Assembly (NCBI GenBank): GCA_965228475.1
Contig: OZ245817.1
Location: 2,176,001 to 2,240,000, forward strand
DNA from: Myxococcota bacterium
GTDB lineage: Bacteria > Myxococcota_A > UBA9160 > JAFDDA01
Length of the DNA: 64,000 nucleotides
Reading direction: 5' to 3'
Below the pieces are notes generated by a model, which saw only the letters and a program-made list of their open reading frames with translations, made no database searches and was not told the origin of the DNA. The number at the start of each line of letters is the position of its first letter. Positions within the stretch are counted from its first letter, which is position 1. Made by a program: the position numbers and the translations under genes. Positions 1-64,000 of the stretch are shown here, in pieces.

Positions 1-330
1 CAGCATGTCGCCCGCAAGTACGATGCACTGCTCGCTCGCCGCGAGGAATTCCGCCGCGCGGCGCAGGCCGCCGCCGGTGCCGAGCGGTCCCGGCTCGTCG
101 GACCAGGAGAGTTCCATCCCCGAAGGACGGACGGCCTCGGTGCGTTCGGTCAGCACGGAAGCCAGGTAGTGGCGGTTGATGACGACCTCATCGACGCCGT
201 GGCGTTCGAGCAGCCGTAGCCCGAAACCGATCACCGGCATGCCGCGGACGGGAAGGGCGGGCTTCGGGCGCAGCGCGGAGAGGGGCCGCACGCGCTCTCC
301 GAGACCGGCGGCGAGGATCATGGCTCTCAT
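1..330 (-). CDS. murU: Nucleotidyltransferase, MurU-like (5' part only; runs off the window)
   Basis: Manual translation MRAMILAAGLGERVRPLSALRPKPALPVRG... gives the NTP-transferase GxGxR..PKP motif and PLGTGGG. Its ATG overlaps the TGA of the upstream amgK-like gene. Confidence 0.75.
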   Translation of the reverse strand, partial: MRAMILAAGLGERVRPLSALRPKPALPVRGMPVIGFGLRLLERHGVDEVVINRHYLASVLTERTEAVRPSGMELSWSDEPGPLGTGGGLRRAAEFLAASEQCIVLAGDML

Positions 331-1493
331 GCCGGCGCCGCCCCGGGGCTCGCGAGGGGCAGCGCTTCCACCAGCTCCGCGATCGGCGCGAAGCGCGCAT
401 CCGCGCTGCCGAGCCGGCGCGCTGCGGCCTTCAGCGCGCGCACGGTGGTCGGAACGTGGCGCAGGAAGCGGCGATCGCGCCGCGTCTCCGCCGCGTAGAG
501 GAACCGGGCGTGGTCCTTGCCCTTGCGCGTGAGCGTCAGGGCGTCGAAGCGCAGGGCGAACTCCTGGCTGCGCGGATGGTCCGGCAGCCGCGGCCGGATC
601 CGCTCGAGCTGGTGGGTGACCTCTTCCTCCGGCAGCTCGACGTAGGAGTCGCGGAGCAGACAGACCAGGTCGTATTCGGGCGGCGCGAGGAAGGCTCCCT
701 GGAAGTCGATCACGGCGAGCCGGTGTCCGGCGCGCCGCCCCGACCGCACGAACAGGTTCGCGCTCTGGAAATCCCGATGGGCGAGCCGCTGGGGCGCGGT
801 GCGGGCGAGCTCGGCGACGTGCGCGAAGGCGTCGGTCACGACGGTGCGTTCGGCCGGCGTCGCGGCGCGGCCGAGCGCCGCGGGGAGGCTCCAGTCGGCG
901 AACAGCGCCGCCTTGTACTCGAAGTACGGTGCGTCGAGGTGCCGGTCGTGGGCCGGGATCGCCGGGTCCCGGTCGAAGCCGGCTTTCTGGAAGCGCGCCA
1001 CGAGGTCGCAGGCTTCCTCGTAGAGGCTGCGGAGCTCCTGGCTCCCGGCACCCCCCGCCACTTCCTCGAGCGAGCGGTCGCCGAGATCTTCCAGGTAGTC
1101 GACGCCCGCGCCGCCGCCGAAGCGCAGCGGAACCGGAATGCCGTGCTCGGCGAGGAAGGTCAGCGTCGGCTCGAGGGGCGGCTCGGGCGGGATGCCCGGC
1201 GGGCGCCCGCCCGGGTCCTCCGGTGCTTCGACCCGCACGATCAATCGGGCGGGCGTGCCGGCGGTCTCCACGCGGTAGAAGCTCCGCAGCCCGAGTCCTC
1301 CCGCGATGGCTTCGATCGACCGCACCGTCACGCCGAGGGCGGCTTCGACCTCGGCGGCGAGCTGGGCCTCGGCGGCGTCGCCGGTCCCCGTCTGGCCGGC
1401 GGCCATCTCGGGTTCCCCGTCTTCCCTCGGGGAGGCCCCGGCTTCTTCCGCGAGCTCCGGCGCTCGATCCATCGCCAAGGTCACCTCGGACAC
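327..1493 (-). CDS. amgK: APH-family phosphotransferase, AmgK-like anomeric MurNAc/GlcNAc kinase
   Basis: LEDLGD, HRDFQSANL (Brenner motif), IDFQGA and YDLVCLLRD; translationally coupled to murU-like gene. Start uncertain. Confidence 0.75.
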   Translation of the reverse strand: MSEVTLAMDRAPELAEEAGASPREDGEPEMAAGQTGTGDAAEAQLAAEVEAALGVTVRSIEAIAGGLGLRSFYRVETAGTPARLIVRVEAPEDPGGRPPGIPPEPPLEPTLTFLAEHGIPVPLRFGGGAGVDYLEDLGDRSLEEVAGGAGSQELRSLYEEACDLVARFQKAGFDRDPAIPAHDRHLDAPYFEYKAALFADWSLPAALGRAATPAERTVVTDAFAHVAELARTAPQRLAHRDFQSANLFVRSGRRAGHRLAVIDFQGAFLAPPEYDLVCLLRDSYVELPEEEVTHQLERIRPRLPDHPRSQEFALRFDALTLTRKGKDHARFLYAAETRRDRRFLRHVPTTVRALKAAARRLGSADARFAPIAELVEALPLASPGAAPA

Positions 1494-1556
1494 TCCTCGG
1501 GCCGCGTCAGGGCCGGTCGCAGGCGATCCCGCGGGGTCGAGTTGCGCGGGGGCGAA

Positions 1557-2867
1557 TCAGCCAAAGAACCAGTGGCAGGCGACCAGCGCTCCGACCAGAC
1601 CACAGAAGTCTCCAATCAAACAGGCCGCCAGGCCGTGACGGCCGTCACGGATGCCGGCGGCGCCCAGGTAGAGGGCCAGAACGTAGAACGTCGTTTCGGT
1701 CGAGCCCTGTAGTGTGCTCACCACGTACCCGACGAAGGAGTCCGGGCCGCTGCTCTGGAGGATCTCCGCCATCACCCCGTAGGCCCCGGAGCCCGAGAGC
1801 GGCCGCAGGAGGGCCATCGGCAGGGCCTCGGCGGGCATGCCCACGGCCGAGGTCAGGGGGGCGATCCACGCGACCAGGGCGTCGAGCGCCCCCGAGGCCC
1901 GGAGCATGCCGACGGCGACCACGATCGCGATCAGGTAGGGCGCGATGCGGACGGCCACCTCGAGGCCTTCGCGCCCACCGGCGACCGCGGCCTCGTAGAC
2001 GGGGACGCGCCGCCGCGCGCCGAACCACAGGAGGAGCGCGATCAGCCCGGCGAGGAGCCAGGTGCTGGCCACGTCCAGGAACACGTCGAGCCCGCTCGCG
2101 GCTTCGATGCGCCGGACGTGGAGCACGAGCGCGACCCCGAAGGCGAGCCAGAAGCCGCGCAGCGTCCAGAGCACCCAGGGCGCGGCGAGCGGCGGGAGCT
2201 CGTCCGGGATCTCGGTGTCGATGTCCTCGGCGCTCGGGGGCTCGGCGGCGGCCGCGGCGGCCGGCGGCTCGGGCCGGTCCTCCTGGCGGAGCCCGCGGAT
2301 GCGCTGCAGCAGCAGGCAGGCCGTGACGGCGCCGATCGTCGAGCAGAGCGTCGCGAACAGCGTCGTCGGGAAGATCGCCGCGGCGTTGGCGGACCCCTCG
2401 GCCGCGCGCAGCGCGATCACGCCCGAAGGCAGGAGCGTCACGCTCGACGTGTTCACGGCGAGGAAGAGCACCATCGAGTTGCTCGCGACGCCGGGCCGCG
2501 TGTTCAGCCGGTCGAGCTCGGCCATGGCCTTCAGCCCGAAGGGCGTCGCGGCGTTGCCCAGCCCGAGCATGTTCGACGCCATGTTCATGATCATGGCGCC
2601 CATGGCCGGGTGGTTCGCGGGGACGTCCGGGAAGAGGCGGCGGAGCAGCGGGGCGATGGCGCGGGCGATCAGGGTGAGGAGTCCGCCGGCGCGGGCCACG
2701 CTCATCAGGCCGAGGAAGAGCACCATCGGGCCGGTCAGCTTGATGGCGAGCATGAGCGCGTCGACCGCCGAGGCGACGATCTGCGCGTTCAGCTCTCCCA
2801 TGCGGCCGTTGAAGGCCGCCCAGAGCACCGAAATCAAGATCAGCGCGAGCCAGATCCCGTTGAGCAC
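1557..2867 (-). CDS. spmAB: Fused SpmA/SpmB membrane protein (nucleoside-recognition Gate domains)
   Basis: SpmA half has LFPDVP..HPAMG..MNMASNMLGLGNAATPFGLKAM; SpmB half has LLRPLSGSGA...STETTFYVLALY. GTG start at 2867. Confidence 0.85.
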   Translation of the reverse strand: MLNGIWLALILISVLWAAFNGRMGELNAQIVASAVDALMLAIKLTGPMVLFLGLMSVARAGGLLTLIARAIAPLLRRLFPDVPANHPAMGAMIMNMASNMLGLGNAATPFGLKAMAELDRLNTRPGVASNSMVLFLAVNTSSVTLLPSGVIALRAAEGSANAAAIFPTTLFATLCSTIGAVTACLLLQRIRGLRQEDRPEPPAAAAAAEPPSAEDIDTEIPDELPPLAAPWVLWTLRGFWLAFGVALVLHVRRIEAASGLDVFLDVASTWLLAGLIALLLWFGARRRVPVYEAAVAGGREGLEVAVRIAPYLIAIVVAVGMLRASGALDALVAWIAPLTSAVGMPAEALPMALLRPLSGSGAYGVMAEILQSSGPDSFVGYVVSTLQGSTETTFYVLALYLGAAGIRDGRHGLAACLIGDFCGLVGALVACHWFFG

Positions 2868-3034
2868 CCCACCCCCCGGAAGTGTGCTCGTCCGCCGGCC
2901 CAACCCGGGGCGGACGCGCCGGTTCGCGCCCGGGAAAGCCCGGGCGCGGACGTGCTTGTTCGCGCGCAAGCTCCCGGATAACTTCGGCGGCGTCAACCGC
3001 ACTCGCCCCCCGCGAAAACGAGGAGACGCAGCCC

Positions 3035-4540
3035 GTGTTGCGTTCGAAGTTCGCGCGCCCGCGGCCCGGAATCCTGCTGGCGGCTCTCGGGACGCTCGGC
3101 CTGGGGCTCGGGTGCCTGGCCGTGCCGCGGCCCGGGACGGCCGACGAGGCGCCCGGCGGCCGGGCCTCCATGCCGGTCCCGGGGGCGCCGTCGCCGCCGT
3201 CGCGGGCCTGGGAGCAGGGGGTCCGGCGGGCACTCGACGCGCGCGGCCTGCGCGGGGCAACACTCGGGGTGCTCGTCGCGGACGCGGACACCGGCGAGCG
3301 TTGGTTCGAGCGCGGCGCCGAGCGCGCCCTGATCCCCGCTTCGAACATGAAGATCCTGACCGCTCTGGCGGTCGGCGAAGAGTTTGGTCCGACCCATCGC
3401 TTCACGACGCCGGTTCGCGTCGGCGCCGCGCCCGACGCGGCGGGCGTCGTCCCCTGGCTTTCGGTGGAGGGTAGCGGGGATCCGTCGCTGACTTCGGAGC
3501 AGTGGTGGCGCCTGGCTGCGGACGTGGCGCGTCTCGGGGTGCGGCGCGTCGCGGGCGACGTCTTCCTCGACGCCTCGGCCTTCGACGAGCACCGCTGGCA
3601 CCCGAGCTGGGGGACGCCGAGCGCCCGGGCGTACTTCGGGCCGGTGGCGGCGCTGTCCGCGAACTACGGCGCGTTCGCGGTCGTGGTCGAGCCGGGCGCC
3701 GCGGGCGGCAAGGCGCGCGTGAGGACGGATCCGGCCGTCCCCTACCTCGCCGTCGAGAACCGCGCCACGACCGGGAAACGCACGAAGCTCGCGGTCGAGC
3801 GCAGGGCTGGCCCCGGCGTTCTGCGCGTGATCGTGAGCGGCACGATCGCCGCAGGGGCGGAGCCGGAGACGATCTGGCGCAGCGTGCTCGACCCCGTGGC
3901 CTACGCCGGGGCGGTCTTCCGCATGCAGCTCGAAGGGCTCGGGATCGCCGTCGACGGCCGCTTCCGCGCGGACCGTCCCGCCGGAACGAGCCCCGGCATC
4001 GAGCTGCACGCTTTCGAGGGCCAGGACGTGGGACAGCTCCTGCGCCTGCTCGGGAAGTACAGCAGCAACTTCATCGCCGAGGCCCTGGTGAAGGCCATGG
4101 GGCGTCACGCCTTCGGGACGGTCGGCGCATGGGATCCGGGCATGGAGGCCGTGCGCACGCGCCTGGCGGCGTTGGGCCTCGATCTTCGAGGCGCCCGCCT
4201 GGTCGACGGTTCCGGCCTCTCTCGCGACAACCGGGTGTCGGCGCGGCTGCTGGTCGAAGCGTTGCAGGCGGCTCGCGGCTCGTTCCGCATCGGGCCGGAG
4301 GTGCTCGCTTCGTTCCCGATCGCCGGCGGCGACGGCACGCTCGAGAAGCGCGCCTCGGGCGCGGCCGGTGCGGTGCGCGCGAAGACCGGGCTGCTGAACG
4401 GGGTGACGTCGCTCTCGGGCTACGCGGAGCGGGCGGACGGCCGCGTGGCGGCGTTCTCGATCCTGGTGAACGACTTCCAGAACGGCGCACCCGCGGCGCG
4501 GGCGGCCGTGGACGGATTCGTCGAGGCCCTCGTTCGCTGA
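3035..4540 (+). CDS. dacB: D-Ala-D-Ala carboxypeptidase/endopeptidase (PBP4, peptidase S13)
   Basis: PASNMK (SxxK), GSGDPSL, SSN (SxN), DGSGLSRDN and AKTG motifs; N-terminal hydrophobic segment; AGGAG upstream of GTG. Confidence 0.9.
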   Translation: MLRSKFARPRPGILLAALGTLGLGLGCLAVPRPGTADEAPGGRASMPVPGAPSPPSRAWEQGVRRALDARGLRGATLGVLVADADTGERWFERGAERALIPASNMKILTALAVGEEFGPTHRFTTPVRVGAAPDAAGVVPWLSVEGSGDPSLTSEQWWRLAADVARLGVRRVAGDVFLDASAFDEHRWHPSWGTPSARAYFGPVAALSANYGAFAVVVEPGAAGGKARVRTDPAVPYLAVENRATTGKRTKLAVERRAGPGVLRVIVSGTIAAGAEPETIWRSVLDPVAYAGAVFRMQLEGLGIAVDGRFRADRPAGTSPGIELHAFEGQDVGQLLRLLGKYSSNFIAEALVKAMGRHAFGTVGAWDPGMEAVRTRLAALGLDLRGARLVDGSGLSRDNRVSARLLVEALQAARGSFRIGPEVLASFPIAGGDGTLEKRASGAAGAVRAKTGLLNGVTSLSGYAERADGRVAAFSILVNDFQNGAPAARAAVDGFVEALVR

Positions 4541-4586
4541 GGGCGACCGAAGACCTGAGGGCTCGCGATCGGCGCGCTGAGGGCGG

Positions 4587-4919
4587 TCAGCCGCCGATCA
4601 GCGAGAGGCCCATCGTGCGGGCGGCGACGATGTTGTTGGCCACGGCCAGGCCGGTCCAGAACACCGAGAAGGCCAGGAACGAGACCTTGATGAGGTGCGG
4701 CACTCGGGGCGTCCACGCCAGGAAGGCCAGGGCGACGACGGTGACCGCCGAATCGATCAGGAGCCCCTCGACCAGGCCGGCGCGCTTGAAGAGCCAGTCG
4801 GCGATGGGGTTGGCTTCGGTCACCTCCCACCCGGGTGCGGCGGAGGAGAGGCACAGGTAGGTGGTCCAGTGGTCGGCAGCGCTCAACAGCACGGTGAGCA
4901 GGAGCAAGACGGCAAGCAT
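4587..4919 (-). CDS. Small membrane protein, DUF5658-like
   Basis: 110 aa with three hydrophobic helices and a D..TT....EANP motif. Confidence 0.6.
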   Translation of the reverse strand: MLAVLLLLTVLLSAADHWTTYLCLSSAAPGWEVTEANPIADWLFKRAGLVEGLLIDSAVTVVALAFLAWTPRVPHLIKVSFLAFSVFWTGLAVANNIVAARTMGLSLIGG

Positions 4920-5152
4920 TGCGGGTCCTCGACCCCCATTCCCGGCCCGGAGGAAGAGCAAGAAGCATGCCTCGTCCGGCGGCATCGCGCGGAGTGGCCC
5001 GCGGCGCATGGCCTTGGCGGAGCTTCTACGGGTGCGCTGCCGCGGGGCTGCGGCCGAGGCTCCGCGCGGGAGAGGGCAGGGCGGCGCTTCGGGCGCCGCG
5101 GAAGGGAACTCCACGTAACCCGTGCAAGAATCTGCGCAGTGGCGGGCGGGCC

Positions 5153-5395
5153 CTAGCGGGACCGCTTCATCTTTCCCTTGCCGAGCAGGAGCCAGTCGAG
5201 AGAAATGTTCTCCTTCATGGCCAGGGTGATGAGGAAGTCCGTGTGAGGGGTCGTTCCGTTCTCGTAGCGGTTCACGTTCTGTTGGAACACGCCGAGGTCG
5301 CGCGCGAACTGTCGCTGCGAGCGCTCGCCGCGCAGTTCGGACAGCCGGTCCGGGATTCGCTTCTTCATCCGCTTCATCTGCGCCGGCGACGCCAT
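5153..5395 (-). CDS. XRE-family helix-turn-helix regulator
   Basis: RLSELRGERSQRQFARDLGVFQQNVNRYENG...ISLDWLLLG is a typical HTH_3 pattern. Confidence 0.85.
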   Translation of the reverse strand: MASPAQMKRMKKRIPDRLSELRGERSQRQFARDLGVFQQNVNRYENGTTPHTDFLITLAMKENISLDWLLLGKGKMKRSR

Positions 5396-5504
5396 CGGAA
5401 CTCTCCTGAAGTCTTTCGCGCGAGCCGTCTTCGGCGACGGGGCGCGCGTTCGGTGGAACGGAAACGAGAACGACGAACGCGGCGCAGGGCCGCGCGGGCG
5501 CCGG

Positions 5505-5533
5505 AGTGTACGCGAGGCCTTGATCGTGTCCAA
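5505..5533 (-). promoter_or_regulatory. Putative sigma70-type promoter for the XRE gene
   Basis: Minus strand TTGGAC-N17-TACACT with an A-rich tract upstream, in otherwise GC-rich DNA. Confidence 0.35.
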
Positions 5534-5727
5534 CAGAATTTCGTTTCTTTCGAGGGGCGATCTCGCGAAGCTCGACGGCCGGCCGGTGCGGCGCGATGCT
5601 GCGACGCAAGGACGTGTCGACGGGGACGCGGTCCGCGCGTTCTTCGCGTTCCGGATGGCGCGTTCGGGCCCAACCGGGCCGCCCGCCCGTACGATTCGGT
5701 CCGGGCGGTGTTGCAGGCGGTGTCGCA

Positions 5728-6306
5728 GTGAGGGTCACCGGCGGACGCCTCGGAGGCCGCAGGCTCCGCGTCCCGCGCGGTGACCTCGTCCGCCCGACGG
5801 CGGACCGGGTCCGGGAGTCCCTGTTCGCGCGCCTCGGCGGGCTCGACGGCGCGCGGGTCCTCGACGCCTTCGCGGGAACCGGAGCCCTCGGCATCGAAGC
5901 GCTCTCGCGCGGCGCGGGTCACGCGGTCTTCGTCGAGCGGGCGAAGCCGGCGTTGGCCGTGCTCCAGGAGAACCTGCGGAGCCTCGAGCTCGGCGCCGTG
6001 AGCCGCGTCGTGCGCGGGGACACCCGCGGCGCGCTCCGCCGGCTCGGCCGCACGAAGGAGCGCTTCGATTGGATCTTCCTCGACCCGCCCTACGGCGACG
6101 AGACCCTGGCCGAGGTGCTGGCGCTCGCCGCGGAGGTGCTCGCCGGGGAAGGCTCGATCCTCGTCGAATCGGACCGCAGGACCCCCTTGCCGGAAACGCC
6201 CGGGCTCGCGATTCTCGACGCCCGTCCCTATGGGGACACGGTCGTCACCCGGCTCTCGCGCTCCGGTACCCAGGGGGCGGAGGCGCCCGCCAGGAGCCCC
6301 AAGCCC
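5728..6306 (+). CDS. rsmD: 16S rRNA m2G966 methyltransferase RsmD domain (no stop codon; reads in frame into coaD)
   Basis: VRVTGG, RPTADRVRESLF, LDAFAGTGALGIEALSRGA, FLDPPY. Confidence 0.85.
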
Positions 6307-6810
6307 ATGAGCCAATCCGACGGATCGCGCGTCGCGCTCTTCCCGGCCAGCTTCGACCCGGTCACGAACGGCCACCTCGACATCATCGAGCGGTCCCTGC
6401 GCGTGGTCGATCGCCTGATCGTGGGCGTGGCCCACAACGTGGCGAAGAAGGGGGCCTTCTCGGTCGAGGAGCGGCTCGAGATCCTGAACGAGGTGCTCGG
6501 CGACGAGCCTCGTATCGAGGTGACGGCCTTCGAAGGGCTGCTGGTCGACTTCTGCCGCGAGGCAGGCGCGCGCATCGTGATCCGGGGCCTGCGCGCCATG
6601 TCGGACTACGAGTACGAGTTCGAGATGGCGCTCATGAACAAGCACCTGAATCCCGACGTCGAGACGGTCTTCATGATGGCGAGCCAGGAGTATCTCTACG
6701 TGAGCTCTTCGCGCCTGAAGGAGCTCACGCGCTTCGGCGGCAACGTCTCGGACTTCGTTCCGGCGGTCGTCGAGAAGCGGCTGCGCGAGAAGCTCCAGCC
6801 CGGGCAATGA
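6307..6810 (+). CDS. coaD: Pantetheine-phosphate adenylyltransferase
   Basis: FPASFDPVTNGHLDII, RGLRAMSDYEYE, VSSSRLKE; AGGAG upstream of ATG 6307. Confidence 0.92.
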   Translation: MSQSDGSRVALFPASFDPVTNGHLDIIERSLRVVDRLIVGVAHNVAKKGAFSVEERLEILNEVLGDEPRIEVTAFEGLLVDFCREAGARIVIRGLRAMSDYEYEFEMALMNKHLNPDVETVFMMASQEYLYVSSSRLKELTRFGGNVSDFVPAVVEKRLREKLQPGQ

Positions 6811-6817
6811 ACTTCGG

Positions 6818-8257
6818 ATGAAGCCGCGTCCGCGACCCATCCGCTTCGGGACGAGCGGATGGCGGGGGATCTTCGGCGAGGAGATCACGATCGCCCGTGC
6901 GGCTGCGGTGGCGACGGCGGTGTCGCGTTGGCTGGCCGAGACCGGCGCCAAGGGTCCGGTCCTGCTCGCCCGCGATGTCCGGGCCGGCGGCGCGGCCCTC
7001 GTCGAGGCGGCCTCCGAGGCCCTCGTTCGCACGGGAACGTCGGTGGATCGGGCCGACGCGCCGCTGCCGACTCCGGCCGCCACCCGGGCCGTCGCCCGGG
7101 GGCACTACGCCGCGGCGCTGGTCTTCACGGCCAGCCACAACCCGCCGGCCTATCAGGGGCTGAAGGTCTTCGGTGCCGAGGGGGCCGGCCTCGAACCCCG
7201 GGCGACGCGCCGGCTCGAGCGGCTGGCCCTCGAAGCGCTGGCGGGCCCCGACCGGTCGGCGTCGCGCCGGCGCGGCCGCGTCCGGCGCATCGACCCGCTC
7301 GCGGCCTACCTCGACGCCCTTTCCGGCGTGATCGACCGCGAGGCGATGGCCCGGCGCCGCCCGACCCTTCACTACGACGCCCTGCACGGGGCCGGCGCAG
7401 GCGTCCTCGACCGGGTCCTCGCCGAGGCGGGCGCCCGGGTGGTTCCCGAGCGCTGCGGACGCGACGCGCGCTTTGCCGGCGGGAGTCCGGACCCGGTGCC
7501 CGAGCGGCTGGGCGGTCTCATGCGCCGCGTGCGCAAGACGCGAGGGCTCGTGCTCGGTCTGGCCACCGACGGGGACGCCGACCGCTTCGCGGCCGTCGAC
7601 GCCTCGGGGCATCTCCTGACCGCGACCCAGGGCCTCGCGCTCCTCGTCGACCACCTGGCCGAGACGGGGCGCGTCACGCGCGGCGTGGCCCTCTCCGTCG
7701 CGACGGGATCGCTGGTCGAGCGCGTTGCGCGCGCCCATGGCTTGCGGGTCGTACGCCACCCGATCGGCTTCAAGTGGCTCTCGCGCTCGCTCCTCGCGGG
7801 GGACTGCGACTGCGCGGGCGAGGAGAGCGGCGGCTTCGCCTGGGGACGGCACGGCGTCGACAAGGACGGCGCCCTTGCCGGAGCGCTGTTGGCGGACCTC
7901 TTGGCGCGTTCGGGAGAGCCGCTCGGCCGGCGCATCGAGCGCCTCGAGCGGCGCTTCGGTGCGAGCCGCTGCGGGCGCGTGGCGACGCCCGCGAGCGACC
8001 GCGCCGACCGTGCCCTGGCGCGGCTCGTCCGAACGCCTCCGGCCCGGGTTCTCGGCGAGCGGGTGACCGACGTCGACCGCCGGGACGGCCTTCGCCTCGG
8101 CCTGGCCGATGGCTTCGTGATGCTGCGGCGCTCGGGGACCGAGCCCCTGGTCCGGATCTATGCCGAGGGGCGCTCTGCCGCGGCCCTGGGCGCGCGCCTG
8201 GCGGAGGGGGCTCGCTGGCTCGGAGGGGAGCCGTCGGGTAACTTCGCAGAAGGATGA
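6818..8257 (+). CDS. Phosphoglucomutase/phosphomannomutase family protein
   Basis: FGTSGWRG, TASHNP, DGDADR, GEESGG, RRSGTEPLVRIYAE. Confidence 0.9.
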   Translation: MKPRPRPIRFGTSGWRGIFGEEITIARAAAVATAVSRWLAETGAKGPVLLARDVRAGGAALVEAASEALVRTGTSVDRADAPLPTPAATRAVARGHYAAALVFTASHNPPAYQGLKVFGAEGAGLEPRATRRLERLALEALAGPDRSASRRRGRVRRIDPLAAYLDALSGVIDREAMARRRPTLHYDALHGAGAGVLDRVLAEAGARVVPERCGRDARFAGGSPDPVPERLGGLMRRVRKTRGLVLGLATDGDADRFAAVDASGHLLTATQGLALLVDHLAETGRVTRGVALSVATGSLVERVARAHGLRVVRHPIGFKWLSRSLLAGDCDCAGEESGGFAWGRHGVDKDGALAGALLADLLARSGEPLGRRIERLERRFGASRCGRVATPASDRADRALARLVRTPPARVLGERVTDVDRRDGLRLGLADGFVMLRRSGTEPLVRIYAEGRSAAALGARLAEGARWLGGEPSGNFAEG

Positions 8258-8381
8258 AGGATTTTCGCCCCTTGGCGGTCGCGGCGCGTGTCGTTCCTGG
8301 ATCCCGTTCCGGCGCAGGCCGGGTCCCGGGCTTCCAGCCGGGCGCCTCGGTCCGGGCCGGGCCTGAACTCGGAGGGGGCGC

Positions 8382-9590
8382 ATGAGTCCGCGCCGCGTCC
8401 TTCTCATCGTCTCGGGCGGCATTGCGGCCTACAAGGCCCCGGAGCTGGTCCGGGCCCTTCGCGCGGCGGGACACGAGGTCCGCTGCGTCCTCACGGCGGC
8501 CGCCGAGCGCTTCGTCGCACCGCTCTCGCTACAGACCGTGTCCGGCCAGCGGGTGCGGACGGCGCTCTTCGACGCCGAACAGGAAGGCGAGATCGATCAC
8601 ATCGCCCTGGCGGATACCGCGGAGCTGGTGCTCGTGGCGCCGGCCACGGCGGACCTGCTGGCGAAGATGGCTCACGGCCTCGCCGACGATCTCGCGTCCA
8701 CGCTGCTCCTGGCCACGCGCGCGCCGGTGCTCGTCGCGCCGGCGATGAACGTCAACATGTGGCAGCACGCGGCCACGCGGCGGAACGTCGAGACGCTGCG
8801 GGAGCGCGGCGTCCGCTTCGTCGGCCCCGATGCCGGGGCCCTGGCCTGCGGCTGGGAAGGCGAGGGCCGCATGAGCGACCCGTCGGCCATCGCGGCGGCG
8901 GCGGAGCTCGCGCTGGGGACGCGCGCCTGGGAAGGCGAGACGGTGCTCGTCACCGCGGGCGGCACGCGCGAAGCGATCGACCCGGTGCGGAGCCTCACCA
9001 ACCGCTCTTCGGGGAAGATGGGTTTCGCCATCGCGGCCGAGGCGGCGCGGCGCGGCGCGCGCGTCGTGCTCGTCGCGGGGCCGGCTTCCCTGCCGACGCC
9101 CGCCGGCGTCCGCCGGGTCGACGTCGAGTCGGCGCTCGAGATGCACCGGGCCGTCTTCGCCGAGCTGGCGGAGGCCACCGTCGTGGTGAAGGCCGCGGCC
9201 GTCGCGGACTTCCGGCCGAAGCAGGCCGAGGGCCGCAAGATCAAGAAGGAAGGTCTCGCCGAAGACGCGGGGCTCACGCTGGAACTCGTTCCGAACCCGG
9301 ACATCCTGGCCGAGGTCTCCCGCGAAAAAGGGCCGCGGATCGTGGTCGGGTTCGCGGCGGAGAGCCACGACCTCGTCCCCGCCGCCCAGCGCAAGCTGGC
9401 CCGGAAGGGGTGCGACCTGATCGTGGCCAACGACGTCTCCCGCGCCGGCGTGGGCTTCGACGCCGACCAGAACGCGGTGACCCTCGTCTGGCCCTCGGGC
9501 GAGGTGGAGGAGCTGCCGGTCCAGCCGAAGGCGGCCGTCGCCGGCCAGCTGCTCGACCGCCTCGAGAAGCTTCGGAGCGGGCGCGGATGA
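8382..9590 (+). CDS. coaBC: Phosphopantothenoylcysteine decarboxylase/synthetase
   Basis: GGIAAYK, APAMNVNMW, LACGWEGEGRM, TREAIDPVR..TNRSSGKMG, VGFAAES, IVANDV. Confidence 0.95.
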   Translation: MSPRRVLLIVSGGIAAYKAPELVRALRAAGHEVRCVLTAAAERFVAPLSLQTVSGQRVRTALFDAEQEGEIDHIALADTAELVLVAPATADLLAKMAHGLADDLASTLLLATRAPVLVAPAMNVNMWQHAATRRNVETLRERGVRFVGPDAGALACGWEGEGRMSDPSAIAAAAELALGTRAWEGETVLVTAGGTREAIDPVRSLTNRSSGKMGFAIAAEAARRGARVVLVAGPASLPTPAGVRRVDVESALEMHRAVFAELAEATVVVKAAAVADFRPKQAEGRKIKKEGLAEDAGLTLELVPNPDILAEVSREKGPRIVVGFAAESHDLVPAAQRKLARKGCDLIVANDVSRAGVGFDADQNAVTLVWPSGEVEELPVQPKAAVAGQLLDRLEKLRSGRG

Positions 9591-10978
9591 ACCCGAGGAG
9601 GAAACGGACACCGATGATTCCCAGAGGGGCCGAAGCCTCGTTCTCTGCGCTTCGCGCCATGGCCGTGGCCCTGCTGATCGCCAGCGCGGCGCTCGCGGCG
9701 AGCCCGGCGGCGGCGGTGGGCCACATCAACGTCGCGACGATCTCCGGGTCGATCAACCCGGCCTCGGCGGACCACCTGATGAAGGTGATCGCGCGCAGCG
9801 AGCAGGACGGCGCGGCGGCGGTCCTGATCGAGCTCGACACGCCCGGCGGCCTCCTCGCGGCGACCAAGGACATCGTCCAGGCGATCCTGAACGCGAAGGT
9901 TCCCGTGATCGTCTACGTCTCGCCCCACGGGGCCTGGGCCGCCTCGGCGGGCACCTTCATCACCATGGCCGGGCACGTCGCGGCCATGGCGCCCGGCACG
10001 AGCATCGGTGCGGCGCACCCCGTCGGCATCGCCGGCGGCAACAAGGGGCCGGCCGAGGACGAAGAAGGCAACGCCCAGCGCGACTTCGCGGCCGAGAAGG
10101 CCGAGAACTTCACCTCGAGCTTCATCGAATCCATCGCGCGCGAGCGCGGGCGCAACGCCGAGTGGGCGGTCGAGGCCGTCCGCAACTCCGTCGCGATCAA
10201 CCAGGACGAGGCGGTCGAGAAGAAGGTCGTCGACTTCGTGGCGGACACGCGGGCGGAGGTCATCGCCAAGGCCAACGGCCGGACCGTGAAGCTTCCCGGC
10301 GAGGAGCGGACCCTCGATCTCGAGGGCGCCGAGGTCGTCGACGTCCCGATGTCGCGCATGAACCGCTTCTTCGACGTGCTCGCGAGTCCGGACCTGGCCG
10401 TGCTGCTGATGCTCGCGGGCATGCTCGGGATCTACGTCGAGGTCACGAACCCGGGTCTCATCTTCCCCGGCTTGATCGGCGCCGTCTGCCTGATCCTCGG
10501 CTTCGTGGCGCTGCAGATCCTGCCGTTCTCCTGGCTCGGGCTCTTCCTGCTCGCCGGGGGCCTGGCGCTCTTCGTGGCGGAGATCTTCTTCACCTCCTTC
10601 GGGCTGCTGTTCGCCGCGGGGGTGGTGTGCCTGTTACTCGGGGGCTCGATGCTCTTCGACATGCCCGAGGTGAACGACCTGAACGTCTCGTTCTTCCGGG
10701 TGCTGCTGCCGGCGGTGGTGGGGATGTCGGCCTTCGTCGGCCTGGTCATCATCGCGATCACCCGCAGCATGGCCCTGCCCGAGATCACGGGGCAGGGCGA
10801 GCTGGTAGGGCTCGCCGGGAAGGCCCAGACCGACCTCTCGCCCGAGGGGATGGTCTTCGTACGCGGGGAGATCTGGCAGGCCGAGGCCGAGGGAGAGATC
10901 GCCTCGGGCGACCGCATCGAGGTGGTCGGCGTGGATGGTTTGCGTTTGCGGGTACGCAAGGCGGGCCAGGCCAGCTAG
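9587..10978 (+). CDS. nfeD: NfeD long form (ClpP-class membrane serine protease with C-terminal OB fold)
   Basis: LDTPGG, AASAGTFI, MAPGTSIGAAHPV, a TM block and C-terminal LSPEGMVFVRGEIWQA. Alternative start at 9614. Confidence 0.9.
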   Translation: MNPRRKRTPMIPRGAEASFSALRAMAVALLIASAALAASPAAAVGHINVATISGSINPASADHLMKVIARSEQDGAAAVLIELDTPGGLLAATKDIVQAILNAKVPVIVYVSPHGAWAASAGTFITMAGHVAAMAPGTSIGAAHPVGIAGGNKGPAEDEEGNAQRDFAAEKAENFTSSFIESIARERGRNAEWAVEAVRNSVAINQDEAVEKKVVDFVADTRAEVIAKANGRTVKLPGEERTLDLEGAEVVDVPMSRMNRFFDVLASPDLAVLLMLAGMLGIYVEVTNPGLIFPGLIGAVCLILGFVALQILPFSWLGLFLLAGGLALFVAEIFFTSFGLLFAAGVVCLLLGGSMLFDMPEVNDLNVSFFRVLLPAVVGMSAFVGLVIIAITRSMALPEITGQGELVGLAGKAQTDLSPEGMVFVRGEIWQAEAEGEIASGDRIEVVGVDGLRLRVRKAGQAS

Positions 10979-11005
10979 CGTCCGAGCATAGAGAGAGGAG
11001 GGGGC

Positions 11006-11794
11006 ATGCTTCCGAGTGCTGGAATCGCACTGATCGTCCTGCTTGTGCTCGTCATCACGGGCTTCAAGGTCATCAAAGAGTACGAGCGCGGCGTCGTGTT
11101 CCGGCTGGGCCGGTACGTCGGCATCCGGAACCGCGGCCTCCAGTGGATCATCCCGATGGTGGATCAGATGACCCGCGTGAGCCTGCGCGAGGTCGTCATG
11201 GACGTGCCCTCGCAGGAGGTCATCACCCGCGACAACGTCTCGGTGAAGGTGAACGCGGTGCTGTACTTCCGGGTGCTCCACCCGGAGCAGGCCGTGATCC
11301 AGGTCGAGAACTATCTCTACGGCACTTCGCAGCTCGCGCAGACGACGCTGCGCAGCGTGTGCGGCCAGGCCGAGCTCGACGAACTCCTCGCCGAGCGCGA
11401 CCAGATCAACCAGAAACTCCAGGAGATCATCGACCAGCAGACCGAGCCCTGGGGCGTGAAGGTCCGCGCCGTCGAGGTGAAGCAGATCGACCTGCCCCAG
11501 GAGATGCAGCGGGCCATGGCCAAGCAGGCCGAGGCCGAGCGCGAGAAGCGCAGCAAGATCATCCACGCCGAGGGCGAGTTCCAGGCGGCCGAGCGCCTGG
11601 CCGAGGCCTCGCAGGTCCTCTCCGCCCAGGGTGGATCCGCCATGCAGCTGCGCTATCTGCAGACCCTCGCGGAGATCTCCACGGAGCGCTCCTCGACGAT
11701 CGTCTTCCCGCTGCCCCTCGATCTGATCAAGCCGCTGGTCGGCGCGCTCGGTGACGGCGAAGGCGGATCGAATCAAGGTCAGGGACAGGGATAG
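11006..11794 (+). CDS. Stomatin-like SPFH protein (slipin)
   Basis: [51 protein letters not shown]; follows nfeD. Confidence 0.92.
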
Positions 11795-11806
11795 GAGAGT
11801 CCGGAG

Positions 11807-12784
11807 TTGGTCGACGAAGAACGGGTCCCGCCGCCCGAGAAGGTGAGCGGGCAGGTGGGACGACGGTTCGCCAACGGCGCGACGGTGCTGCTCTCCCTCG
11901 TCCTGCTCGGGGCGTGGGCCTTCTTCGGGTACTACGAGCTCGAGCCCGGCGAGCATGCGGTGATCCTGCGCATGGGCACCTACGACCGCACCGTGACCTC
12001 GCCCGGGCCGAAGGTGCATCTGCCGCCGCCGCTCGAGAGCCACGAGATCGTGCGCGTCGCCGAATCCCAGCGCGAGCAGTTCGGCGGCGCCCAGCAGGAG
12101 CCCGACTCCGTCGAAGGGCGGCTCGAGGCCGGAATCCAGACCCAGGCCAACAACGTCGTGCTCGTGCAGTTCTCGATCCAGTACCGGATCAAGGATGCCT
12201 TCTACTCGCGCTACCGCGTGGCGAGCCCGCGCGAGGTGGTGCGCGACGCCGCCCAGGCGGCCATCCGCGAGGTGATCGGCCGGACCGAGGTCGACGGCGT
12301 TCTCTACGGAAAGAAGGCGCTGGTCGCGAGCCAGACGCGGCAGGTCCTCCAGGACATGCTCGACGGCTACGAGGCCGGCCTGGCCATCGACGAGGTGAAC
12401 CTCGAGGACGTCCAGGCGCCCGACGCGGTGAAGCAGGCCTTCAGCGACGTCGTCTCCGCGGACCAGGACCGCGAGACGCGCATCAACGAAGCCCAGGGCT
12501 ACGCCAACGAGGTGCTGCCGAAGGCACGGGGCGAAGCCAGCGAGCTGCGCGAGGCGGCCCAGGCCTACCGCGATTCCAAGATCGCCCAGGCCACCGGCGA
12601 GGCCCAGCGCTTCAGCGCGCTCTACGCCGAATACAAGAAGGCTCCCGAGGTCACGCGCAAACGGCTCTACCTCGAGACCATGGAAGAGGTCCTCCCGGAC
12701 GTGGAGAAGGTGATCATCCAGCCGGGGAGCCAGGTGCTGCCCTACCTCCCGATCGGCCCGAGCGGAAAGGTGGGCTCCCAATGA
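11807..12784 (+). CDS. hflK: FtsH modulator HflK
   Basis: One TM, SPFH domain, INEAQGYANEVLPKARGEA, APEVTRKRLYLETMEEVL. Confidence 0.9.
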   Translation: MVDEERVPPPEKVSGQVGRRFANGATVLLSLVLLGAWAFFGYYELEPGEHAVILRMGTYDRTVTSPGPKVHLPPPLESHEIVRVAESQREQFGGAQQEPDSVEGRLEAGIQTQANNVVLVQFSIQYRIKDAFYSRYRVASPREVVRDAAQAAIREVIGRTEVDGVLYGKKALVASQTRQVLQDMLDGYEAGLAIDEVNLEDVQAPDAVKQAFSDVVSADQDRETRINEAQGYANEVLPKARGEASELREAAQAYRDSKIAQATGEAQRFSALYAEYKKAPEVTRKRLYLETMEEVLPDVEKVIIQPGSQVLPYLPIGPSGKVGSQ

Positions 12785-13668
12785 GGCGGCTGCTGAGCAT
12801 CGCGCTGGTCGTGCTCGCCATCGTGGCCGGCCTGCTGTTCGCGGGAAGCCGCGGCATCGGCCCCGTCCTGATCACCCACGAGGGCGAGCAGAAGATGGTG
12901 CTGCGCCTGGGTTCGGTCGCCGCGGTGCGGACGGAGCCCGGCCTCTGGTGGCGCATTCCGCTGATCGACGACGTGCTCGTCTTCGAGCGACGCCTGCTCT
13001 ACTTCAACGCCGACCCGATCTCGATCCAGACGGAAGACGCCCAGCCGATCATCATCGACTACTACGTGCTCTGGCAGATCGAAGACCCGCGCCTCTTCTA
13101 CGAGTCCTTTCCGGGCGGCGTGAACGTGGACCGGGCCGTGGATCAGATCCGGCAGGTGGTGGGTGCCGACGTCCAGGAGCTGGTCGGCCAGTACAAGCTC
13201 GACGAGGTGATCACGACGGAGCGCGCAGCGCTCATGGAGAAGATGACGAGCCAGGCGAACGAGGCCCTCGCCCGCTACGGCATCTCGGCCGAGGACGTCC
13301 GCATCAACCGCACGGAGCTTCCGGAGGAGACCCTCGGCAACGTCTACACCCGGATGCGCACCGAGCGCGAGCGCCTCGCGCGGAAGTATCGGGCCGAGGG
13401 TGACGAAGAGGGCCGCCGCGTGAAGGCCGAAGCCGACCGGGACGCGCGGGTGATCGTCGCCGAGGCCGAGCGCGACGCCAACATCCTGCGCGGTGAGGGA
13501 GACGCCGAGGCGGCGCGCATCTACGCCGAGGCCTACAACGCCGACCCCGAGTTCTACGACTTCCAGCGGAGCCTCGAGGCCTACCGCAAGGCGATCGGCA
13601 AGGGCACCACGCTGGTGCTCCCGCCGGATTCGGAGTTCTTCCGGCTGCTCGGAAACCCCTCGCCCTAG
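12781..13668 (+). CDS. hflC: FtsH modulator HflC
   Basis: VYTRMRTERER, RGEGDAEAARIYAEAY..DPEFYDFQRSLEAY, PDSEFFR; ATGA overlap with hflK. Confidence 0.9.
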   Translation: MRRLLSIALVVLAIVAGLLFAGSRGIGPVLITHEGEQKMVLRLGSVAAVRTEPGLWWRIPLIDDVLVFERRLLYFNADPISIQTEDAQPIIIDYYVLWQIEDPRLFYESFPGGVNVDRAVDQIRQVVGADVQELVGQYKLDEVITTERAALMEKMTSQANEALARYGISAEDVRINRTELPEETLGNVYTRMRTERERLARKYRAEGDEEGRRVKAEADRDARVIVAEAERDANILRGEGDAEAARIYAEAYNADPEFYDFQRSLEAYRKAIGKGTTLVLPPDSEFFRLLGNPSP

Positions 13669-13681
13669 GTTCGGCCGGCCG

Positions 13682-14761
13682 CTAGGAGGGGATCCGGCGG
13701 AGCCGGAACCCGCCCAGCACCAGGAACAGGGCCGCGACCATCCAGGGTGCCCATTCTGCGTAGGCGAGGCCCCGGCTCGAGACCATCGAGGCGATTCCGT
13801 TCACGAACCAGAACGCGATGAGCAGCATGACGCCCTGGAGCGCCGGCTGCGCCAGGCTGCGCGTGCGCTCGGCCCGGAAGGCGACGGGCACGGCGAGCAG
13901 GGCGAAGAGGAAGACGGTCAGCGGCGCGGCCAGCCGGGCCTGGAGGATGCCGCGGAAGAGCCGGGTGTTCTCGCCTTCTCGCTCGCGCGCCTCGATGTAG
14001 CGGTAGAGGTCGCCGGCCGAGAGCATGGCCGGGTCGGCTTCGAGCACGCCGAGGTCCGGGTCGTCGGCGACGGTGAGCACGATCTCGCGGGTGCGCTCGA
14101 AGTCCGCGCTGCGGGACGGGTCGTCCGGGTCGAAGCGCCGGACGACGGCGTCGTGGAAGCGCCAGGCGTCGGGGCCCTCGATGGAGGCGCGCTCGGCGTG
14201 GACGCTGCGCGCGAGACGCTCCTTCGTGTCGCGCTCGTAGACGCTCACGCCGTACAGGGTGCCGCTCGCCGCGTCCGCCCGGCGGATGTTGTAGATCGTG
14301 CGCCCGCGGTGGTACCAGAACGAGCCCCCGCGGAAGACGATGTCCGGGCCGTCCGCCTGCTCGGGCCGCTCGACGTAGTGCCGGGCGCGCACGACCAGGG
14401 TGTCGTTCACGAAGCCCGTGAGCAGGGTCAGCACGGCGGCGGCGCCGAGGACGGGGAGGGCGAGGCGCAGGGGGGAGATGCCCCCCGCCTTGGCCGCGAT
14501 CACTTCGAGCCCCAGGGCCGCGGTTCCCAGGGTGAACAGGACCGCCGCGAAGGCGGCGATCGGAATCAGGTACTCGAAGTGCATGGCGGGAAGCCGCATC
14601 AGGAGGTAGACCAGGGGCTGCAACCCGTCGCCTCCGAGTTCGCGGACGCGCTCGAACTCGATCAACAGGTCGGCGCTGGCCGCCACGGCACACAGCAGGC
14701 CGAAGCACGTGCCGAACCAGAAGAGGAAGCGGACCAGGACGTAGCGCGAGAGAATTCGCAC
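13682..14761 (-). CDS. LptF/LptG family LPS export permease
   Basis: RILSRYV start, E..A.KAGGISPLRL, three TMs + periplasmic domain + three TMs. Confidence 0.85.
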   Translation of the reverse strand: MRILSRYVLVRFLFWFGTCFGLLCAVAASADLLIEFERVRELGGDGLQPLVYLLMRLPAMHFEYLIPIAAFAAVLFTLGTAALGLEVIAAKAGGISPLRLALPVLGAAAVLTLLTGFVNDTLVVRARHYVERPEQADGPDIVFRGGSFWYHRGRTIYNIRRADAASGTLYGVSVYERDTKERLARSVHAERASIEGPDAWRFHDAVVRRFDPDDPSRSADFERTREIVLTVADDPDLGVLEADPAMLSAGDLYRYIEAREREGENTRLFRGILQARLAAPLTVFLFALLAVPVAFRAERTRSLAQPALQGVMLLIAFWFVNGIASMVSSRGLAYAEWAPWMVAALFLVLGGFRLRRIPS

Positions 14762-14835
14762 GCGGCGGAGGCTAGCATTGCTTCTCCGCGCCCGGGTCGC
14801 CGAGCCCGAGGACCCCGGACCCTCCGGGTCGCGCG

Positions 14836-15813
14836 GTGAAGTGGATGGAGACCGCCTTGCAGGTCGTTCGCAGTAGCCTCGCCTTGCCCGAGCCGCCGCC
14901 GGCTGCGGTGCTGACCATCGGGAACTTCGATGGGCTGCACCGGGGGCATCGCGCCATCACCGAGGTGGTCCGGACCCGGGCGAGCGCGCTCGGGGGGACG
15001 GCGGTCGTCTATACCTTCGAGCCCCACCCGCGCACGGTCCTCCAGCCGGACCACGCCCCGCGCATGCTGCTCACGCTGGATCAGAAGCTCGAGCTGCTCG
15101 AAGCCGCGGGCATGGATCTGGTCGTCCTCGAACCCTTCGACGCCGATTTCGCCAAGACCGCGCCCGAGCGCTTCGTCCGGGACTACGTCCACGCGCGCCT
15201 CGACCCGCGCGAGGTCTACGTCGGCTACGACTTCCACTTCGGCCGCGACCGCGAGGGCTCCATGCGGCTGCTCACCGAGATGGGCCCGCACCTCGGCTTC
15301 TCGGTCACCGTGATCCCCGAGGTCACCGTCGACGGCCGGGACGTGAACTCGACCCGCATCCGGGGGCTGCTCGCGGAGGGCGACGTCGTGGAGGCGGGTG
15401 CCCTCCTGGGCCGGGCCTACGCCGTGCGGGGGGACATCGTGCGCGGCGAGCAGCGCGGCCGGACGCTCGGCTTTCCGACGCTCAACTTGGCGCCGCAGAG
15501 CGAGGTCCTGCCCGGGGTCGGGGTCTACGCCGGGCGCGTGCGCTTCCTCGATGCCGGCGATCCGGAGAAGGGCGCCGAGTTCGAGACCGTCGTGAACGTC
15601 GGCTTCCGGCCGACCTTCGAGGCCGGCAGCCTGCCGCTCGCCGAGGCGCACCTGCTCGACTTCTCGGGCGACGTCTACGGCCGGCGCATCGAGCTGGCTT
15701 TCGAGCACCGCCTCCGCGAGGAGCGCCGCTTCCCGGGGCCGGACGCCCTGCGCGAGCAGATCGCGCGGGATGCCGAGCAGGCCCGGGAGCTTCTGTCCGA
15801 ACGATCGGCTTGA
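14836..15813 (+). CDS. ribF: Bifunctional riboflavin kinase/FAD synthetase
   Basis: IGNFDGLHRGH, FEPHP, VGYDFHFG, GRTLGFPTLN, NVGFRPTF, EAHLLDF. Confidence 0.95.
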   Translation: MKWMETALQVVRSSLALPEPPPAAVLTIGNFDGLHRGHRAITEVVRTRASALGGTAVVYTFEPHPRTVLQPDHAPRMLLTLDQKLELLEAAGMDLVVLEPFDADFAKTAPERFVRDYVHARLDPREVYVGYDFHFGRDREGSMRLLTEMGPHLGFSVTVIPEVTVDGRDVNSTRIRGLLAEGDVVEAGALLGRAYAVRGDIVRGEQRGRTLGFPTLNLAPQSEVLPGVGVYAGRVRFLDAGDPEKGAEFETVVNVGFRPTFEAGSLPLAEAHLLDFSGDVYGRRIELAFEHRLREERRFPGPDALREQIARDAEQARELLSERSA

Positions 15814-16179
15814 CGCCGCGCGGTTCGCGCCAAGCGGGTTCGCGGTCCGGGCCAAACGGTGTTCCACGGGAAACTCGGGCTTTCGCCCGAAAGCGTCTCG
15901 GGGCTTTCCCCGATCCACCGCTCCTCACCGGATCGGCCGTTTCCGTGCCGCTTCGGGCCGCTTGCGCCCGCGTTTCCGTGAGTCGGCGCACGCTCTTGCC
16001 GGTGCCCTGCTGCAAGGCTGCCGGGCGCGGCCTTCGGGAGAACGGTCAAGTTCCCTCCCGGCGCCTCCGATAACTCAGCGGGTTCGCGTCGTTTTTCGGT
16101 AGCCCGGGAAGACGTCGGAAGGGACGTCTTCGCGAGGACTGCCTGCGAAGGACGGCGCATAGCAAGCGGCGAGGTTGCG

Positions 16180-17883
<1,704 letters not shown>

Positions 17884-17891
17884 GGCGGACC

Positions 17892-18986
17892 ATGGCGAAT
17901 CTCCACCAGCTCTTGAAGGCGATGATCGAGAAGGGGGCGAGCGACCTCCACATCACGACGAACGCGCCGCCGCAGCTCCGCATCGATGGTCGGCTGCACG
18001 CGTTGAAGCTCCCGTCCCTGGCACCGCCGGAGACGAAGCAGCTCTGCTACTCGATCCTGACCGACTCCCAGAAGCACCGCTTCGAAGAGACCAACGAGCT
18101 CGACCTCTCCTTCGGCGTGCGCGGGCTCGCGCGCTTCCGCGCGAACATCTTCATGCAGCGCGGCGCCGTCTCGGGTGCGTTTCGGGCGATCCCGTTCAAG
18201 ATCAACACGATCGACGAGCTCGGCCTGCCGAAGGTGATCCACTCGCTGGCGGAGAAGCCGCGCGGCTTGATCCTCGTCACCGGGCCGACGGGTTCGGGCA
18301 AGTCCACGACGCTCGCGAGCATCGTCGACAAGATCAACACCGAGCGCAACGAGCACATCGTCACGATCGAGGATCCGATCGAATACCTGCACCCGCACAA
18401 GGGCTGCATCGTCAATCAGCGGGAAGTCGGGGCCGACACCTCGAGCTTCAAGAACGCCCTGAAGTACATCCTGCGTCAGGACCCGGACGTGGTGCTGATC
18501 GGCGAGATGCGCGACCTCGAGACGATCGAAGCGGCGCTGACCGTCGCCGAGACCGGCCACCTGGCGTTCGCGACGCTGCACACGAACTCCGCGGTCCAGA
18601 CCATCAACCGCATCGTCGACGTCTTCCCGCCCTATCAGCAGGCCCAGATCCGCGCGCAGCTCTCCTTTGTGCTGGAAGGGGTGGTGTGCCAGTCGCTGAT
18701 CCCGCGGGCCGGGGCTCCCGGGCGGGCGCTCTCGATGGAGGTCATGGTGCCCAACGCGGCCATCCGGAACCTCATCCGCGAGGACAAGATCCACCAGATG
18801 TACTCGGCGATGCAGGTCGGCCAGGACAAGTTCGGGATGCAGACGATGAACCAGTCGCTCGCGAGCCTCTACCAGCGGCGGCTGATCACGCTCGACGATG
18901 CGCTCGGACGTGCGGGTGACATCGAAGAGCTGCGGAACATGCTCGGCGTGAAGCCGGAAGACAAGAAGTTCCCGGGCGCAGCGTAG
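17892..18986 (+). CDS. pilT: Type IVa pilus retraction ATPase PilT
   Basis: ASDLH, GPTGSGKST, IEDPIEY, AETGHL, AIRNLIRE, GMQTMNQSL. Confidence 0.96.
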   Translation: MANLHQLLKAMIEKGASDLHITTNAPPQLRIDGRLHALKLPSLAPPETKQLCYSILTDSQKHRFEETNELDLSFGVRGLARFRANIFMQRGAVSGAFRAIPFKINTIDELGLPKVIHSLAEKPRGLILVTGPTGSGKSTTLASIVDKINTERNEHIVTIEDPIEYLHPHKGCIVNQREVGADTSSFKNALKYILRQDPDVVLIGEMRDLETIEAALTVAETGHLAFATLHTNSAVQTINRIVDVFPPYQQAQIRAQLSFVLEGVVCQSLIPRAGAPGRALSMEVMVPNAAIRNLIREDKIHQMYSAMQVGQDKFGMQTMNQSLASLYQRRLITLDDALGRAGDIEELRNMLGVKPEDKKFPGAA

Positions 18987-19076
18987 CCCGAGGGAGAAGG
19001 GGTTCCGGGTGAGGCGCGAGGCCGCCCGCTCGGGGCGGCACGGACGACCGTGGGGACGGTCGGAGGGGAGACGACA

Positions 19077-20288
19077 ATGCCGGTTTTCAACTGGAAGGCG
19101 CGGACGCGCCAGGGCGCCGTCAAGAAGGGCGTCATGGAGGCCCAGAACGACGAGGCCGTGATGGCGATCCTGCGTTCGCAGAATCTGCTGCCGGTCACCG
19201 TGAAGGCCGCCCCGAAGGATCTGCTGGAGTTCCTGCCGGACATCGGCAATCCCGTCAGCACGCGCGAGCTCGTCGTCTTCACGCGCCAGTTTTCGACGAT
19301 GATCGACGCCGGTCTGCCGCTCGTGCAGTGCCTCGAGATCCTCGGAGATCAGGAGCCGAACAAGAAGTTCAAGGACATCCTGGCCCAGGTGAAGTCCGAG
19401 GTCGAGCAGGGCTCGACCTTCGCGGATGCGCTGTCGAAGCACCCCAAGGTCTTCGACGAGCTCTACGTGAACCTCGTCCAGGCCGGCGAGATCGGCGGCA
19501 TCCTCGACACGATCCTGAACCGCCTCGGCACCTACCTCGAAAAGGCGGACTCCCTGAAGCGCAAGGTGAAGGGCGCCATGGTCTATCCGATCACGATTCT
19601 CGTGGTCGCGATGGGCGTGCTCCTGCTCCTGATGATCAAGGTCATCCCGGTCTTCGAGCAGATGTTCATCGACTTCGGCGGCGCGCTCCCGGGCCCGACC
19701 CAGGTCGTCGTGGATACGAGTCACTGGCTCCAGGCCAACGTCGGCTATCTGCTCGGTGGCGCCTTCTTGACCTACATGGCCTTCAGTCAGGCGCGCAAGC
19801 GCATTCCGAAGTTCCGCTACCACACGGATCACATCGCCCTGAAGATGCCCGTCTTCGGCAACCTGCTGCAGAAGACCTCGGTGGCCCGCTTCAGCCGGAC
19901 CTTCGGCACGATGATCTCGAGCGGCGTCCCGATCCTCGACTCCCTCGACGTGGTCGCGAAGACGGCGGGCAACAAGGTGATCGAGAAGGCACTCTTCCAG
20001 ACCCGGGCCGCCATCGCCGAAGGCCGCACCCTGGCGGAGCCGCTCTACGAATCGGGAATCTTCCCCGGCATGGTGGTGCAGATGGTGGGCGTCGGTGAAC
20101 AGACCGGTGCCATGGACAACATGCTCTCGAAGATCGCGGACTTCTACGAGGACGAAGTCGACAACGCCGTGGCGGCGCTCACCTCGATGCTCGAGCCCCT
20201 GATGATGGTGTTCCTGGGCGGCAGTGTGGGTTCGATCCTCATCGCGATGTACCTGCCGATCTTCAAGATCGCCGAGACCATCCAGTAG
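19077..20288 (+). CDS. pilC: Type IV pilus platform protein PilC
   Basis: FTRQFSTMIDAGLPL, AGEIGGILD, AMVYP, GEQTG, AMYLPIF. Confidence 0.95.
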   Translation: MPVFNWKARTRQGAVKKGVMEAQNDEAVMAILRSQNLLPVTVKAAPKDLLEFLPDIGNPVSTRELVVFTRQFSTMIDAGLPLVQCLEILGDQEPNKKFKDILAQVKSEVEQGSTFADALSKHPKVFDELYVNLVQAGEIGGILDTILNRLGTYLEKADSLKRKVKGAMVYPITILVVAMGVLLLLMIKVIPVFEQMFIDFGGALPGPTQVVVDTSHWLQANVGYLLGGAFLTYMAFSQARKRIPKFRYHTDHIALKMPVFGNLLQKTSVARFSRTFGTMISSGVPILDSLDVVAKTAGNKVIEKALFQTRAAIAEGRTLAEPLYESGIFPGMVVQMVGVGEQTGAMDNMLSKIADFYEDEVDNAVAALTSMLEPLMMVFLGGSVGSILIAMYLPIFKIAETIQ

Positions 20289-20311
20289 CGCCGCGGACGC
20301 CAAGTCGTCCC

Positions 20312-22026
20312 ATGTCGACCGTCTCGGGACTCGACGATCGCCTTTCGCGACGCATCGCGTGGCTCATGCTGGCGCGCGTGGTGCTGTTGCTGGTGGTCCT
20401 GGCGGCCGCCGTCGTCCTGAACGCCTCGACCGGGCTGCTCTCCGAGGGGCACGAGACGCGCGTGCTCCAGGCCGTCCTGTTCGGCCTGGTGGCGACGGCG
20501 TTCTCGGGGCTCCTCGTTCGGCGCCTGCGCAACCCGCTGGCCTTCGGGAGCCTGCAGATCGCCACGGACGTCTGCGTCGCCACGGCCATCGTGCACGTGA
20601 CCGGCGGCAGCGAGTCGGTGTTCTCCTTCCTCTACGTGATCGTCGTGGCCTACGCGGCGTTGCTGTTCGACCGGCGCCTGGCCGTCGGGGCCGCGTTGTT
20701 CGCGGGGGCGGCTCATGCGGTCTCGCTGGTCGGCCTGTCCCGGGGCTGGGGCGTGCTCGATGCGAGCTTCCCGGTGGTGGCGCCGGGACTCGCCGTGGCG
20801 GACGCGGCGGTCAAGGCCTGCGCGCTCCTGGTGGTCGCCGCGCTGGCGAGCGGGCTTGCCCGCGAGCTCGCGCGGGCGGACCGCGCTCTCGACGAACGGA
20901 CGCGGGACTTCGGACGGCTCCAGAACCTCCACGAGCACACGGTCCAGAGCCTGGGAAGCGGCCTGCTGACGACGGATCTCCACGGCGTGGTCCGCTCCTT
21001 CAACCGCGAGGCCGAGAGGATCACCGGCGTGGGGGGTGCGGCGAGTCTCGGCCGCCAGCTCGACGATCTGCTGCCCGGAGCGGGCGGCCTCCTGGCGGAG
21101 GAAGACCCACGCCAGCGGGAACGCCTGGCCTTCGAGGCACCCGACGGAGCCTTGCTCCACCTGGGCTTCGCTTCCTCGGTGCTGCGCGACACGGAGGGCC
21201 GCGCGAGCGGCCACGTGGTGATCTTCCAGGACATCACGGCGATCGTGGCGATGGAGGACGAGCTGCGTCAGACCGAGCGCCTGGCCGCCGTCGGCGAACT
21301 CGCCGCGGGAATCGCCCACGAGGTGCGCAACCCCCTGGCGTCGATCTCGGGCTCCGTCGAGATGCTGCGCGCGGGGCTGCCGGAAGAGAATCAGGAGGAA
21401 CGGCGCTTGATGGACATCGTCCTCCGCGAAGCGGACCGGCTCGATGGCCTGATCTCCGACTTCCTCCGCTACGCGCGGCCGGCACCGCCGCGGCGCACCG
21501 AGGTCGCGCTGACCGGCCTCGTCGACGAGCTCCGCGAGATGTACGACCTCGCGCGCCCGCCCGGCGTCGACGTGAGCTTCGACGTTCCCGAGGGCCTCGA
21601 GGTCCTGGCGGACGCGGACCAGCTGAAACAGCTCCTCTGGAACCTGTTGCTGAACGCCGGCCAGGCCATGGACGAGGACGGCGAACTCACCGTCACCGCG
21701 CGCCGGACCGGAATTCAAGAACGAGGCCAGGACGGCCGAAATCCGGATGAGGGGGACGTTTCCGCTCGGATCGAGGTTGCGGTCGCGGACACCGGGAGCG
21801 GGATCTCGCCGGAGCTCCTCGATCGCGTGTTCGACCCGTTCTTCACGACGAAGGCGAACGGCTCGGGGCTCGGTCTCGCCATGGTCCACCGGATCGTGGA
21901 AGCGAACGGGGGAACGATCCGGGTCGAGAGCGAAGTGGGGAAGGGCACGACCTTCCGGGTCAATCTGGCGGATGCACAGGGAAGCGGCGAGGGGGCACCC
22001 GCCGCGACAGAAGCTGAGGGGACGGC

Positions 22027-22030
<4 letters not shown>
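20312..22030 (+). CDS. pilS: Sensor histidine kinase PilS
   Basis: Multi-TM N-terminus with TGGSESVFSFLY, PAS-like region, AHEVRNPL H-box, PFFTTK..GSGLGL; lies between pilC and pilR. Confidence 0.85.
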
Positions 22031-23415
<1,385 letters not shown>

Positions 23416-23447
23416 ACCCGGTGCGAGGGCCGCGCCCCGTGCGAGGG

Positions 23448-24950
23448 ATGGCGCCCGTGGCCAAGCGGACGGGCCTCCAGGCAGAGGTACTGGTGAGCCT
23501 GGCGCTGGTGATGCTGGCGGCGACCGGCCTGCTGGCCCTGGTCGTTCGAAGCTACGACGAGGGCCGCGTCCGCGAGGTCGTCGGCCGCGCGCTCCAGGCC
23601 GAGGCCCGGAACCCCGCCGGTCCGGACCGGGCGCTCTATCCGGGAACGGTCTGGTGGCGGGTCGATTCGGCCGGCGTGGCCCAGAGCTACGGTCCCGTCA
23701 CCGATCGCATCGACGACGTCTCGCGCCAGCTCGCCGCGGAAGCGAGCGCGCGGCGCGCGACCGTCCTGCGCCCCGGCTACCCGTGGGAGTCCATCCGCTT
23801 CGCCACGGCGTTCGAGGACGGCTCGGTCGCGGTCGCGCGGTTGCCGGTCGAAGCCTCGACCCACCTTCGTGCGGTCCCGATGAACCTCCTCGCCGGCCTG
23901 CTGGCCCTGGACGCCGCCGTGTTCACGGCCTTCGGCGTGTTCCTGCTTCGGCGAAGGGTCGTACTGCCGCTCCAGCGCGTCGGAGAAGCCGCCCGGGCGC
24001 TCGCGGCGGGCGACCTGCGGGTCCGGGTGCCCGAAGAGGGGGCGCGGGAGGCGGGCGAACTCGCGCGGCACTTCAACGAGATGGGCGAGGCGCTCGAGGC
24101 GCGGACGGAAGCGCTCGAGAAGGCGGTGGCGGACCTGCGCTCGGCGAACCACGAGCTCAGCGAGACCCGCGAAGGGCTCGATCGCGCCCAGCGGCTCGCC
24201 TCCGTCGGGCACCTGGCCGCCGGGGTGGCTCACGAGGTCGGCAACCCGATCGGGGCGATGCTCGCCTTCGTGGATCTCGCCGGCCGCGACCCGGGCCTCG
24301 GGGAGGAAGCGCGCGCGCACCTCGCGCGCGCGTCGGAACAGGGCTCACGGGTCCGCGTGATCCTGCGCCAGCTGCTCGACCTCTCGCGGCCGCCCGAGGG
24401 GCGGATCGAGCCGGTCGACCTTCGCGTCTGTGCCGAACAGGCGGCGGGTCTGGTCCGCGCGCAGGCTCCGTATCGCAAGCTCGCGATCGAGGTCCGCCAG
24501 GAGGAGGAGGCCCCGCCGGCGCTCGCGGACGCCGGCGTCGTCGGTCAGATCCTCCTGAACCTGCTGCTGAACGCCGGAGACGAGCTGCGCGAGCGGGGCT
24601 CCGGACGCATCGAGGTTTCCATCGAGCCCGCCGTGGGCCGTGTTCGCGCAGGGGAGGACCCGGCGACGGCCCGGCCCCGCAACCCGGCCGATGCCGTCGC
24701 GGTGACGGTCTCGGACGACGGCCCGGGCATCGCGGAAGACGACCGCAGTCGGGTCTTCGACCCCTTCTTCACGACCAAGGACCCGGGGGAGGGGACGGGT
24801 CTCGGCCTCGCCACGGTGCAGCGCCTCGTCGAGACCCTGGCCGGCCGGGTCGACCTCGTTTCACCCGGCCCGCTCGGCGGCGCGTCGTTCCGCGTCACGC
24901 TCCCGGCGGCATCGGCAGCTCCTGCGCAGGCAGTGCGCGCGAGCGGGTGA
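23448..24950 (+). CDS. HAMP-domain sensor histidine kinase (PilS2-like)
   Basis: Two TMs, HAMP (LARHFNEM), AHEVGNP, DDGPG, FFTTKDPGEGTGLGL. Confidence 0.85.
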   Translation: MAPVAKRTGLQAEVLVSLALVMLAATGLLALVVRSYDEGRVREVVGRALQAEARNPAGPDRALYPGTVWWRVDSAGVAQSYGPVTDRIDDVSRQLAAEASARRATVLRPGYPWESIRFATAFEDGSVAVARLPVEASTHLRAVPMNLLAGLLALDAAVFTAFGVFLLRRRVVLPLQRVGEAARALAAGDLRVRVPEEGAREAGELARHFNEMGEALEARTEALEKAVADLRSANHELSETREGLDRAQRLASVGHLAAGVAHEVGNPIGAMLAFVDLAGRDPGLGEEARAHLARASEQGSRVRVILRQLLDLSRPPEGRIEPVDLRVCAEQAAGLVRAQAPYRKLAIEVRQEEEAPPALADAGVVGQILLNLLLNAGDELRERGSGRIEVSIEPAVGRVRAGEDPATARPRNPADAVAVTVSDDGPGIAEDDRSRVFDPFFTTKDPGEGTGLGLATVQRLVETLAGRVDLVSPGPLGGASFRVTLPAASAAPAQAVRASG

Positions 24951-25047
24951 AACGCCTTGCGTAGCTGCGCAAGGTCTTGCGCGGCTCCGGTCCGGCGCCT
25001 GAATCGAAAAATCAAGGGAATCAGCGGGTTGGCCGAACGAAGTCACG

Positions 25048-25063
25048 TGGCACGAGGCTTGCT
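25048..25063 (+). promoter_or_regulatory. Sigma54 (-24/-12) promoter upstream of fimU
   Basis: TGGCACGAGGCTTGCT matches TGGCAC-N5-TTGCW exactly, 21 nt before the ATG. Confidence 0.8.
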
Positions 25064-25084
25064 CTACCCCACGCCGGAGACGCT

Positions 25085-25765
25085 ATGAAACGGCACGGAT
25101 TCACGCTCTTGGAAATGATGGTGGTGATCGCGATCGTCGCGGCGCTCGTGGTGGTGGGCGCTCCCACGCTCCGCGACGGCTCCCGGCACACGCGGCTGAA
25201 GTCGGCGGCGCGCGACCTGGCGGGGGCGATCCAGATCGCCCGTGCGCAGGCCATCCGCACCCAGGTCAACCACGTCGTCATGTTCGGCACGACGCCCGCG
25301 GGCAACCCGCTTCCCGCGCCCGCGCTGATCCTGCAGGACGCCGACGCGGACGGGGAGATCGACCCCGGCGAACCGGTCACCTTCGTTCCCCAGGACGCGG
25401 GCAACGACTTCCAGGGCCGCCCCCGGACCACGGGCTACGGCATGACTTCGGCCGTGGGCGTTCCGGCGGACGACCCGGACCCGCTCGGTGTGTTCGCGGC
25501 CCCGGGCTTCGCCTACACGACCTTCCGCGCCCCGGCCGGCGCGAACGTGAACCAGCTCGTGTTCATGCCCGACGGCATCCCGCGCACCTACGACGCGGGG
25601 CCGCCCTTCAACGCGGGCGCCGTCGGCTCGGGCAACGGTGCGATCTATCTCACCAACGGAGACCCCAACACCGGCACCTCGGGGCGCGACTACGCGGTCA
25701 TCGTGAGCGCGCTCGGCGCGGTGCGCGTGTCGTCCTGGGATCCGGGGCAAGGAGTCTGGCAATGA
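25085..25765 (+). CDS. fimU: Minor pilin FimU/FimT (GspH-like)
   Basis: Class III signal HG|FTLLEMMVV, ARAQAIR, VFMPDG, C-terminal GAVRV. Confidence 0.85.
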   Translation: MKRHGFTLLEMMVVIAIVAALVVVGAPTLRDGSRHTRLKSAARDLAGAIQIARAQAIRTQVNHVVMFGTTPAGNPLPAPALILQDADADGEIDPGEPVTFVPQDAGNDFQGRPRTTGYGMTSAVGVPADDPDPLGVFAAPGFAYTTFRAPAGANVNQLVFMPDGIPRTYDAGPPFNAGAVGSGNGAIYLTNGDPNTGTSGRDYAVIVSALGAVRVSSWDPGQGVWQ

Positions 25766-26241
25766 GGCGGGGTGACGTGAACGACGCAAAGAAGAAGGGG
25801 CAGGGCGGCATGACGCTGCTCGAGGTCCTGATCGCCGTCACGCTGCTCGCCGTCGGCATGGCCGGGATGATCGGCATCCAGGTCATGGCGATGCGCGACG
25901 AGGCCATCGCGCGTGAGGACAACGACGCGAGCCGGATCGCCCGCGACGTGCTCGAGCAGGTCCAGCGCCTGCCCTTCGCGAGCGTCGCCGCCACGGGCGG
26001 CGCCTTCGCCGTACCGGCTTTCGTGGACTACGGGGGCGCCTACGCGCCGGGCGAGGTCCCGGTCCAGGTGCAGACCGCCGGCGGCGCCGTCGAGGACTTC
26101 GGCCTCTACAACGTCACCTGGCGCGTGGCGAACGTGGTCGGTCAGGCCTCCCTGCGGACGGTCGACGTCCAGGTCGCCTGGACGGATCCGGTCGGCCGGG
26201 CGCAGACCTACACCGCTTCGACCCTGAGGTACAACCAATGA
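25762..26241 (+). CDS. pilV: Minor pilin PilV
   Basis: GG|MTLLEVLIAVTLLAVG; V.V.W motif; position in cluster. Confidence 0.8.
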   Translation: MRRGDVNDAKKKGQGGMTLLEVLIAVTLLAVGMAGMIGIQVMAMRDEAIAREDNDASRIARDVLEQVQRLPFASVAATGGAFAVPAFVDYGGAYAPGEVPVQVQTAGGAVEDFGLYNVTWRVANVVGQASLRTVDVQVAWTDPVGRAQTYTASTLRYNQ

Positions 26242-27230
26242 GCGGCCGCCCGAACCGCCTTCAGGCGGGCTTCACGATCATCGAGTTCATGGTCGCCGTG
26301 GGCCTCTTCTCGGTGCTGATGCTCGCGGTCGCCCAGAGCTTCCCGGTGCAGCAGCGCACCTACGTCGTGACCGATCAGGTCGCCGAAGCGAAGCAGAACG
26401 TGCGCGTGATCGCGGACCTGATGGAGCGCGACATCCGCAACGCCGGCTACATGGTGCCCCGCACGGCGGCGCTGTGCGGCGTCGACGACGACGTCGGGTC
26501 GGACAAGCTCTACGTGAGCGACTACACCCGGATCGGGAACCTCGGGACCCTGCCGTCGAACCTGCTGAACGTGCCCCTCGGCGCCGAGATCTCCGGCGCC
26601 CCGGTTTCGGGCTATACGGCGACCGCCCATACCTTCATGGTCGATCGGGTCGACCTCGACACCCTCGGCGGAGGCTCCGACTTCGTGGTGGGGAGCGGCG
26701 TCATCGTGGCAGACCGCAACGTCGCGACCCGAGGGGTCGCTTGTGGGATGGTCACCGGCGTGGGGAACACGTCGCTCGCGAGCATCCCCGTAACCGTTGA
26801 GCTCGAGAATCCGACAGGGGCGCTTGCCAGCGGAACCCAGCTCGTGTTGATCCCGGCCGTTGTGTACGAAGTCGACAACAACGGCGTGCTGCTCCGCAAC
26901 GGCGTGGCCCTCGTCGACCAGGTGGAGGATCTCCAGGTCGCCTGGTTCTTCGACCTGAACGGCGACCGCAACGTCGACCCGGGCGAGTACATCGCAGACG
27001 GGCAGGGCGGCGCCGACGACTACGACGCCGAGGCCCTCGATGCGACCCAGCTCCGCGAGGTGCGCATCAACCTCGTCGTCCGCACGCGGGACGACGACCC
27101 GAACGACAGCTGGCGCCAGGGCATCGGCCAGGCGCTCGAGAACCGCACCGTCGGTTCGGTGCCCGCCGCCGACGGCGCGCGCCGGCGCACCCACACTTCC
27201 ACCATCCGCTTGCGGAACAACGTGAGCTAG
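26238..27230 (+). CDS. pilW: Minor pilin PilW
   Basis: AG|FTIIEFMVA, DIRNAGY, VEDLQV, C-terminal IRLRN. Confidence 0.85.
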   Translation: MSGRPNRLQAGFTIIEFMVAVGLFSVLMLAVAQSFPVQQRTYVVTDQVAEAKQNVRVIADLMERDIRNAGYMVPRTAALCGVDDDVGSDKLYVSDYTRIGNLGTLPSNLLNVPLGAEISGAPVSGYTATAHTFMVDRVDLDTLGGGSDFVVGSGVIVADRNVATRGVACGMVTGVGNTSLASIPVTVELENPTGALASGTQLVLIPAVVYEVDNNGVLLRNGVALVDQVEDLQVAWFFDLNGDRNVDPGEYIADGQGGADDYDAEALDATQLREVRINLVVRTRDDDPNDSWRQGIGQALENRTVGSVPAADGARRRTHTSTIRLRNNVS

Positions 27231-27236
27231 GGGGCC

Positions 27237-27797
27237 GTGATGACCCATCTCCACCACACGACGCAGAAGGACCGGAACCGCCGCGAAGGCGGCATCGCGC
27301 TCCTGATCGCCATCCTGCTGATGGTGCTCTTCGCCGCGATGGCCGTCGCCTCGATGGATACGGTCAAGCGCGACCGTCAGCTCGCCGGCATCCACAGCCA
27401 GTCCCACCTGGCCTTCCAGGCGGCCGAGGCGGGCGTGGCGGCGGGTCTCGCGACGCTGCGCAACCCGCCCTCCACCTGGCCGAGCTCGGTCGCCGGGCTC
27501 GCGGCCTTCAACCCGCCGCTCCCGAACATCGCGCTCGGCAGCTCCTACGAGTACCCCCACGGCCAGCCGAGCTACGTGCCGGACCCGACGGCGGGGCAGG
27601 CGATCGACTACCTCGGCGTGGGCGGCCCCTGTGACGAGTGGGAAGCGAGCACGAACGTCCAGAACATCGGCGGCTCGGGCGGGATCACCGTCCTCGAGAC
27701 GCTCTTCGACATCCAGGTCCAGGGCCAGACCCAGACCGGGGCACGGGCCAACGTCGAGGCTGCCGCCGCCCGCTGTCACGTGTTCGAGCAGGGCTAG
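27237..27797 (+). CDS. pilX: Minor pilin PilX
   Basis: GG|IALLIAIL (no Glu5, as in PilX) and AFQAAEAG motif. Confidence 0.85.
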   Translation: MMTHLHHTTQKDRNRREGGIALLIAILLMVLFAAMAVASMDTVKRDRQLAGIHSQSHLAFQAAEAGVAAGLATLRNPPSTWPSSVAGLAAFNPPLPNIALGSSYEYPHGQPSYVPDPTAGQAIDYLGVGGPCDEWEASTNVQNIGGSGGITVLETLFDIQVQGQTQTGARANVEAAAARCHVFEQG

Positions 27798-27851
27798 GGA
27801 AGCCCCGAAACGAGACCCATGACCCTGCCTTCGGATTCAAAGGAGAACGCC

Positions 27852-30800
27852 ATGAATCGCCAGCGCACCCCCTACAAGAATCAGATCGTGATTCTCGTTG
27901 CGGCCCTCGGGCTGCTCGCGCCGGGAACGAGCCAGGCCGACGATACGGTCCTGTTCAGCGCCGCCGTGGCGCCGAACGTGCTGCTGCACGTCGACAACTC
28001 CGGTTCGATGAATCACATCGTGTGGCACGAGGCCTACGACCCGTCCCAGGCGGTGACGTGTACGCGCTACAACAACACGGGTAGCTACTCGGTGAGCTCG
28101 GACACCGTGGTCAACAACGGGGGCTGGACCGGCTGCAACGCGGGCAACCAGACGATCTACGAAGATCCGTCGATCCCGAACAATACCCGCTACACCGGCC
28201 ACTACCTGAACTGGTACTACAGCCCGGTCAGCGTGCCGTTCCACACCGAGATCGCGCAGATGAACAACGGCACGCGGTCGACGTGCCTGGGCGGCGGGAA
28301 CTTCTCGCTCTACCGCCGCTCCCGCGTGACGGCTGCCAAGCAGATCCTCTCGGACGTGATCTGCCAGGTGAACCAGAACGGCGAGGTCCGCTTCGGCCTC
28401 TCGAAGTTCCGGCTCGGCAGCGACCCCCGCGGCGGCTACGTCCGCGTGGGCGTGGACGACTACTCGACCGCCCACGGCGTGGCCCTGGCGAACGCCATCG
28501 ACGAGCTCGAGGGCGAGACCTGGACCCCGCTCGGGGAGTCGGTCTACCAGATCTACTCGTACTTCCTCTCCCGGAACACCGCGGACATTCCGAACGGCCA
28601 GAACGGCACCACGGCCTTCCGCGAGTACAGCTTCGACACCAGCGGAAACAAGGTGACGCCCGGTGCCTCGTCGATTCCGGACGACCCGGTCCAGTACTCC
28701 TGCCAGAAGAACTTCGTCATCGTCATCACGGACGGCGAGCCCACGCGCGACGACTTCGACAACGGCGGCGGAGGGGGCACCGACTGGGGCTTCGAGCGCT
28801 TCATGCAGGTCATCGGCGACTACAACATGGACGGCGAGGTCGAAGTGCCGGGCGGCTGCTCCGAGTGCGCCTTCTATCTCGACGACATCGCGAAGTGGAT
28901 GCAGGAAAACGACATGCGTCCGGATCTCGACGGGGACCAGGTGATCGACACCTATACGGTGGGCTTCACCACCAACGCCGTGGCGAACGCCCTGCTCTCG
29001 AAGGCGGCGCAGAACGGCAACGGCCTGTTCTTCCAGAGCAACAACGCCGAGGAGCTGACCGAGGCGATCGTCGAGTCGGTCACGGACATCATCCAGAAGT
29101 CGCAGTCCTTCACGGCCGCGACCGTGCCGGCGAGCCGGACGACGGACGGCAACGACATCTTCTTCAGCTCCTTCGTCCCCTCGGACGACGCGGGCTTCTG
29201 GGAAGGCCACCTGAAGAACTACGAGTTCACCCTGGACGGCCGCATCCTCGATGCCAACGGCGACTGCGCCCTGGACGATCCGTCGGGCGACTGCCTGTTC
29301 GGCACGCTCCTTCCGACGGCCCCGCCGATCTTCGACGCGGCCGAGGAGATCGGGGACCCGGCGACGCGAAACCTCATGGTCTCGCTCGGCGGCGCGCTCA
29401 CGACCTTCGGAACGGGCCTCTCGGCGGCCGACCTGAACGTGGTCGACGACGAGATGGACGGCCCGGCGGACGAGATCGCGCTCTACGCGGACAGCAACGC
29501 CACGACCCTCGAGGAGCTCGCCGACGAGATCGTCGAGTACTTCACGGGCTGCGCTTTCGGGTCCACGCCCTGTCTGGCGCGGCGTGACCTGGCGCCGCCG
29601 GAGCCGATGCTCGGCGACATCTACCACGCGAACCCCGTGGTGATCGCTCCGCCGAACGCGGCCATCTCGGAACAGTCGTACATCGACTTCGCCACGAAGT
29701 ACCAGGAGCGCACGAAGATCATCTACGGCGGCTCGAACGACGGGTTCCTGCACGCCTTCCAGGCGGGCGCGTGGAACGGCGTCGCGAATGCCTTCGACCG
29801 GGGAACCGGCGAGGAGATCTTCGGCTTCATGCCCTACCAGGCGCGGCTGAACATGCAGCTCCAGCCGCTCGACAACGCCCCGCGCGACGTCTACTTCGTG
29901 GACGGCTCGCCCCAGGCGGCGGACGTCTGGATCCCGAGCACGACCCTGGACACGACCAAGGAGGTCGACGAGTGGCACACGGTGATGGTCGGCGGCATGC
30001 GCCAGGGCGGGACCCAGTACTACGCCCTCGACATCACCAACCCGGACGGACTGGCGGGCGGCCCGGCCTACCCGACGTACCTCTGGGAGTTTCCCTCGGA
30101 GAACCCGGCTCACCCGAACGCGGTCGAAGCGCCGTGGATGGGCGAGACGTGGTCCGAGCCGATCCTCACGCGCGTGAAGATCGGCGTGCCCTCGGGCCCG
30201 TCGACCACGCAGGTGGTCGAGCGCTGGGTGGCGATCTTCGGATCCGGCTTCTCGGTCGAGGGCGACCCGAACGACGACACGAACTACGACCCGAACAGCC
30301 TCGAGGGCCGGGCGCTCTACATCGTCGACATCGGGACCGGTGAGGTGATCGCGGCCAAGCGCTTCGATCCGCTCTCGACCGGCGTGGAAGCGGACCTCGA
30401 CTACGCGTTCCCGTCCGCGCCCTCGGTCTTCGACCTCGACCGAAACGGCGACGCCGACGTGGTCTACATCGGCGACCTCGGTGGGCAGGTCTTCCGCTGG
30501 GTCCTCCAGGGGACGGACCCGTCGGCCTGGGAGCTCGAGAAGGTCCTCCAGGCGGATCCCTTCGACTACACGGTCGCGGGCGTCCCGGAGACCTACTACA
30601 AGAGCTTCTTCTTCCCGCCGACGGGGCTCACGCGCAACGGCGTGCTCTGGCTCGGCATGGGAACGGGTGAGCGTCACCAGCTGAAGTTCGAAGGCGTCGA
30701 CATCGACGGCGACGGCGACCCGGACGTGGACGACGGTGACAACAACCGCTTCTACGTCTTCAGCGACCTGTACCCGGAGCAGGTGGGTGTCGACCCCGCA

Positions 30801-31253
30801 TTGCCGCTGACGGAGGCCGACCTCCTGAACGCGACCAACGCGGACTGCGACACGCCGATCGATCGCGGCTACTACGTGGTGGCCGATCACGCCGAGAAGT
30901 TCGTCACGAGCAGCGTGGTCTTCCTCGGAACGCTCTTCACCGGCTCCTTCGTGCCGATCGACTCGAGCGACCCCTGCGTCGCGGGCGGGTTGGCGTACCT
31001 CTGGCTCTTCCGCTTCAGCTGCGGAGAGGGCGACGGTCCGGGCACGACCGAGAACGAGAAGCGCAAGTCCGAACTCGGAACCGGCCTGCCGACGTCGCCG
31101 CGGATCTCCGTCGGCAACAGCGGCGAGGAAGAGGACGACGAGTGCGAAGAGATGAAGGTGGTGGTGATCACCAGTGAGGGCCAGGTGGCGACCGACTGCG
31201 CCGGGAAGCGCCCGAACTCGGGCACCTACCTGCGCGAGTGGCGCCAGGACTAG
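27852..31253 (+). CDS. pilY1: PilY1 tip adhesin (vWA domain + beta-propeller)
   Basis: Signal peptide, DNSGSM MIDAS, VITDGEPT, LGDIYH, GSNDGFLHAF, YFVDGSP, ALDIT, Ca-loop DLDRNGDAD, YIGDLGGQVFR; AAGGAG RBS. Confidence 0.92.
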   Translation: MNRQRTPYKNQIVILVAALGLLAPGTSQADDTVLFSAAVAPNVLLHVDNSGSMNHIVWHEAYDPSQAVTCTRYNNTGSYSVSSDTVVNNGGWTGCNAGNQTIYEDPSIPNNTRYTGHYLNWYYSPVSVPFHTEIAQMNNGTRSTCLGGGNFSLYRRSRVTAAKQILSDVICQVNQNGEVRFGLSKFRLGSDPRGGYVRVGVDDYSTAHGVALANAIDELEGETWTPLGESVYQIYSYFLSRNTADIPNGQNGTTAFREYSFDTSGNKVTPGASSIPDDPVQYSCQKNFVIVITDGEPTRDDFDNGGGGGTDWGFERFMQVIGDYNMDGEVEVPGGCSECAFYLDDIAKWMQENDMRPDLDGDQVIDTYTVGFTTNAVANALLSKAAQNGNGLFFQSNNAEELTEAIVESVTDIIQKSQSFTAATVPASRTTDGNDIFFSSFVPSDDAGFWEGHLKNYEFTLDGRILDANGDCALDDPSGDCLFGTLLPTAPPIFDAAEEIGDPATRNLMVSLGGALTTFGTGLSAADLNVVDDEMDGPADEIALYADSNATTLEELADEIVEYFTGCAFGSTPCLARRDLAPPEPMLGDIYHANPVVIAPPNAAISEQSYIDFATKYQERTKIIYGGSNDGFLHAFQAGAWNGVANAFDRGTGEEIFGFMPYQARLNMQLQPLDNAPRDVYFVDGSPQAADVWIPSTTLDTTKEVDEWHTVMVGGMRQGGTQYYALDITNPDGLAGGPAYPTYLWEFPSENPAHPNAVEAPWMGETWSEPILTRVKIGVPSGPSTTQVVERWVAIFGSGFSVEGDPNDDTNYDPNSLEGRALYIVDIGTGEVIAAKRFDPLSTGVEADLDYAFPSAPSVFDLDRNGDADVVYIGDLGGQVFRWVLQGTDPSAWELEKVLQADPFDYTVAGVPETYYKSFFFPPTGLTRNGVLWLGMGTGERHQLKFEGVDIDGDGDPDVDDGDNNRFYVFSDLYPEQVGVDPALPLTEADLLNATNADCDTPIDRGYYVVADHAEKFVTSSVVFLGTLFTGSFVPIDSSDPCVAGGLAYLWLFRFSCGEGDGPGTTENEKRKSELGTGLPTSPRISVGNSGEEEDDECEEMKVVVITSEGQVATDCAGKRPNSGTYLREWRQD

Positions 31254-31273
31254 TCCGAGACCACCGAGAACCC

Positions 31274-31304
31274 GGGGCGGGGGGAGAACCCCCGCCCCAT
31301 CTTT
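31274..31304 (+). terminator. Putative intrinsic terminator after pilY1
   Basis: GGGGCGGGGG-GAGAA-CCCCCGCCCC followed by ATCTTT (weak U tract). Confidence 0.5.
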
Positions 31305-31351
31305 CGCGGGAAGGCCCGCCCCGCTCCGGCGGGAAGTTCAGGGAGACCGAC

Positions 31352-31690
31352 ATGAAGAGCATCCGACCCTTCCGATCCGTTCGACTGGCCCTCGTGGCAG
31401 CCGCGGCGCTCTGGACCCTGCAGGGGGGCAGCGTGGCCGCCGAGGATCTGCCGATCGGCGTGGCCTCGAGCAAGAATCTGGTTGAGCGGACCGTGGTGAT
31501 CGACGATCAGACCTTCCAGGTGGAAGGGTCGACCCGGATCGTCGATCGGCAGGGTCTGCCGATGACGTTCGAGCAGGTGAAGACGGAAGAGGACTTCGGG
31601 GGGCTCGTCCCGCTCGATGACGTCACCTACGCCTACGAAGCGAACGGGCGAAGCCTCGGTCTGCTGAAGGCCGTCGTTTCACCGCGCTAG
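31352..31690 (+). CDS. Small secreted protein, possibly PilY2-like
   Basis: 112 aa, signal peptide ending VAA|ED, beta-rich core; directly after pilY1; GGGAG RBS. Confidence 0.6.
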   Translation: MKSIRPFRSVRLALVAAAALWTLQGGSVAAEDLPIGVASSKNLVERTVVIDDQTFQVEGSTRIVDRQGLPMTFEQVKTEEDFGGLVPLDDVTYAYEANGRSLGLLKAVVSPR

Positions 31691-31770
31691 CCGGGCCGTC
31701 GCGCGAACGCCACGGCCATCGAAGCCGCGCCATCGGGCGCGGAGGTCCCGTCTCCCCCCAGGAGAACATC

Positions 31771-32835
31771 ATGCAGCGGTTGCAGCAGATCGGACGCCTC
31801 GGAATCCTGGGGGCCTTCGCCGTCACCAGTGCCCTGGCCGGGTCGGGATGCGGGAGCGACGAAGTCGCGCCGCCCCCGGTCGCCGAAGCCGAGGTCGAGG
31901 CGGAGGACGAGGGCGAGTGGGAAGAGAACACCGTGCCGGTGATCTCGTGGGTTCGTCTCGAGCCCGACACGCCCGCCGCGGGCGCCAGCGTCAAGGCGCG
32001 CGCTCGGGTCGAGGACCCCGACGGGGACGAGATCGAGCTCGGCTACGCGTGGACGCTGAACGGGCGGCCCGCCCGGACCTCCGGCGACACGCTCCAGCTC
32101 TCGAGCGCGATCAAGGGCGACATCGTCCAGGTCACGGTCACCGCCAGCGACGGCTGGGACGAGAGCGACCCGGTGACGACCCAGGCGCAGATCGGGAACT
32201 CGCCGCCGGTGCTCCAGAACGTCGCCTTCGACCCGCTCGGCTCGATCACGCGCGGGCAGCCGGTGACGGCTCGTCCGATCGCGATCGATCCCAACGGTGA
32301 CCCGCTCGAGTACGAGTTCGTCTGGTGGGTGAACGACCGCGAGCTCCCGAGCCGCACCGACCAGCTCGACACCTCCCGCCTGAAGCGCGGGGACATGGTG
32401 CGGGTCGCCGTCGTCGCGACGGACGGCTACGCCCGGAGCAACGAGATCCGCAGCGAGCCGATCCCGGTCCAGAACTCGGCGCCGCAGATCACCTCGACGC
32501 CGGCGAACAGCGGGCCCGAGGGCAGCTACGTCTATCAGGTCGAGGCCCAGGACCCCGATGGGGACCGCCGCCTCCGCTTCCGCCTCGAGCAGGCGCCGGC
32601 CGGGATGACCATCGACCCGATCGGCGGGCAGCTCTCGTGGACGCCCCCGAGCGATGCGACCGGAACGCACACGATCGAGGTCGTTGTCGACGACATGCAG
32701 GGAGGCGTGGGCAGCCAGCGCTTCAGCGTCGTGATCGGCGATCCGGCGCCCGAGGAGCCCGCTCCGGGCGCGCCCGGAGCGACGCCGGCCGCCGGGGAAG
32801 CGCCGGCACCGGCTTCGCCGACGGAAGACCGCTAG
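31771..32835 (+). CDS. Lipoprotein with three Ig/cadherin-like domains
   Basis: Lipobox-like LAGSG|C; three N..P-I...DP[DN]GD modules; the last has GMTIDPIGGQLSWTP. Confidence 0.8.
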   Translation: MQRLQQIGRLGILGAFAVTSALAGSGCGSDEVAPPPVAEAEVEAEDEGEWEENTVPVISWVRLEPDTPAAGASVKARARVEDPDGDEIELGYAWTLNGRPARTSGDTLQLSSAIKGDIVQVTVTASDGWDESDPVTTQAQIGNSPPVLQNVAFDPLGSITRGQPVTARPIAIDPNGDPLEYEFVWWVNDRELPSRTDQLDTSRLKRGDMVRVAVVATDGYARSNEIRSEPIPVQNSAPQITSTPANSGPEGSYVYQVEAQDPDGDRRLRFRLEQAPAGMTIDPIGGQLSWTPPSDATGTHTIEVVVDDMQGGVGSQRFSVVIGDPAPEEPAPGAPGATPAAGEAPAPASPTEDR

Positions 32836-32861
32836 CTCGGACGGCCGGTCGGGGACACACG

Positions 32862-32901
32862 ACCCCCGGGCTCGCACGGCGAGCTCGGGGGTTTTCTCTT
32901 T
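32862..32901 (+). terminator. Intrinsic terminator
   Basis: ACCCCCGGGCTCGC-ACG-GCGAGCTCGGGGGT followed by TTTCTCTTT, between convergent genes. Confidence 0.75.
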
Positions 32902-32927
32902 CGGACCCTCGGCGCCGCGAGACGGCG

Positions 32928-34286
<1,359 letters not shown>

Positions 34287-34565
34287 GGTTCTCTATCGGC
34301 CGGGGAGGCGCTCGTCGTGAGCCGGGCGGGGCGGGAAACGCACACCCCCGAGGCCGGCCCGGGAGCCGTTCTCCTGCGCGCCGGAGGACCCCCTGGTTGC
34401 CGGTCGGCTGCCCTGGAACTGCCCGTCACGGAAGCCAAAAGAGACTCAATGCGGGGGTAGCCGACGCCTCAAGTCCCCGGAATGGCGAACCGATGGGTTT
34501 CTCACAGTTCGGACCCAAGCAACCAGCGCCACACCCCCCCTCCCAGGCGCGAACAGGAGGGGACC

Positions 34566-34829
34566 GTGGCGAACAACGTACAGGCCTTCCGCGAGGCCTT
34601 GATGATGAGCAAGGCCGAACTGGCCCGCAAAGCCGGGCTCTCCACGCTCACCATCGATCGCGTCGAAGCGGGCCGGCCCTGCCGGCTCGACACCCAGCGC
34701 AAGATCCTCCTGGCGCTCGGGCTCAAGGTTCAAGACAAGGATCGGGTCTTCCGGCCCGGTTCTTCCGACGACAGTGACCGTTCTTCCCACGAAGCGACCG
34801 CTCCGGCCCACGCGCCGGACGGCGTGTAG
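34566..34829 (+). CDS. Small XRE-family HTH protein heading the pilM operon
   Basis: MMSKAELARKAGLSTLTIDRVEAG; AGGAGG RBS; ends 14 nt before pilM. Confidence 0.8.
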   Translation: MANNVQAFREALMMSKAELARKAGLSTLTIDRVEAGRPCRLDTQRKILLALGLKVQDKDRVFRPGSSDDSDRSSHEATAPAHAPDGV

Positions 34830-34843
34830 CCGGAGGTCCGCCC

Positions 34844-35920
34844 GTGAAGCTTCCGTTTCTTTCGAGTCTGAAGTCGAGTTCCACCGTGGGCCTCGACATC
34901 GGCTCCTCGTCGGTCAAGGCCGTCGAGCTCCGACAGCAAGGTGATGGCTACCAGCTCACGAAGCTCGGCCACGCGAAGTTGCCGCCCGAAGCGATCGTCC
35001 AGGGGGCCTTCCTCAACACGACCGCCATCGTGGATGCCATTCGCGAGGCCGTCGAATCGGCGGGCATCCGCTCCCGGGACATGGCCACGGCGATCTGCGG
35101 CCACTCGGTGATCGTGAAGAAGATCACGGTCCAGGAGATGAGCCGCGAGCAGCTCGAGGAATCCATCAAGTGGGAGGCCGAGCAGTACATCCCGTTCGAC
35201 GTGAACGAGGTGAACCTCGACTTCCAGATCCTCGACACGGCGACGACCGAAGGTCAGATGGACGTCCTGCTCGTGGCCGCCAAGAAGGACCTCCTCGACG
35301 ACTACGTCCAGGTGATCGCCGAGGCGGGCTACACGGCCCACGTCGTCGACATCGCGGGCTTCGCGGTGGAGAACGCCTACGAGGCCAACACCGACGGCGC
35401 CGCGGACGAGGTGATCGGGATCGCGAACGTCGGCTCCCAGGTCACCAACATCAACGTCGTCGCGAACGGGATTCCGGTCTTCACGCGCGACGTGGCGCTC
35501 GGGGGCTCGCTCTACACCGAGGAGATCCAGAAGGCGCTCTCCATCGGCTTCGAGGAAGCCGAGGCGATCAAGATCGGGGACCGCCGCGTGGACAGCAAGG
35601 ACGTCGTGCCCAAGGAGGTCGAAGAGTCCATGCGCCAGGTGACGGGCCAGATCGTGGGCGAGATCGCCCGCTCGCTCGAGTTCTACTCGGCGACGGCGGA
35701 GGACGGGCAGATCGGCAAGATCCTGCTCGCCGGCGGCTCGGCCCAGGTCTCCGGGCTCGCCGCGGCCTTCGAGGAGCGCATGGACGTTCCCGTCGAGGTG
35801 ATGAACCCGGTCGAGAACATCTCGGTGGGCTCGAACGTGGATCCCGAAATGATCGAAGCCCTGTGCCCCTCGCTCGCGGTGGGCATGGGTCTCGCCATGC
35901 GGAGGCTCGACGAACAATGA
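34844..35920 (+). CDS. pilM: PilM
   Basis: VGLDIGSSSVK, EAEQYIPF, VLLVAAKK, LAGGSA, MGLAMR. Confidence 0.95.
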   Translation: MKLPFLSSLKSSSTVGLDIGSSSVKAVELRQQGDGYQLTKLGHAKLPPEAIVQGAFLNTTAIVDAIREAVESAGIRSRDMATAICGHSVIVKKITVQEMSREQLEESIKWEAEQYIPFDVNEVNLDFQILDTATTEGQMDVLLVAAKKDLLDDYVQVIAEAGYTAHVVDIAGFAVENAYEANTDGAADEVIGIANVGSQVTNINVVANGIPVFTRDVALGGSLYTEEIQKALSIGFEEAEAIKIGDRRVDSKDVVPKEVEESMRQVTGQIVGEIARSLEFYSATAEDGQIGKILLAGGSAQVSGLAAAFEERMDVPVEVMNPVENISVGSNVDPEMIEALCPSLAVGMGLAMRRLDEQ

Positions 35921-36579
35921 TTCGAATCAACCTCCTTCCGTTCCGTGAGGTCCGCCGCCGGGCCGAGCTGCGAAATCAGCTCGGGCTCGTGGCGCTGGCC
36001 ATCGTGGTGGCAGGTGGGCTTTGCGTGATGCTTCAGCTCTGGTCTGCGACCCGGCTCTCGAGCGCCCGCTCGCAGGTCGCGAAGATCGAGAAGAAGATCA
36101 CCGAGTACGAGCCCGAGATGAAGCAGCTGCGCGGCTTCGAGGCCAAGCGGGGCGAGGTCGAGCGCAAGCTCGGCGTCATCCGCGGGCTCGAGAAGTCCCG
36201 GACCGGCCCGGTCCGCGCGCTCGACGAGCTCGCGACCAACACGCCGGACCGCGTGTGGCTGACCAGCCTGAAGGCCCAGGGCTCGAAGGTGGACCTCTCC
36301 GGCTACGCCCTCGACAACGAGGTCGTCGCGGAGTTCCTCACGGGGCTCGGGAGCTCCGAGCACTTCGGCTCCGTCGATCTGCGCGGCACCGAGTTCGTGC
36401 AGAGCAGCGGGGTTCGCCTGAACCAGTTCACCGTCCAGGCCCGCCTCACCGCCAAGAGCATCGAGGAGATCCAGGCCGAGGCCGAGGCCGCCCGCAAGGC
36501 CGCCGAAGGCGACGACGGCAAGAAGAAGAAGGGCAAGAAGAAGCGCAAGAAGCGCAAGAAGAAGGCGGGGTTGCTCTAA
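35917..36579 (+). CDS. pilN: PilN
   Basis: MIRINLLP, one TM, coiled coil, PDRVWLTSL. Confidence 0.92.
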   Translation: MIRINLLPFREVRRRAELRNQLGLVALAIVVAGGLCVMLQLWSATRLSSARSQVAKIEKKITEYEPEMKQLRGFEAKRGEVERKLGVIRGLEKSRTGPVRALDELATNTPDRVWLTSLKAQGSKVDLSGYALDNEVVAEFLTGLGSSEHFGSVDLRGTEFVQSSGVRLNQFTVQARLTAKSIEEIQAEAEAARKAAEGDDGKKKKGKKKRKKRKKKAGLL

Positions 36580-37328
36580 TGGGACTTTCTGACCTCGACA
36601 TCGCAGGCAAGGTCAACGCCAAGCTGGACGAGTTCCAGGGGCAGATCGACCAGCTCGCCAAGCTTCCGAAGCCCGTCCGCCAGGCCATGGCGCCGGTGGC
36701 CGGACTGCTGGTGCTCGCGGCCTACGTCTACCTCGTGCTGCTTCCGAACAACCACGAAGTGGACCGGCTGAACGCCCAGGCCAAGGCCAAGCAGATCGAG
36801 CTTTCGAAGGCCGAATCGGTGGCGGAGAACCTTCCCGCCTTCGAGCAGGAACTCAAGAACCTCGAGGCCGAGCTGAAGGTGGCGCTGCGGCAGCTGCCCG
36901 ACAGCAAGGAGATCCCGGGTCTGCTGACGGACATCAGCACGCTCGGCAAGAACGCGGGCCTGAACATCAAGAAGTTCACGCCCAAGCCCGAGGTGCCCCG
37001 CGGCTTCTACGCCGAGGTGCCCCTCGAGATCTCCTTCACCGGGAGCTTCCACCAGGTCGTCACGTTCTTCGATCTGATCGCGAAGCTGCCTCGTATCGTG
37101 AACGTCGGCGAGCTGAAGATGGACATCGATCGCGAGACCGCCGAGGGGACACGCCTCACGGTCAGCGGCAAGGCGACGACGTTCCGATTCATCGAGCAGA
37201 ACCCGACGGCCGCAAGCGCCGCGGTGCCCGGTGAGATTCCGCCGGCCAACCAGGCGGCAGTCACGGACCAGAACCCGGCCGACGCTCAGGCGGCGGCGAA
37301 GGGCCAGCAGCGGGGAGACGTGGGATGA
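36579..37328 (+). CDS. pilO: PilO
   Basis: QLPDSKEIPGLL, FYAEVP, GSFHQV..F...LPRIV. Confidence 0.92.
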   Translation: MGLSDLDIAGKVNAKLDEFQGQIDQLAKLPKPVRQAMAPVAGLLVLAAYVYLVLLPNNHEVDRLNAQAKAKQIELSKAESVAENLPAFEQELKNLEAELKVALRQLPDSKEIPGLLTDISTLGKNAGLNIKKFTPKPEVPRGFYAEVPLEISFTGSFHQVVTFFDLIAKLPRIVNVGELKMDIDRETAEGTRLTVSGKATTFRFIEQNPTAASAAVPGEIPPANQAAVTDQNPADAQAAAKGQQRGDVG

Positions 37329-37900
37329 CGAGGGGGATGATCTTCATCCTGGCGCTGGTGTTCCTGGGCGCCTGCTCGAAGGAGGAGGAGCCGTTGACGG
37401 CACCGACCGCCTCCGACTTCGAGAAGGAGCGCGCGGAACTCGCAGCGCGGGTCAAAGGCAAGCGGCCGGAGCTCGGCAAGAAGGATCGCAAGCGCGCCTC
37501 CGAGAAGGGCGTGGCGGACGAGACCGACTTTGCCGTCGTCGACAAGGACTACGTCTACGAGTCGGAGGGCAAACGCGACCCGTTCCGCTCCTTCATCCTC
37601 GATGCGAAGGATGAGCGAGAGGACTCGCGAGGGCCCCTCGAGCAGTTCGATCTGGCGCAGCTCACGGTCGTGGCCGTGGTCTGGGGCACGAACAACCCGC
37701 GCGCGGTGGTCAACGACCCTTCGGGGCGTGGATACATCGTGCGTGAGGGGACGTACATGGGGAAGAACGAAGGGCGCGTGATCGCGATTGCCGACAACGC
37801 GCTGACGGTGAAGGAAACCTACGTGGACTACTTCGGGGATACCACCACGAAGGACGTCTTGATGCGGGTTCGAGTCGAGAAGGAGGGGAACAAGAAATGA
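37325..37900 (+). CDS. pilP: PilP lipoprotein
   Basis: Lipobox LGAC, KRDPF, PLEQFDLAQL, G.YMGKNEGRV. Confidence 0.92.
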   Translation: MTRGMIFILALVFLGACSKEEEPLTAPTASDFEKERAELAARVKGKRPELGKKDRKRASEKGVADETDFAVVDKDYVYESEGKRDPFRSFILDAKDEREDSRGPLEQFDLAQLTVVAVVWGTNNPRAVVNDPSGRGYIVREGTYMGKNEGRVIAIADNALTVKETYVDYFGDTTTKDVLMRVRVEKEGNKK

Positions 37901-40839
37901 CGGGGCGCAACCGTTCGACGAAGATGACGTCGTACGCAGCCGGCCTGATCCTGCTGTTCGGCTTGGCCGTCGGCGCGACCGGCGAAAACGGCGGCATCCG
38001 CATGCTGTCCGACGTCAGCGTGGATGAGATCGATGGGGCGACGGTGCTGTCGCTGTACGGGCTGGCAGGGTCGACCTGGGAGACCACGGTGGGCGGCGAT
38101 GGCCAGGCCATCGAGCTCTCCTTCACGGGGGTCCGGCCGGAGTTCATGCCCGGCAACCTGGTCGTGAACGACGCCCGGGTGAACTCCGTGGCGTTCGCCG
38201 AGGAGACGGGTCCGGAGGGTGAGCCGCGCACGGTCGTGGCCATTCTCGGGAAGACCGGCCTCGAGCACGAAGTCACGACCGAGGGCGATCGCCTGATGGT
38301 CCGCGTGACCGGCGGAGCGGCCGTGGCCGACACCGCCCAGGCGGTTCCGGTGGCGATGGCGGAGACTCCGGAAGCCGCGCCGACGTCCGAAGTGACGCCG
38401 GTGGCGCCTCCGGCCAAGCCGGCCCCGAGCCCGGTGACGCAGCAGGCGGCCACGCCGGTCGAGGCCAGCGTTCCGCCGAGCGCGACGCTGCTCGCGGTCG
38501 ACGTCGAAGGCACGCCGGGGCACACGGTCGTTCGCATGAAGACCGACGGCTCGGTGGTGGACGTGAAGACGTTCACCCTGAAGGAGCCGCCGCGCCTGGT
38601 GATCGACCTCGTGGGCATGAAGAACCAGGTCCGCACGTCGAAGATCCCGCTCGGGCTGCCCCAGGCGGATCGGCTGCGGATCGGCCAGCACCCGAACAAG
38701 GTCCGGCTCGTGCTCGACGGCACGCAGGCCGCACCGTTCGGGGATCGCGACGTCTCCATGACGAGCGACGGCGTCGTTCTCACGATCGGGAATCCGGCCC
38801 AGGTGGCGCAGCTGCCTTCGGTGTCCGAGTCCCCGAGCGAGACGGCTTCCGAGTCCGAGGAGACGGCCTCGGTGCCGAGCCCCGTCGAGGACACGCCGCC
38901 GCCGGCCAAGGCCGCCGAGACGAATGAAACGTCGGCGGCGCAGCCCGCGGGCGAGCCGGAGACGATGGGCGTCGAAGCGACGACTCCGACCCAGGTCGGC
39001 GTCGGTGCACCGACGGACCAGGCGCCGGGCCAGAGCGTGGCGGTCAGCAACGTCGAACTCGAGTCCCTGCCGGACCGAGATCGCCTGCTGATCTTCCTCG
39101 GTGAGCCGACGGAGTACCGCCTGTTCGAGCCCGACTCGGACACGGTGGTCGTGCGGCTCCTCGATGCCCAGATCGACGACACGGCAGCGGTCCGGCTGAT
39201 CCCGCCCTCGGGCGGCCCGGTTTCGCTCGTGACCTCCTTCCAGCAGCCCGACGTCGAGCTGCCCGAGGTCCGCGTGGTCGTGACGCGCAACGGCGGTTCC
39301 GCTCCGGAAGTCCGGCAGCAGGGCCCGCTCCTGATGATCGACTTCGCCAAGACGGCGGACCAGATCGCCCAGGAGACCGAGGCGGCTTCGGCGCCGCAGA
39401 CGACGGCGGCGGCCCCGGTGCCCGCGGCCGTGCCCGCGAGCCTCGCTCCGGCCCAGGAGTCCGCGGTCACGACGCAGCCGGCGATCGAGCGCATCCAGGA
39501 GCAGGTGATCGGGAGCGCTCCGGCGAACATCGATCCCGACTCCCCGGTGGCCATCCTCCAGGAGGGCGGCTTCCAGGAGGGCAAGCCCTACGTCGGACGG
39601 CGCATCTCGCTCGACTTCAAGGACGCCGAGATCGACGACGTGCTGCGGCTCGTCGCCGAGGTCAGCGACCTGAACGTCATCGCGGGCGACGAGGTCGGCG
39701 GCAAGGTGACGATCCGCCTGGTGGACGTGCCTTGGGACCAGGCCCTCGACGTCATCCTGATGACCCAGGGGCTCGGCTTCGAGCGCGTCGGCAACGTCCT
39801 GCGCATCGCTCCTTCGGACCTTCTCCAGGCCGAGCGGGAGGCTCGCATGCAGGAGCGCCGCGCGATGGAGAAGCTCGAGGACCTGATCGTCAAGCTGCAG
39901 CCGGTGAACTACGCCGACGTCAAGGAAGTCTCGAAGCTGGTCAAGCGCCTGCTTTCGGGCCGCGGCACGGTCAACACCGACGAGCGCACGAGCACGCTGA
40001 TCATGAAGGACATCCCTTCGGTGATCGACGAGGCCACGGCGCTGGTCAAGGCGATCGATACGCAGACGCCGCAGGTGATGATCGAGGCGAAGATCGTGGA
40101 AGCGCAGCTCGACTTCTCGCGCGAGCTGGGTTCCGAGTGGGGCGCGGGTACGCAGCCTGACGAGGACTTCCAGGACTTCGTGACGGGCGGCGTGCAGCCG
40201 ATCACGGCCTTCGGCCGCGGTTGGCCGGACAGCTACGCCAACAACGTGGTGGTCAGCAACCCGATCACCAGCGTCGCCAACGGCGTGGTGAACATGGGCT
40301 CCTTCCTGCTCGGCAACAAGGTGAACGTGAACCTCCGCCTGGCCGCTGCCGAGAGCCGCGGTGAAGGCAAGGTGATCTCGAGTCCGCGGGTCGTGACCCT
40401 GGACAACCGGGAAGCGATCATCGAGCAGGGTGTGTCGATCCCGTTCCAGACCTTCGAGAACGGTGATGCGGCCCTCGAGTTCATCGACGCGGTGCTGCAG
40501 CTGAAGGTGCGGCCGCACATCACGGCCGACCGCAGCATCATCATGAAGCTGGAAGTCTCGCGCAACGCGCCGGACGACTCGGTGGCGACGCCCACCGGCT
40601 CCCCGGCGATCGCCAAGAACGAGGCGATCACCGAGACCCTGGTGAAGGATGGGCAGACGCTCGTGATCGGCGGCATCTACGTGGTGGAGAAGACGAACGC
40701 GCAGTCGCGGGTTCCGTATCTGCACCGGCTGCCGTTCGTCGGGCGTGCGTTCCAGAACAAGTCGATCCGCGACATCCGCAAGGAGCTGCTGATCTTCGTG
40801 ACGCCGCGGGTGGTGCAGCCCTCCGAAGTGGGGAGCTGA
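37897..40839 (+). CDS. pilQ: PilQ secretin with N-terminal AMIN-like domains
   Basis: PPRLVIDL (AMIN), ISLDFKDA, VPWDQALD, QVMIEAKIVE, ELLIFVTPRVV. Confidence 0.95.
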   Translation: MTGRNRSTKMTSYAAGLILLFGLAVGATGENGGIRMLSDVSVDEIDGATVLSLYGLAGSTWETTVGGDGQAIELSFTGVRPEFMPGNLVVNDARVNSVAFAEETGPEGEPRTVVAILGKTGLEHEVTTEGDRLMVRVTGGAAVADTAQAVPVAMAETPEAAPTSEVTPVAPPAKPAPSPVTQQAATPVEASVPPSATLLAVDVEGTPGHTVVRMKTDGSVVDVKTFTLKEPPRLVIDLVGMKNQVRTSKIPLGLPQADRLRIGQHPNKVRLVLDGTQAAPFGDRDVSMTSDGVVLTIGNPAQVAQLPSVSESPSETASESEETASVPSPVEDTPPPAKAAETNETSAAQPAGEPETMGVEATTPTQVGVGAPTDQAPGQSVAVSNVELESLPDRDRLLIFLGEPTEYRLFEPDSDTVVVRLLDAQIDDTAAVRLIPPSGGPVSLVTSFQQPDVELPEVRVVVTRNGGSAPEVRQQGPLLMIDFAKTADQIAQETEAASAPQTTAAAPVPAAVPASLAPAQESAVTTQPAIERIQEQVIGSAPANIDPDSPVAILQEGGFQEGKPYVGRRISLDFKDAEIDDVLRLVAEVSDLNVIAGDEVGGKVTIRLVDVPWDQALDVILMTQGLGFERVGNVLRIAPSDLLQAEREARMQERRAMEKLEDLIVKLQPVNYADVKEVSKLVKRLLSGRGTVNTDERTSTLIMKDIPSVIDEATALVKAIDTQTPQVMIEAKIVEAQLDFSRELGSEWGAGTQPDEDFQDFVTGGVQPITAFGRGWPDSYANNVVVSNPITSVANGVVNMGSFLLGNKVNVNLRLAAAESRGEGKVISSPRVVTLDNREAIIEQGVSIPFQTFENGDAALEFIDAVLQLKVRPHITADRSIIMKLEVSRNAPDDSVATPTGSPAIAKNEAITETLVKDGQTLVIGGIYVVEKTNAQSRVPYLHRLPFVGRAFQNKSIRDIRKELLIFVTPRVVQPSEVGS

Positions 40840-40899
40840 TCCAGCCAGCGGCCCTCTGGGGTCGTGCGTCCGGCAGCGCCGGGCGAGAACGCAACACGG

Positions 40900-40930
40900 G
40901 CCCCGGGGTCTTCGCGACCCCGGGGCTTCG
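40900..40930 (+). terminator. Hairpin / putative terminator after pilQ
   Basis: Perfect 11-bp stem GCCCCGGGGTC-TTCGC-GACCCCGGGGC; weak U tract. Confidence 0.55.
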
Positions 40931-41015
40931 TGCATCCGGGCACGGGTGCGCCGAGACGCTCGAGGGGGGCGGGCGCCCGCGGCGCAAGACGGTGAGGGTC
41001 GTCTATGGTCTGGGC

Positions 41016-41582
41016 ATGGGGGGTTCGACGATCTGGCTCGTGGGCATGATGGGCGTCGGCAAGACTTCGGTCGGCCGGGCGCTCGCCGTCCGCCTCGGTC
41101 TCGAGTTCTTCGACGCCGACGAAGCCGTGGAGCGGGCCTCGGGCGCGCGCGTGAGCGAGATCTTCGAGCGCGAAGGCGAACGGGGTTTTCGCCGGCGCGA
41201 GCGCCAGGCCATCAGCGAGCTCGCCGGCCGCGAAGCCGTCGTCGCCCTCGGCGGGGGCGCCCTCACGAACCCCGGCGTGCCGAGCCTGCTCGCCGAGACC
41301 GGGCGCGTCGTCTACCTGCGTGCCGACCCCGAGACCCTGCTCGAGCGCGTCGGGGGTGGAGACGATCGTCCGCTGCTCGCCGGTCTCGACGCCGCGGGGC
41401 GTCTCGAGCGGCTTCGTGACCTACTGAGGGAACGGGAGATCCACTACGGTTCCGCGAGGTTCGTCGTCTCGGCCGACGACGGCGATGCCGAGGAAGTGGC
41501 CGCGCGCGTGGCGCGCGCGCTCGAACCAGCCGACGAAGCCGGCGGCGAAGCAGCGGACGAGAACGGAGGGCAGGGCGGTTGA
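41016..41582 (+). CDS. aroK: Shikimate kinase
   Basis: GMMGVGKTS, IFEREGE..FR, LGGG, RPLL. Confidence 0.92.
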   Translation: MGGSTIWLVGMMGVGKTSVGRALAVRLGLEFFDADEAVERASGARVSEIFEREGERGFRRRERQAISELAGREAVVALGGGALTNPGVPSLLAETGRVVYLRADPETLLERVGGGDDRPLLAGLDAAGRLERLRDLLREREIHYGSARFVVSADDGDAEEVAARVARALEPADEAGGEAADENGGQGG

Positions 41583-42712
41583 CGGCCCGAACGAAGACGG
41601 TGAAGGTGGATCTCCCGGGCTCGGACCGTTCCTACCCGATCCGCTTCGGCCAGGGCCTGCTCGCGGGTGCAGGCGCCGAGATCGCCGGGGCGACGAAGGC
41701 CTCCCGCGCCGTGATCGTGTCCGTGCCCCCGGTGGCCCGGCGCTACGCGGGGCCGCTCGAACGCTCCCTGCGCGAAGCGGGGATCCGCACCAAGCGCATC
41801 GTCGTTCCCGACGGCGACAAGACCAAGAACCTCGGCCAGGTGAAGAAGCTCTACAGCGAGCTCCTGGCCTGGGGGGCGGATCGCGGCACCGCCGTGGTGG
41901 CGCTCGGCGGCGGCGTGGTGGGCGATCTCGCCGGCTTCCTCGCCGCGAGCTTCCTGCGCGGGGTCCCCTTCGTGCAGATCCCCACGACGATCCTCGCCAT
42001 GGTGGATTCGAGCGTCGGCGGCAAGGTCGGCGTGAACGTCCCCGAGGGCAAGAACCTCGTCGGCGCCTTCTACCAGCCGAAACTCGTGCTGGCCGACGTC
42101 GACGTCCTGGCGACGCTCCCGGCCCGCCAGCGTGCCGCAGGCCTCGTCGAGGCCGTGAAGCACGGCATCATCCTCGACGAGAAGCTCTTCCTCCGCTTCG
42201 AGCGCGAGATGGAGCGGGTCCGCGACCTCGACCCGGCCGTCCTCCTCCCGCTCCTGGCCGCCTCGTGCAACGTGAAGGCCGAGGTGGTGGCTCGGGACGA
42301 GCGCGAGGCCGGCCTCCGCATGCTGCTGAACTTCGGCCACACCCTGGCCCACGCGGTCGAGAAGCTCTCGAAGTACCGGGGCATCCTCCACGGCGAGGCC
42401 GTGGCGATGGGCATGACCTACGCCGCCCGGCGCTCCGAGGCCCTGGGGCATGCACCCGCGGGGACGGCCGATCGGATCGAGGCGGTCCTCCACCGCCTCG
42501 GCCTCGAAACCGAACTTCCCGGGTTTCCACGGAGTGCTTATCTCGAAGCGCTTCGGGTCGATAAGAAGAGGAAGGAGGCGCACATCCGATTCGTGGTGTT
42601 GCGCCGGATCGGGGCTGCCGAGACGGTCCCGCTCACCCCGGCCGAGGTCTACCCCCCGCTCCGCGGCCAGAAGACGCGCCCGAAGAAGGGGCGCAGGAGC
42701 GCGCGCAAGTGA
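41579..42712 (+). CDS. aroB: 3-dehydroquinate synthase
   Basis: GGGVVGDLAGF, PTTILAMVDSSVGGK, LNFGHT, HGEAVA. Confidence 0.95.
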   Translation: MTARTKTVKVDLPGSDRSYPIRFGQGLLAGAGAEIAGATKASRAVIVSVPPVARRYAGPLERSLREAGIRTKRIVVPDGDKTKNLGQVKKLYSELLAWGADRGTAVVALGGGVVGDLAGFLAASFLRGVPFVQIPTTILAMVDSSVGGKVGVNVPEGKNLVGAFYQPKLVLADVDVLATLPARQRAAGLVEAVKHGIILDEKLFLRFEREMERVRDLDPAVLLPLLAASCNVKAEVVARDEREAGLRMLLNFGHTLAHAVEKLSKYRGILHGEAVAMGMTYAARRSEALGHAPAGTADRIEAVLHRLGLETELPGFPRSAYLEALRVDKKRKEAHIRFVVLRRIGAAETVPLTPAEVYPPLRGQKTRPKKGRRSARK

Positions 42713-43734
42713 AGCAGGACGAGATCGCACGTCTCGAGGGCTTGCTCGACGGGCCGCTTTCGGCCATGGCCTATCCGATGCTGGCGGAGGCGCACCGGCG
42801 CGCCGGCCGGCCGGAAGAAGCGGAACGCGTTGCGCGGGAGGGGCTGCGCGGCGCCGCCCCGGCGACGTCCGGACACATCGCCCTCGCGCTCGCGCTGCTC
42901 GATCAGAAGCGCGGCGACGAAGCGCGCGCCGAACTCGAGAGTCTGCTCGGTGCCGGAACGGAGCATGCGATCGCCGGCGAGGCGGCCGAGCGCTCGCAGC
43001 CCGGCTTCCCGGGCGCGGAAGATACGGACTCGCAGGCCTCCGCCTCGCCCTGGTCTGCGAGCGCAGCGTCGGCCCTGCCCGAGGTCGAACCGGTCACGCC
43101 CGTGGAGCCGCCGGTCGCCGGACCTTTCGGTCCGCCGCCGCCGCCCGCTCCGGCCGAAGCCCTCGTCTTCGAGGGCGACGTCGACGACGACGAGCTCGAC
43201 GACGCCTTCGACGAAGCGGAGAGCGACCGCGAACAGATGATCGGCGCCGACGACGTGGCCCACGCGGCGCTCTCGGCGGTGCTCGACGAAGAAGACGACG
43301 ACCTCGAGGAGGAGCCGGAAGGCGACGGTCTCGCCCTCGCGGACCCGACCTCTCCCTTCGCCACGGAGACCGTCGCGGATCTGCTCACGCAGCAGGGTCA
43401 CACCGAGGAGGCGGAGGAAGTTCGCGCCCGCCTCGCGGAGAGCCCGGTCGAGCCTGCGCCTGCGGGCGTGCCGCTCGCGGCGATCGCACTCCAGCCGCTC
43501 GCCCCGGCCGACGTGCCCGACCCGGAGCCCCTCGAGGCTCCCGTCGGGATCGATCCGTCCGATTCGCCGGTGACGCCCTTCGAGGAACCGGAAGTCGCTG
43601 CCCCGGAGCCCGTGGCACTCGACCCGGAGCCCATCGAACTCGACGGGGCCACCGGCCCCGAACGCCCCCGCCAACAACGAACCCAGGCCACGCTCGAGCG
43701 CTGGCTCGACAACCTGCGGAGGGACCGCCCATGA
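42709..43734 (+). CDS. TPR-containing acidic hypothetical protein
   Basis: N-terminal TPR-like helices, acidic Pro-rich linker, TETVADLLTQQG motif, C-terminal LERWLDNL helix; coupled to both neighbours. Confidence 0.7.
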   Translation: MKQDEIARLEGLLDGPLSAMAYPMLAEAHRRAGRPEEAERVAREGLRGAAPATSGHIALALALLDQKRGDEARAELESLLGAGTEHAIAGEAAERSQPGFPGAEDTDSQASASPWSASAASALPEVEPVTPVEPPVAGPFGPPPPPAPAEALVFEGDVDDDELDDAFDEAESDREQMIGADDVAHAALSAVLDEEDDDLEEEPEGDGLALADPTSPFATETVADLLTQQGHTEEAEEVRARLAESPVEPAPAGVPLAAIALQPLAPADVPDPEPLEAPVGIDPSDSPVTPFEEPEVAAPEPVALDPEPIELDGATGPERPRQQRTQATLERWLDNLRRDRP

Positions 43735-44105
43735 GCTTCTCGGACATCCTCGAAGAGATCGTCGAAAACTGTGGCGGCGGCGTCGGCGCCGCCCTGATGG
43801 GCGAGGACGGCATCGCCATCGAGCAGGTGATGGCCCGCAACCCGGCCGTCGCCCTCGATGCCGAGGACGTCGGCGCTGCGGGGGTCGAGTTCGGCCGCAT
43901 CCTCATGGAGATCGGCAAGGCCTCGGACGCCCTCGGCGGCGGGGCGCTCGGCGAGACCGTGGTCCGGCTGGCCCGCTTCACGCTGATCTTCCAGATGGTC
44001 GACGCCGAGAACTTCCTGGTGCTCGCGCTCTCGCCCGATGGCAACCTCGGCAAGGCGCGCTATCTCCTTCGGACCCAGCTGCACGCCCTTCGCGCCCTGT
44101 TCTAG
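43731..44105 (+). CDS. Roadblock/LC7 protein, MglC-like
   Basis: MSFSDILEEIV..GAALMGEDGIAIE ... GNLGKARYLLR; downstream of pilQ. Confidence 0.75.
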   Translation: MSFSDILEEIVENCGGGVGAALMGEDGIAIEQVMARNPAVALDAEDVGAAGVEFGRILMEIGKASDALGGGALGETVVRLARFTLIFQMVDAENFLVLALSPDGNLGKARYLLRTQLHALRALF

Positions 44106-44141
44106 GGCGGGAGGCGAGGCGCAGCGGGGCAGGGGGCTTCC

Positions 44142-44582
44142 GTGTCCGCACGCGTGCTCGTCCTTCATGGTCCGAACCTGAACCAGCTCGGCACCCGGGA
44201 GCCCGAGATCTACGGGCACACGACGCTGCCCGAGATCGACGAGCGCCTGGCCGCCGAAGCCAAGGAGTTCGGCGCGGAAGTCGAGTGCTTCCAGTCGAAC
44301 CACGAAGGCGCCTTGATCGACCGCATCCAGGACGCGGCCGGCTGGGCCGACGGCATCCTGATCAACCCCGGCGGCCTGACACACACGAGCGTTGCCCTGC
44401 GTGACGCCCTGGCGGGATGCACGCTGCCGATCGTCGAGGTGCATCTCTCGAACGTCCACCGCCGGGAACCCTTCCGGCACCATTCCTACGTCTCCGGCGT
44501 GGCCACCGGCGTGATCTGCGGCTTCGGCCCGAACGGCTACGTCCTGGCACTGCGCGCGCTGCTCGACGTCGTCGCCGGCTGA
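44142..44582 (+). CDS. aroQ: Type II 3-dehydroquinate dehydratase
   Basis: [39 protein letters not shown]. Confidence 0.96.
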
Positions 44583-44587
44583 CGCGA

Positions 44588-45400
44588 ATGGCCTGGCGTT
44601 GGCTCCTGGACGGCGCCGCGCCGGGGCCGTTCAACATGGGCGTCGACGAGGCCCTCCTGGCCGCGGCCGAGACCGCCGGCACGACGACGCTCCGCCTCTA
44701 CCGCTGGGCCGGGCCCTGGCTCTCCCTCGGCTACGGACAGGAGGCTTCCCCGGAACGGCGGGCCGCCTGCGAGGCCGCGGGCGTCGGGATCGTCGGCCGC
44801 AGCACGGGCGGGCTGGCCGTCCTCCACGGCGAGGACCTCACCTACAGCCTGGCGGCCCCCGTGGAAGCGCTTCCTCCCGGGCTCGACGGCTCCTATTCCC
44901 TCGTCGCCGACGCCCTTTGCCGGGCCTTCGCCGAGCTCGGCGTGGCCGTCGAGCGGCACACGCGGCCCGCCTCCCGGGCCGAGGGCTTCGACTGCTTCGG
45001 CGAGCCGGCCCGCCACGAGATCCTGGCCGGGGGGCGAAAGCTCGTCGGCAGCGCGCAGCGGCGCACGGCGCGCGGGGTGCTCCAGCACGGCTCGATCCGC
45101 GTCCGCCCGGACCCCGTGGCCGTCCGCGAGGCCGCGGGCCTCGACACGTCGCGCGCCACGAGTCTCGAGGAGCAGGGCTTCGCCTTCGCCGAGGGCGAGG
45201 TCGCCCAGGCCATCGCCCGGGCCTTCGCCGCGTCCTTCGACGCTTCGCTCGGGGGTTTCCCCGAGGCGGGGACCCTCACTTCCGCCGAGCGCGAGGCCGC
45301 CCGAGCCCGCGGTGCGCAGGCGGCTCGCGTATCGGGAAACCCCCACATTCCGATTCTCAAGGCGCCGGACCGCCGCTCCGATGATCCCAACAGCGGGTAG
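44588..45400 (+). CDS. Lipoate-protein ligase/octanoyltransferase family (LipM-like)
   Basis: NMGVDEALL, LRLYRW, TGG.AVLH, KLVGSAQRR, LQHGSI. Confidence 0.85.
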   Translation: MAWRWLLDGAAPGPFNMGVDEALLAAAETAGTTTLRLYRWAGPWLSLGYGQEASPERRAACEAAGVGIVGRSTGGLAVLHGEDLTYSLAAPVEALPPGLDGSYSLVADALCRAFAELGVAVERHTRPASRAEGFDCFGEPARHEILAGGRKLVGSAQRRTARGVLQHGSIRVRPDPVAVREAAGLDTSRATSLEEQGFAFAEGEVAQAIARAFAASFDASLGGFPEAGTLTSAEREAARARGAQAARVSGNPHIPILKAPDRRSDDPNSG

Positions 45401-45483
45401 GGTGGCTTCCCCTCGGCTCCCCCTTTCGCAGGCCCCTTCCGGGCCGCGCCGCTGCTGAACGCTTGGGGGGAGGCGGGGCACCC

Positions 45484-48400
45484 GTGGGTCTGAACAAGCG
45501 CAAAGTCCTCGATGCGGCTCAGAAGTATCTCCAGAAGGGGAACCTCGACCGGGCCCTGAAGGAGTACCAGAAGGTCCTCGACGCGGACCCGCGCGATACC
45601 AACGTCCGGCTGAAGGTCGGCGACGTCCAGCTCCGCCGCGGCAAGAGCGAAGAGGCGATCGAAGCCTACTTCGAGGTCGCCAAGCAGTTCATGAAGGACG
45701 GCTTCGACGCCAAGGCCGTCGCGCTGTTCAAACAGATCACCAAGATCGACGAGAAGCGGTACGACATCTACGAGCCGCTCGCGGAGCTCTACCAGCGGCT
45801 CGGGCTGCTCTCGGAGGCGATGGGCGCGCTCCAGACCGCCGCCGAAGCGCACCAGCGCGAAGGCCGGAAGACCGAAGGCCTGGCGCTCCTGCGCAAGATG
45901 GCTTCGCTCGACCCGAGCAACACGTCGACGCGCATGAAGATCGCCCAGCTCCTCTGGAAGGAAGAGCTGCGCGACGAGGCGCTTGAGGAGTACGACGAGG
46001 TCGTCGCCGAGCTCGGCCGCCAGGGCGACCTCGAGGGCGCCGTGCGGGTGCACGAGCAGGTGCTCTCGGACCTTCCCGAGCGGCTCGAGAACCTCGTCGG
46101 GCTGGGCACCTTGCAGCTCGAGCTCAACCACGCCGAGCAGGCCGAGCCGCCGCTCCTGAAGGCCACCGAGGTCGCGGTCGAGTCCGTCGAGGCCTGGGAA
46201 GCCCTTGCGCGCGTGCACGAGGCGCTCGGCCGTCAGAAGGAGTTCGAGGACACCTGGAAGACCGTGGCCGCGATCTACAAGGACCGCGGTGACGAGGACC
46301 GCGCGAAGGAGATCCTCCAGCTCTACGTCACGCCCCAGGCCCTCGACAGCACGAGCGACGGCCTCGACGGCGGCCTCGATGCCGAGGCGGAGGCCGCGGC
46401 GGCCGCGGAAGCCGACGACCTCTCCGGCGGCCAGACGATCGGTGACCTCGCCGGCGACGACGACGCCGACGACGAACTCGAGATCGGCGACGGGGCGAGT
46501 CTCGGCGCCGACGCCGACCTCGATGCCCCGGAGCCGGAAGCGCCGGCCGCGGAGGCCGCACCGGAGCTCGACCTCGACGAAGAGATCGACATCGAACTCG
46601 ACGACGAGGTGGATGCCCCGGAGGAGGCCGAAGGCGCCGAACCGGTCGCACCGGTCGCACCGGCCGCAGCGGGAGAAGACACGTCCTCGGCAGCCGAGGC
46701 CGCAGATCCGACCCAGCTGCTCGCCGAGGCGGGCGTCTACCTGCGCTATTCGCAGCACGACAAAGCGCTCGGCTGCTTCGAGCAGATTCTCGAGATCGAG
46801 CCCAAGCACCGGGAAGCGCTCGAGAAGCTCGGCGAGACGCACTGCAAGATGGAGGCGCCCGAGAAGGCGGTCCCCTTCTTCCGCGAGGCCGCCCTCGAGG
46901 CGCGCACCGCCGGCGACTCCGAGGAATTCGACCGCCTCTGCGAGCTGCTGCGCGGCGTCGACGAGGCCGCCGCGGAGGCGCTCGCGGCAGACGCGCTCAC
47001 GCCGGAGCCCGAGCTCGACCTCGATCTCGAGCTCGAGTTCGATACGCCGAGCGGCGATCCGGAGCTCTCGGGCGTTGCCGACCAGGCGGGCCTCGACGTC
47101 GAAGTCGAGATGCTGTTGAACGAGCCGGAAGAGGCGGCCGAGCCGCCGGCGCCGGACTTCGCCGACCCCGGCGAGGACGACCTCGAGCTCGACGTCGAAG
47201 CGGACGTCGCCGAAGGGGCGGACGTCGAGCCGGCCACGGCCGACGCCGATGCGCCGGAAGAAGAGCTGGCTCCGGAGCTCGGCGACGAGGCGGACGAGGC
47301 CCCGGAACTCGACGCCGCTGCCGAGGTGGAACTCGGCGAAGCAGATGCGTCGGTCGGTGCGGACGAGCCCGCCGGCGACGAGGAGGCCTCCGCCGCCCCG
47401 GCCCTCGAGAAGAAGACCGGCGGCGTGACGCTCGGCGCTTCGAGTCAGGCCTCGGACGTCTCCGCGGAAGATCTCGAGGAGGCCGAGTTCTACTACCGGC
47501 AAGGCCTCTACGACGAAGCCGAGCAGCTCCTGCAGCGCCTGCTCGAAGCGGCGCCCGGGCATCCCCAGGTGCTGCTCCGCCTGGGCGAGATCGCCAAGTC
47601 GCGCGGGGAGTGCCCGAGTTCGCCGGTGTCCGAGGGCGTCGACTTCGACCGGACGGAAGAAGAGACGAGCCCGGGCCTCGACGCGGGCGCTCTCGAACAG
47701 GACGCCGAAGAAAGCGAGACGCTCGCCGCCGAGGACACGCTCTCGGGTTCGACGCTCGAGGACCTCGACGCGCTGCCCGATCTCGATGGCCCCGAGGCCG
47801 GACCCGACGACGAGACGCTCCAGGCGGAGCTCTCGGATGCACTCCCGGAGCTCGACGAGTCCGACGAGGAGGGCGTTTCGCTCGAAGGCGCGACGCTTCC
47901 GGTCGAGGACACGGCCGCGTCCGCCGAGAGCGAGGCCGAACCCGCCGAGGAGCCCCGCGAAGAACCGGCCCGCTCTCCGGCGCCCACGGCAGAGGTGCCT
48001 GCGTCGCCCGTGGCGGCGGAACCGGCTGCGCCCGTGGCAGCCGCGGGTTCCGACGAAGGGTTCGACCTCGCCGCAGAGCTCTCGGGAGTGTTCGACGATT
48101 CGACCTCCGGCGCGGAAGGGGAGGCGACCCTCGGAGGCACGACCCAGGCCGGCTTCGAATCGATCTTCCAGAGCTTCAAGCAGGGCGTGAAGGAGACCCT
48201 CGGCGACGGCGAGGAAGAGACGCACTACGACCTCGGGATCGCCTACCGCGAGATGGGCCTCTTCGAGGACGCCATCGGCGAATTCGCAGCGGCGATGACG
48301 GCCCCGGCGCGGAAGGTCGACTGCCTCGCGATGATGGGTCTTTGCGCCATGGATCTCGGACGGGCGAACGACGCCGTCGGCCACCTCGAGCAGGCGCTGG

Positions 48401-48786
48401 CGCTGCCGGACCTGGCCGAGGACCGCATCGCCGGCCTGCGCTTCGACCTCGGTGCCGCCTTCGAGATGCAGGGCGACCTCGACCGCGCCCGCGCGGCCTG
48501 GGAGCAGGTGCTCGCCTTCGACCCGGACTTCCCCGAGGTGGCAGAGCGGCTCGAGAAGCTCGGCCAGGAAGACTCGACGCCCTCGCTCGGCGAGATGGAC
48601 CCCGCCGAGGGCGGTCTCGCCGAGGCCTTCGAGAGCTTCGACGACCTGATCGCCGAGGCCGAGGCGGACGACGACGACGACGACCCGGACGGTGACGACG
48701 ACCCGGGCGCCGGTCCGGACGGCGGCGGCGAGTCGGATGGGGACATGGGCTCGACCCAGTGGGGCCGCAAGGTCTCCTACGGTTGA
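45484..48786 (+). CDS. Large TPR protein, SgmX-like
   Basis: N-terminal TPR array, isolated central TPRs in very acidic linkers, C-terminal TPRs beginning THYDLGIAYREMGL, ends KVSYG. Confidence 0.75.
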   Translation: MGLNKRKVLDAAQKYLQKGNLDRALKEYQKVLDADPRDTNVRLKVGDVQLRRGKSEEAIEAYFEVAKQFMKDGFDAKAVALFKQITKIDEKRYDIYEPLAELYQRLGLLSEAMGALQTAAEAHQREGRKTEGLALLRKMASLDPSNTSTRMKIAQLLWKEELRDEALEEYDEVVAELGRQGDLEGAVRVHEQVLSDLPERLENLVGLGTLQLELNHAEQAEPPLLKATEVAVESVEAWEALARVHEALGRQKEFEDTWKTVAAIYKDRGDEDRAKEILQLYVTPQALDSTSDGLDGGLDAEAEAAAAAEADDLSGGQTIGDLAGDDDADDELEIGDGASLGADADLDAPEPEAPAAEAAPELDLDEEIDIELDDEVDAPEEAEGAEPVAPVAPAAAGEDTSSAAEAADPTQLLAEAGVYLRYSQHDKALGCFEQILEIEPKHREALEKLGETHCKMEAPEKAVPFFREAALEARTAGDSEEFDRLCELLRGVDEAAAEALAADALTPEPELDLDLELEFDTPSGDPELSGVADQAGLDVEVEMLLNEPEEAAEPPAPDFADPGEDDLELDVEADVAEGADVEPATADADAPEEELAPELGDEADEAPELDAAAEVELGEADASVGADEPAGDEEASAAPALEKKTGGVTLGASSQASDVSAEDLEEAEFYYRQGLYDEAEQLLQRLLEAAPGHPQVLLRLGEIAKSRGECPSSPVSEGVDFDRTEEETSPGLDAGALEQDAEESETLAAEDTLSGSTLEDLDALPDLDGPEAGPDDETLQAELSDALPELDESDEEGVSLEGATLPVEDTAASAESEAEPAEEPREEPARSPAPTAEVPASPVAAEPAAPVAAAGSDEGFDLAAELSGVFDDSTSGAEGEATLGGTTQAGFESIFQSFKQGVKETLGDGEEETHYDLGIAYREMGLFEDAIGEFAAAMTAPARKVDCLAMMGLCAMDLGRANDAVGHLEQALALPDLAEDRIAGLRFDLGAAFEMQGDLDRARAAWEQVLAFDPDFPEVAERLEKLGQEDSTPSLGEMDPAEGGLAEAFESFDDLIAEAEADDDDDDPDGDDDPGAGPDGGGESDGDMGSTQWGRKVSYG

Positions 48787-49688
48787 TGGAGAAGGGCGCC
48801 TTGGACTACCTCGAGCACTTCGGTCTGGAACGCGAACCCTTCGGCAACGACCCGCTCCCCGGCTTCCACTTCGAGACGCCCGAGCGCGCGATGGCCGAGC
48901 GGCGCGTGCTGCGCGGCCCCCTCCACGGCAAGGGCCTGACCGTCCTCACCGGGGGGTACGGCTCCGGCAAGACGACGCTCCTGCACCGCCTGCTCGATCA
49001 GCTCCCGCCGAACCGCTTCGACGCGGGCGTGCTGGTGCTCTCGGGCCGGAACCACGAGCCCGTTCCCTTCCTCCAGCGCGTGGCGAAGCTCTTCGGCGTG
49101 ACCGCCCCGAGCGACGAACGCTCGACCCTGCTCGGCCAGCTCGCCGGGCGCCTCCTGCAGATCCAGGAGCGCGGCCTGCGCGCGGTCGCGGTGATCGACG
49201 AAGCGCAGCTCCTCGAAGACGAGAGCGTGCTCGAAGAGCTTCGCGGCCTGCTGAACCTCGAGGGCGAGCGCGGCCGGGCGCTCTCGGTCGTTCTGTCCGG
49301 GCTGCCCGCGCTCGAAAACCACCTGGCTGCCGTGCCGGCGCTCGGTCGCCGGGTCGACGTGAAGGTCCGGCTCGAGCCCTTCGACGCGGCCACGACGGCC
49401 CGCTACCTGGCCGAGCGCCTGGCCTTCGCCCGGGGCAAGCCGGACATACTGCATCCGGCGGCGGCCGCGGCCGTCCACGACTTCTCGGGCGGGAGCCCGC
49501 GCGCGGTCAACACCCTCGCGGACAACGCCCTGTTCGAAGCCTTCCTGGCCGGCCGCGGCGCGATCGTCGTGGAAGACGTCGAGCGCGCGGCGCAGGCCCT
49601 GCGGTTCTCCGACGCCATGGGGGCCTCCGACGGGATCGAGACCCTCGAGCCCGTGGTCGCCGCGGAAGTGATCGCCACACCCGTCTAG
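48786..49688 (+). CDS. ExeA/GspA-family AAA ATPase
   Basis: YLEHFGLEREPF, GGYGSGKTTL, IDEAQ, G.PRAVNTLADNAL; ATG overlaps the upstream TGA. Confidence 0.85.
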   Translation: MEKGALDYLEHFGLEREPFGNDPLPGFHFETPERAMAERRVLRGPLHGKGLTVLTGGYGSGKTTLLHRLLDQLPPNRFDAGVLVLSGRNHEPVPFLQRVAKLFGVTAPSDERSTLLGQLAGRLLQIQERGLRAVAVIDEAQLLEDESVLEELRGLLNLEGERGRALSVVLSGLPALENHLAAVPALGRRVDVKVRLEPFDAATTARYLAERLAFARGKPDILHPAAAAAVHDFSGGSPRAVNTLADNALFEAFLAGRGAIVVEDVERAAQALRFSDAMGASDGIETLEPVVAAEVIATPV

Positions 49689-49760
49689 CCACGCGGCCTC
49701 GGCCCTCAACGTTCCGCACCCGGTTCGCTACACCTCTCTGCGCATTCGCGGGGGTGACCG

Positions 49761-52442
49761 ATGCGTGGGTGGAAGCGGTCCGCTGTCCTTTTCGTTTCGC
49801 TGGGCGTTGCCGCCTTTCTTTCCTTCGGCCTCGCGGGGACCGGCCGGGCCCAGGAGGCGCCGCCGGCTCTCCCCGAGATCACCCTCGAGGGCCGGCGCGT
49901 CCACGTCTCGGCCATCCAGGTCAACGGCAAGGGCCGCTGCTACGAAGCCCTGCCCGGCGAGCGGCTCGATCTCCGCTTCGATTGGGTCTCGCCCTGCGAC
50001 GGGGACTGCGGCCCGACGAAGGCCCTCGCCGTTGGCATCCAGGGTCAGGCCGGGAGCTGCTTCGCCGAGGGCTTCTCGGCGACGGGCACGGCCGGGGGGC
50101 ATGCCGCCGGGGCGGTGCTCGAGGCGCCGACGACACCCGCCACCTACTGGATCACGCTCGGCGGCGGCGCCGAGTGCACGAGCGCCTCGGCGGCGCGCCC
50201 GAACGATGCGGCCCACGCCATCGCGCAGGTGACGGTGCGTCCGAGCACGGCGGGCTCCGGCCGGTGGCTCTCCGGTGCGGGAGAGCCGGCGCCCCAGCTC
50301 GGCCGCGAGCAGGACTTCTATCTCGACAACTCGGCCGACGAGGTCTACCGGCGCGAGTGCGGCCGCTGGCTTCCGGTCGCCTCGATCGCCGGCGACGTCG
50401 GCCCGATGGGCCCGCCCGGGCCCAAGGGCAGCCGCGGTCCGACGGGGCCGGCCGGCGAACGAGGTCCGCTCGGCCCGACCGGCCAGCAGGGGCCGGCCGG
50501 ACCGGTGGGCCCGATGGGTCCGATCGGTCCGCCCGGGCCGCGGGGCCCCGCCGGCCAGGACGGCGCGACGTGGCATACCCAGAGCGGGGAGCCGCCGGCG
50601 GAGCTCGGCCGGGACGACGACCTCTACCTCGACACCGAGTCCCGCACGGTCTACTGGCGACACGAAGGGAAGTGGGTCCCGGCGACGTCCATCGCCGAAG
50701 GGGCTACGGGCCCGACGGGCCCCGAAGGCGAGCGCGGCCCGGAGGGGCCGAAGGGGGAGCCCGGCCGCGCGGGCGCGACCTTCCTGACGGGAACCGGAAC
50801 CCCGGACCCGGCTTCCGGCGGAGACTTCGACCTCTACTTCGACAAGCTCAGCTCGGAGCTCTTCTGGAAGCACGAAGGGCAGTGGACGCGGCTCGCCTCG
50901 CTCGAAGGCAAGCCTGGCCCGCGCGGGCCGTCCGGGCCGAGCGGGCCGGCGGGGCCGCCCGGGCCCGAGGGTCCGGTGGGCGGCAGCGGAGCGCCCGGGC
51001 TGCCGGGGCCGCCCGGCCCGCCCGGGCCGGCGGGGCCGAGCTGGCTCGTCGGGAGCGAACGCGACGGCCGCGACGGAGACCTGCGCCTCGATCCGAACGA
51101 AGGGCGCATCGAGCGCCGCGTCGAAGGAAGCTGGCGTGCGGTCGGAAACCTGCGGGGTCCGGCCGGACCGCCCGGCCCGCGCGGACAGGCGGGGCCGGCC
51201 GGCGAGCGCGGTCCGATGGGTTCGCCGGGGGTTTCGGTCCCGGGCCCGGCCGGGCCGTCCGGAGACCCCGGGCCCCCCGGCCCGCGCGGCGAGCCGGGTG
51301 CGCCCGGAACGCCCGGAGCAGCCTGGCACGCCGGGAGCGGCGCGCCCGATGCGGCGCTCGGCCGCGTCGGCGACTTCCACATCGATGCGGCGACCGGGCA
51401 GGTGCTTCGACGGGAGGCGTCCGGCTGGCGCGAGGTCGCGACGCTGGCCGGCCCGCGCGGCGAGCGCGGGGAAACGGGAGTGGCCGGGCCGACCGGGCCG
51501 CAGGGTTCGGCGGGCGAGATCGGCCCGCCCGGCCCGACCGGCGCCGCGGGCCCGCCCGGGCCCGTCGGGCCGCTGGGTCCCCCCGGTCCCGCGGGGCCGT
51601 CCGGCCCGCCGGGGCGGGACGGGGCGAACTGGTTCCACGGCGAGGGGGCACCGAGCGCATCGCTCGGCGCCGAAGGGGATTTCTACCTGGCGCTCGGCGC
51701 CGGCGAGGTCTTCACGCGGGACGCGCGCGGCTGGCGACGGGGTGTCAGCCTGCGCTCCGCGGCGCGCGCGCCCGGGGTGAGGTGGCACGCGGGCGAAGGG
51801 AGGCCTTCCATCGAGACCGGCCGCGCGGGCGACCTCTACCTCGACCTCACGAACCAGGAGATCGCCCGGAAGGCCTTCGGTTGGGTCCCGGTGGCCTCGA
51901 ACGCCGGCCGCGAGCCCTCCGCGAGCTGGACCGTCGGGAACCGCTTCCCGCAGTCCGAGGAGGGGCGAGAGGGCGCGTACTTCCTCGACCTCAGCACCTC
52001 GACGATCCATCGCAAGAGCGGCGGCTTCTGGCGCGAGGTGGAACGGATCGAGGGGACCGGCAGCTGGGATTGGGGGCGCGGCGCACCGGACGCGAACAAG
52101 GGCCGCGCCGGCGATGCCTACCTCGACACCGGAACCGGCCGCGTCTACCGCAAGCGAGAGGGCTGGCAGGCGGTTCGGTCTGCCCCGGCCGAGGCCGCCC
52201 CGGCGCCGGCTTTCGCGACCGGCGCCGGCGTTCCCGGAGCCCGCACCGGGGCGGTGGGCAGCGTCCACCTCGATACGGAAACGGGCGTCCTCTACGAGCG
52301 CCGGGAGTCCGGCTGGGTGCGGGTCTTCGCCTTTGCGTCGAAGGCGGCCGCGGACCCAGGCCCCGAGCCCTCTGCGGCCCCGCGGATCAGCCCCGCTCCG
52401 AGCTTCCCTCCCGTGGCGCCCGCGCCGCCCCAGGGCCCCTAG
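49761..52442 (+). CDS. Secreted collagen-like repeat protein
   Basis: Signal peptide (GRA|QE), Cys-containing N-domain, five Gly-X-Y runs, ten W..G.G.P....G..GD.YLD......Y....W motifs. Confidence 0.85.
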
Positions 52443-52464
52443 CAGGCCCACGAACGGAGACCCC

Positions 52465-53766
52465 ATGCAGCGCTTCGCCCTCCTCGTTTCGTTCGGCCTC
52501 GCCGTGGCTCTCGCCGCCCCGGCTCGGGCGGCGGACCCGGCCGCCTCCTGGCTGGCCTCGCTCTCGTCGCCCGCCGCGGCACCGGCGATCGAGTTCCGCG
52601 TCGTTCGCGAGGGGAATGCGCCCTCGGGCGAGCCGGTCCGCGTGGCGGCACCGGGCGACGAGATCCACTGGTACTTCGTGAACCGCTCGTCGGGCGACCT
52701 GTGGGTGACCGTGTTCGCCGTCGGGCCGGCCGGCGCGTCCCGGGTCTATCCGTTCCGCAGCCGGCCCGAGCCGATCGCTCCCGGCAAGGGGGTCGATCAG
52801 AAGGGTGAGGTCTCGCTCGAAGCGGGGCAGAACGAGAGCCGCGACACCCTCGTTCTCGTCGCGACCGCGGAGCCGCTCGACGCGGAGGCGCTGCTCGATC
52901 CCGCCCGCTTCCCGGCAGGCTCGGAGGCGCTCGAGGCGGCGGGCTTCGCGGCCGCGCGCCACGAACTCCTCGTCCGCCGCGAGATCGTCGAGATTGCGAC
53001 GGCGCCGCGCGCGGAGATCGCGCCCGCGCCGGCGGCGGTCGTCGCTCCGGTGCCCGCGCAGTCCGTCGACGCCCCGGTGGCGCCCGAGGGTGAGGTGCGG
53101 ACGGCACCTTCGCCGGTCTCGGCCCGGCCCGCGCCGCGGCGCGCCCGCCGCGTCCCGCGCATCACCCGCTTTGCCGTCCAGTACGACGCACCCATCGAGC
53201 TCGGGCGCGTGCAGCGGAGGCTTCCGAAGCTGCGGGCCCTCTGCGGCCGGACCGGCTCCGCCTGCAAGGTGCAGCGGCTTCCGGGAAGCGAATCGGTCTT
53301 CGAGCTCGAGCGGACGGGGCGGCGCCTCGGCGAGGGCGAGAACCAGACTCTCGCGCGCGCCTTCGAACAGGCCTACCAGATCGAGCGCGGTCTCGAGGCC
53401 GCGCGCGTCGAGCCGCTCCTCGAGCTGATCCTCTCGGCCTCGGGGGAAGATGCCGCGCGCACGATGTGGGAGCGGATCCGCGCGCGCCGGACGACGCCTC
53501 CCGGGCCGGAATCGCTCGCGCTGTTCGGCTCGCTCGGGCCGGCCACCGCGGGCTACGGCGAGCTGTTCGCGGGCCCCGGCGCCCGCGACGTCGAGCGCTT
53601 CGAGGCGGAGCTGATGCACCACTACGTGGTCGACGCCGAGGTCGCCCGGGGGCTCGACGCGCTGGCGGCCGGGCAGGGACCCGTGGCCGCGCGGGAGGCG
53701 CTCCTGCGCCGCGGGATCTCCCGCGATCTGCGGGAGGCGCTGCGCCCGGAGGACGACGCCTCCTAG
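52465..53766 (+). CDS. Secreted protein with DUF4384-like domain
   Basis: Signal peptide (ARA|AD), GDEIHW..N.....WVTVFAVGP.G...YP...DTLVLVAT pattern; GGAG RBS; 22 nt after the collagen gene. Confidence 0.6.
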   Translation: MQRFALLVSFGLAVALAAPARAADPAASWLASLSSPAAAPAIEFRVVREGNAPSGEPVRVAAPGDEIHWYFVNRSSGDLWVTVFAVGPAGASRVYPFRSRPEPIAPGKGVDQKGEVSLEAGQNESRDTLVLVATAEPLDAEALLDPARFPAGSEALEAAGFAAARHELLVRREIVEIATAPRAEIAPAPAAVVAPVPAQSVDAPVAPEGEVRTAPSPVSARPAPRRARRVPRITRFAVQYDAPIELGRVQRRLPKLRALCGRTGSACKVQRLPGSESVFELERTGRRLGEGENQTLARAFEQAYQIERGLEAARVEPLLELILSASGEDAARTMWERIRARRTTPPGPESLALFGSLGPATAGYGELFAGPGARDVERFEAELMHHYVVDAEVARGLDALAAGQGPVAAREALLRRGISRDLREALRPEDDAS

Positions 53767-53797
53767 CCCGGTTTCCGGGTCGCTGTCGGAGTAGCCC

Positions 53798-54865
53798 CTA
53801 GAACGCGACCTTCAGGCCGAGCGACGGGCCGTGGAAGAGGGTCTTCCCGTCGTTGTCGTAGTTGTTCCCGAAGAAGTCCCCGGCCGAGCCGCTTCGCGGG
53901 AACTGGTCGGGCGCGGTGGCCACGTTGATCAGGTAGATCGCGCGGTAACCCATCTTCAGTTCGATGCCGCGGAAGAGGCGAACGGTCAGGTGGGCTGCAC
54001 CCTCGATCAGGCCCGCATCGTCCCACTCGCTCCGGCTCTGCCGGAAGGTGACGGGCGTCGCGTCGATGTCGGCGAACTCGTTGCGTCCATCGGCGCGGTT
54101 CGCGAAGGCGCCGCCCACCGCATAGAGGTCGAAGTCGACGAGGTCTTCGACGAGCGGGATCTCCGTCTCGACGCCGAGCTGAACGCCGATCAACGAATTC
54201 CGCGTCTCCACGTCGTATCGGCCGAAGCCGTTCGCGGCGACCGGGACGCCCGCGACGTCGTCGTCGATGGAGAAGAAGTTCAGATCCTCTTCGAGGCGCA
54301 CGGCGCGGATGCCCGCCAGCAGGTTGAAGCGGTAGTCGGCACCGTCGACCTCGAACATGCGTCGGTAGTTGATCTCGCCGGAGTAGAACTCGGAGTCGTA
54401 TTCGAGGTCGAACTGGACGGCAGCGTCGAAGTTGTTGTCGTCGATCCCGGCCAGGGCCCCGGCGTCCGGGTTCTCGAACGCGAACAGGGTGTCGCTGATG
54501 TCGCGGCGGCGGGTGTCCCGGTCGTGTCCGAAGCCGGTGAAGACGAGCTCGATCGAGGAGCGTTCGTCGAGCCGGATGCCGAGCACGCCTCGGCCCCCGA
54601 ACTCCTCGTCGTCATCGACGACGTCGTCGGTGTCCAGGATCTCGCGGAAGCTGGCGCTCGGCGTCGGCGGCGTCGGGTCCGAGAAACCGACCTCGACGCT
54701 CGGGGTGCCGTCGCGCTCCACGTAGAGCAGCTCCCAGTCCGTGTAGAAGCGATAGCGGAGCGAGCCGTCCTTGCGGATGTGGTCGTCGGCGGCGCGGGCC
54801 TCCGGCGCGGCGGTGGCGAGGAGCACGCCCAGACCCAGGGCGACGGCGAAGAAGGTTCGAGACAC
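53798..54865 (-). CDS. Outer-membrane beta-barrel protein, BBP7-like
   Basis: Signal peptide, amphipathic strands (YSGEINY, LAGIR...LEEDL, NSLIGVQLG, GYRAIYL..VA.A), C-terminal FHGPSLGLKVAF. Confidence 0.7.
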   Translation of the reverse strand: MSRTFFAVALGLGVLLATAAPEARAADDHIRKDGSLRYRFYTDWELLYVERDGTPSVEVGFSDPTPPTPSASFREILDTDDVVDDDEEFGGRGVLGIRLDERSSIELVFTGFGHDRDTRRRDISDTLFAFENPDAGALAGIDDNNFDAAVQFDLEYDSEFYSGEINYRRMFEVDGADYRFNLLAGIRAVRLEEDLNFFSIDDDVAGVPVAANGFGRYDVETRNSLIGVQLGVETEIPLVEDLVDFDLYAVGGAFANRADGRNEFADIDATPVTFRQSRSEWDDAGLIEGAAHLTVRLFRGIELKMGYRAIYLINVATAPDQFPRSGSAGDFFGNNYDNDGKTLFHGPSLGLKVAF

Positions 54866-54982
54866 GGGTTTCCCTCCAAGAAGTGCGACGATGATATCAG
54901 CCGCTCGCGGCGGCGTGCGACTCATTTGGGCTGTGGAATCGCGTGCGGGAACGTGGGGTTCCCGCTGCGCTAGCGTCCCGCG

Positions 54983-55432
54983 ATGGCCGAGTCCGCCCGG
55001 GAGATCGAGAATCTGATCTACCGCTATGCGCGGCGGATCGACGCGGGCGACCTCGAAGGGCTCGCCGAACTCTTTGCCCACGGTCGCATCCTGGCCTCTC
55101 CCGACGCACCGCCCGAACACGCGGTCGTGGGTCGGGACGCCGTGCTCGCGCTCTATCGCGCCACGGTCCGGATCCACGAAGACGGCACCCCGCGCACCCG
55201 CCACGTCACGAGCAACGTCGCCGTCGAGTTCCCGGAAGGGGAGCTGCCGCGTGCGCGGAGCGTCTACACGGTCTTCCAGCAGCTCGAAGGCTTTCCGCTC
55301 CAGCCGATCGTCACCGGGCGGTACGACGACCGCTTCCACGAGGTCGACGGCCGCTGGTGGTTCGAGAGCCGGACCATGTTCGTGGACATGAAGGGCGACC
55401 TGAGCCGGCACCTGAAGATCGATCTCGGGTAG
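54983..55432 (+). CDS. SnoaL-like/NTF2-family protein
   Basis: IENLIYRYARRIDAGD, RH..SN, GRYDDRF....GRWWF..R. Confidence 0.85.
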   Translation: MAESAREIENLIYRYARRIDAGDLEGLAELFAHGRILASPDAPPEHAVVGRDAVLALYRATVRIHEDGTPRTRHVTSNVAVEFPEGELPRARSVYTVFQQLEGFPLQPIVTGRYDDRFHEVDGRWWFESRTMFVDMKGDLSRHLKIDLG

Positions 55433-55507
55433 GCCGCCGGTGCTCCCGGTGAAGAATCCCGGAGGCCGGCCCGTCCGAGCTGGACCGAACGAACGGAGGA
55501 ACCCCCG

Positions 55508-57184
55508 ATGACCGCCCGCTCTCGATCTCCCCGGAAGCCCCTCGGCGCCCTGCCGCGCGGCCTCGCGGCCCTGGCGCTGGCCCTCCCGCTCGGGGCGGGC
55601 GCTGAGTTGCCCAAGGCCGGAGCGGCCCGTCAGAGCGGGTCCGGCGCGTCCTCGGCTCCCCATTCGGCTCCGTCGGGCTCGGGTGGCGTCGAGGCGGCCG
55701 AGGCCAGCGCGGTGCAGATCTCGGGCCGCCCGAAGGTGGAGCTCCAGCACGGAAGCGGCGACTTCGTCTCCTTCCAGGACAGCGTGAGCTACGACGGAAC
55801 GGCGGACCTGCGCTTCCGCTGGAAGCTCGGGCATCCCGGAACGGTGAGCGCGCGCTGGGAGACGAAGTCCTGGCCGACCGGCGCACCGGGTGGCGCGCGG
55901 CCGACGCCCTCGGGTTCGCTCTCGCACGTACCCGCCTTCGGGAGCTGGGCCCCCGTGACGATCGACCTCTTCGAACGGCGCAGCAGTGCGGGCCCGGTCG
56001 GTCCGACGCGCTTCGAACTCACCGTCGTGGGCCTCGACGCGTCGGGCAACCCGATCGGGCAGCCGTCGCTTCCGGTCGTGGTGAACTACGCACCGCCCGG
56101 TTCCGGCCCGACCCAGACGATCCACGTCGACACCGTCGAGCTGCTCGACTGGACGCCGAAGAGCGGCGTCATGAACGGTCCGAACGATGGCAACCGCGCC
56201 CAGTACGGCCCCGATCAGAAGGTCGACCTGACGTTCCTGATCGGTCTCCAGAGCGAGAGCAGCGCACGGCTGTCGAACAACCTGATCGGCGCGGATGGAA
56301 AGGCGCTCGACGGCAACTTCTACACCTTCGTCGACCTCCATTCGAAGGGGAGCCACACGAAGACGAACTTCGTGACGATCCGCTGCGACGAAGGTCTCGG
56401 GAATCCGTACTACGAACAGGTCGCCACGGGGCTGCGCTGGAAGATGTGGCGCAAGAGCGACGGCGGCGTGCTCGCGGAGGGCGCCAAGACCTTTTCGACG
56501 CCCCTCGTCTGGCGCTGCCCGGGCAAGGACCAGCTGACGCTCGCCAGCCAGAGCCCGATGAGCGGGACGATCCGCGGTATCGGGTCCCCGACAGACGCCA
56601 CGAAGCCGGGCTTCTCCGTCGTGCTCGGGTACCAGTACCGCTTGAATTCGCAGCCCAAGGCGGTGATCAAGCAGATCCCGCTGCTGGCGAACTATCAGCC
56701 CGTCCCGAACGAATACTGGACCGACACCAAGGTGAACAACGGCGCGGGGAACGCGACCAACCGGCTCTCGGTCTACTGCCAATCGCAGCTTCAGCCGGAC
56801 GTCGAGGTGAAGCACCTCCGCTACACGCTCGCGAAGGAGGGGAGCGGCGAGGCGATCCTGCAGGAGGTCGTGCCGGTCGATTGGACCTTCTCCTGCAAGC
56901 CGCCGGTGCTCGTCCCCGCCGGCGTCCAGCAGGTCCCGGGCCTCCGGCGGATCGGGCCTTCCGGCGCCGCGAGCCAGGGGCGCGAGGCCATGGGCCGCGC
57001 GAGCGATGCGATGCAGAAGGTCGCCCCGAACCCCGCGGCGAGCGGCAACCCGGCCGCCGAGCGCATGCAGAAGGTCGTCCCGCGCGGCCTCGGGACGGCC
57101 CCGGCGCTGCCGTCGGCCGGCGATGTCCAGGATGCGAGGGACCGGATCGACTCGAACGTGCGGAAGAAGGAAACCCTTCGCTAG
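55508..57184 (+). CDS. Secreted hypothetical protein with an internal tandem duplication
   Basis: Signal peptide, GGAGG RBS, beta-rich domains, two related Cys-pair modules. Confidence 0.7.
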   Translation: MTARSRSPRKPLGALPRGLAALALALPLGAGAELPKAGAARQSGSGASSAPHSAPSGSGGVEAAEASAVQISGRPKVELQHGSGDFVSFQDSVSYDGTADLRFRWKLGHPGTVSARWETKSWPTGAPGGARPTPSGSLSHVPAFGSWAPVTIDLFERRSSAGPVGPTRFELTVVGLDASGNPIGQPSLPVVVNYAPPGSGPTQTIHVDTVELLDWTPKSGVMNGPNDGNRAQYGPDQKVDLTFLIGLQSESSARLSNNLIGADGKALDGNFYTFVDLHSKGSHTKTNFVTIRCDEGLGNPYYEQVATGLRWKMWRKSDGGVLAEGAKTFSTPLVWRCPGKDQLTLASQSPMSGTIRGIGSPTDATKPGFSVVLGYQYRLNSQPKAVIKQIPLLANYQPVPNEYWTDTKVNNGAGNATNRLSVYCQSQLQPDVEVKHLRYTLAKEGSGEAILQEVVPVDWTFSCKPPVLVPAGVQQVPGLRRIGPSGAASQGREAMGRASDAMQKVAPNPAASGNPAAERMQKVVPRGLGTAPALPSAGDVQDARDRIDSNVRKKETLR

Positions 57185-57190
57185 CTCGCG

Positions 57191-58687
57191 CTACTCGAGG
57201 TAGCCGAGGGCCTCGAGGCGATCCTGCAGCTCGGCGTCGACCGGGACGGGCGCCGGGCGCGGGACGCGCGGCGCGTCCTCGGCCGCCTCCGCCGCCGCGC
57301 GAAGTCGCTCGAAGACGGGCGCGAGCGCGGGGTCGAGCGCGCCGTCGGCATGGAGGTCGCGGACCTCGCCGGGATCCTCGCGCAGGTCGAACAGGGCGTA
57401 GAGCGGTCCGTCGCGTCGTTCGGCGGCCGCGGGTGCGGCGTCGCGCCGCTCGGCGACGTCGGAACCGTCGGGCTGGTAGAGCAGCTTGAAGCGCCCGTCG
57501 CGCGCGGCGCGGTTGGCGGTCCGCTCCATCATGCCCCCGGAGACGAGGATGCGCTCGGTTGCAGGGCCCTCGGCGGCCAGGCTGCGGCCCGGGAGGTCTT
57601 CCGGGCAGGAGAGTCCGGAGAGCTCGCAGAGGGTCGGCATGAGGTCGTGCAAGCCGACCGGGCAGGCGGGGACCGCAGCCGGGACGCCCGGGCCCGCCAC
57701 GGCCAGGGGGATCGCGAGCTCCTCTTCGTAGAGCCCGTTGCCGTGGTTCCCGTAGCCGCGCTCGTAGAGCGCTTCGCCGTGGTCCGAGGTCACGATCACC
57801 AGCGTGTCTTCGCCGGCGGTCGTGCGGGAGAGCCCGTCGAGGAGGTGGCCGAGGGCGCTGTCGAACTGCTCGACGCCGCGGTCGTAGGCGTGCTCGAGCA
57901 GGGCGCGGGTCGGCCGGATGCCGGCGCGGTGCCACTGTTGGACGCCCTCGACCTCGACCAGGGCCTGGATCGTCACCGCGTTGGCCGCCGCGAGGGGCCG
58001 CGCGTCGGCGTTCAGGCGAGGCAGCTCCTCGCGGAGTTCCCGCGCGTCGAGAGCGGGGTAGGGCCGGTGCGGGTCGAGGTAGTGCACGTAGAGGAAGAAC
58101 GGCCGGTCGTCCGAGCGTTCGGACAGCCAGCGGGACGCCGCGGCGCTCACGAGCGCCCCGGGCGCGTCCCAGCGCGCGAAGCCGGCCTCGTACACCTCGA
58201 AGCCCTGGGCGAAACCGAAGCGCGCCTCGAGCCAGGGGTTTGCGACGAAGGCCGCGGTCGCGTAGCCCGCCGCGCGGTACTGCTCGGCGAGGGTGTCGAA
58301 TGCCTCCGGCAGGACGTCGGCGGCGGCGAGCTTGCGCCGGGTGGCCTCACCGGCCCGGTCGTGCCCGGCCGGGTGGAGCAGGACGCCGTGCTCCCAGGGC
58401 TGCCGGCCCGTGAAGAGCGTCGCGATCGAGGGCTTGGTCCAGGGAGCGGGTGCGGAAGCGACCTCGTAGCGCAGGCCCGAAGCGGCAAAGCGGTCGAGGT
58501 TGGGCGTCGCCGCCGGGCCGCCGTAAGCGCCGATCCGATCCTTCCGCAGGGTGTCGCCGACGACCAGCACGACGTTCCGTGCGGAGCTCGTGAGACCCGG
58601 ACAGTCACCGGGGCCGGTTGCCTCGTTCGAACAGGCGAGGCACAGGAGGAGGGCCAGGGGTGCGTAGCGGACGTGGGGGCGCAGCAT
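57191..58687 (-). CDS. Sulfatase-like lipoprotein (alkaline phosphatase superfamily)
   Basis: Lipobox CLAC, NVVLVVGDTLR.D, WTKPS..TLFTG, FFLYVHYLDPH, TSDHGE, LFDL..DPGE, LEALGY. Confidence 0.88.
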   Translation of the reverse strand: MLRPHVRYAPLALLLCLACSNEATGPGDCPGLTSSARNVVLVVGDTLRKDRIGAYGGPAATPNLDRFAASGLRYEVASAPAPWTKPSIATLFTGRQPWEHGVLLHPAGHDRAGEATRRKLAAADVLPEAFDTLAEQYRAAGYATAAFVANPWLEARFGFAQGFEVYEAGFARWDAPGALVSAAASRWLSERSDDRPFFLYVHYLDPHRPYPALDARELREELPRLNADARPLAAANAVTIQALVEVEGVQQWHRAGIRPTRALLEHAYDRGVEQFDSALGHLLDGLSRTTAGEDTLVIVTSDHGEALYERGYGNHGNGLYEEELAIPLAVAGPGVPAAVPACPVGLHDLMPTLCELSGLSCPEDLPGRSLAAEGPATERILVSGGMMERTANRAARDGRFKLLYQPDGSDVAERRDAAPAAAERRDGPLYALFDLREDPGEVRDLHADGALDPALAPVFERLRAAAEAAEDAPRVPRPAPVPVDAELQDRLEALGYLE

Positions 58688-58737
58688 GGACGCAGCGTAC
58701 CTGTGCCCGACCCGGGGGTCGAAGGTTTCGAGCGGTC

Positions 58738-60240
58738 TCAGGCGACGGGGACGAAGCGCTCCTTCGCCATCGCGCGCAGTCGCTCGATGTCTTCCGCGCG
58801 GCTGCGCGAGAGCGGAACCGTCCCCTCGAGCTCGTTCTCGAGGTGGGCCGCCGAGAGCGGCGACCCGCCGTGGAGCGAGCCGTAGAGCGCGGCGACGACG
58901 GCCTGCTCGATCTCGGCGCCGCTCATGCCTTCGCTGCGCGCGACCAGGGCCGCGAGGTCGAAGCGGGCCGGATCCTGGTTGCGCAGGCGGAGGTGGATCT
59001 CGAAGATCGTCCTGCGCTCCTCGGGCCGGGGGAGGTCGACGAAGAAGATCTCGTCGAAGCGTCCCTTGCGCATCAGCTCGGGAGGGAGCGAGAAGACGTC
59101 GTTCGCCGTGGCGACGACGAAGACGGACGAAGCCTTCTCCTGGAGCCAGGTCAGCAGATGTCCCTGCACGCGGCGGGAGAGCCCGCCGTCCGCCTCGGCG
59201 TCGCCCGAGGTCCCGAAGGCCTTCTCGATCTCGTCGATCCAGAGCACCGCCGGGGCCATGGACTCGGCCAGGGCGAGCGCGCGCCGCAGGTTCCGGTCCG
59301 TCTCGCCGACGTACTTGTCGTAGAGGCGCCCCGCGTCGAGCTTGAGCAGGGGCTGGCCCCAGCGCCGGGCGATGACCTTCGCGGCGAGCGACTTCCCGCA
59401 GCCCTGCACGCCGACCATCAGCACCCCGCGAGGCGGGTCGAGGTTCATGGCTGCGGCCTCGGGCGTGAACCCGTGCTGCGCGCGCTCGAGCCAGGCCTCG
59501 AGGCGTGAGAAGCCGCCCAGCTCGAAGCGGTTGTCGGCGGGGGGCCAGTACTGCAGGAGGCCGTCGTCCTGGAGCAGGCGGGCCTTGCGGTCCGTCACCC
59601 GCGCGACGTCTTCGGGGGTGAGGGCGCCGTCCTCGATCGCGACGTAGGCGATGGCCTGGCGGGCCTGGTTCTGGGTGAGGCCGCGCAGCGCCCCGATGAG
59701 ATCCCCGCGCGACGCGTCGTCGAGCTCGACCCGCAGCCGATGCGAGTCGCGCAGGGCGGCGACCATCGAGTCGAGGATCAGCCCGAGTTCGTCCTCCGAG
59801 GGGAGCGAGAGTTCGAGCGAGGTGGCGAGCGGGCGGAGTTCGCTCGGGAGGCGGATGCCGTCGCCGGTGAGGACGATCGTCGAGCGCGTCTCGAGGAACT
59901 GCTGGCAGGCTTCGCGCAGGAGGCGCGCGTTCACCGGGTCCTCGAGGTGCGGGCCGAAATCCTTCACGAGGTAGACGCCCGTCCGGTCGAGCGCGCCGAT
60001 GTGGCGCAGCATCCCGGCGGGTTCGCTGGTCGTGCCGATGGCGTGGCCGCCGGTCTGACGATCGGCGCCGAAGCGCAGGCCGGTCGCGATCGACCATTCG
60101 TAGAAAGAGAGGCCGAGCCGCCGCGTCGCCGCTTCCACCAGCGCCCGCGCGCGCCGCTCCTCGACCGTCTCGATCACGACCAGCGGATGCTGGGATTCGA
60201 TCAGGGTCGAGAGTTCGTGCAGGACGCTCGCGAAGGCCAC
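58738..60240 (-). CDS. AAA ATPase (Ycf46-like, degenerate N-terminal AAA module)
   Basis: GVQGCGKSL, WIDEIEK, ATAN, PELMRKGRFDEIFFVDLP, SGAEIE. Confidence 0.88.
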   Translation of the reverse strand: MAFASVLHELSTLIESQHPLVVIETVEERRARALVEAATRRLGLSFYEWSIATGLRFGADRQTGGHAIGTTSEPAGMLRHIGALDRTGVYLVKDFGPHLEDPVNARLLREACQQFLETRSTIVLTGDGIRLPSELRPLATSLELSLPSEDELGLILDSMVAALRDSHRLRVELDDASRGDLIGALRGLTQNQARQAIAYVAIEDGALTPEDVARVTDRKARLLQDDGLLQYWPPADNRFELGGFSRLEAWLERAQHGFTPEAAAMNLDPPRGVLMVGVQGCGKSLAAKVIARRWGQPLLKLDAGRLYDKYVGETDRNLRRALALAESMAPAVLWIDEIEKAFGTSGDAEADGGLSRRVQGHLLTWLQEKASSVFVVATANDVFSLPPELMRKGRFDEIFFVDLPRPEERRTIFEIHLRLRNQDPARFDLAALVARSEGMSGAEIEQAVVAALYGSLHGGSPLSAAHLENELEGTVPLSRSRAEDIERLRAMAKERFVPVA

Positions 60241-60293
60241 GCTGCGATGATAAGGAACGCGCCCGCGCGCGCCCGGGGCGCGAGCCAGGAGCC

Positions 60294-61061
60294 CTACTGC
60301 CTTCGATACTTCCCGGGTCGGCGCTCGAAGAAGGCCCGGAGGGCCTCCTTGTGGTCCGAGGTCTTCGCCAGCGCGACGGCTTCGCGGCCCTGGAGGAGGA
60401 ACGCTTCCTCGCGGGTCAGGTCCGGGGCTTCCCGGATGCAGCGTTTGGTCGCCTCCACCGAGAGCGGGGCCCGGCTCGCGATGCGCTCGGCCAGGCGGAC
60501 GGCCTCGGGGATCAGCCGGTCGGGCTCGTGGACGTCGGTGAGGAGCCCGAAGCGCAGGGCGCGCTGGGCGTCGCAGGCGAGGCCCGTCAGGAGCATCGAC
60601 GCAGCGGGCCCGGAACCGATCAGCCGGGTCAGGCTGTGGAAGCTCGCGATCAGGCCGACGTTTACGCCGCTCGCCGTGAAGCGGGCGGCGGTCGAGCCGA
60701 TCCGGAGGTCGCACATCAGCGCCAGCTCGAGGCCGCCGCCGAGGCATCCGCCGTTGATCGCGGCGAGGACGGGGACGCGCAGCGTCTGGATGCCCGCGAG
60801 GATCCGCCCGAACTCACCGAAGAAGCTCCCCGCGTCCTTCTCTTCGAGTTCCTCTTCTTCGCGCAGGTCGGCCCCCGCGCAGAAGGTCTTCCCTGTGCCG
60901 GTCAGGATCAGACACCGGGCGGTGTCGTCCGCTTCGATCTCCGCGATGAGGTCGAGCAGCGCGCGCCGGGCCGAACGGCCGAGGGCGTTCACCGGCGGAT
61001 GGTCGAGGGTCGCGAGGCGCACGCCTTCCGCGGGGGTTTCGATGCGAACGGCTTCACTCAC
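60294..61061 (-). CDS. Enoyl-CoA hydratase/isomerase family protein
   Basis: PVNAL, FCAGADL, AAING.CLGGGLELAL.CDLR. Confidence 0.9.
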   Translation of the reverse strand: MSEAVRIETPAEGVRLATLDHPPVNALGRSARRALLDLIAEIEADDTARCLILTGTGKTFCAGADLREEEELEEKDAGSFFGEFGRILAGIQTLRVPVLAAINGGCLGGGLELALMCDLRIGSTAARFTASGVNVGLIASFHSLTRLIGSGPAASMLLTGLACDAQRALRFGLLTDVHEPDRLIPEAVRLAERIASRAPLSVEATKRCIREAPDLTREEAFLLQGREAVALAKTSDHKEALRAFFERRPGKYRRQ

Positions 61062-62292
61062 CGGCGGCGGGCTCCGGCTGCTCGACGACGCCGGCCGCCA
61101 GCAGGGTTCGGGCTTCTTCGGGGTCGTAACCGGCTTCGACGAGGATCTCGAGCGAGTGCTCCCCTTGCCGGGGCGGCCGGGGAACGCCGCGCCACGGGGT
61201 CTCCGAGAGTTTGACCGCCGGCCCGATCACGCGGTGGGCTTTCTCGTCCCCGTCGGCCTGCGTCTCGGCGAGCATTCCGCGGGCCAGCGTCTGCGGATCC
61301 GCCCAGACGCCGGCCATGTCGTTGACCGGGCCGCAGGGGACGCCGGCGGCATCGAGCCGCTCGACCCAGGTCGCGGAGGTTTCGGCGCGGAAGACTTCCG
61401 CGAGCTCGGCCTCGAGCGCTTCGCGCTGACCGAGGCGAACGAAGGGATCGGCGAAGCGGGGGTCTTCCAGCAGATCCGGCCGCGCGAGGGCGGCGCAAAG
61501 GCGCTCGTAGATGCCCTGGGTCCCCGCGGCGACGGCGACCCAGCCATCGGCGGTCGGAAAGGTGCCGTAGGGCGCGGCGAGGCGATGCTTCGCGCCGTTC
61601 GGCTGCGGCACGTTGCCGGTGTCGAGGTACATCGCGGACTCCCAGATCGTGAGGCTCAGCGCCGCTTCGAAGAGGGAGGTCTCGACGCGTTGCCCGCGCC
61701 CGGTCCGCGTGCGTTCGATCCAGGCCGAGAGGATGCCGAGCGCGGCGAGTGTTCCGGCCGTGAGGTCGGCGACGGGGACGCCGGCTGCGACGGGCGGGCG
61801 GCCGGGCTCGCCCGTCAGGCTGATGATGCCCGCCATCGCCTGGGCGATCAGGTCGAAGCCCGCGCGCTCGGCGTAGGGGCCGGTGCTCCCGAAGGCGGTG
61901 ACCGAGGCATAGATCAGCGCCGGATGCTCGGCGGCCAGCTCGTCGTAGCCGAGCCCGCGGCGGGCGAGCGCGCCCGGGCGGAAGTTCTCGACGAGGACGT
62001 CCGAGACGAGGGCGAGCTTGCGCACGGCTTCGGCGCCGCGCGGGTCGCCGAGGTCGATGCACAGGGAGCGCTTGCCGTGGTTCACCGCGTCGAAGGGCCG
62101 GAAGGCACCTCCCGTTCGCTTCTGCCCGCGTCGCAGGTCTTCACCGACCCCCGGCCGCTCGATCTTGACGACGTCCGCGCCCATCTGTGCGAGCAGACAG
62201 CTGCACCATGCGCCCGCCATGACGTGGGTCACGTCGAGGACGCGGACGCCGGCGAGGGGCGCGGGGGCGGAACGCGGGTTCGGTTCGGTCAA
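61054..62292 (-). CDS. Class III CoA-transferase (CaiB/BaiF family)
   Basis: LAGVRVLD, GADVVKIE, NHGKRS, ENFRPG, GFDLIAQA, TGRGQ.VETSL. TTG start approximate. Confidence 0.92.
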   Translation of the reverse strand: MTEPNPRSAPAPLAGVRVLDVTHVMAGAWCSCLLAQMGADVVKIERPGVGEDLRRGQKRTGGAFRPFDAVNHGKRSLCIDLGDPRGAEAVRKLALVSDVLVENFRPGALARRGLGYDELAAEHPALIYASVTAFGSTGPYAERAGFDLIAQAMAGIISLTGEPGRPPVAAGVPVADLTAGTLAALGILSAWIERTRTGRGQRVETSLFEAALSLTIWESAMYLDTGNVPQPNGAKHRLAAPYGTFPTADGWVAVAAGTQGIYERLCAALARPDLLEDPRFADPFVRLGQREALEAELAEVFRAETSATWVERLDAAGVPCGPVNDMAGVWADPQTLARGMLAETQADGDEKAHRVIGPAVKLSETPWRGVPRPPRQGEHSLEILVEAGYDPEEARTLLAAGVVEQPEPAAGE

Positions 62293-62339
62293 GGGCGCTC
62301 GTCTCGTTCGAGGAACGGAGACCTTTCTATCACCTCGCC

Positions 62340-63299
62340 CTAGAGCCCGTCGATGAAGTTCTCGACGAGGGCGGCGGCGACCCAGGCGAGCGGCGGGAGC
62401 ACGACGTAGGCGAGCAGGCGGCTCACGAGCTCGAAGTCGAGGGGCCAGCTCGGCGTCTGGCGCACGCGCTCGAGGTGCGCCGTCAGGGCTTCGAGGCGGC
62501 CGACGTCGCTGCGGTCGGTCGCGTCGACCTGGCTGCGGAGCTCTCCGATCCGTTCCGCCTTTGCCCGCAGGATGTTCTTTCGCGCGCCCCACATCGGGAC
62601 GAGCAGCAGGCACACGAAGACCGGGAGGCCGATCACGATCGTCGGCCAGTAGTTGCCGAGCCGGAACTGTGCGTCGAGGGATTGCAGCGGGGAAAGCGCC
62701 ATGGCTCCGGCGACGGCCAGGGCGTCCGAGCTCGCGATGCGCGCGATCGGCCGCAGGCGGTCGAGGCGGTAGAGGTCGATCGCCGCCCGCTCGCCGAGCC
62801 GGGAGACGGCCCGGCTGACCGGGAGCTTCCAGACGAAGACGACGGCCAGGACCCACCACATGAGCGTGGCCGAGCCGAGAAAGACCAGATCGAACGGGTG
62901 CCAGTGCGGGGCGCCCGCCATCTGGCCGACGAAGATCGGGTTGTTGCCGAGTCCGAGCAGCGGGCCGAGCAGGAAGATCAGGAGCCATCCGCCGGGCGAG
63001 ACCCGGTTCGTGCGGGCGCGGGCCAGGGAGACGTCGTCGGGCCGGGCGATGGGCTCGATTTCATCGAGGGACTCGACGAGGACGGCCCGCTGACGGGCGA
63101 TCAGCCAGAGCCCGTAGGCCGGCAGCAGGACGAACAGCGCGGCCGTCCCGACGAGCTGCCGGGTCGAGAGCTCCGCCCGCACGACGCCGCCTTCGGTGGA
63201 CTGGCCGACGAAGAGATAGACCGCGCCGGTGACGAGCGCATAGAGGAGCGCCGGGAACGCAGGGTGCGTGCGGTCGACGAACCGGAAGTAGGCCTGCAT
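62340..63299 (-). CDS. Polytopic membrane hypothetical protein
   Basis: About seven hydrophobic helices and a C-terminal WPLD motif. Confidence 0.65.
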   Translation of the reverse strand: MQAYFRFVDRTHPAFPALLYALVTGAVYLFVGQSTEGGVVRAELSTRQLVGTAALFVLLPAYGLWLIARQRAVLVESLDEIEPIARPDDVSLARARTNRVSPGGWLLIFLLGPLLGLGNNPIFVGQMAGAPHWHPFDLVFLGSATLMWWVLAVVFVWKLPVSRAVSRLGERAAIDLYRLDRLRPIARIASSDALAVAGAMALSPLQSLDAQFRLGNYWPTIVIGLPVFVCLLLVPMWGARKNILRAKAERIGELRSQVDATDRSDVGRLEALTAHLERVRQTPSWPLDFELVSRLLAYVVLPPLAWVAAALVENFIDGL

Positions 63300-63324
63300 G
63301 CGCGGCCGATCCTAGCAGTCGGGG

Positions 63325-64000
63325 TCAGCTCGCTCCGAAGAAGTTCTGCCAGAAGGCGGCGATGGCGTTCCAGATGGCCGCGAAGATCGAGCGGGCCTCT
63401 TCGACGGCGCCGGGCGGAGCGCTGGCGGTGCGCACGTCCTGACTCTCGTCTTCGACGTCCGTGAAGTCGAGGACGAGGGAGTACTCGCCGTCGGAGACCT
63501 CGTAGCGCGTGTCGAGGAAGTTCGTGGTGACGAAGGGGTTGTCGTAGCGCGGGTAGTCCGCGATCGGCTCCTCGTTGCCGTCCACCACGAGCGGCGCTTC
63601 CCAGCCGAAGCTCACGGTGCCCTGGCTCGGCGATTCGTACACCACCTCGAGCGGGCCGGTGCCGACGTCCGGGAAGGTCACGAGGCTCTCGTCGAAGGCC
63701 GCCTGGAAGGCCTCGAAGCCGCCCGGCCATTCGTCGAGGCTGCCCATCTCCACGATCCAGGTGTTGGTGGCACCGCCCTCGGCCACGAGGTCGAAGTCGA
63801 GCCCGCCGTTCTGGAAGACCTCGGGCTGGTCGCCGCGCCAGTCGACGGGGCGCCGCGAGTAGAGCGCGACGTACCCGTTGCCGCGCTTGCCGAAGGTCCA
63901 GTGGCCGTCGCGCACGACCTCGTCGAAGTGGGCGACGGGGAAGTAGGCGTGGGTCTCGTCCTCGTAGACGAAGTCGAAGGCCGCGATCGGCGGGTACTGC
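63325..64000 (-). CDS. C-terminal part of a hypothetical protein (runs off the window)
   Basis: Open frame from the window edge (ETHAYFP..FDEV...W.FG....YVALYS); beta-rich, loosely reminiscent of heparinase II/III-like C-terminal regions. Confidence 0.6.
   Translation of the reverse strand, partial: QYPPIAAFDFVYEDETHAYFPVAHFDEVVRDGHWTFGKRGNGYVALYSRRPVDWRGDQPEVFQNGGLDFDLVAEGGATNTWIVEMGSLDEWPGGFEAFQAAFDESLVTFPDVGTGPLEVVYESPSQGTVSFGWEAPLVVDGNEEPIADYPRYDNPFVTTNFLDTRYEVSDGEYSLVLDFTDVEDESQDVRTASAPPGAVEEARSIFAAIWNAIAAFWQNFFGAS

Follow-up and report, generated by a model that had tools for sequence, protein, structure and literature searches.

The closest functional analogue of the protein described here is Lcl of Legionella, a collagen-like trimer of a Gram-negative bacterium that has no β-barrel, is secreted by the T2SS and is held non-covalently at the cell surface (PMC11162425). 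The closest in appearance is EPclB, which together with EPclA belongs to the phage-fibre collagens with trimerization domains carried by EHEC prophages; in EPclB an internal globular repeat separates two collagen stalks, and electron micrographs show a beaded protein (PMC3368898). Glycosylated bacterial collagens exist, BclA among them, and the review of prokaryotic collagens that covers it notes interrupted collagen regions, with no mention, in the sections consulted, of the repeated module that concerns us here (PMC8968730). Fibres with collagen shafts have been reported for eCIS (PMC12923769); as described there, these differ from the present protein. In animals, the multiplexins (collagens XV and XVIII) carry a trimerization domain that is a small β-domain of about 50 residues (PDB 3n3f and 9bnb; PF20010).

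The gene under study lies in a 64,000-nucleotide stretch of DNA (the window; its genome is called the source genome below) and encodes a real, conserved and uncharacterised secreted collagen-like protein. Our main reading, to which we give a probability of roughly 0.6, is that the product is a Sec-exported, homotrimeric, beaded fibre about 100 nm long, probably secreted by an ordinary T2SS, that serves as a surface adhesin or matrix tether. Table 1 gives the layout of the gene and of its two flanking genes.

Table 1. Features of the collagen-like fibre gene and flanking genes, in window coordinates.
Feature	Position	Strand	Basis
ExeA-like AAA_22 ATPase of the conserved sgmX locus; neighbour, likely outside the feature	48759..49688	+	Pfam/NCBIfam; exeA loci of relatives
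Collagen-like fibre gene (P0001)	49761..52442	+	ORF of 893 aa, ATG start, no internal stop
Predicted Sec signal peptide, aa 1–30, no lipobox	49761..49850	+	Hydropathy and inspection
Cys-containing Ig-like β-sandwich, aa 31–161, no Pfam name	49851..50243	+	Structure model and profile search
Knob 1, carrying Cys200	50265..50390	+	Motif and alignment
Six Gly-X-Y runs alternating with knobs 2–5 (starts 50571, 50781, 51042, 51324)	50391..51629	+	Motif and triplet counts
Knobs 6–10 in tandem, collagen-free (starts 51630, 51783, 51927, 52065, 52212); four predicted strands each	51630..52337	+	Motif and model
Tail rich in Pro and Ala, of varying length, not present in P0003	52338..52442	+	Sequence comparison
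Gene for a 433-aa protein with a signal peptide, orthologous to an S8 subtilase-domain protein but lacking the S8 domain (~360 aa)	52465..53766	+	Comparison with G001 and L014

A Pfam scan of the fibre protein returned Collagen (PF01391) as the sole family (114 bits; cut-off 27.2), and non-collagenous domains flank the Gly-X-Y runs, which together place the protein in the prokaryotic collagen-like class. Counting confirmed the runs of 20, 9, 15, 9+9 and 20 triplets given in a preliminary description of the locus; with 0.286 nm for each residue, the total of 82 triplets would span about 70 nm. The ten motifs of about 42 residues listed there, here called knobs, were recovered at the same positions by both motif and profile; the fourth (51042) lacks the G-x-P loop, and knobs 2–6 directly adjoin a Gly-X-Y run. 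A profile of the ten knobs matched no second ORF among the 38,873 six-frame ORFs of the 5.0 Mb source genome, and the 25 PHROG matches to the protein fall chiefly on its collagen stretches. GC3 is 0.89, compared with 0.89–0.93 in the neighbouring genes, and the codon bias is neighbour-like. A promoter scan found no σ70-type site. Terminator-like matches within the signal-peptide codons (three against 1.2 expected) were disregarded.

The protein starts with a basic segment, a hydrophobic stretch at residues 8–22 and a G-R-A/Q site, as judged by hand and by hydropathy, and signal-peptide-like starts were recognized in the same way in all eight N-termini of the family, bearing out the Sec signal peptide without a lipobox that had been proposed. 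Hydropathy gives no transmembrane stretch after the signal peptide. At the C-terminus, sequence inspection and Pfam reveal neither a barrel nor a sorting signal, again as described previously; the chain closes with its Pro-rich tail.

The five cysteines attributed to the N-terminal domain are present (Cys60, Cys79, Cys83, Cys100 and Cys139), and the sixth cysteine of the protein, in knob 1, is invariant across the three full-length sequences aligned. The model of the domain (pLDDT 92) is almost wholly β and resembles assorted Ig-like sandwiches with Z-scores up to 7.0, none standing out. Foldseek searches of the PDB with this model gave no match at E ≤ 0.001, and no PDB sequence matched the domain profile at E below 0.3. 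Against 1.84 billion representatives the profile had 100 matches; of the 50 that were scanned with Pfam, many are T9SS cargo, lectin, HYR, PLAT or hemopexin proteins. Judged by the model and by these relatives, the domain is a mobile extracellular module of predicted Ig-like fold. The same Ig domain is combined with six knobs and a short collagen run in P0238, an unrelated signal-peptide protein.

Database searches with the fibre protein gave 1,447 matches, mainly driven by collagen. Full-length relatives are P0002 (55%), P0003 (43%), five metagenome loci and the same-genus genome G001; a knob array is clear in 1 of 60 relatives, with one more weak match. Four full-length close orthologues have ten knobs each and a register of 19–20/9/15/9/9/18–28 triplets; in P0003 the triplets number 123 and the knobs about eleven to twelve. 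The orthologues are 50–57% identical, and the third positions of their codons have diverged beyond the first and second (0.48–0.52 against 0.68–0.74), which indicates a gene that is intact and under purifying selection. Because the full-length relatives are few and close kin, the register is kept and divergence is concentrated at third positions, we regard this as a maintained host gene of one genus-level lineage.

The knob has a much wider distribution. When 8,000 candidates were scored with a profile of 11 knobs, 39 proteins matched, some of them J-like phage central fibres, others Mtd_N fibres or lipoproteins. With an iterated local profile, 333 knobs were recognized in 73 of the proteins fetched, and at least two triplets come after 103 of these knobs. 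Hydrophobic N-termini occur in 21 of these 73 proteins; four belong to the fibre protein's own family, three are cluster-mates of another, two are doubtful and the remaining 12 or so are unrelated exported knob proteins, nine of which hold knobs together with at least ten collagen triplets. The earlier statement that similar modules occur in phage fibres holds, as shown by the annotated tail fibre of Erwinia phage Hena1 (YP_009854379.1; tblastn E 3e-9), by the J-like central fibres and by a weak match to the tail fibre family PHROG 3904 (E 0.0024), the sole PHROG match once collagen is removed. In a structure search of BFVD, 81 entries passed E ≤ 0.001, and collagen-like proteins of giant viruses head the list together with tail fibres of phages; TM-scores are low (0.13–0.28), and the ten collagen triplets in the queried model may drive some of these matches. 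In the ESM Atlas, the knob array scored at best 0.86, with unnamed, partly viral clusters (a lead only), and a second query led to collagen clusters.

The knob has no Pfam match in the fibre protein. Among precomputed labels, PF26696 is the only one on the knob-rich P0144, is also found on P0006 and is absent from P0001; some members of the knob family may already fall within this newer Pfam entry. Among open papers, word searches brought up none on this protein family and none naming the knob, from which absence in print does not follow. On these matches, beads on a collagen string are a widespread design, a phage origin being one of several possible routes to it. Because the knob is shared by collagen-like proteins of giant viruses and by many unrelated exported proteins of bacteria, the donor need not have been a phage and transfer may have run in either direction. 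Of the domesticated tail-fibre-like filament envisaged previously, an exported fibrous collagen-like protein with a knob that also occurs in phage fibres is supported, and domestication is one possibility among several.

In the multiplexins, the trimerization domain comes after a triple helix. The monomer model of residues 594–862 (mean pLDDT 70, pTM 0.45) has four strands per knob and no helix in most repeats. In a structure search of 48,161 solved chains, in which only the top rows reach Z ≥ 5, the best match is an iridovirus capsid protein (Z 6.1). The collagen XVIII trimerization domain ranks second (Z 5.1, rmsd 2.7, 53 of 57 residues aligned), a weak match in a range that the tool deems common; the collagen XV domain (Z 5.1, rmsd 3.9, 48 of 53 aligned) is likewise a weak match to a monomer model of pLDDT 70. 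The N-terminus of Geobacillus virus E2 ORF18 ranks fourth (Z 4.3), followed by phage tailspikes. A fold of the collagen XV/XVIII type has been described as a trimeric prism at the N-terminus of the Klebsiella phage K1 lyase tailspike (PMC8822698). Since the match spans nearly the whole of a collagen-trimerizing domain, and since the same fold forms the tailspike prism, we infer from the model that the knob is likely a trimerization clamp.

The PF20010 (Collagen_trimer) profile matched none of nine knobs and nine knob-rich proteins at E values up to 10, and had no match in the fibre gene. Mtd_N (PF18454) gave no Pfam match, the knob HMM scored two Mtd_N N-termini no better than shuffles, and the Mtd_N and HylP N-terminal knobs are weak leads only (6x3m, E 0.31; Atlas, 0.76). 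PDB sequence searches with the knob profile, with P0129 and with the Hena1 repeats gave nothing under E 0.3. Foldseek searches of the PDB with the knob array found just β-propellers at TM-scores of about 0.1 and 8hif_y4 at E 0.02; the sections consulted of the paper on the 8hif_y4 protein make no link to collagen or trimers (PMC10090177). A homotrimer prediction for residues 594–862 (three copies, an 11-row alignment, controls unfolded) scored 0.26 and 0.19 against a mark of 0.42 and is given no weight for or against a trimer. As a tentative possibility, the knob would be an unrecognised and widespread prokaryotic and viral homologue of the multiplexin trimerization domain, a repeatable clamp by which bacteria, phages and giant viruses build long interrupted collagen fibres from short unhydroxylated runs; the fibre protein would then be the bacterial, ten-clamp equivalent of a matrix collagen with many interruptions, and in relatives it would be accompanied by a glycosyltransferase of its own and a subtilase-like partner.

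Nine-triplet runs would have marginal stability without hydroxyproline. In the beaded-fibre reading that we favour, Sec export would be followed by disulfide formation in the Ig domain; three chains would meet through the five tandem C-terminal knobs and zip toward the N-terminus through the six triple-helical runs. Each internal knob would act as a small β trimerization clamp of the collagen XV/XVIII or phage-fibre type, re-registering and stabilising runs down to nine triplets. The fibre would then be secreted by the T2SS, a route like that of Lcl; a separate T2SS is present in the source genome (gspD and gspE over cut-offs at about 2.02 Mb, some 200 kb away). Disulfide-bonded Ig domains, the knob stack or both would bind the cell surface or a ligand, non-covalently because the protein has no anchor. 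Alternatively to secretion, the protein may be retained in the periplasm.

The genes around the fibre gene suggest a different reading, which we consider doubtful, namely that the fibre is the structural core of a small, genus-specific surface-coat cassette, in which a GT4 glycosyltransferase would glycosylate the fibre, an S8-domain protein would process or scaffold it, and the window would hold a reduced copy; the outcome would be a glycosylated coat or matrix in place of a simple adhesin. A GT4 gene lies between exeA and the fibre gene in five of the six genus loci with an upstream view (G001, L013, L014, L015 and L016), an S8-domain gene product of about 890 residues is encoded behind the fibre gene in G001 and L014, and BclA is a precedent for glycosylation of a bacterial collagen. 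However, a search of the source genome at E < 1e-8 gave no GT4 orthologue and the downstream gene there has no S8 domain, yet the fibre gene is intact; the catalytic Ser motif of the S8 domain looks degenerate in G001 and is unmatched in L014; and unrelated genes have been inserted on one side or the other in several loci, all of them close kin (TetR, β-helix and cytochrome c genes in addition in G001 and L016, and an opposite-strand gene behind the fibre gene in L013, L014 and L017). The downstream gene had been described as DUF4384-like; it has no Pfam match to DUF4384 and is instead the shortened orthologue of the S8-domain protein, a possible companion of the fibre.

A third reading, raised as a possibility in the preliminary description, is that the adjacent ExeA-like ATPase or the type IV pilus machine helps to export or display the fibre, which might then be an adhesin associated with the pilus; we give it a slim chance. 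The genes upstream of the fibre gene are pilQ, aroK, aroB, a TPR gene, a small gene, aroQ and genes for a lipoate ligase, an SgmX-like TPR protein and the ExeA-like ATPase, in an order identical in G001. The small gene between the TPR gene and aroQ was read as roadblock-type; it has no Pfam match. In the window the fibre gene begins 72 bp past the exeA stop, on the same strand, and in all six loci with an upstream view it is on the same strand and less than 6 kb from exeA, so that co-transcription is possible. The six loci count as one event, however, because they are close kin (their ExeA proteins are 63–67% identical). Direct adjacency is found in the source genome only, among the loci seen, so that a place directly behind the pilus locus is correct for the window and, with GT4 intervening elsewhere in the genus, does not extend beyond it.

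The wider distribution of the two genes speaks against export or display through the ExeA or pilus machinery. ExeA orthologues occur in 47 of 60 relatives, against the single relative with a clear knob array, and the knob profile matched 0 of 300 sampled other genomes of the phylum (24 candidates scored per genome). Among the best 30 exeA matches, 28 are non-genus loci, each viewed with at most 1.5 kb of flank: sgmX lies upstream of exeA in 27 of the 28, no collagen gene is found within that flank in any, and a co-oriented tRNA-Gly(CCC) stands directly behind exeA in 18. Linkage of the fibre gene to sgmX and exeA holds in the genus and is absent from these 28 loci within the flank viewed. ORFs in four exeA loci were read by eye as putative integrases. 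In the source genome, the tRNA-Gly(CCC) is 24 kb downstream of exeA and inverted, which suggests that an inversion or insertion placed the fibre block beside exeA. Moreover, the fibre protein has no pilin-type N-terminus, and a T2SS is present separately. In M. xanthus, the gene after sgmX, mxan_5765, is by its position the putative ExeA orthologue. Inactivation of the gene after sgmX left pilus motility unaffected (PMC7668184), and insertions downstream of sgmX caused no developmental defect (bioRxiv 10.64898/2026.08.28.747804). A link of the fibre to the pilus or to ExeA is unlikely, and rearrangement of the genome has likely put the fibre gene behind the pilus genes by chance; the block would have arrived behind sgmX–exeA once, in the genus ancestor, at a rearrangement-prone tRNA-Gly site, independently of the pilus.

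A last reading is that the fibre was captured from a phage or tailocin not long ago and remains a passenger or decoy without a settled host function. It could draw on the occurrence of the knob in phage fibres, on the narrow distribution of the gene and on a site that adjoins a tRNA integration hotspot in relatives, but it is highly improbable, being largely refuted by conservation (intact orthologues, about 57% identical, under purifying selection) and opposed by the signal peptide, the host-like GC3, N-domain relatives that are cellular secreted proteins, neighbours among which a Pfam/NCBIfam scan found no phage genes, and a scan of viral contigs with P0003, reaching close relatives only, that found no relative. 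The earlier remark that no phage genes are nearby holds for the scanned 37.9 to 57.2 kb of the window.

The preliminary description had singled out the fibre as the best candidate there for an undescribed system. Secreted bacterial collagens are already a known class, so that no new system is opened by it: the fibre is a single gene of a widespread, unnamed design and not a multi-gene system. Its main value lies in the knob, a frequent module that has no name in the libraries searched and is common to fibres of phages, collagen-like proteins of giant viruses and exported proteins of bacteria. If the knob is a clamp of the collagen XV/XVIII fold, it would explain how short unhydroxylated triple helices keep their register, would tie animal to microbial collagen assembly domains and could be put to use, as a compact foldon-like element, in making recombinant collagen. 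The locus further illustrates how a gene can come to neighbour a conserved pilus cluster as a by-product of rearrangement at a tRNA site.

The fibre protein differs from each of the systems that it resembles. It probably shares its route with Lcl and is not a member of that family (72.8 against a cut-off of 500 for NF046116); Lcl is described with an amphipathic anchor helix at the N-terminus, a single collagen region and a single head at the C-terminus, whereas in the fibre protein an Ig-like domain at the N-terminal end is combined with six runs and ten internal knobs. EPclA and EPclB are prophage-borne and built with PfN, PCoil, Pf2 and PfC domains, none of which occurs in the fibre protein, which has a signal peptide and a different bead. 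Streptococcal Scl1 and Scl2 and the YadA-like collagens are likewise collagen-like surface adhesins, the matches to them stemming from the Gly-X-Y runs; the fibre protein scores far under the NCBIfam cut-offs NF038330 and NF038329 (134.5 against 325 and 66.3 against 400) and has no LPXTG anchor, and, unlike trimeric autotransporters, it ends in its Pro-rich tail and not in a C-terminal YadA barrel. The multiplexin domain resembles the knob in being a small β-domain, the knob model aligning with it over 48–53 residues at Z 5.1; it differs in that no sequence match links the two and in that the knob occurs ten times per chain. Unlike a virion tail fibre, the fibre gene sits among host housekeeping genes and has a signal-peptide-like start. 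The Hena1 fibre is viral, with other terminal domains and no signal peptide seen, and the Orpheovirus and Megavirus collagen-like proteins, which match the knob model structurally in BFVD with low TM-scores, also have other terminal domains. The Hena1 sequence nevertheless has the same W-x2-G-x-G-x-P...G-x2-GD-x-YL motif and short Gly-X-Y links, and at the level of the module the likeness to phage tail fibres stands, the repeat being common to the fibre protein and to annotated fibres (Hena1, PHROG 3904 and BFVD).

The Ig-like N-terminal domain of the fibre protein, which has no Pfam family, recurs across roughly 100 secreted-protein clusters and also lies at the C terminus of two nSTAND1 NTPases (P0188 and P0247). 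Two fibre-family-specific cysteines, Cys60 and Cys200, could form a putative pair joining this domain to knob 1, either within or between chains. Tandem knobs, 6–12 per protein and nearly without collagen, are also seen in phage J-like central tail fibre proteins from metagenome contigs (P0121–P0133).

The S8 subtilase domain of the possible fibre partner is retained in the orthologues of a same-genus relative (G001) and of the close-kin locus L014, but is gone from the window copy. Its catalytic Ser motif looks degenerate in G001 and is unmatched in L014, and the S8-domain protein may therefore be a pseudo-protease. Further downstream, Pfam and NCBIfam scans of a 558-residue signal-peptide protein returned zero matches.

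The exeA–fibre interval holds a GT4 glycosyltransferase gene in five of six loci; no GT4 orthologue was found in the window genome. A TetR and beta-helix/cytochrome block precedes the fibre gene in two relatives (L010 and L016) and occurs at two other places in the window genome. Among 28 non-genus loci (L021–L048), sgmX–exeA is followed by tRNA-Gly(CCC) in 18, with integrase-like ORFs behind the tRNA in some.

Features of the fibre locus and of related sites (G000 C1, contig of the window genome; L010, locus of G001)
Feature	Location	Strand	Remark
Ig-like domain, unnamed	window 49851-50243	+	CxxC-type motif in its relatives
Cys60	window 49938-49940	+	in Ig-like domain
Cys200	window 50358-50360	+	in knob 1
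Possible fibre partner, signal-peptide gene	window 52465-53766	+	internal S8 domain (~360 aa) lost
Putative beta-barrel porin BBP7	window 53801-54925	-	over cut-off; convergent with fibre-partner pair
558-aa signal-peptide protein	window 55508-57184		
GT4 glycosyltransferase	L010 5236-6642	-	between exeA and fibre gene; likewise in L013, L014, L015, L016
TetR and beta-helix/cytochrome block	G000 C1 287822-291576		with cytochrome c gene; away from fibre gene
Same block, second site	G000 C1 4869143-4872108		away from fibre gene
tRNA-Gly(CCC)	G000 C1 2249746-2249821	-	24 kb from sgmX-exeA, inverted

Genome-wide, the secretin family is matched six times and GspE/PilB-like ATPases give four long matches, covering a T2SS, a type IV pilus and further systems.
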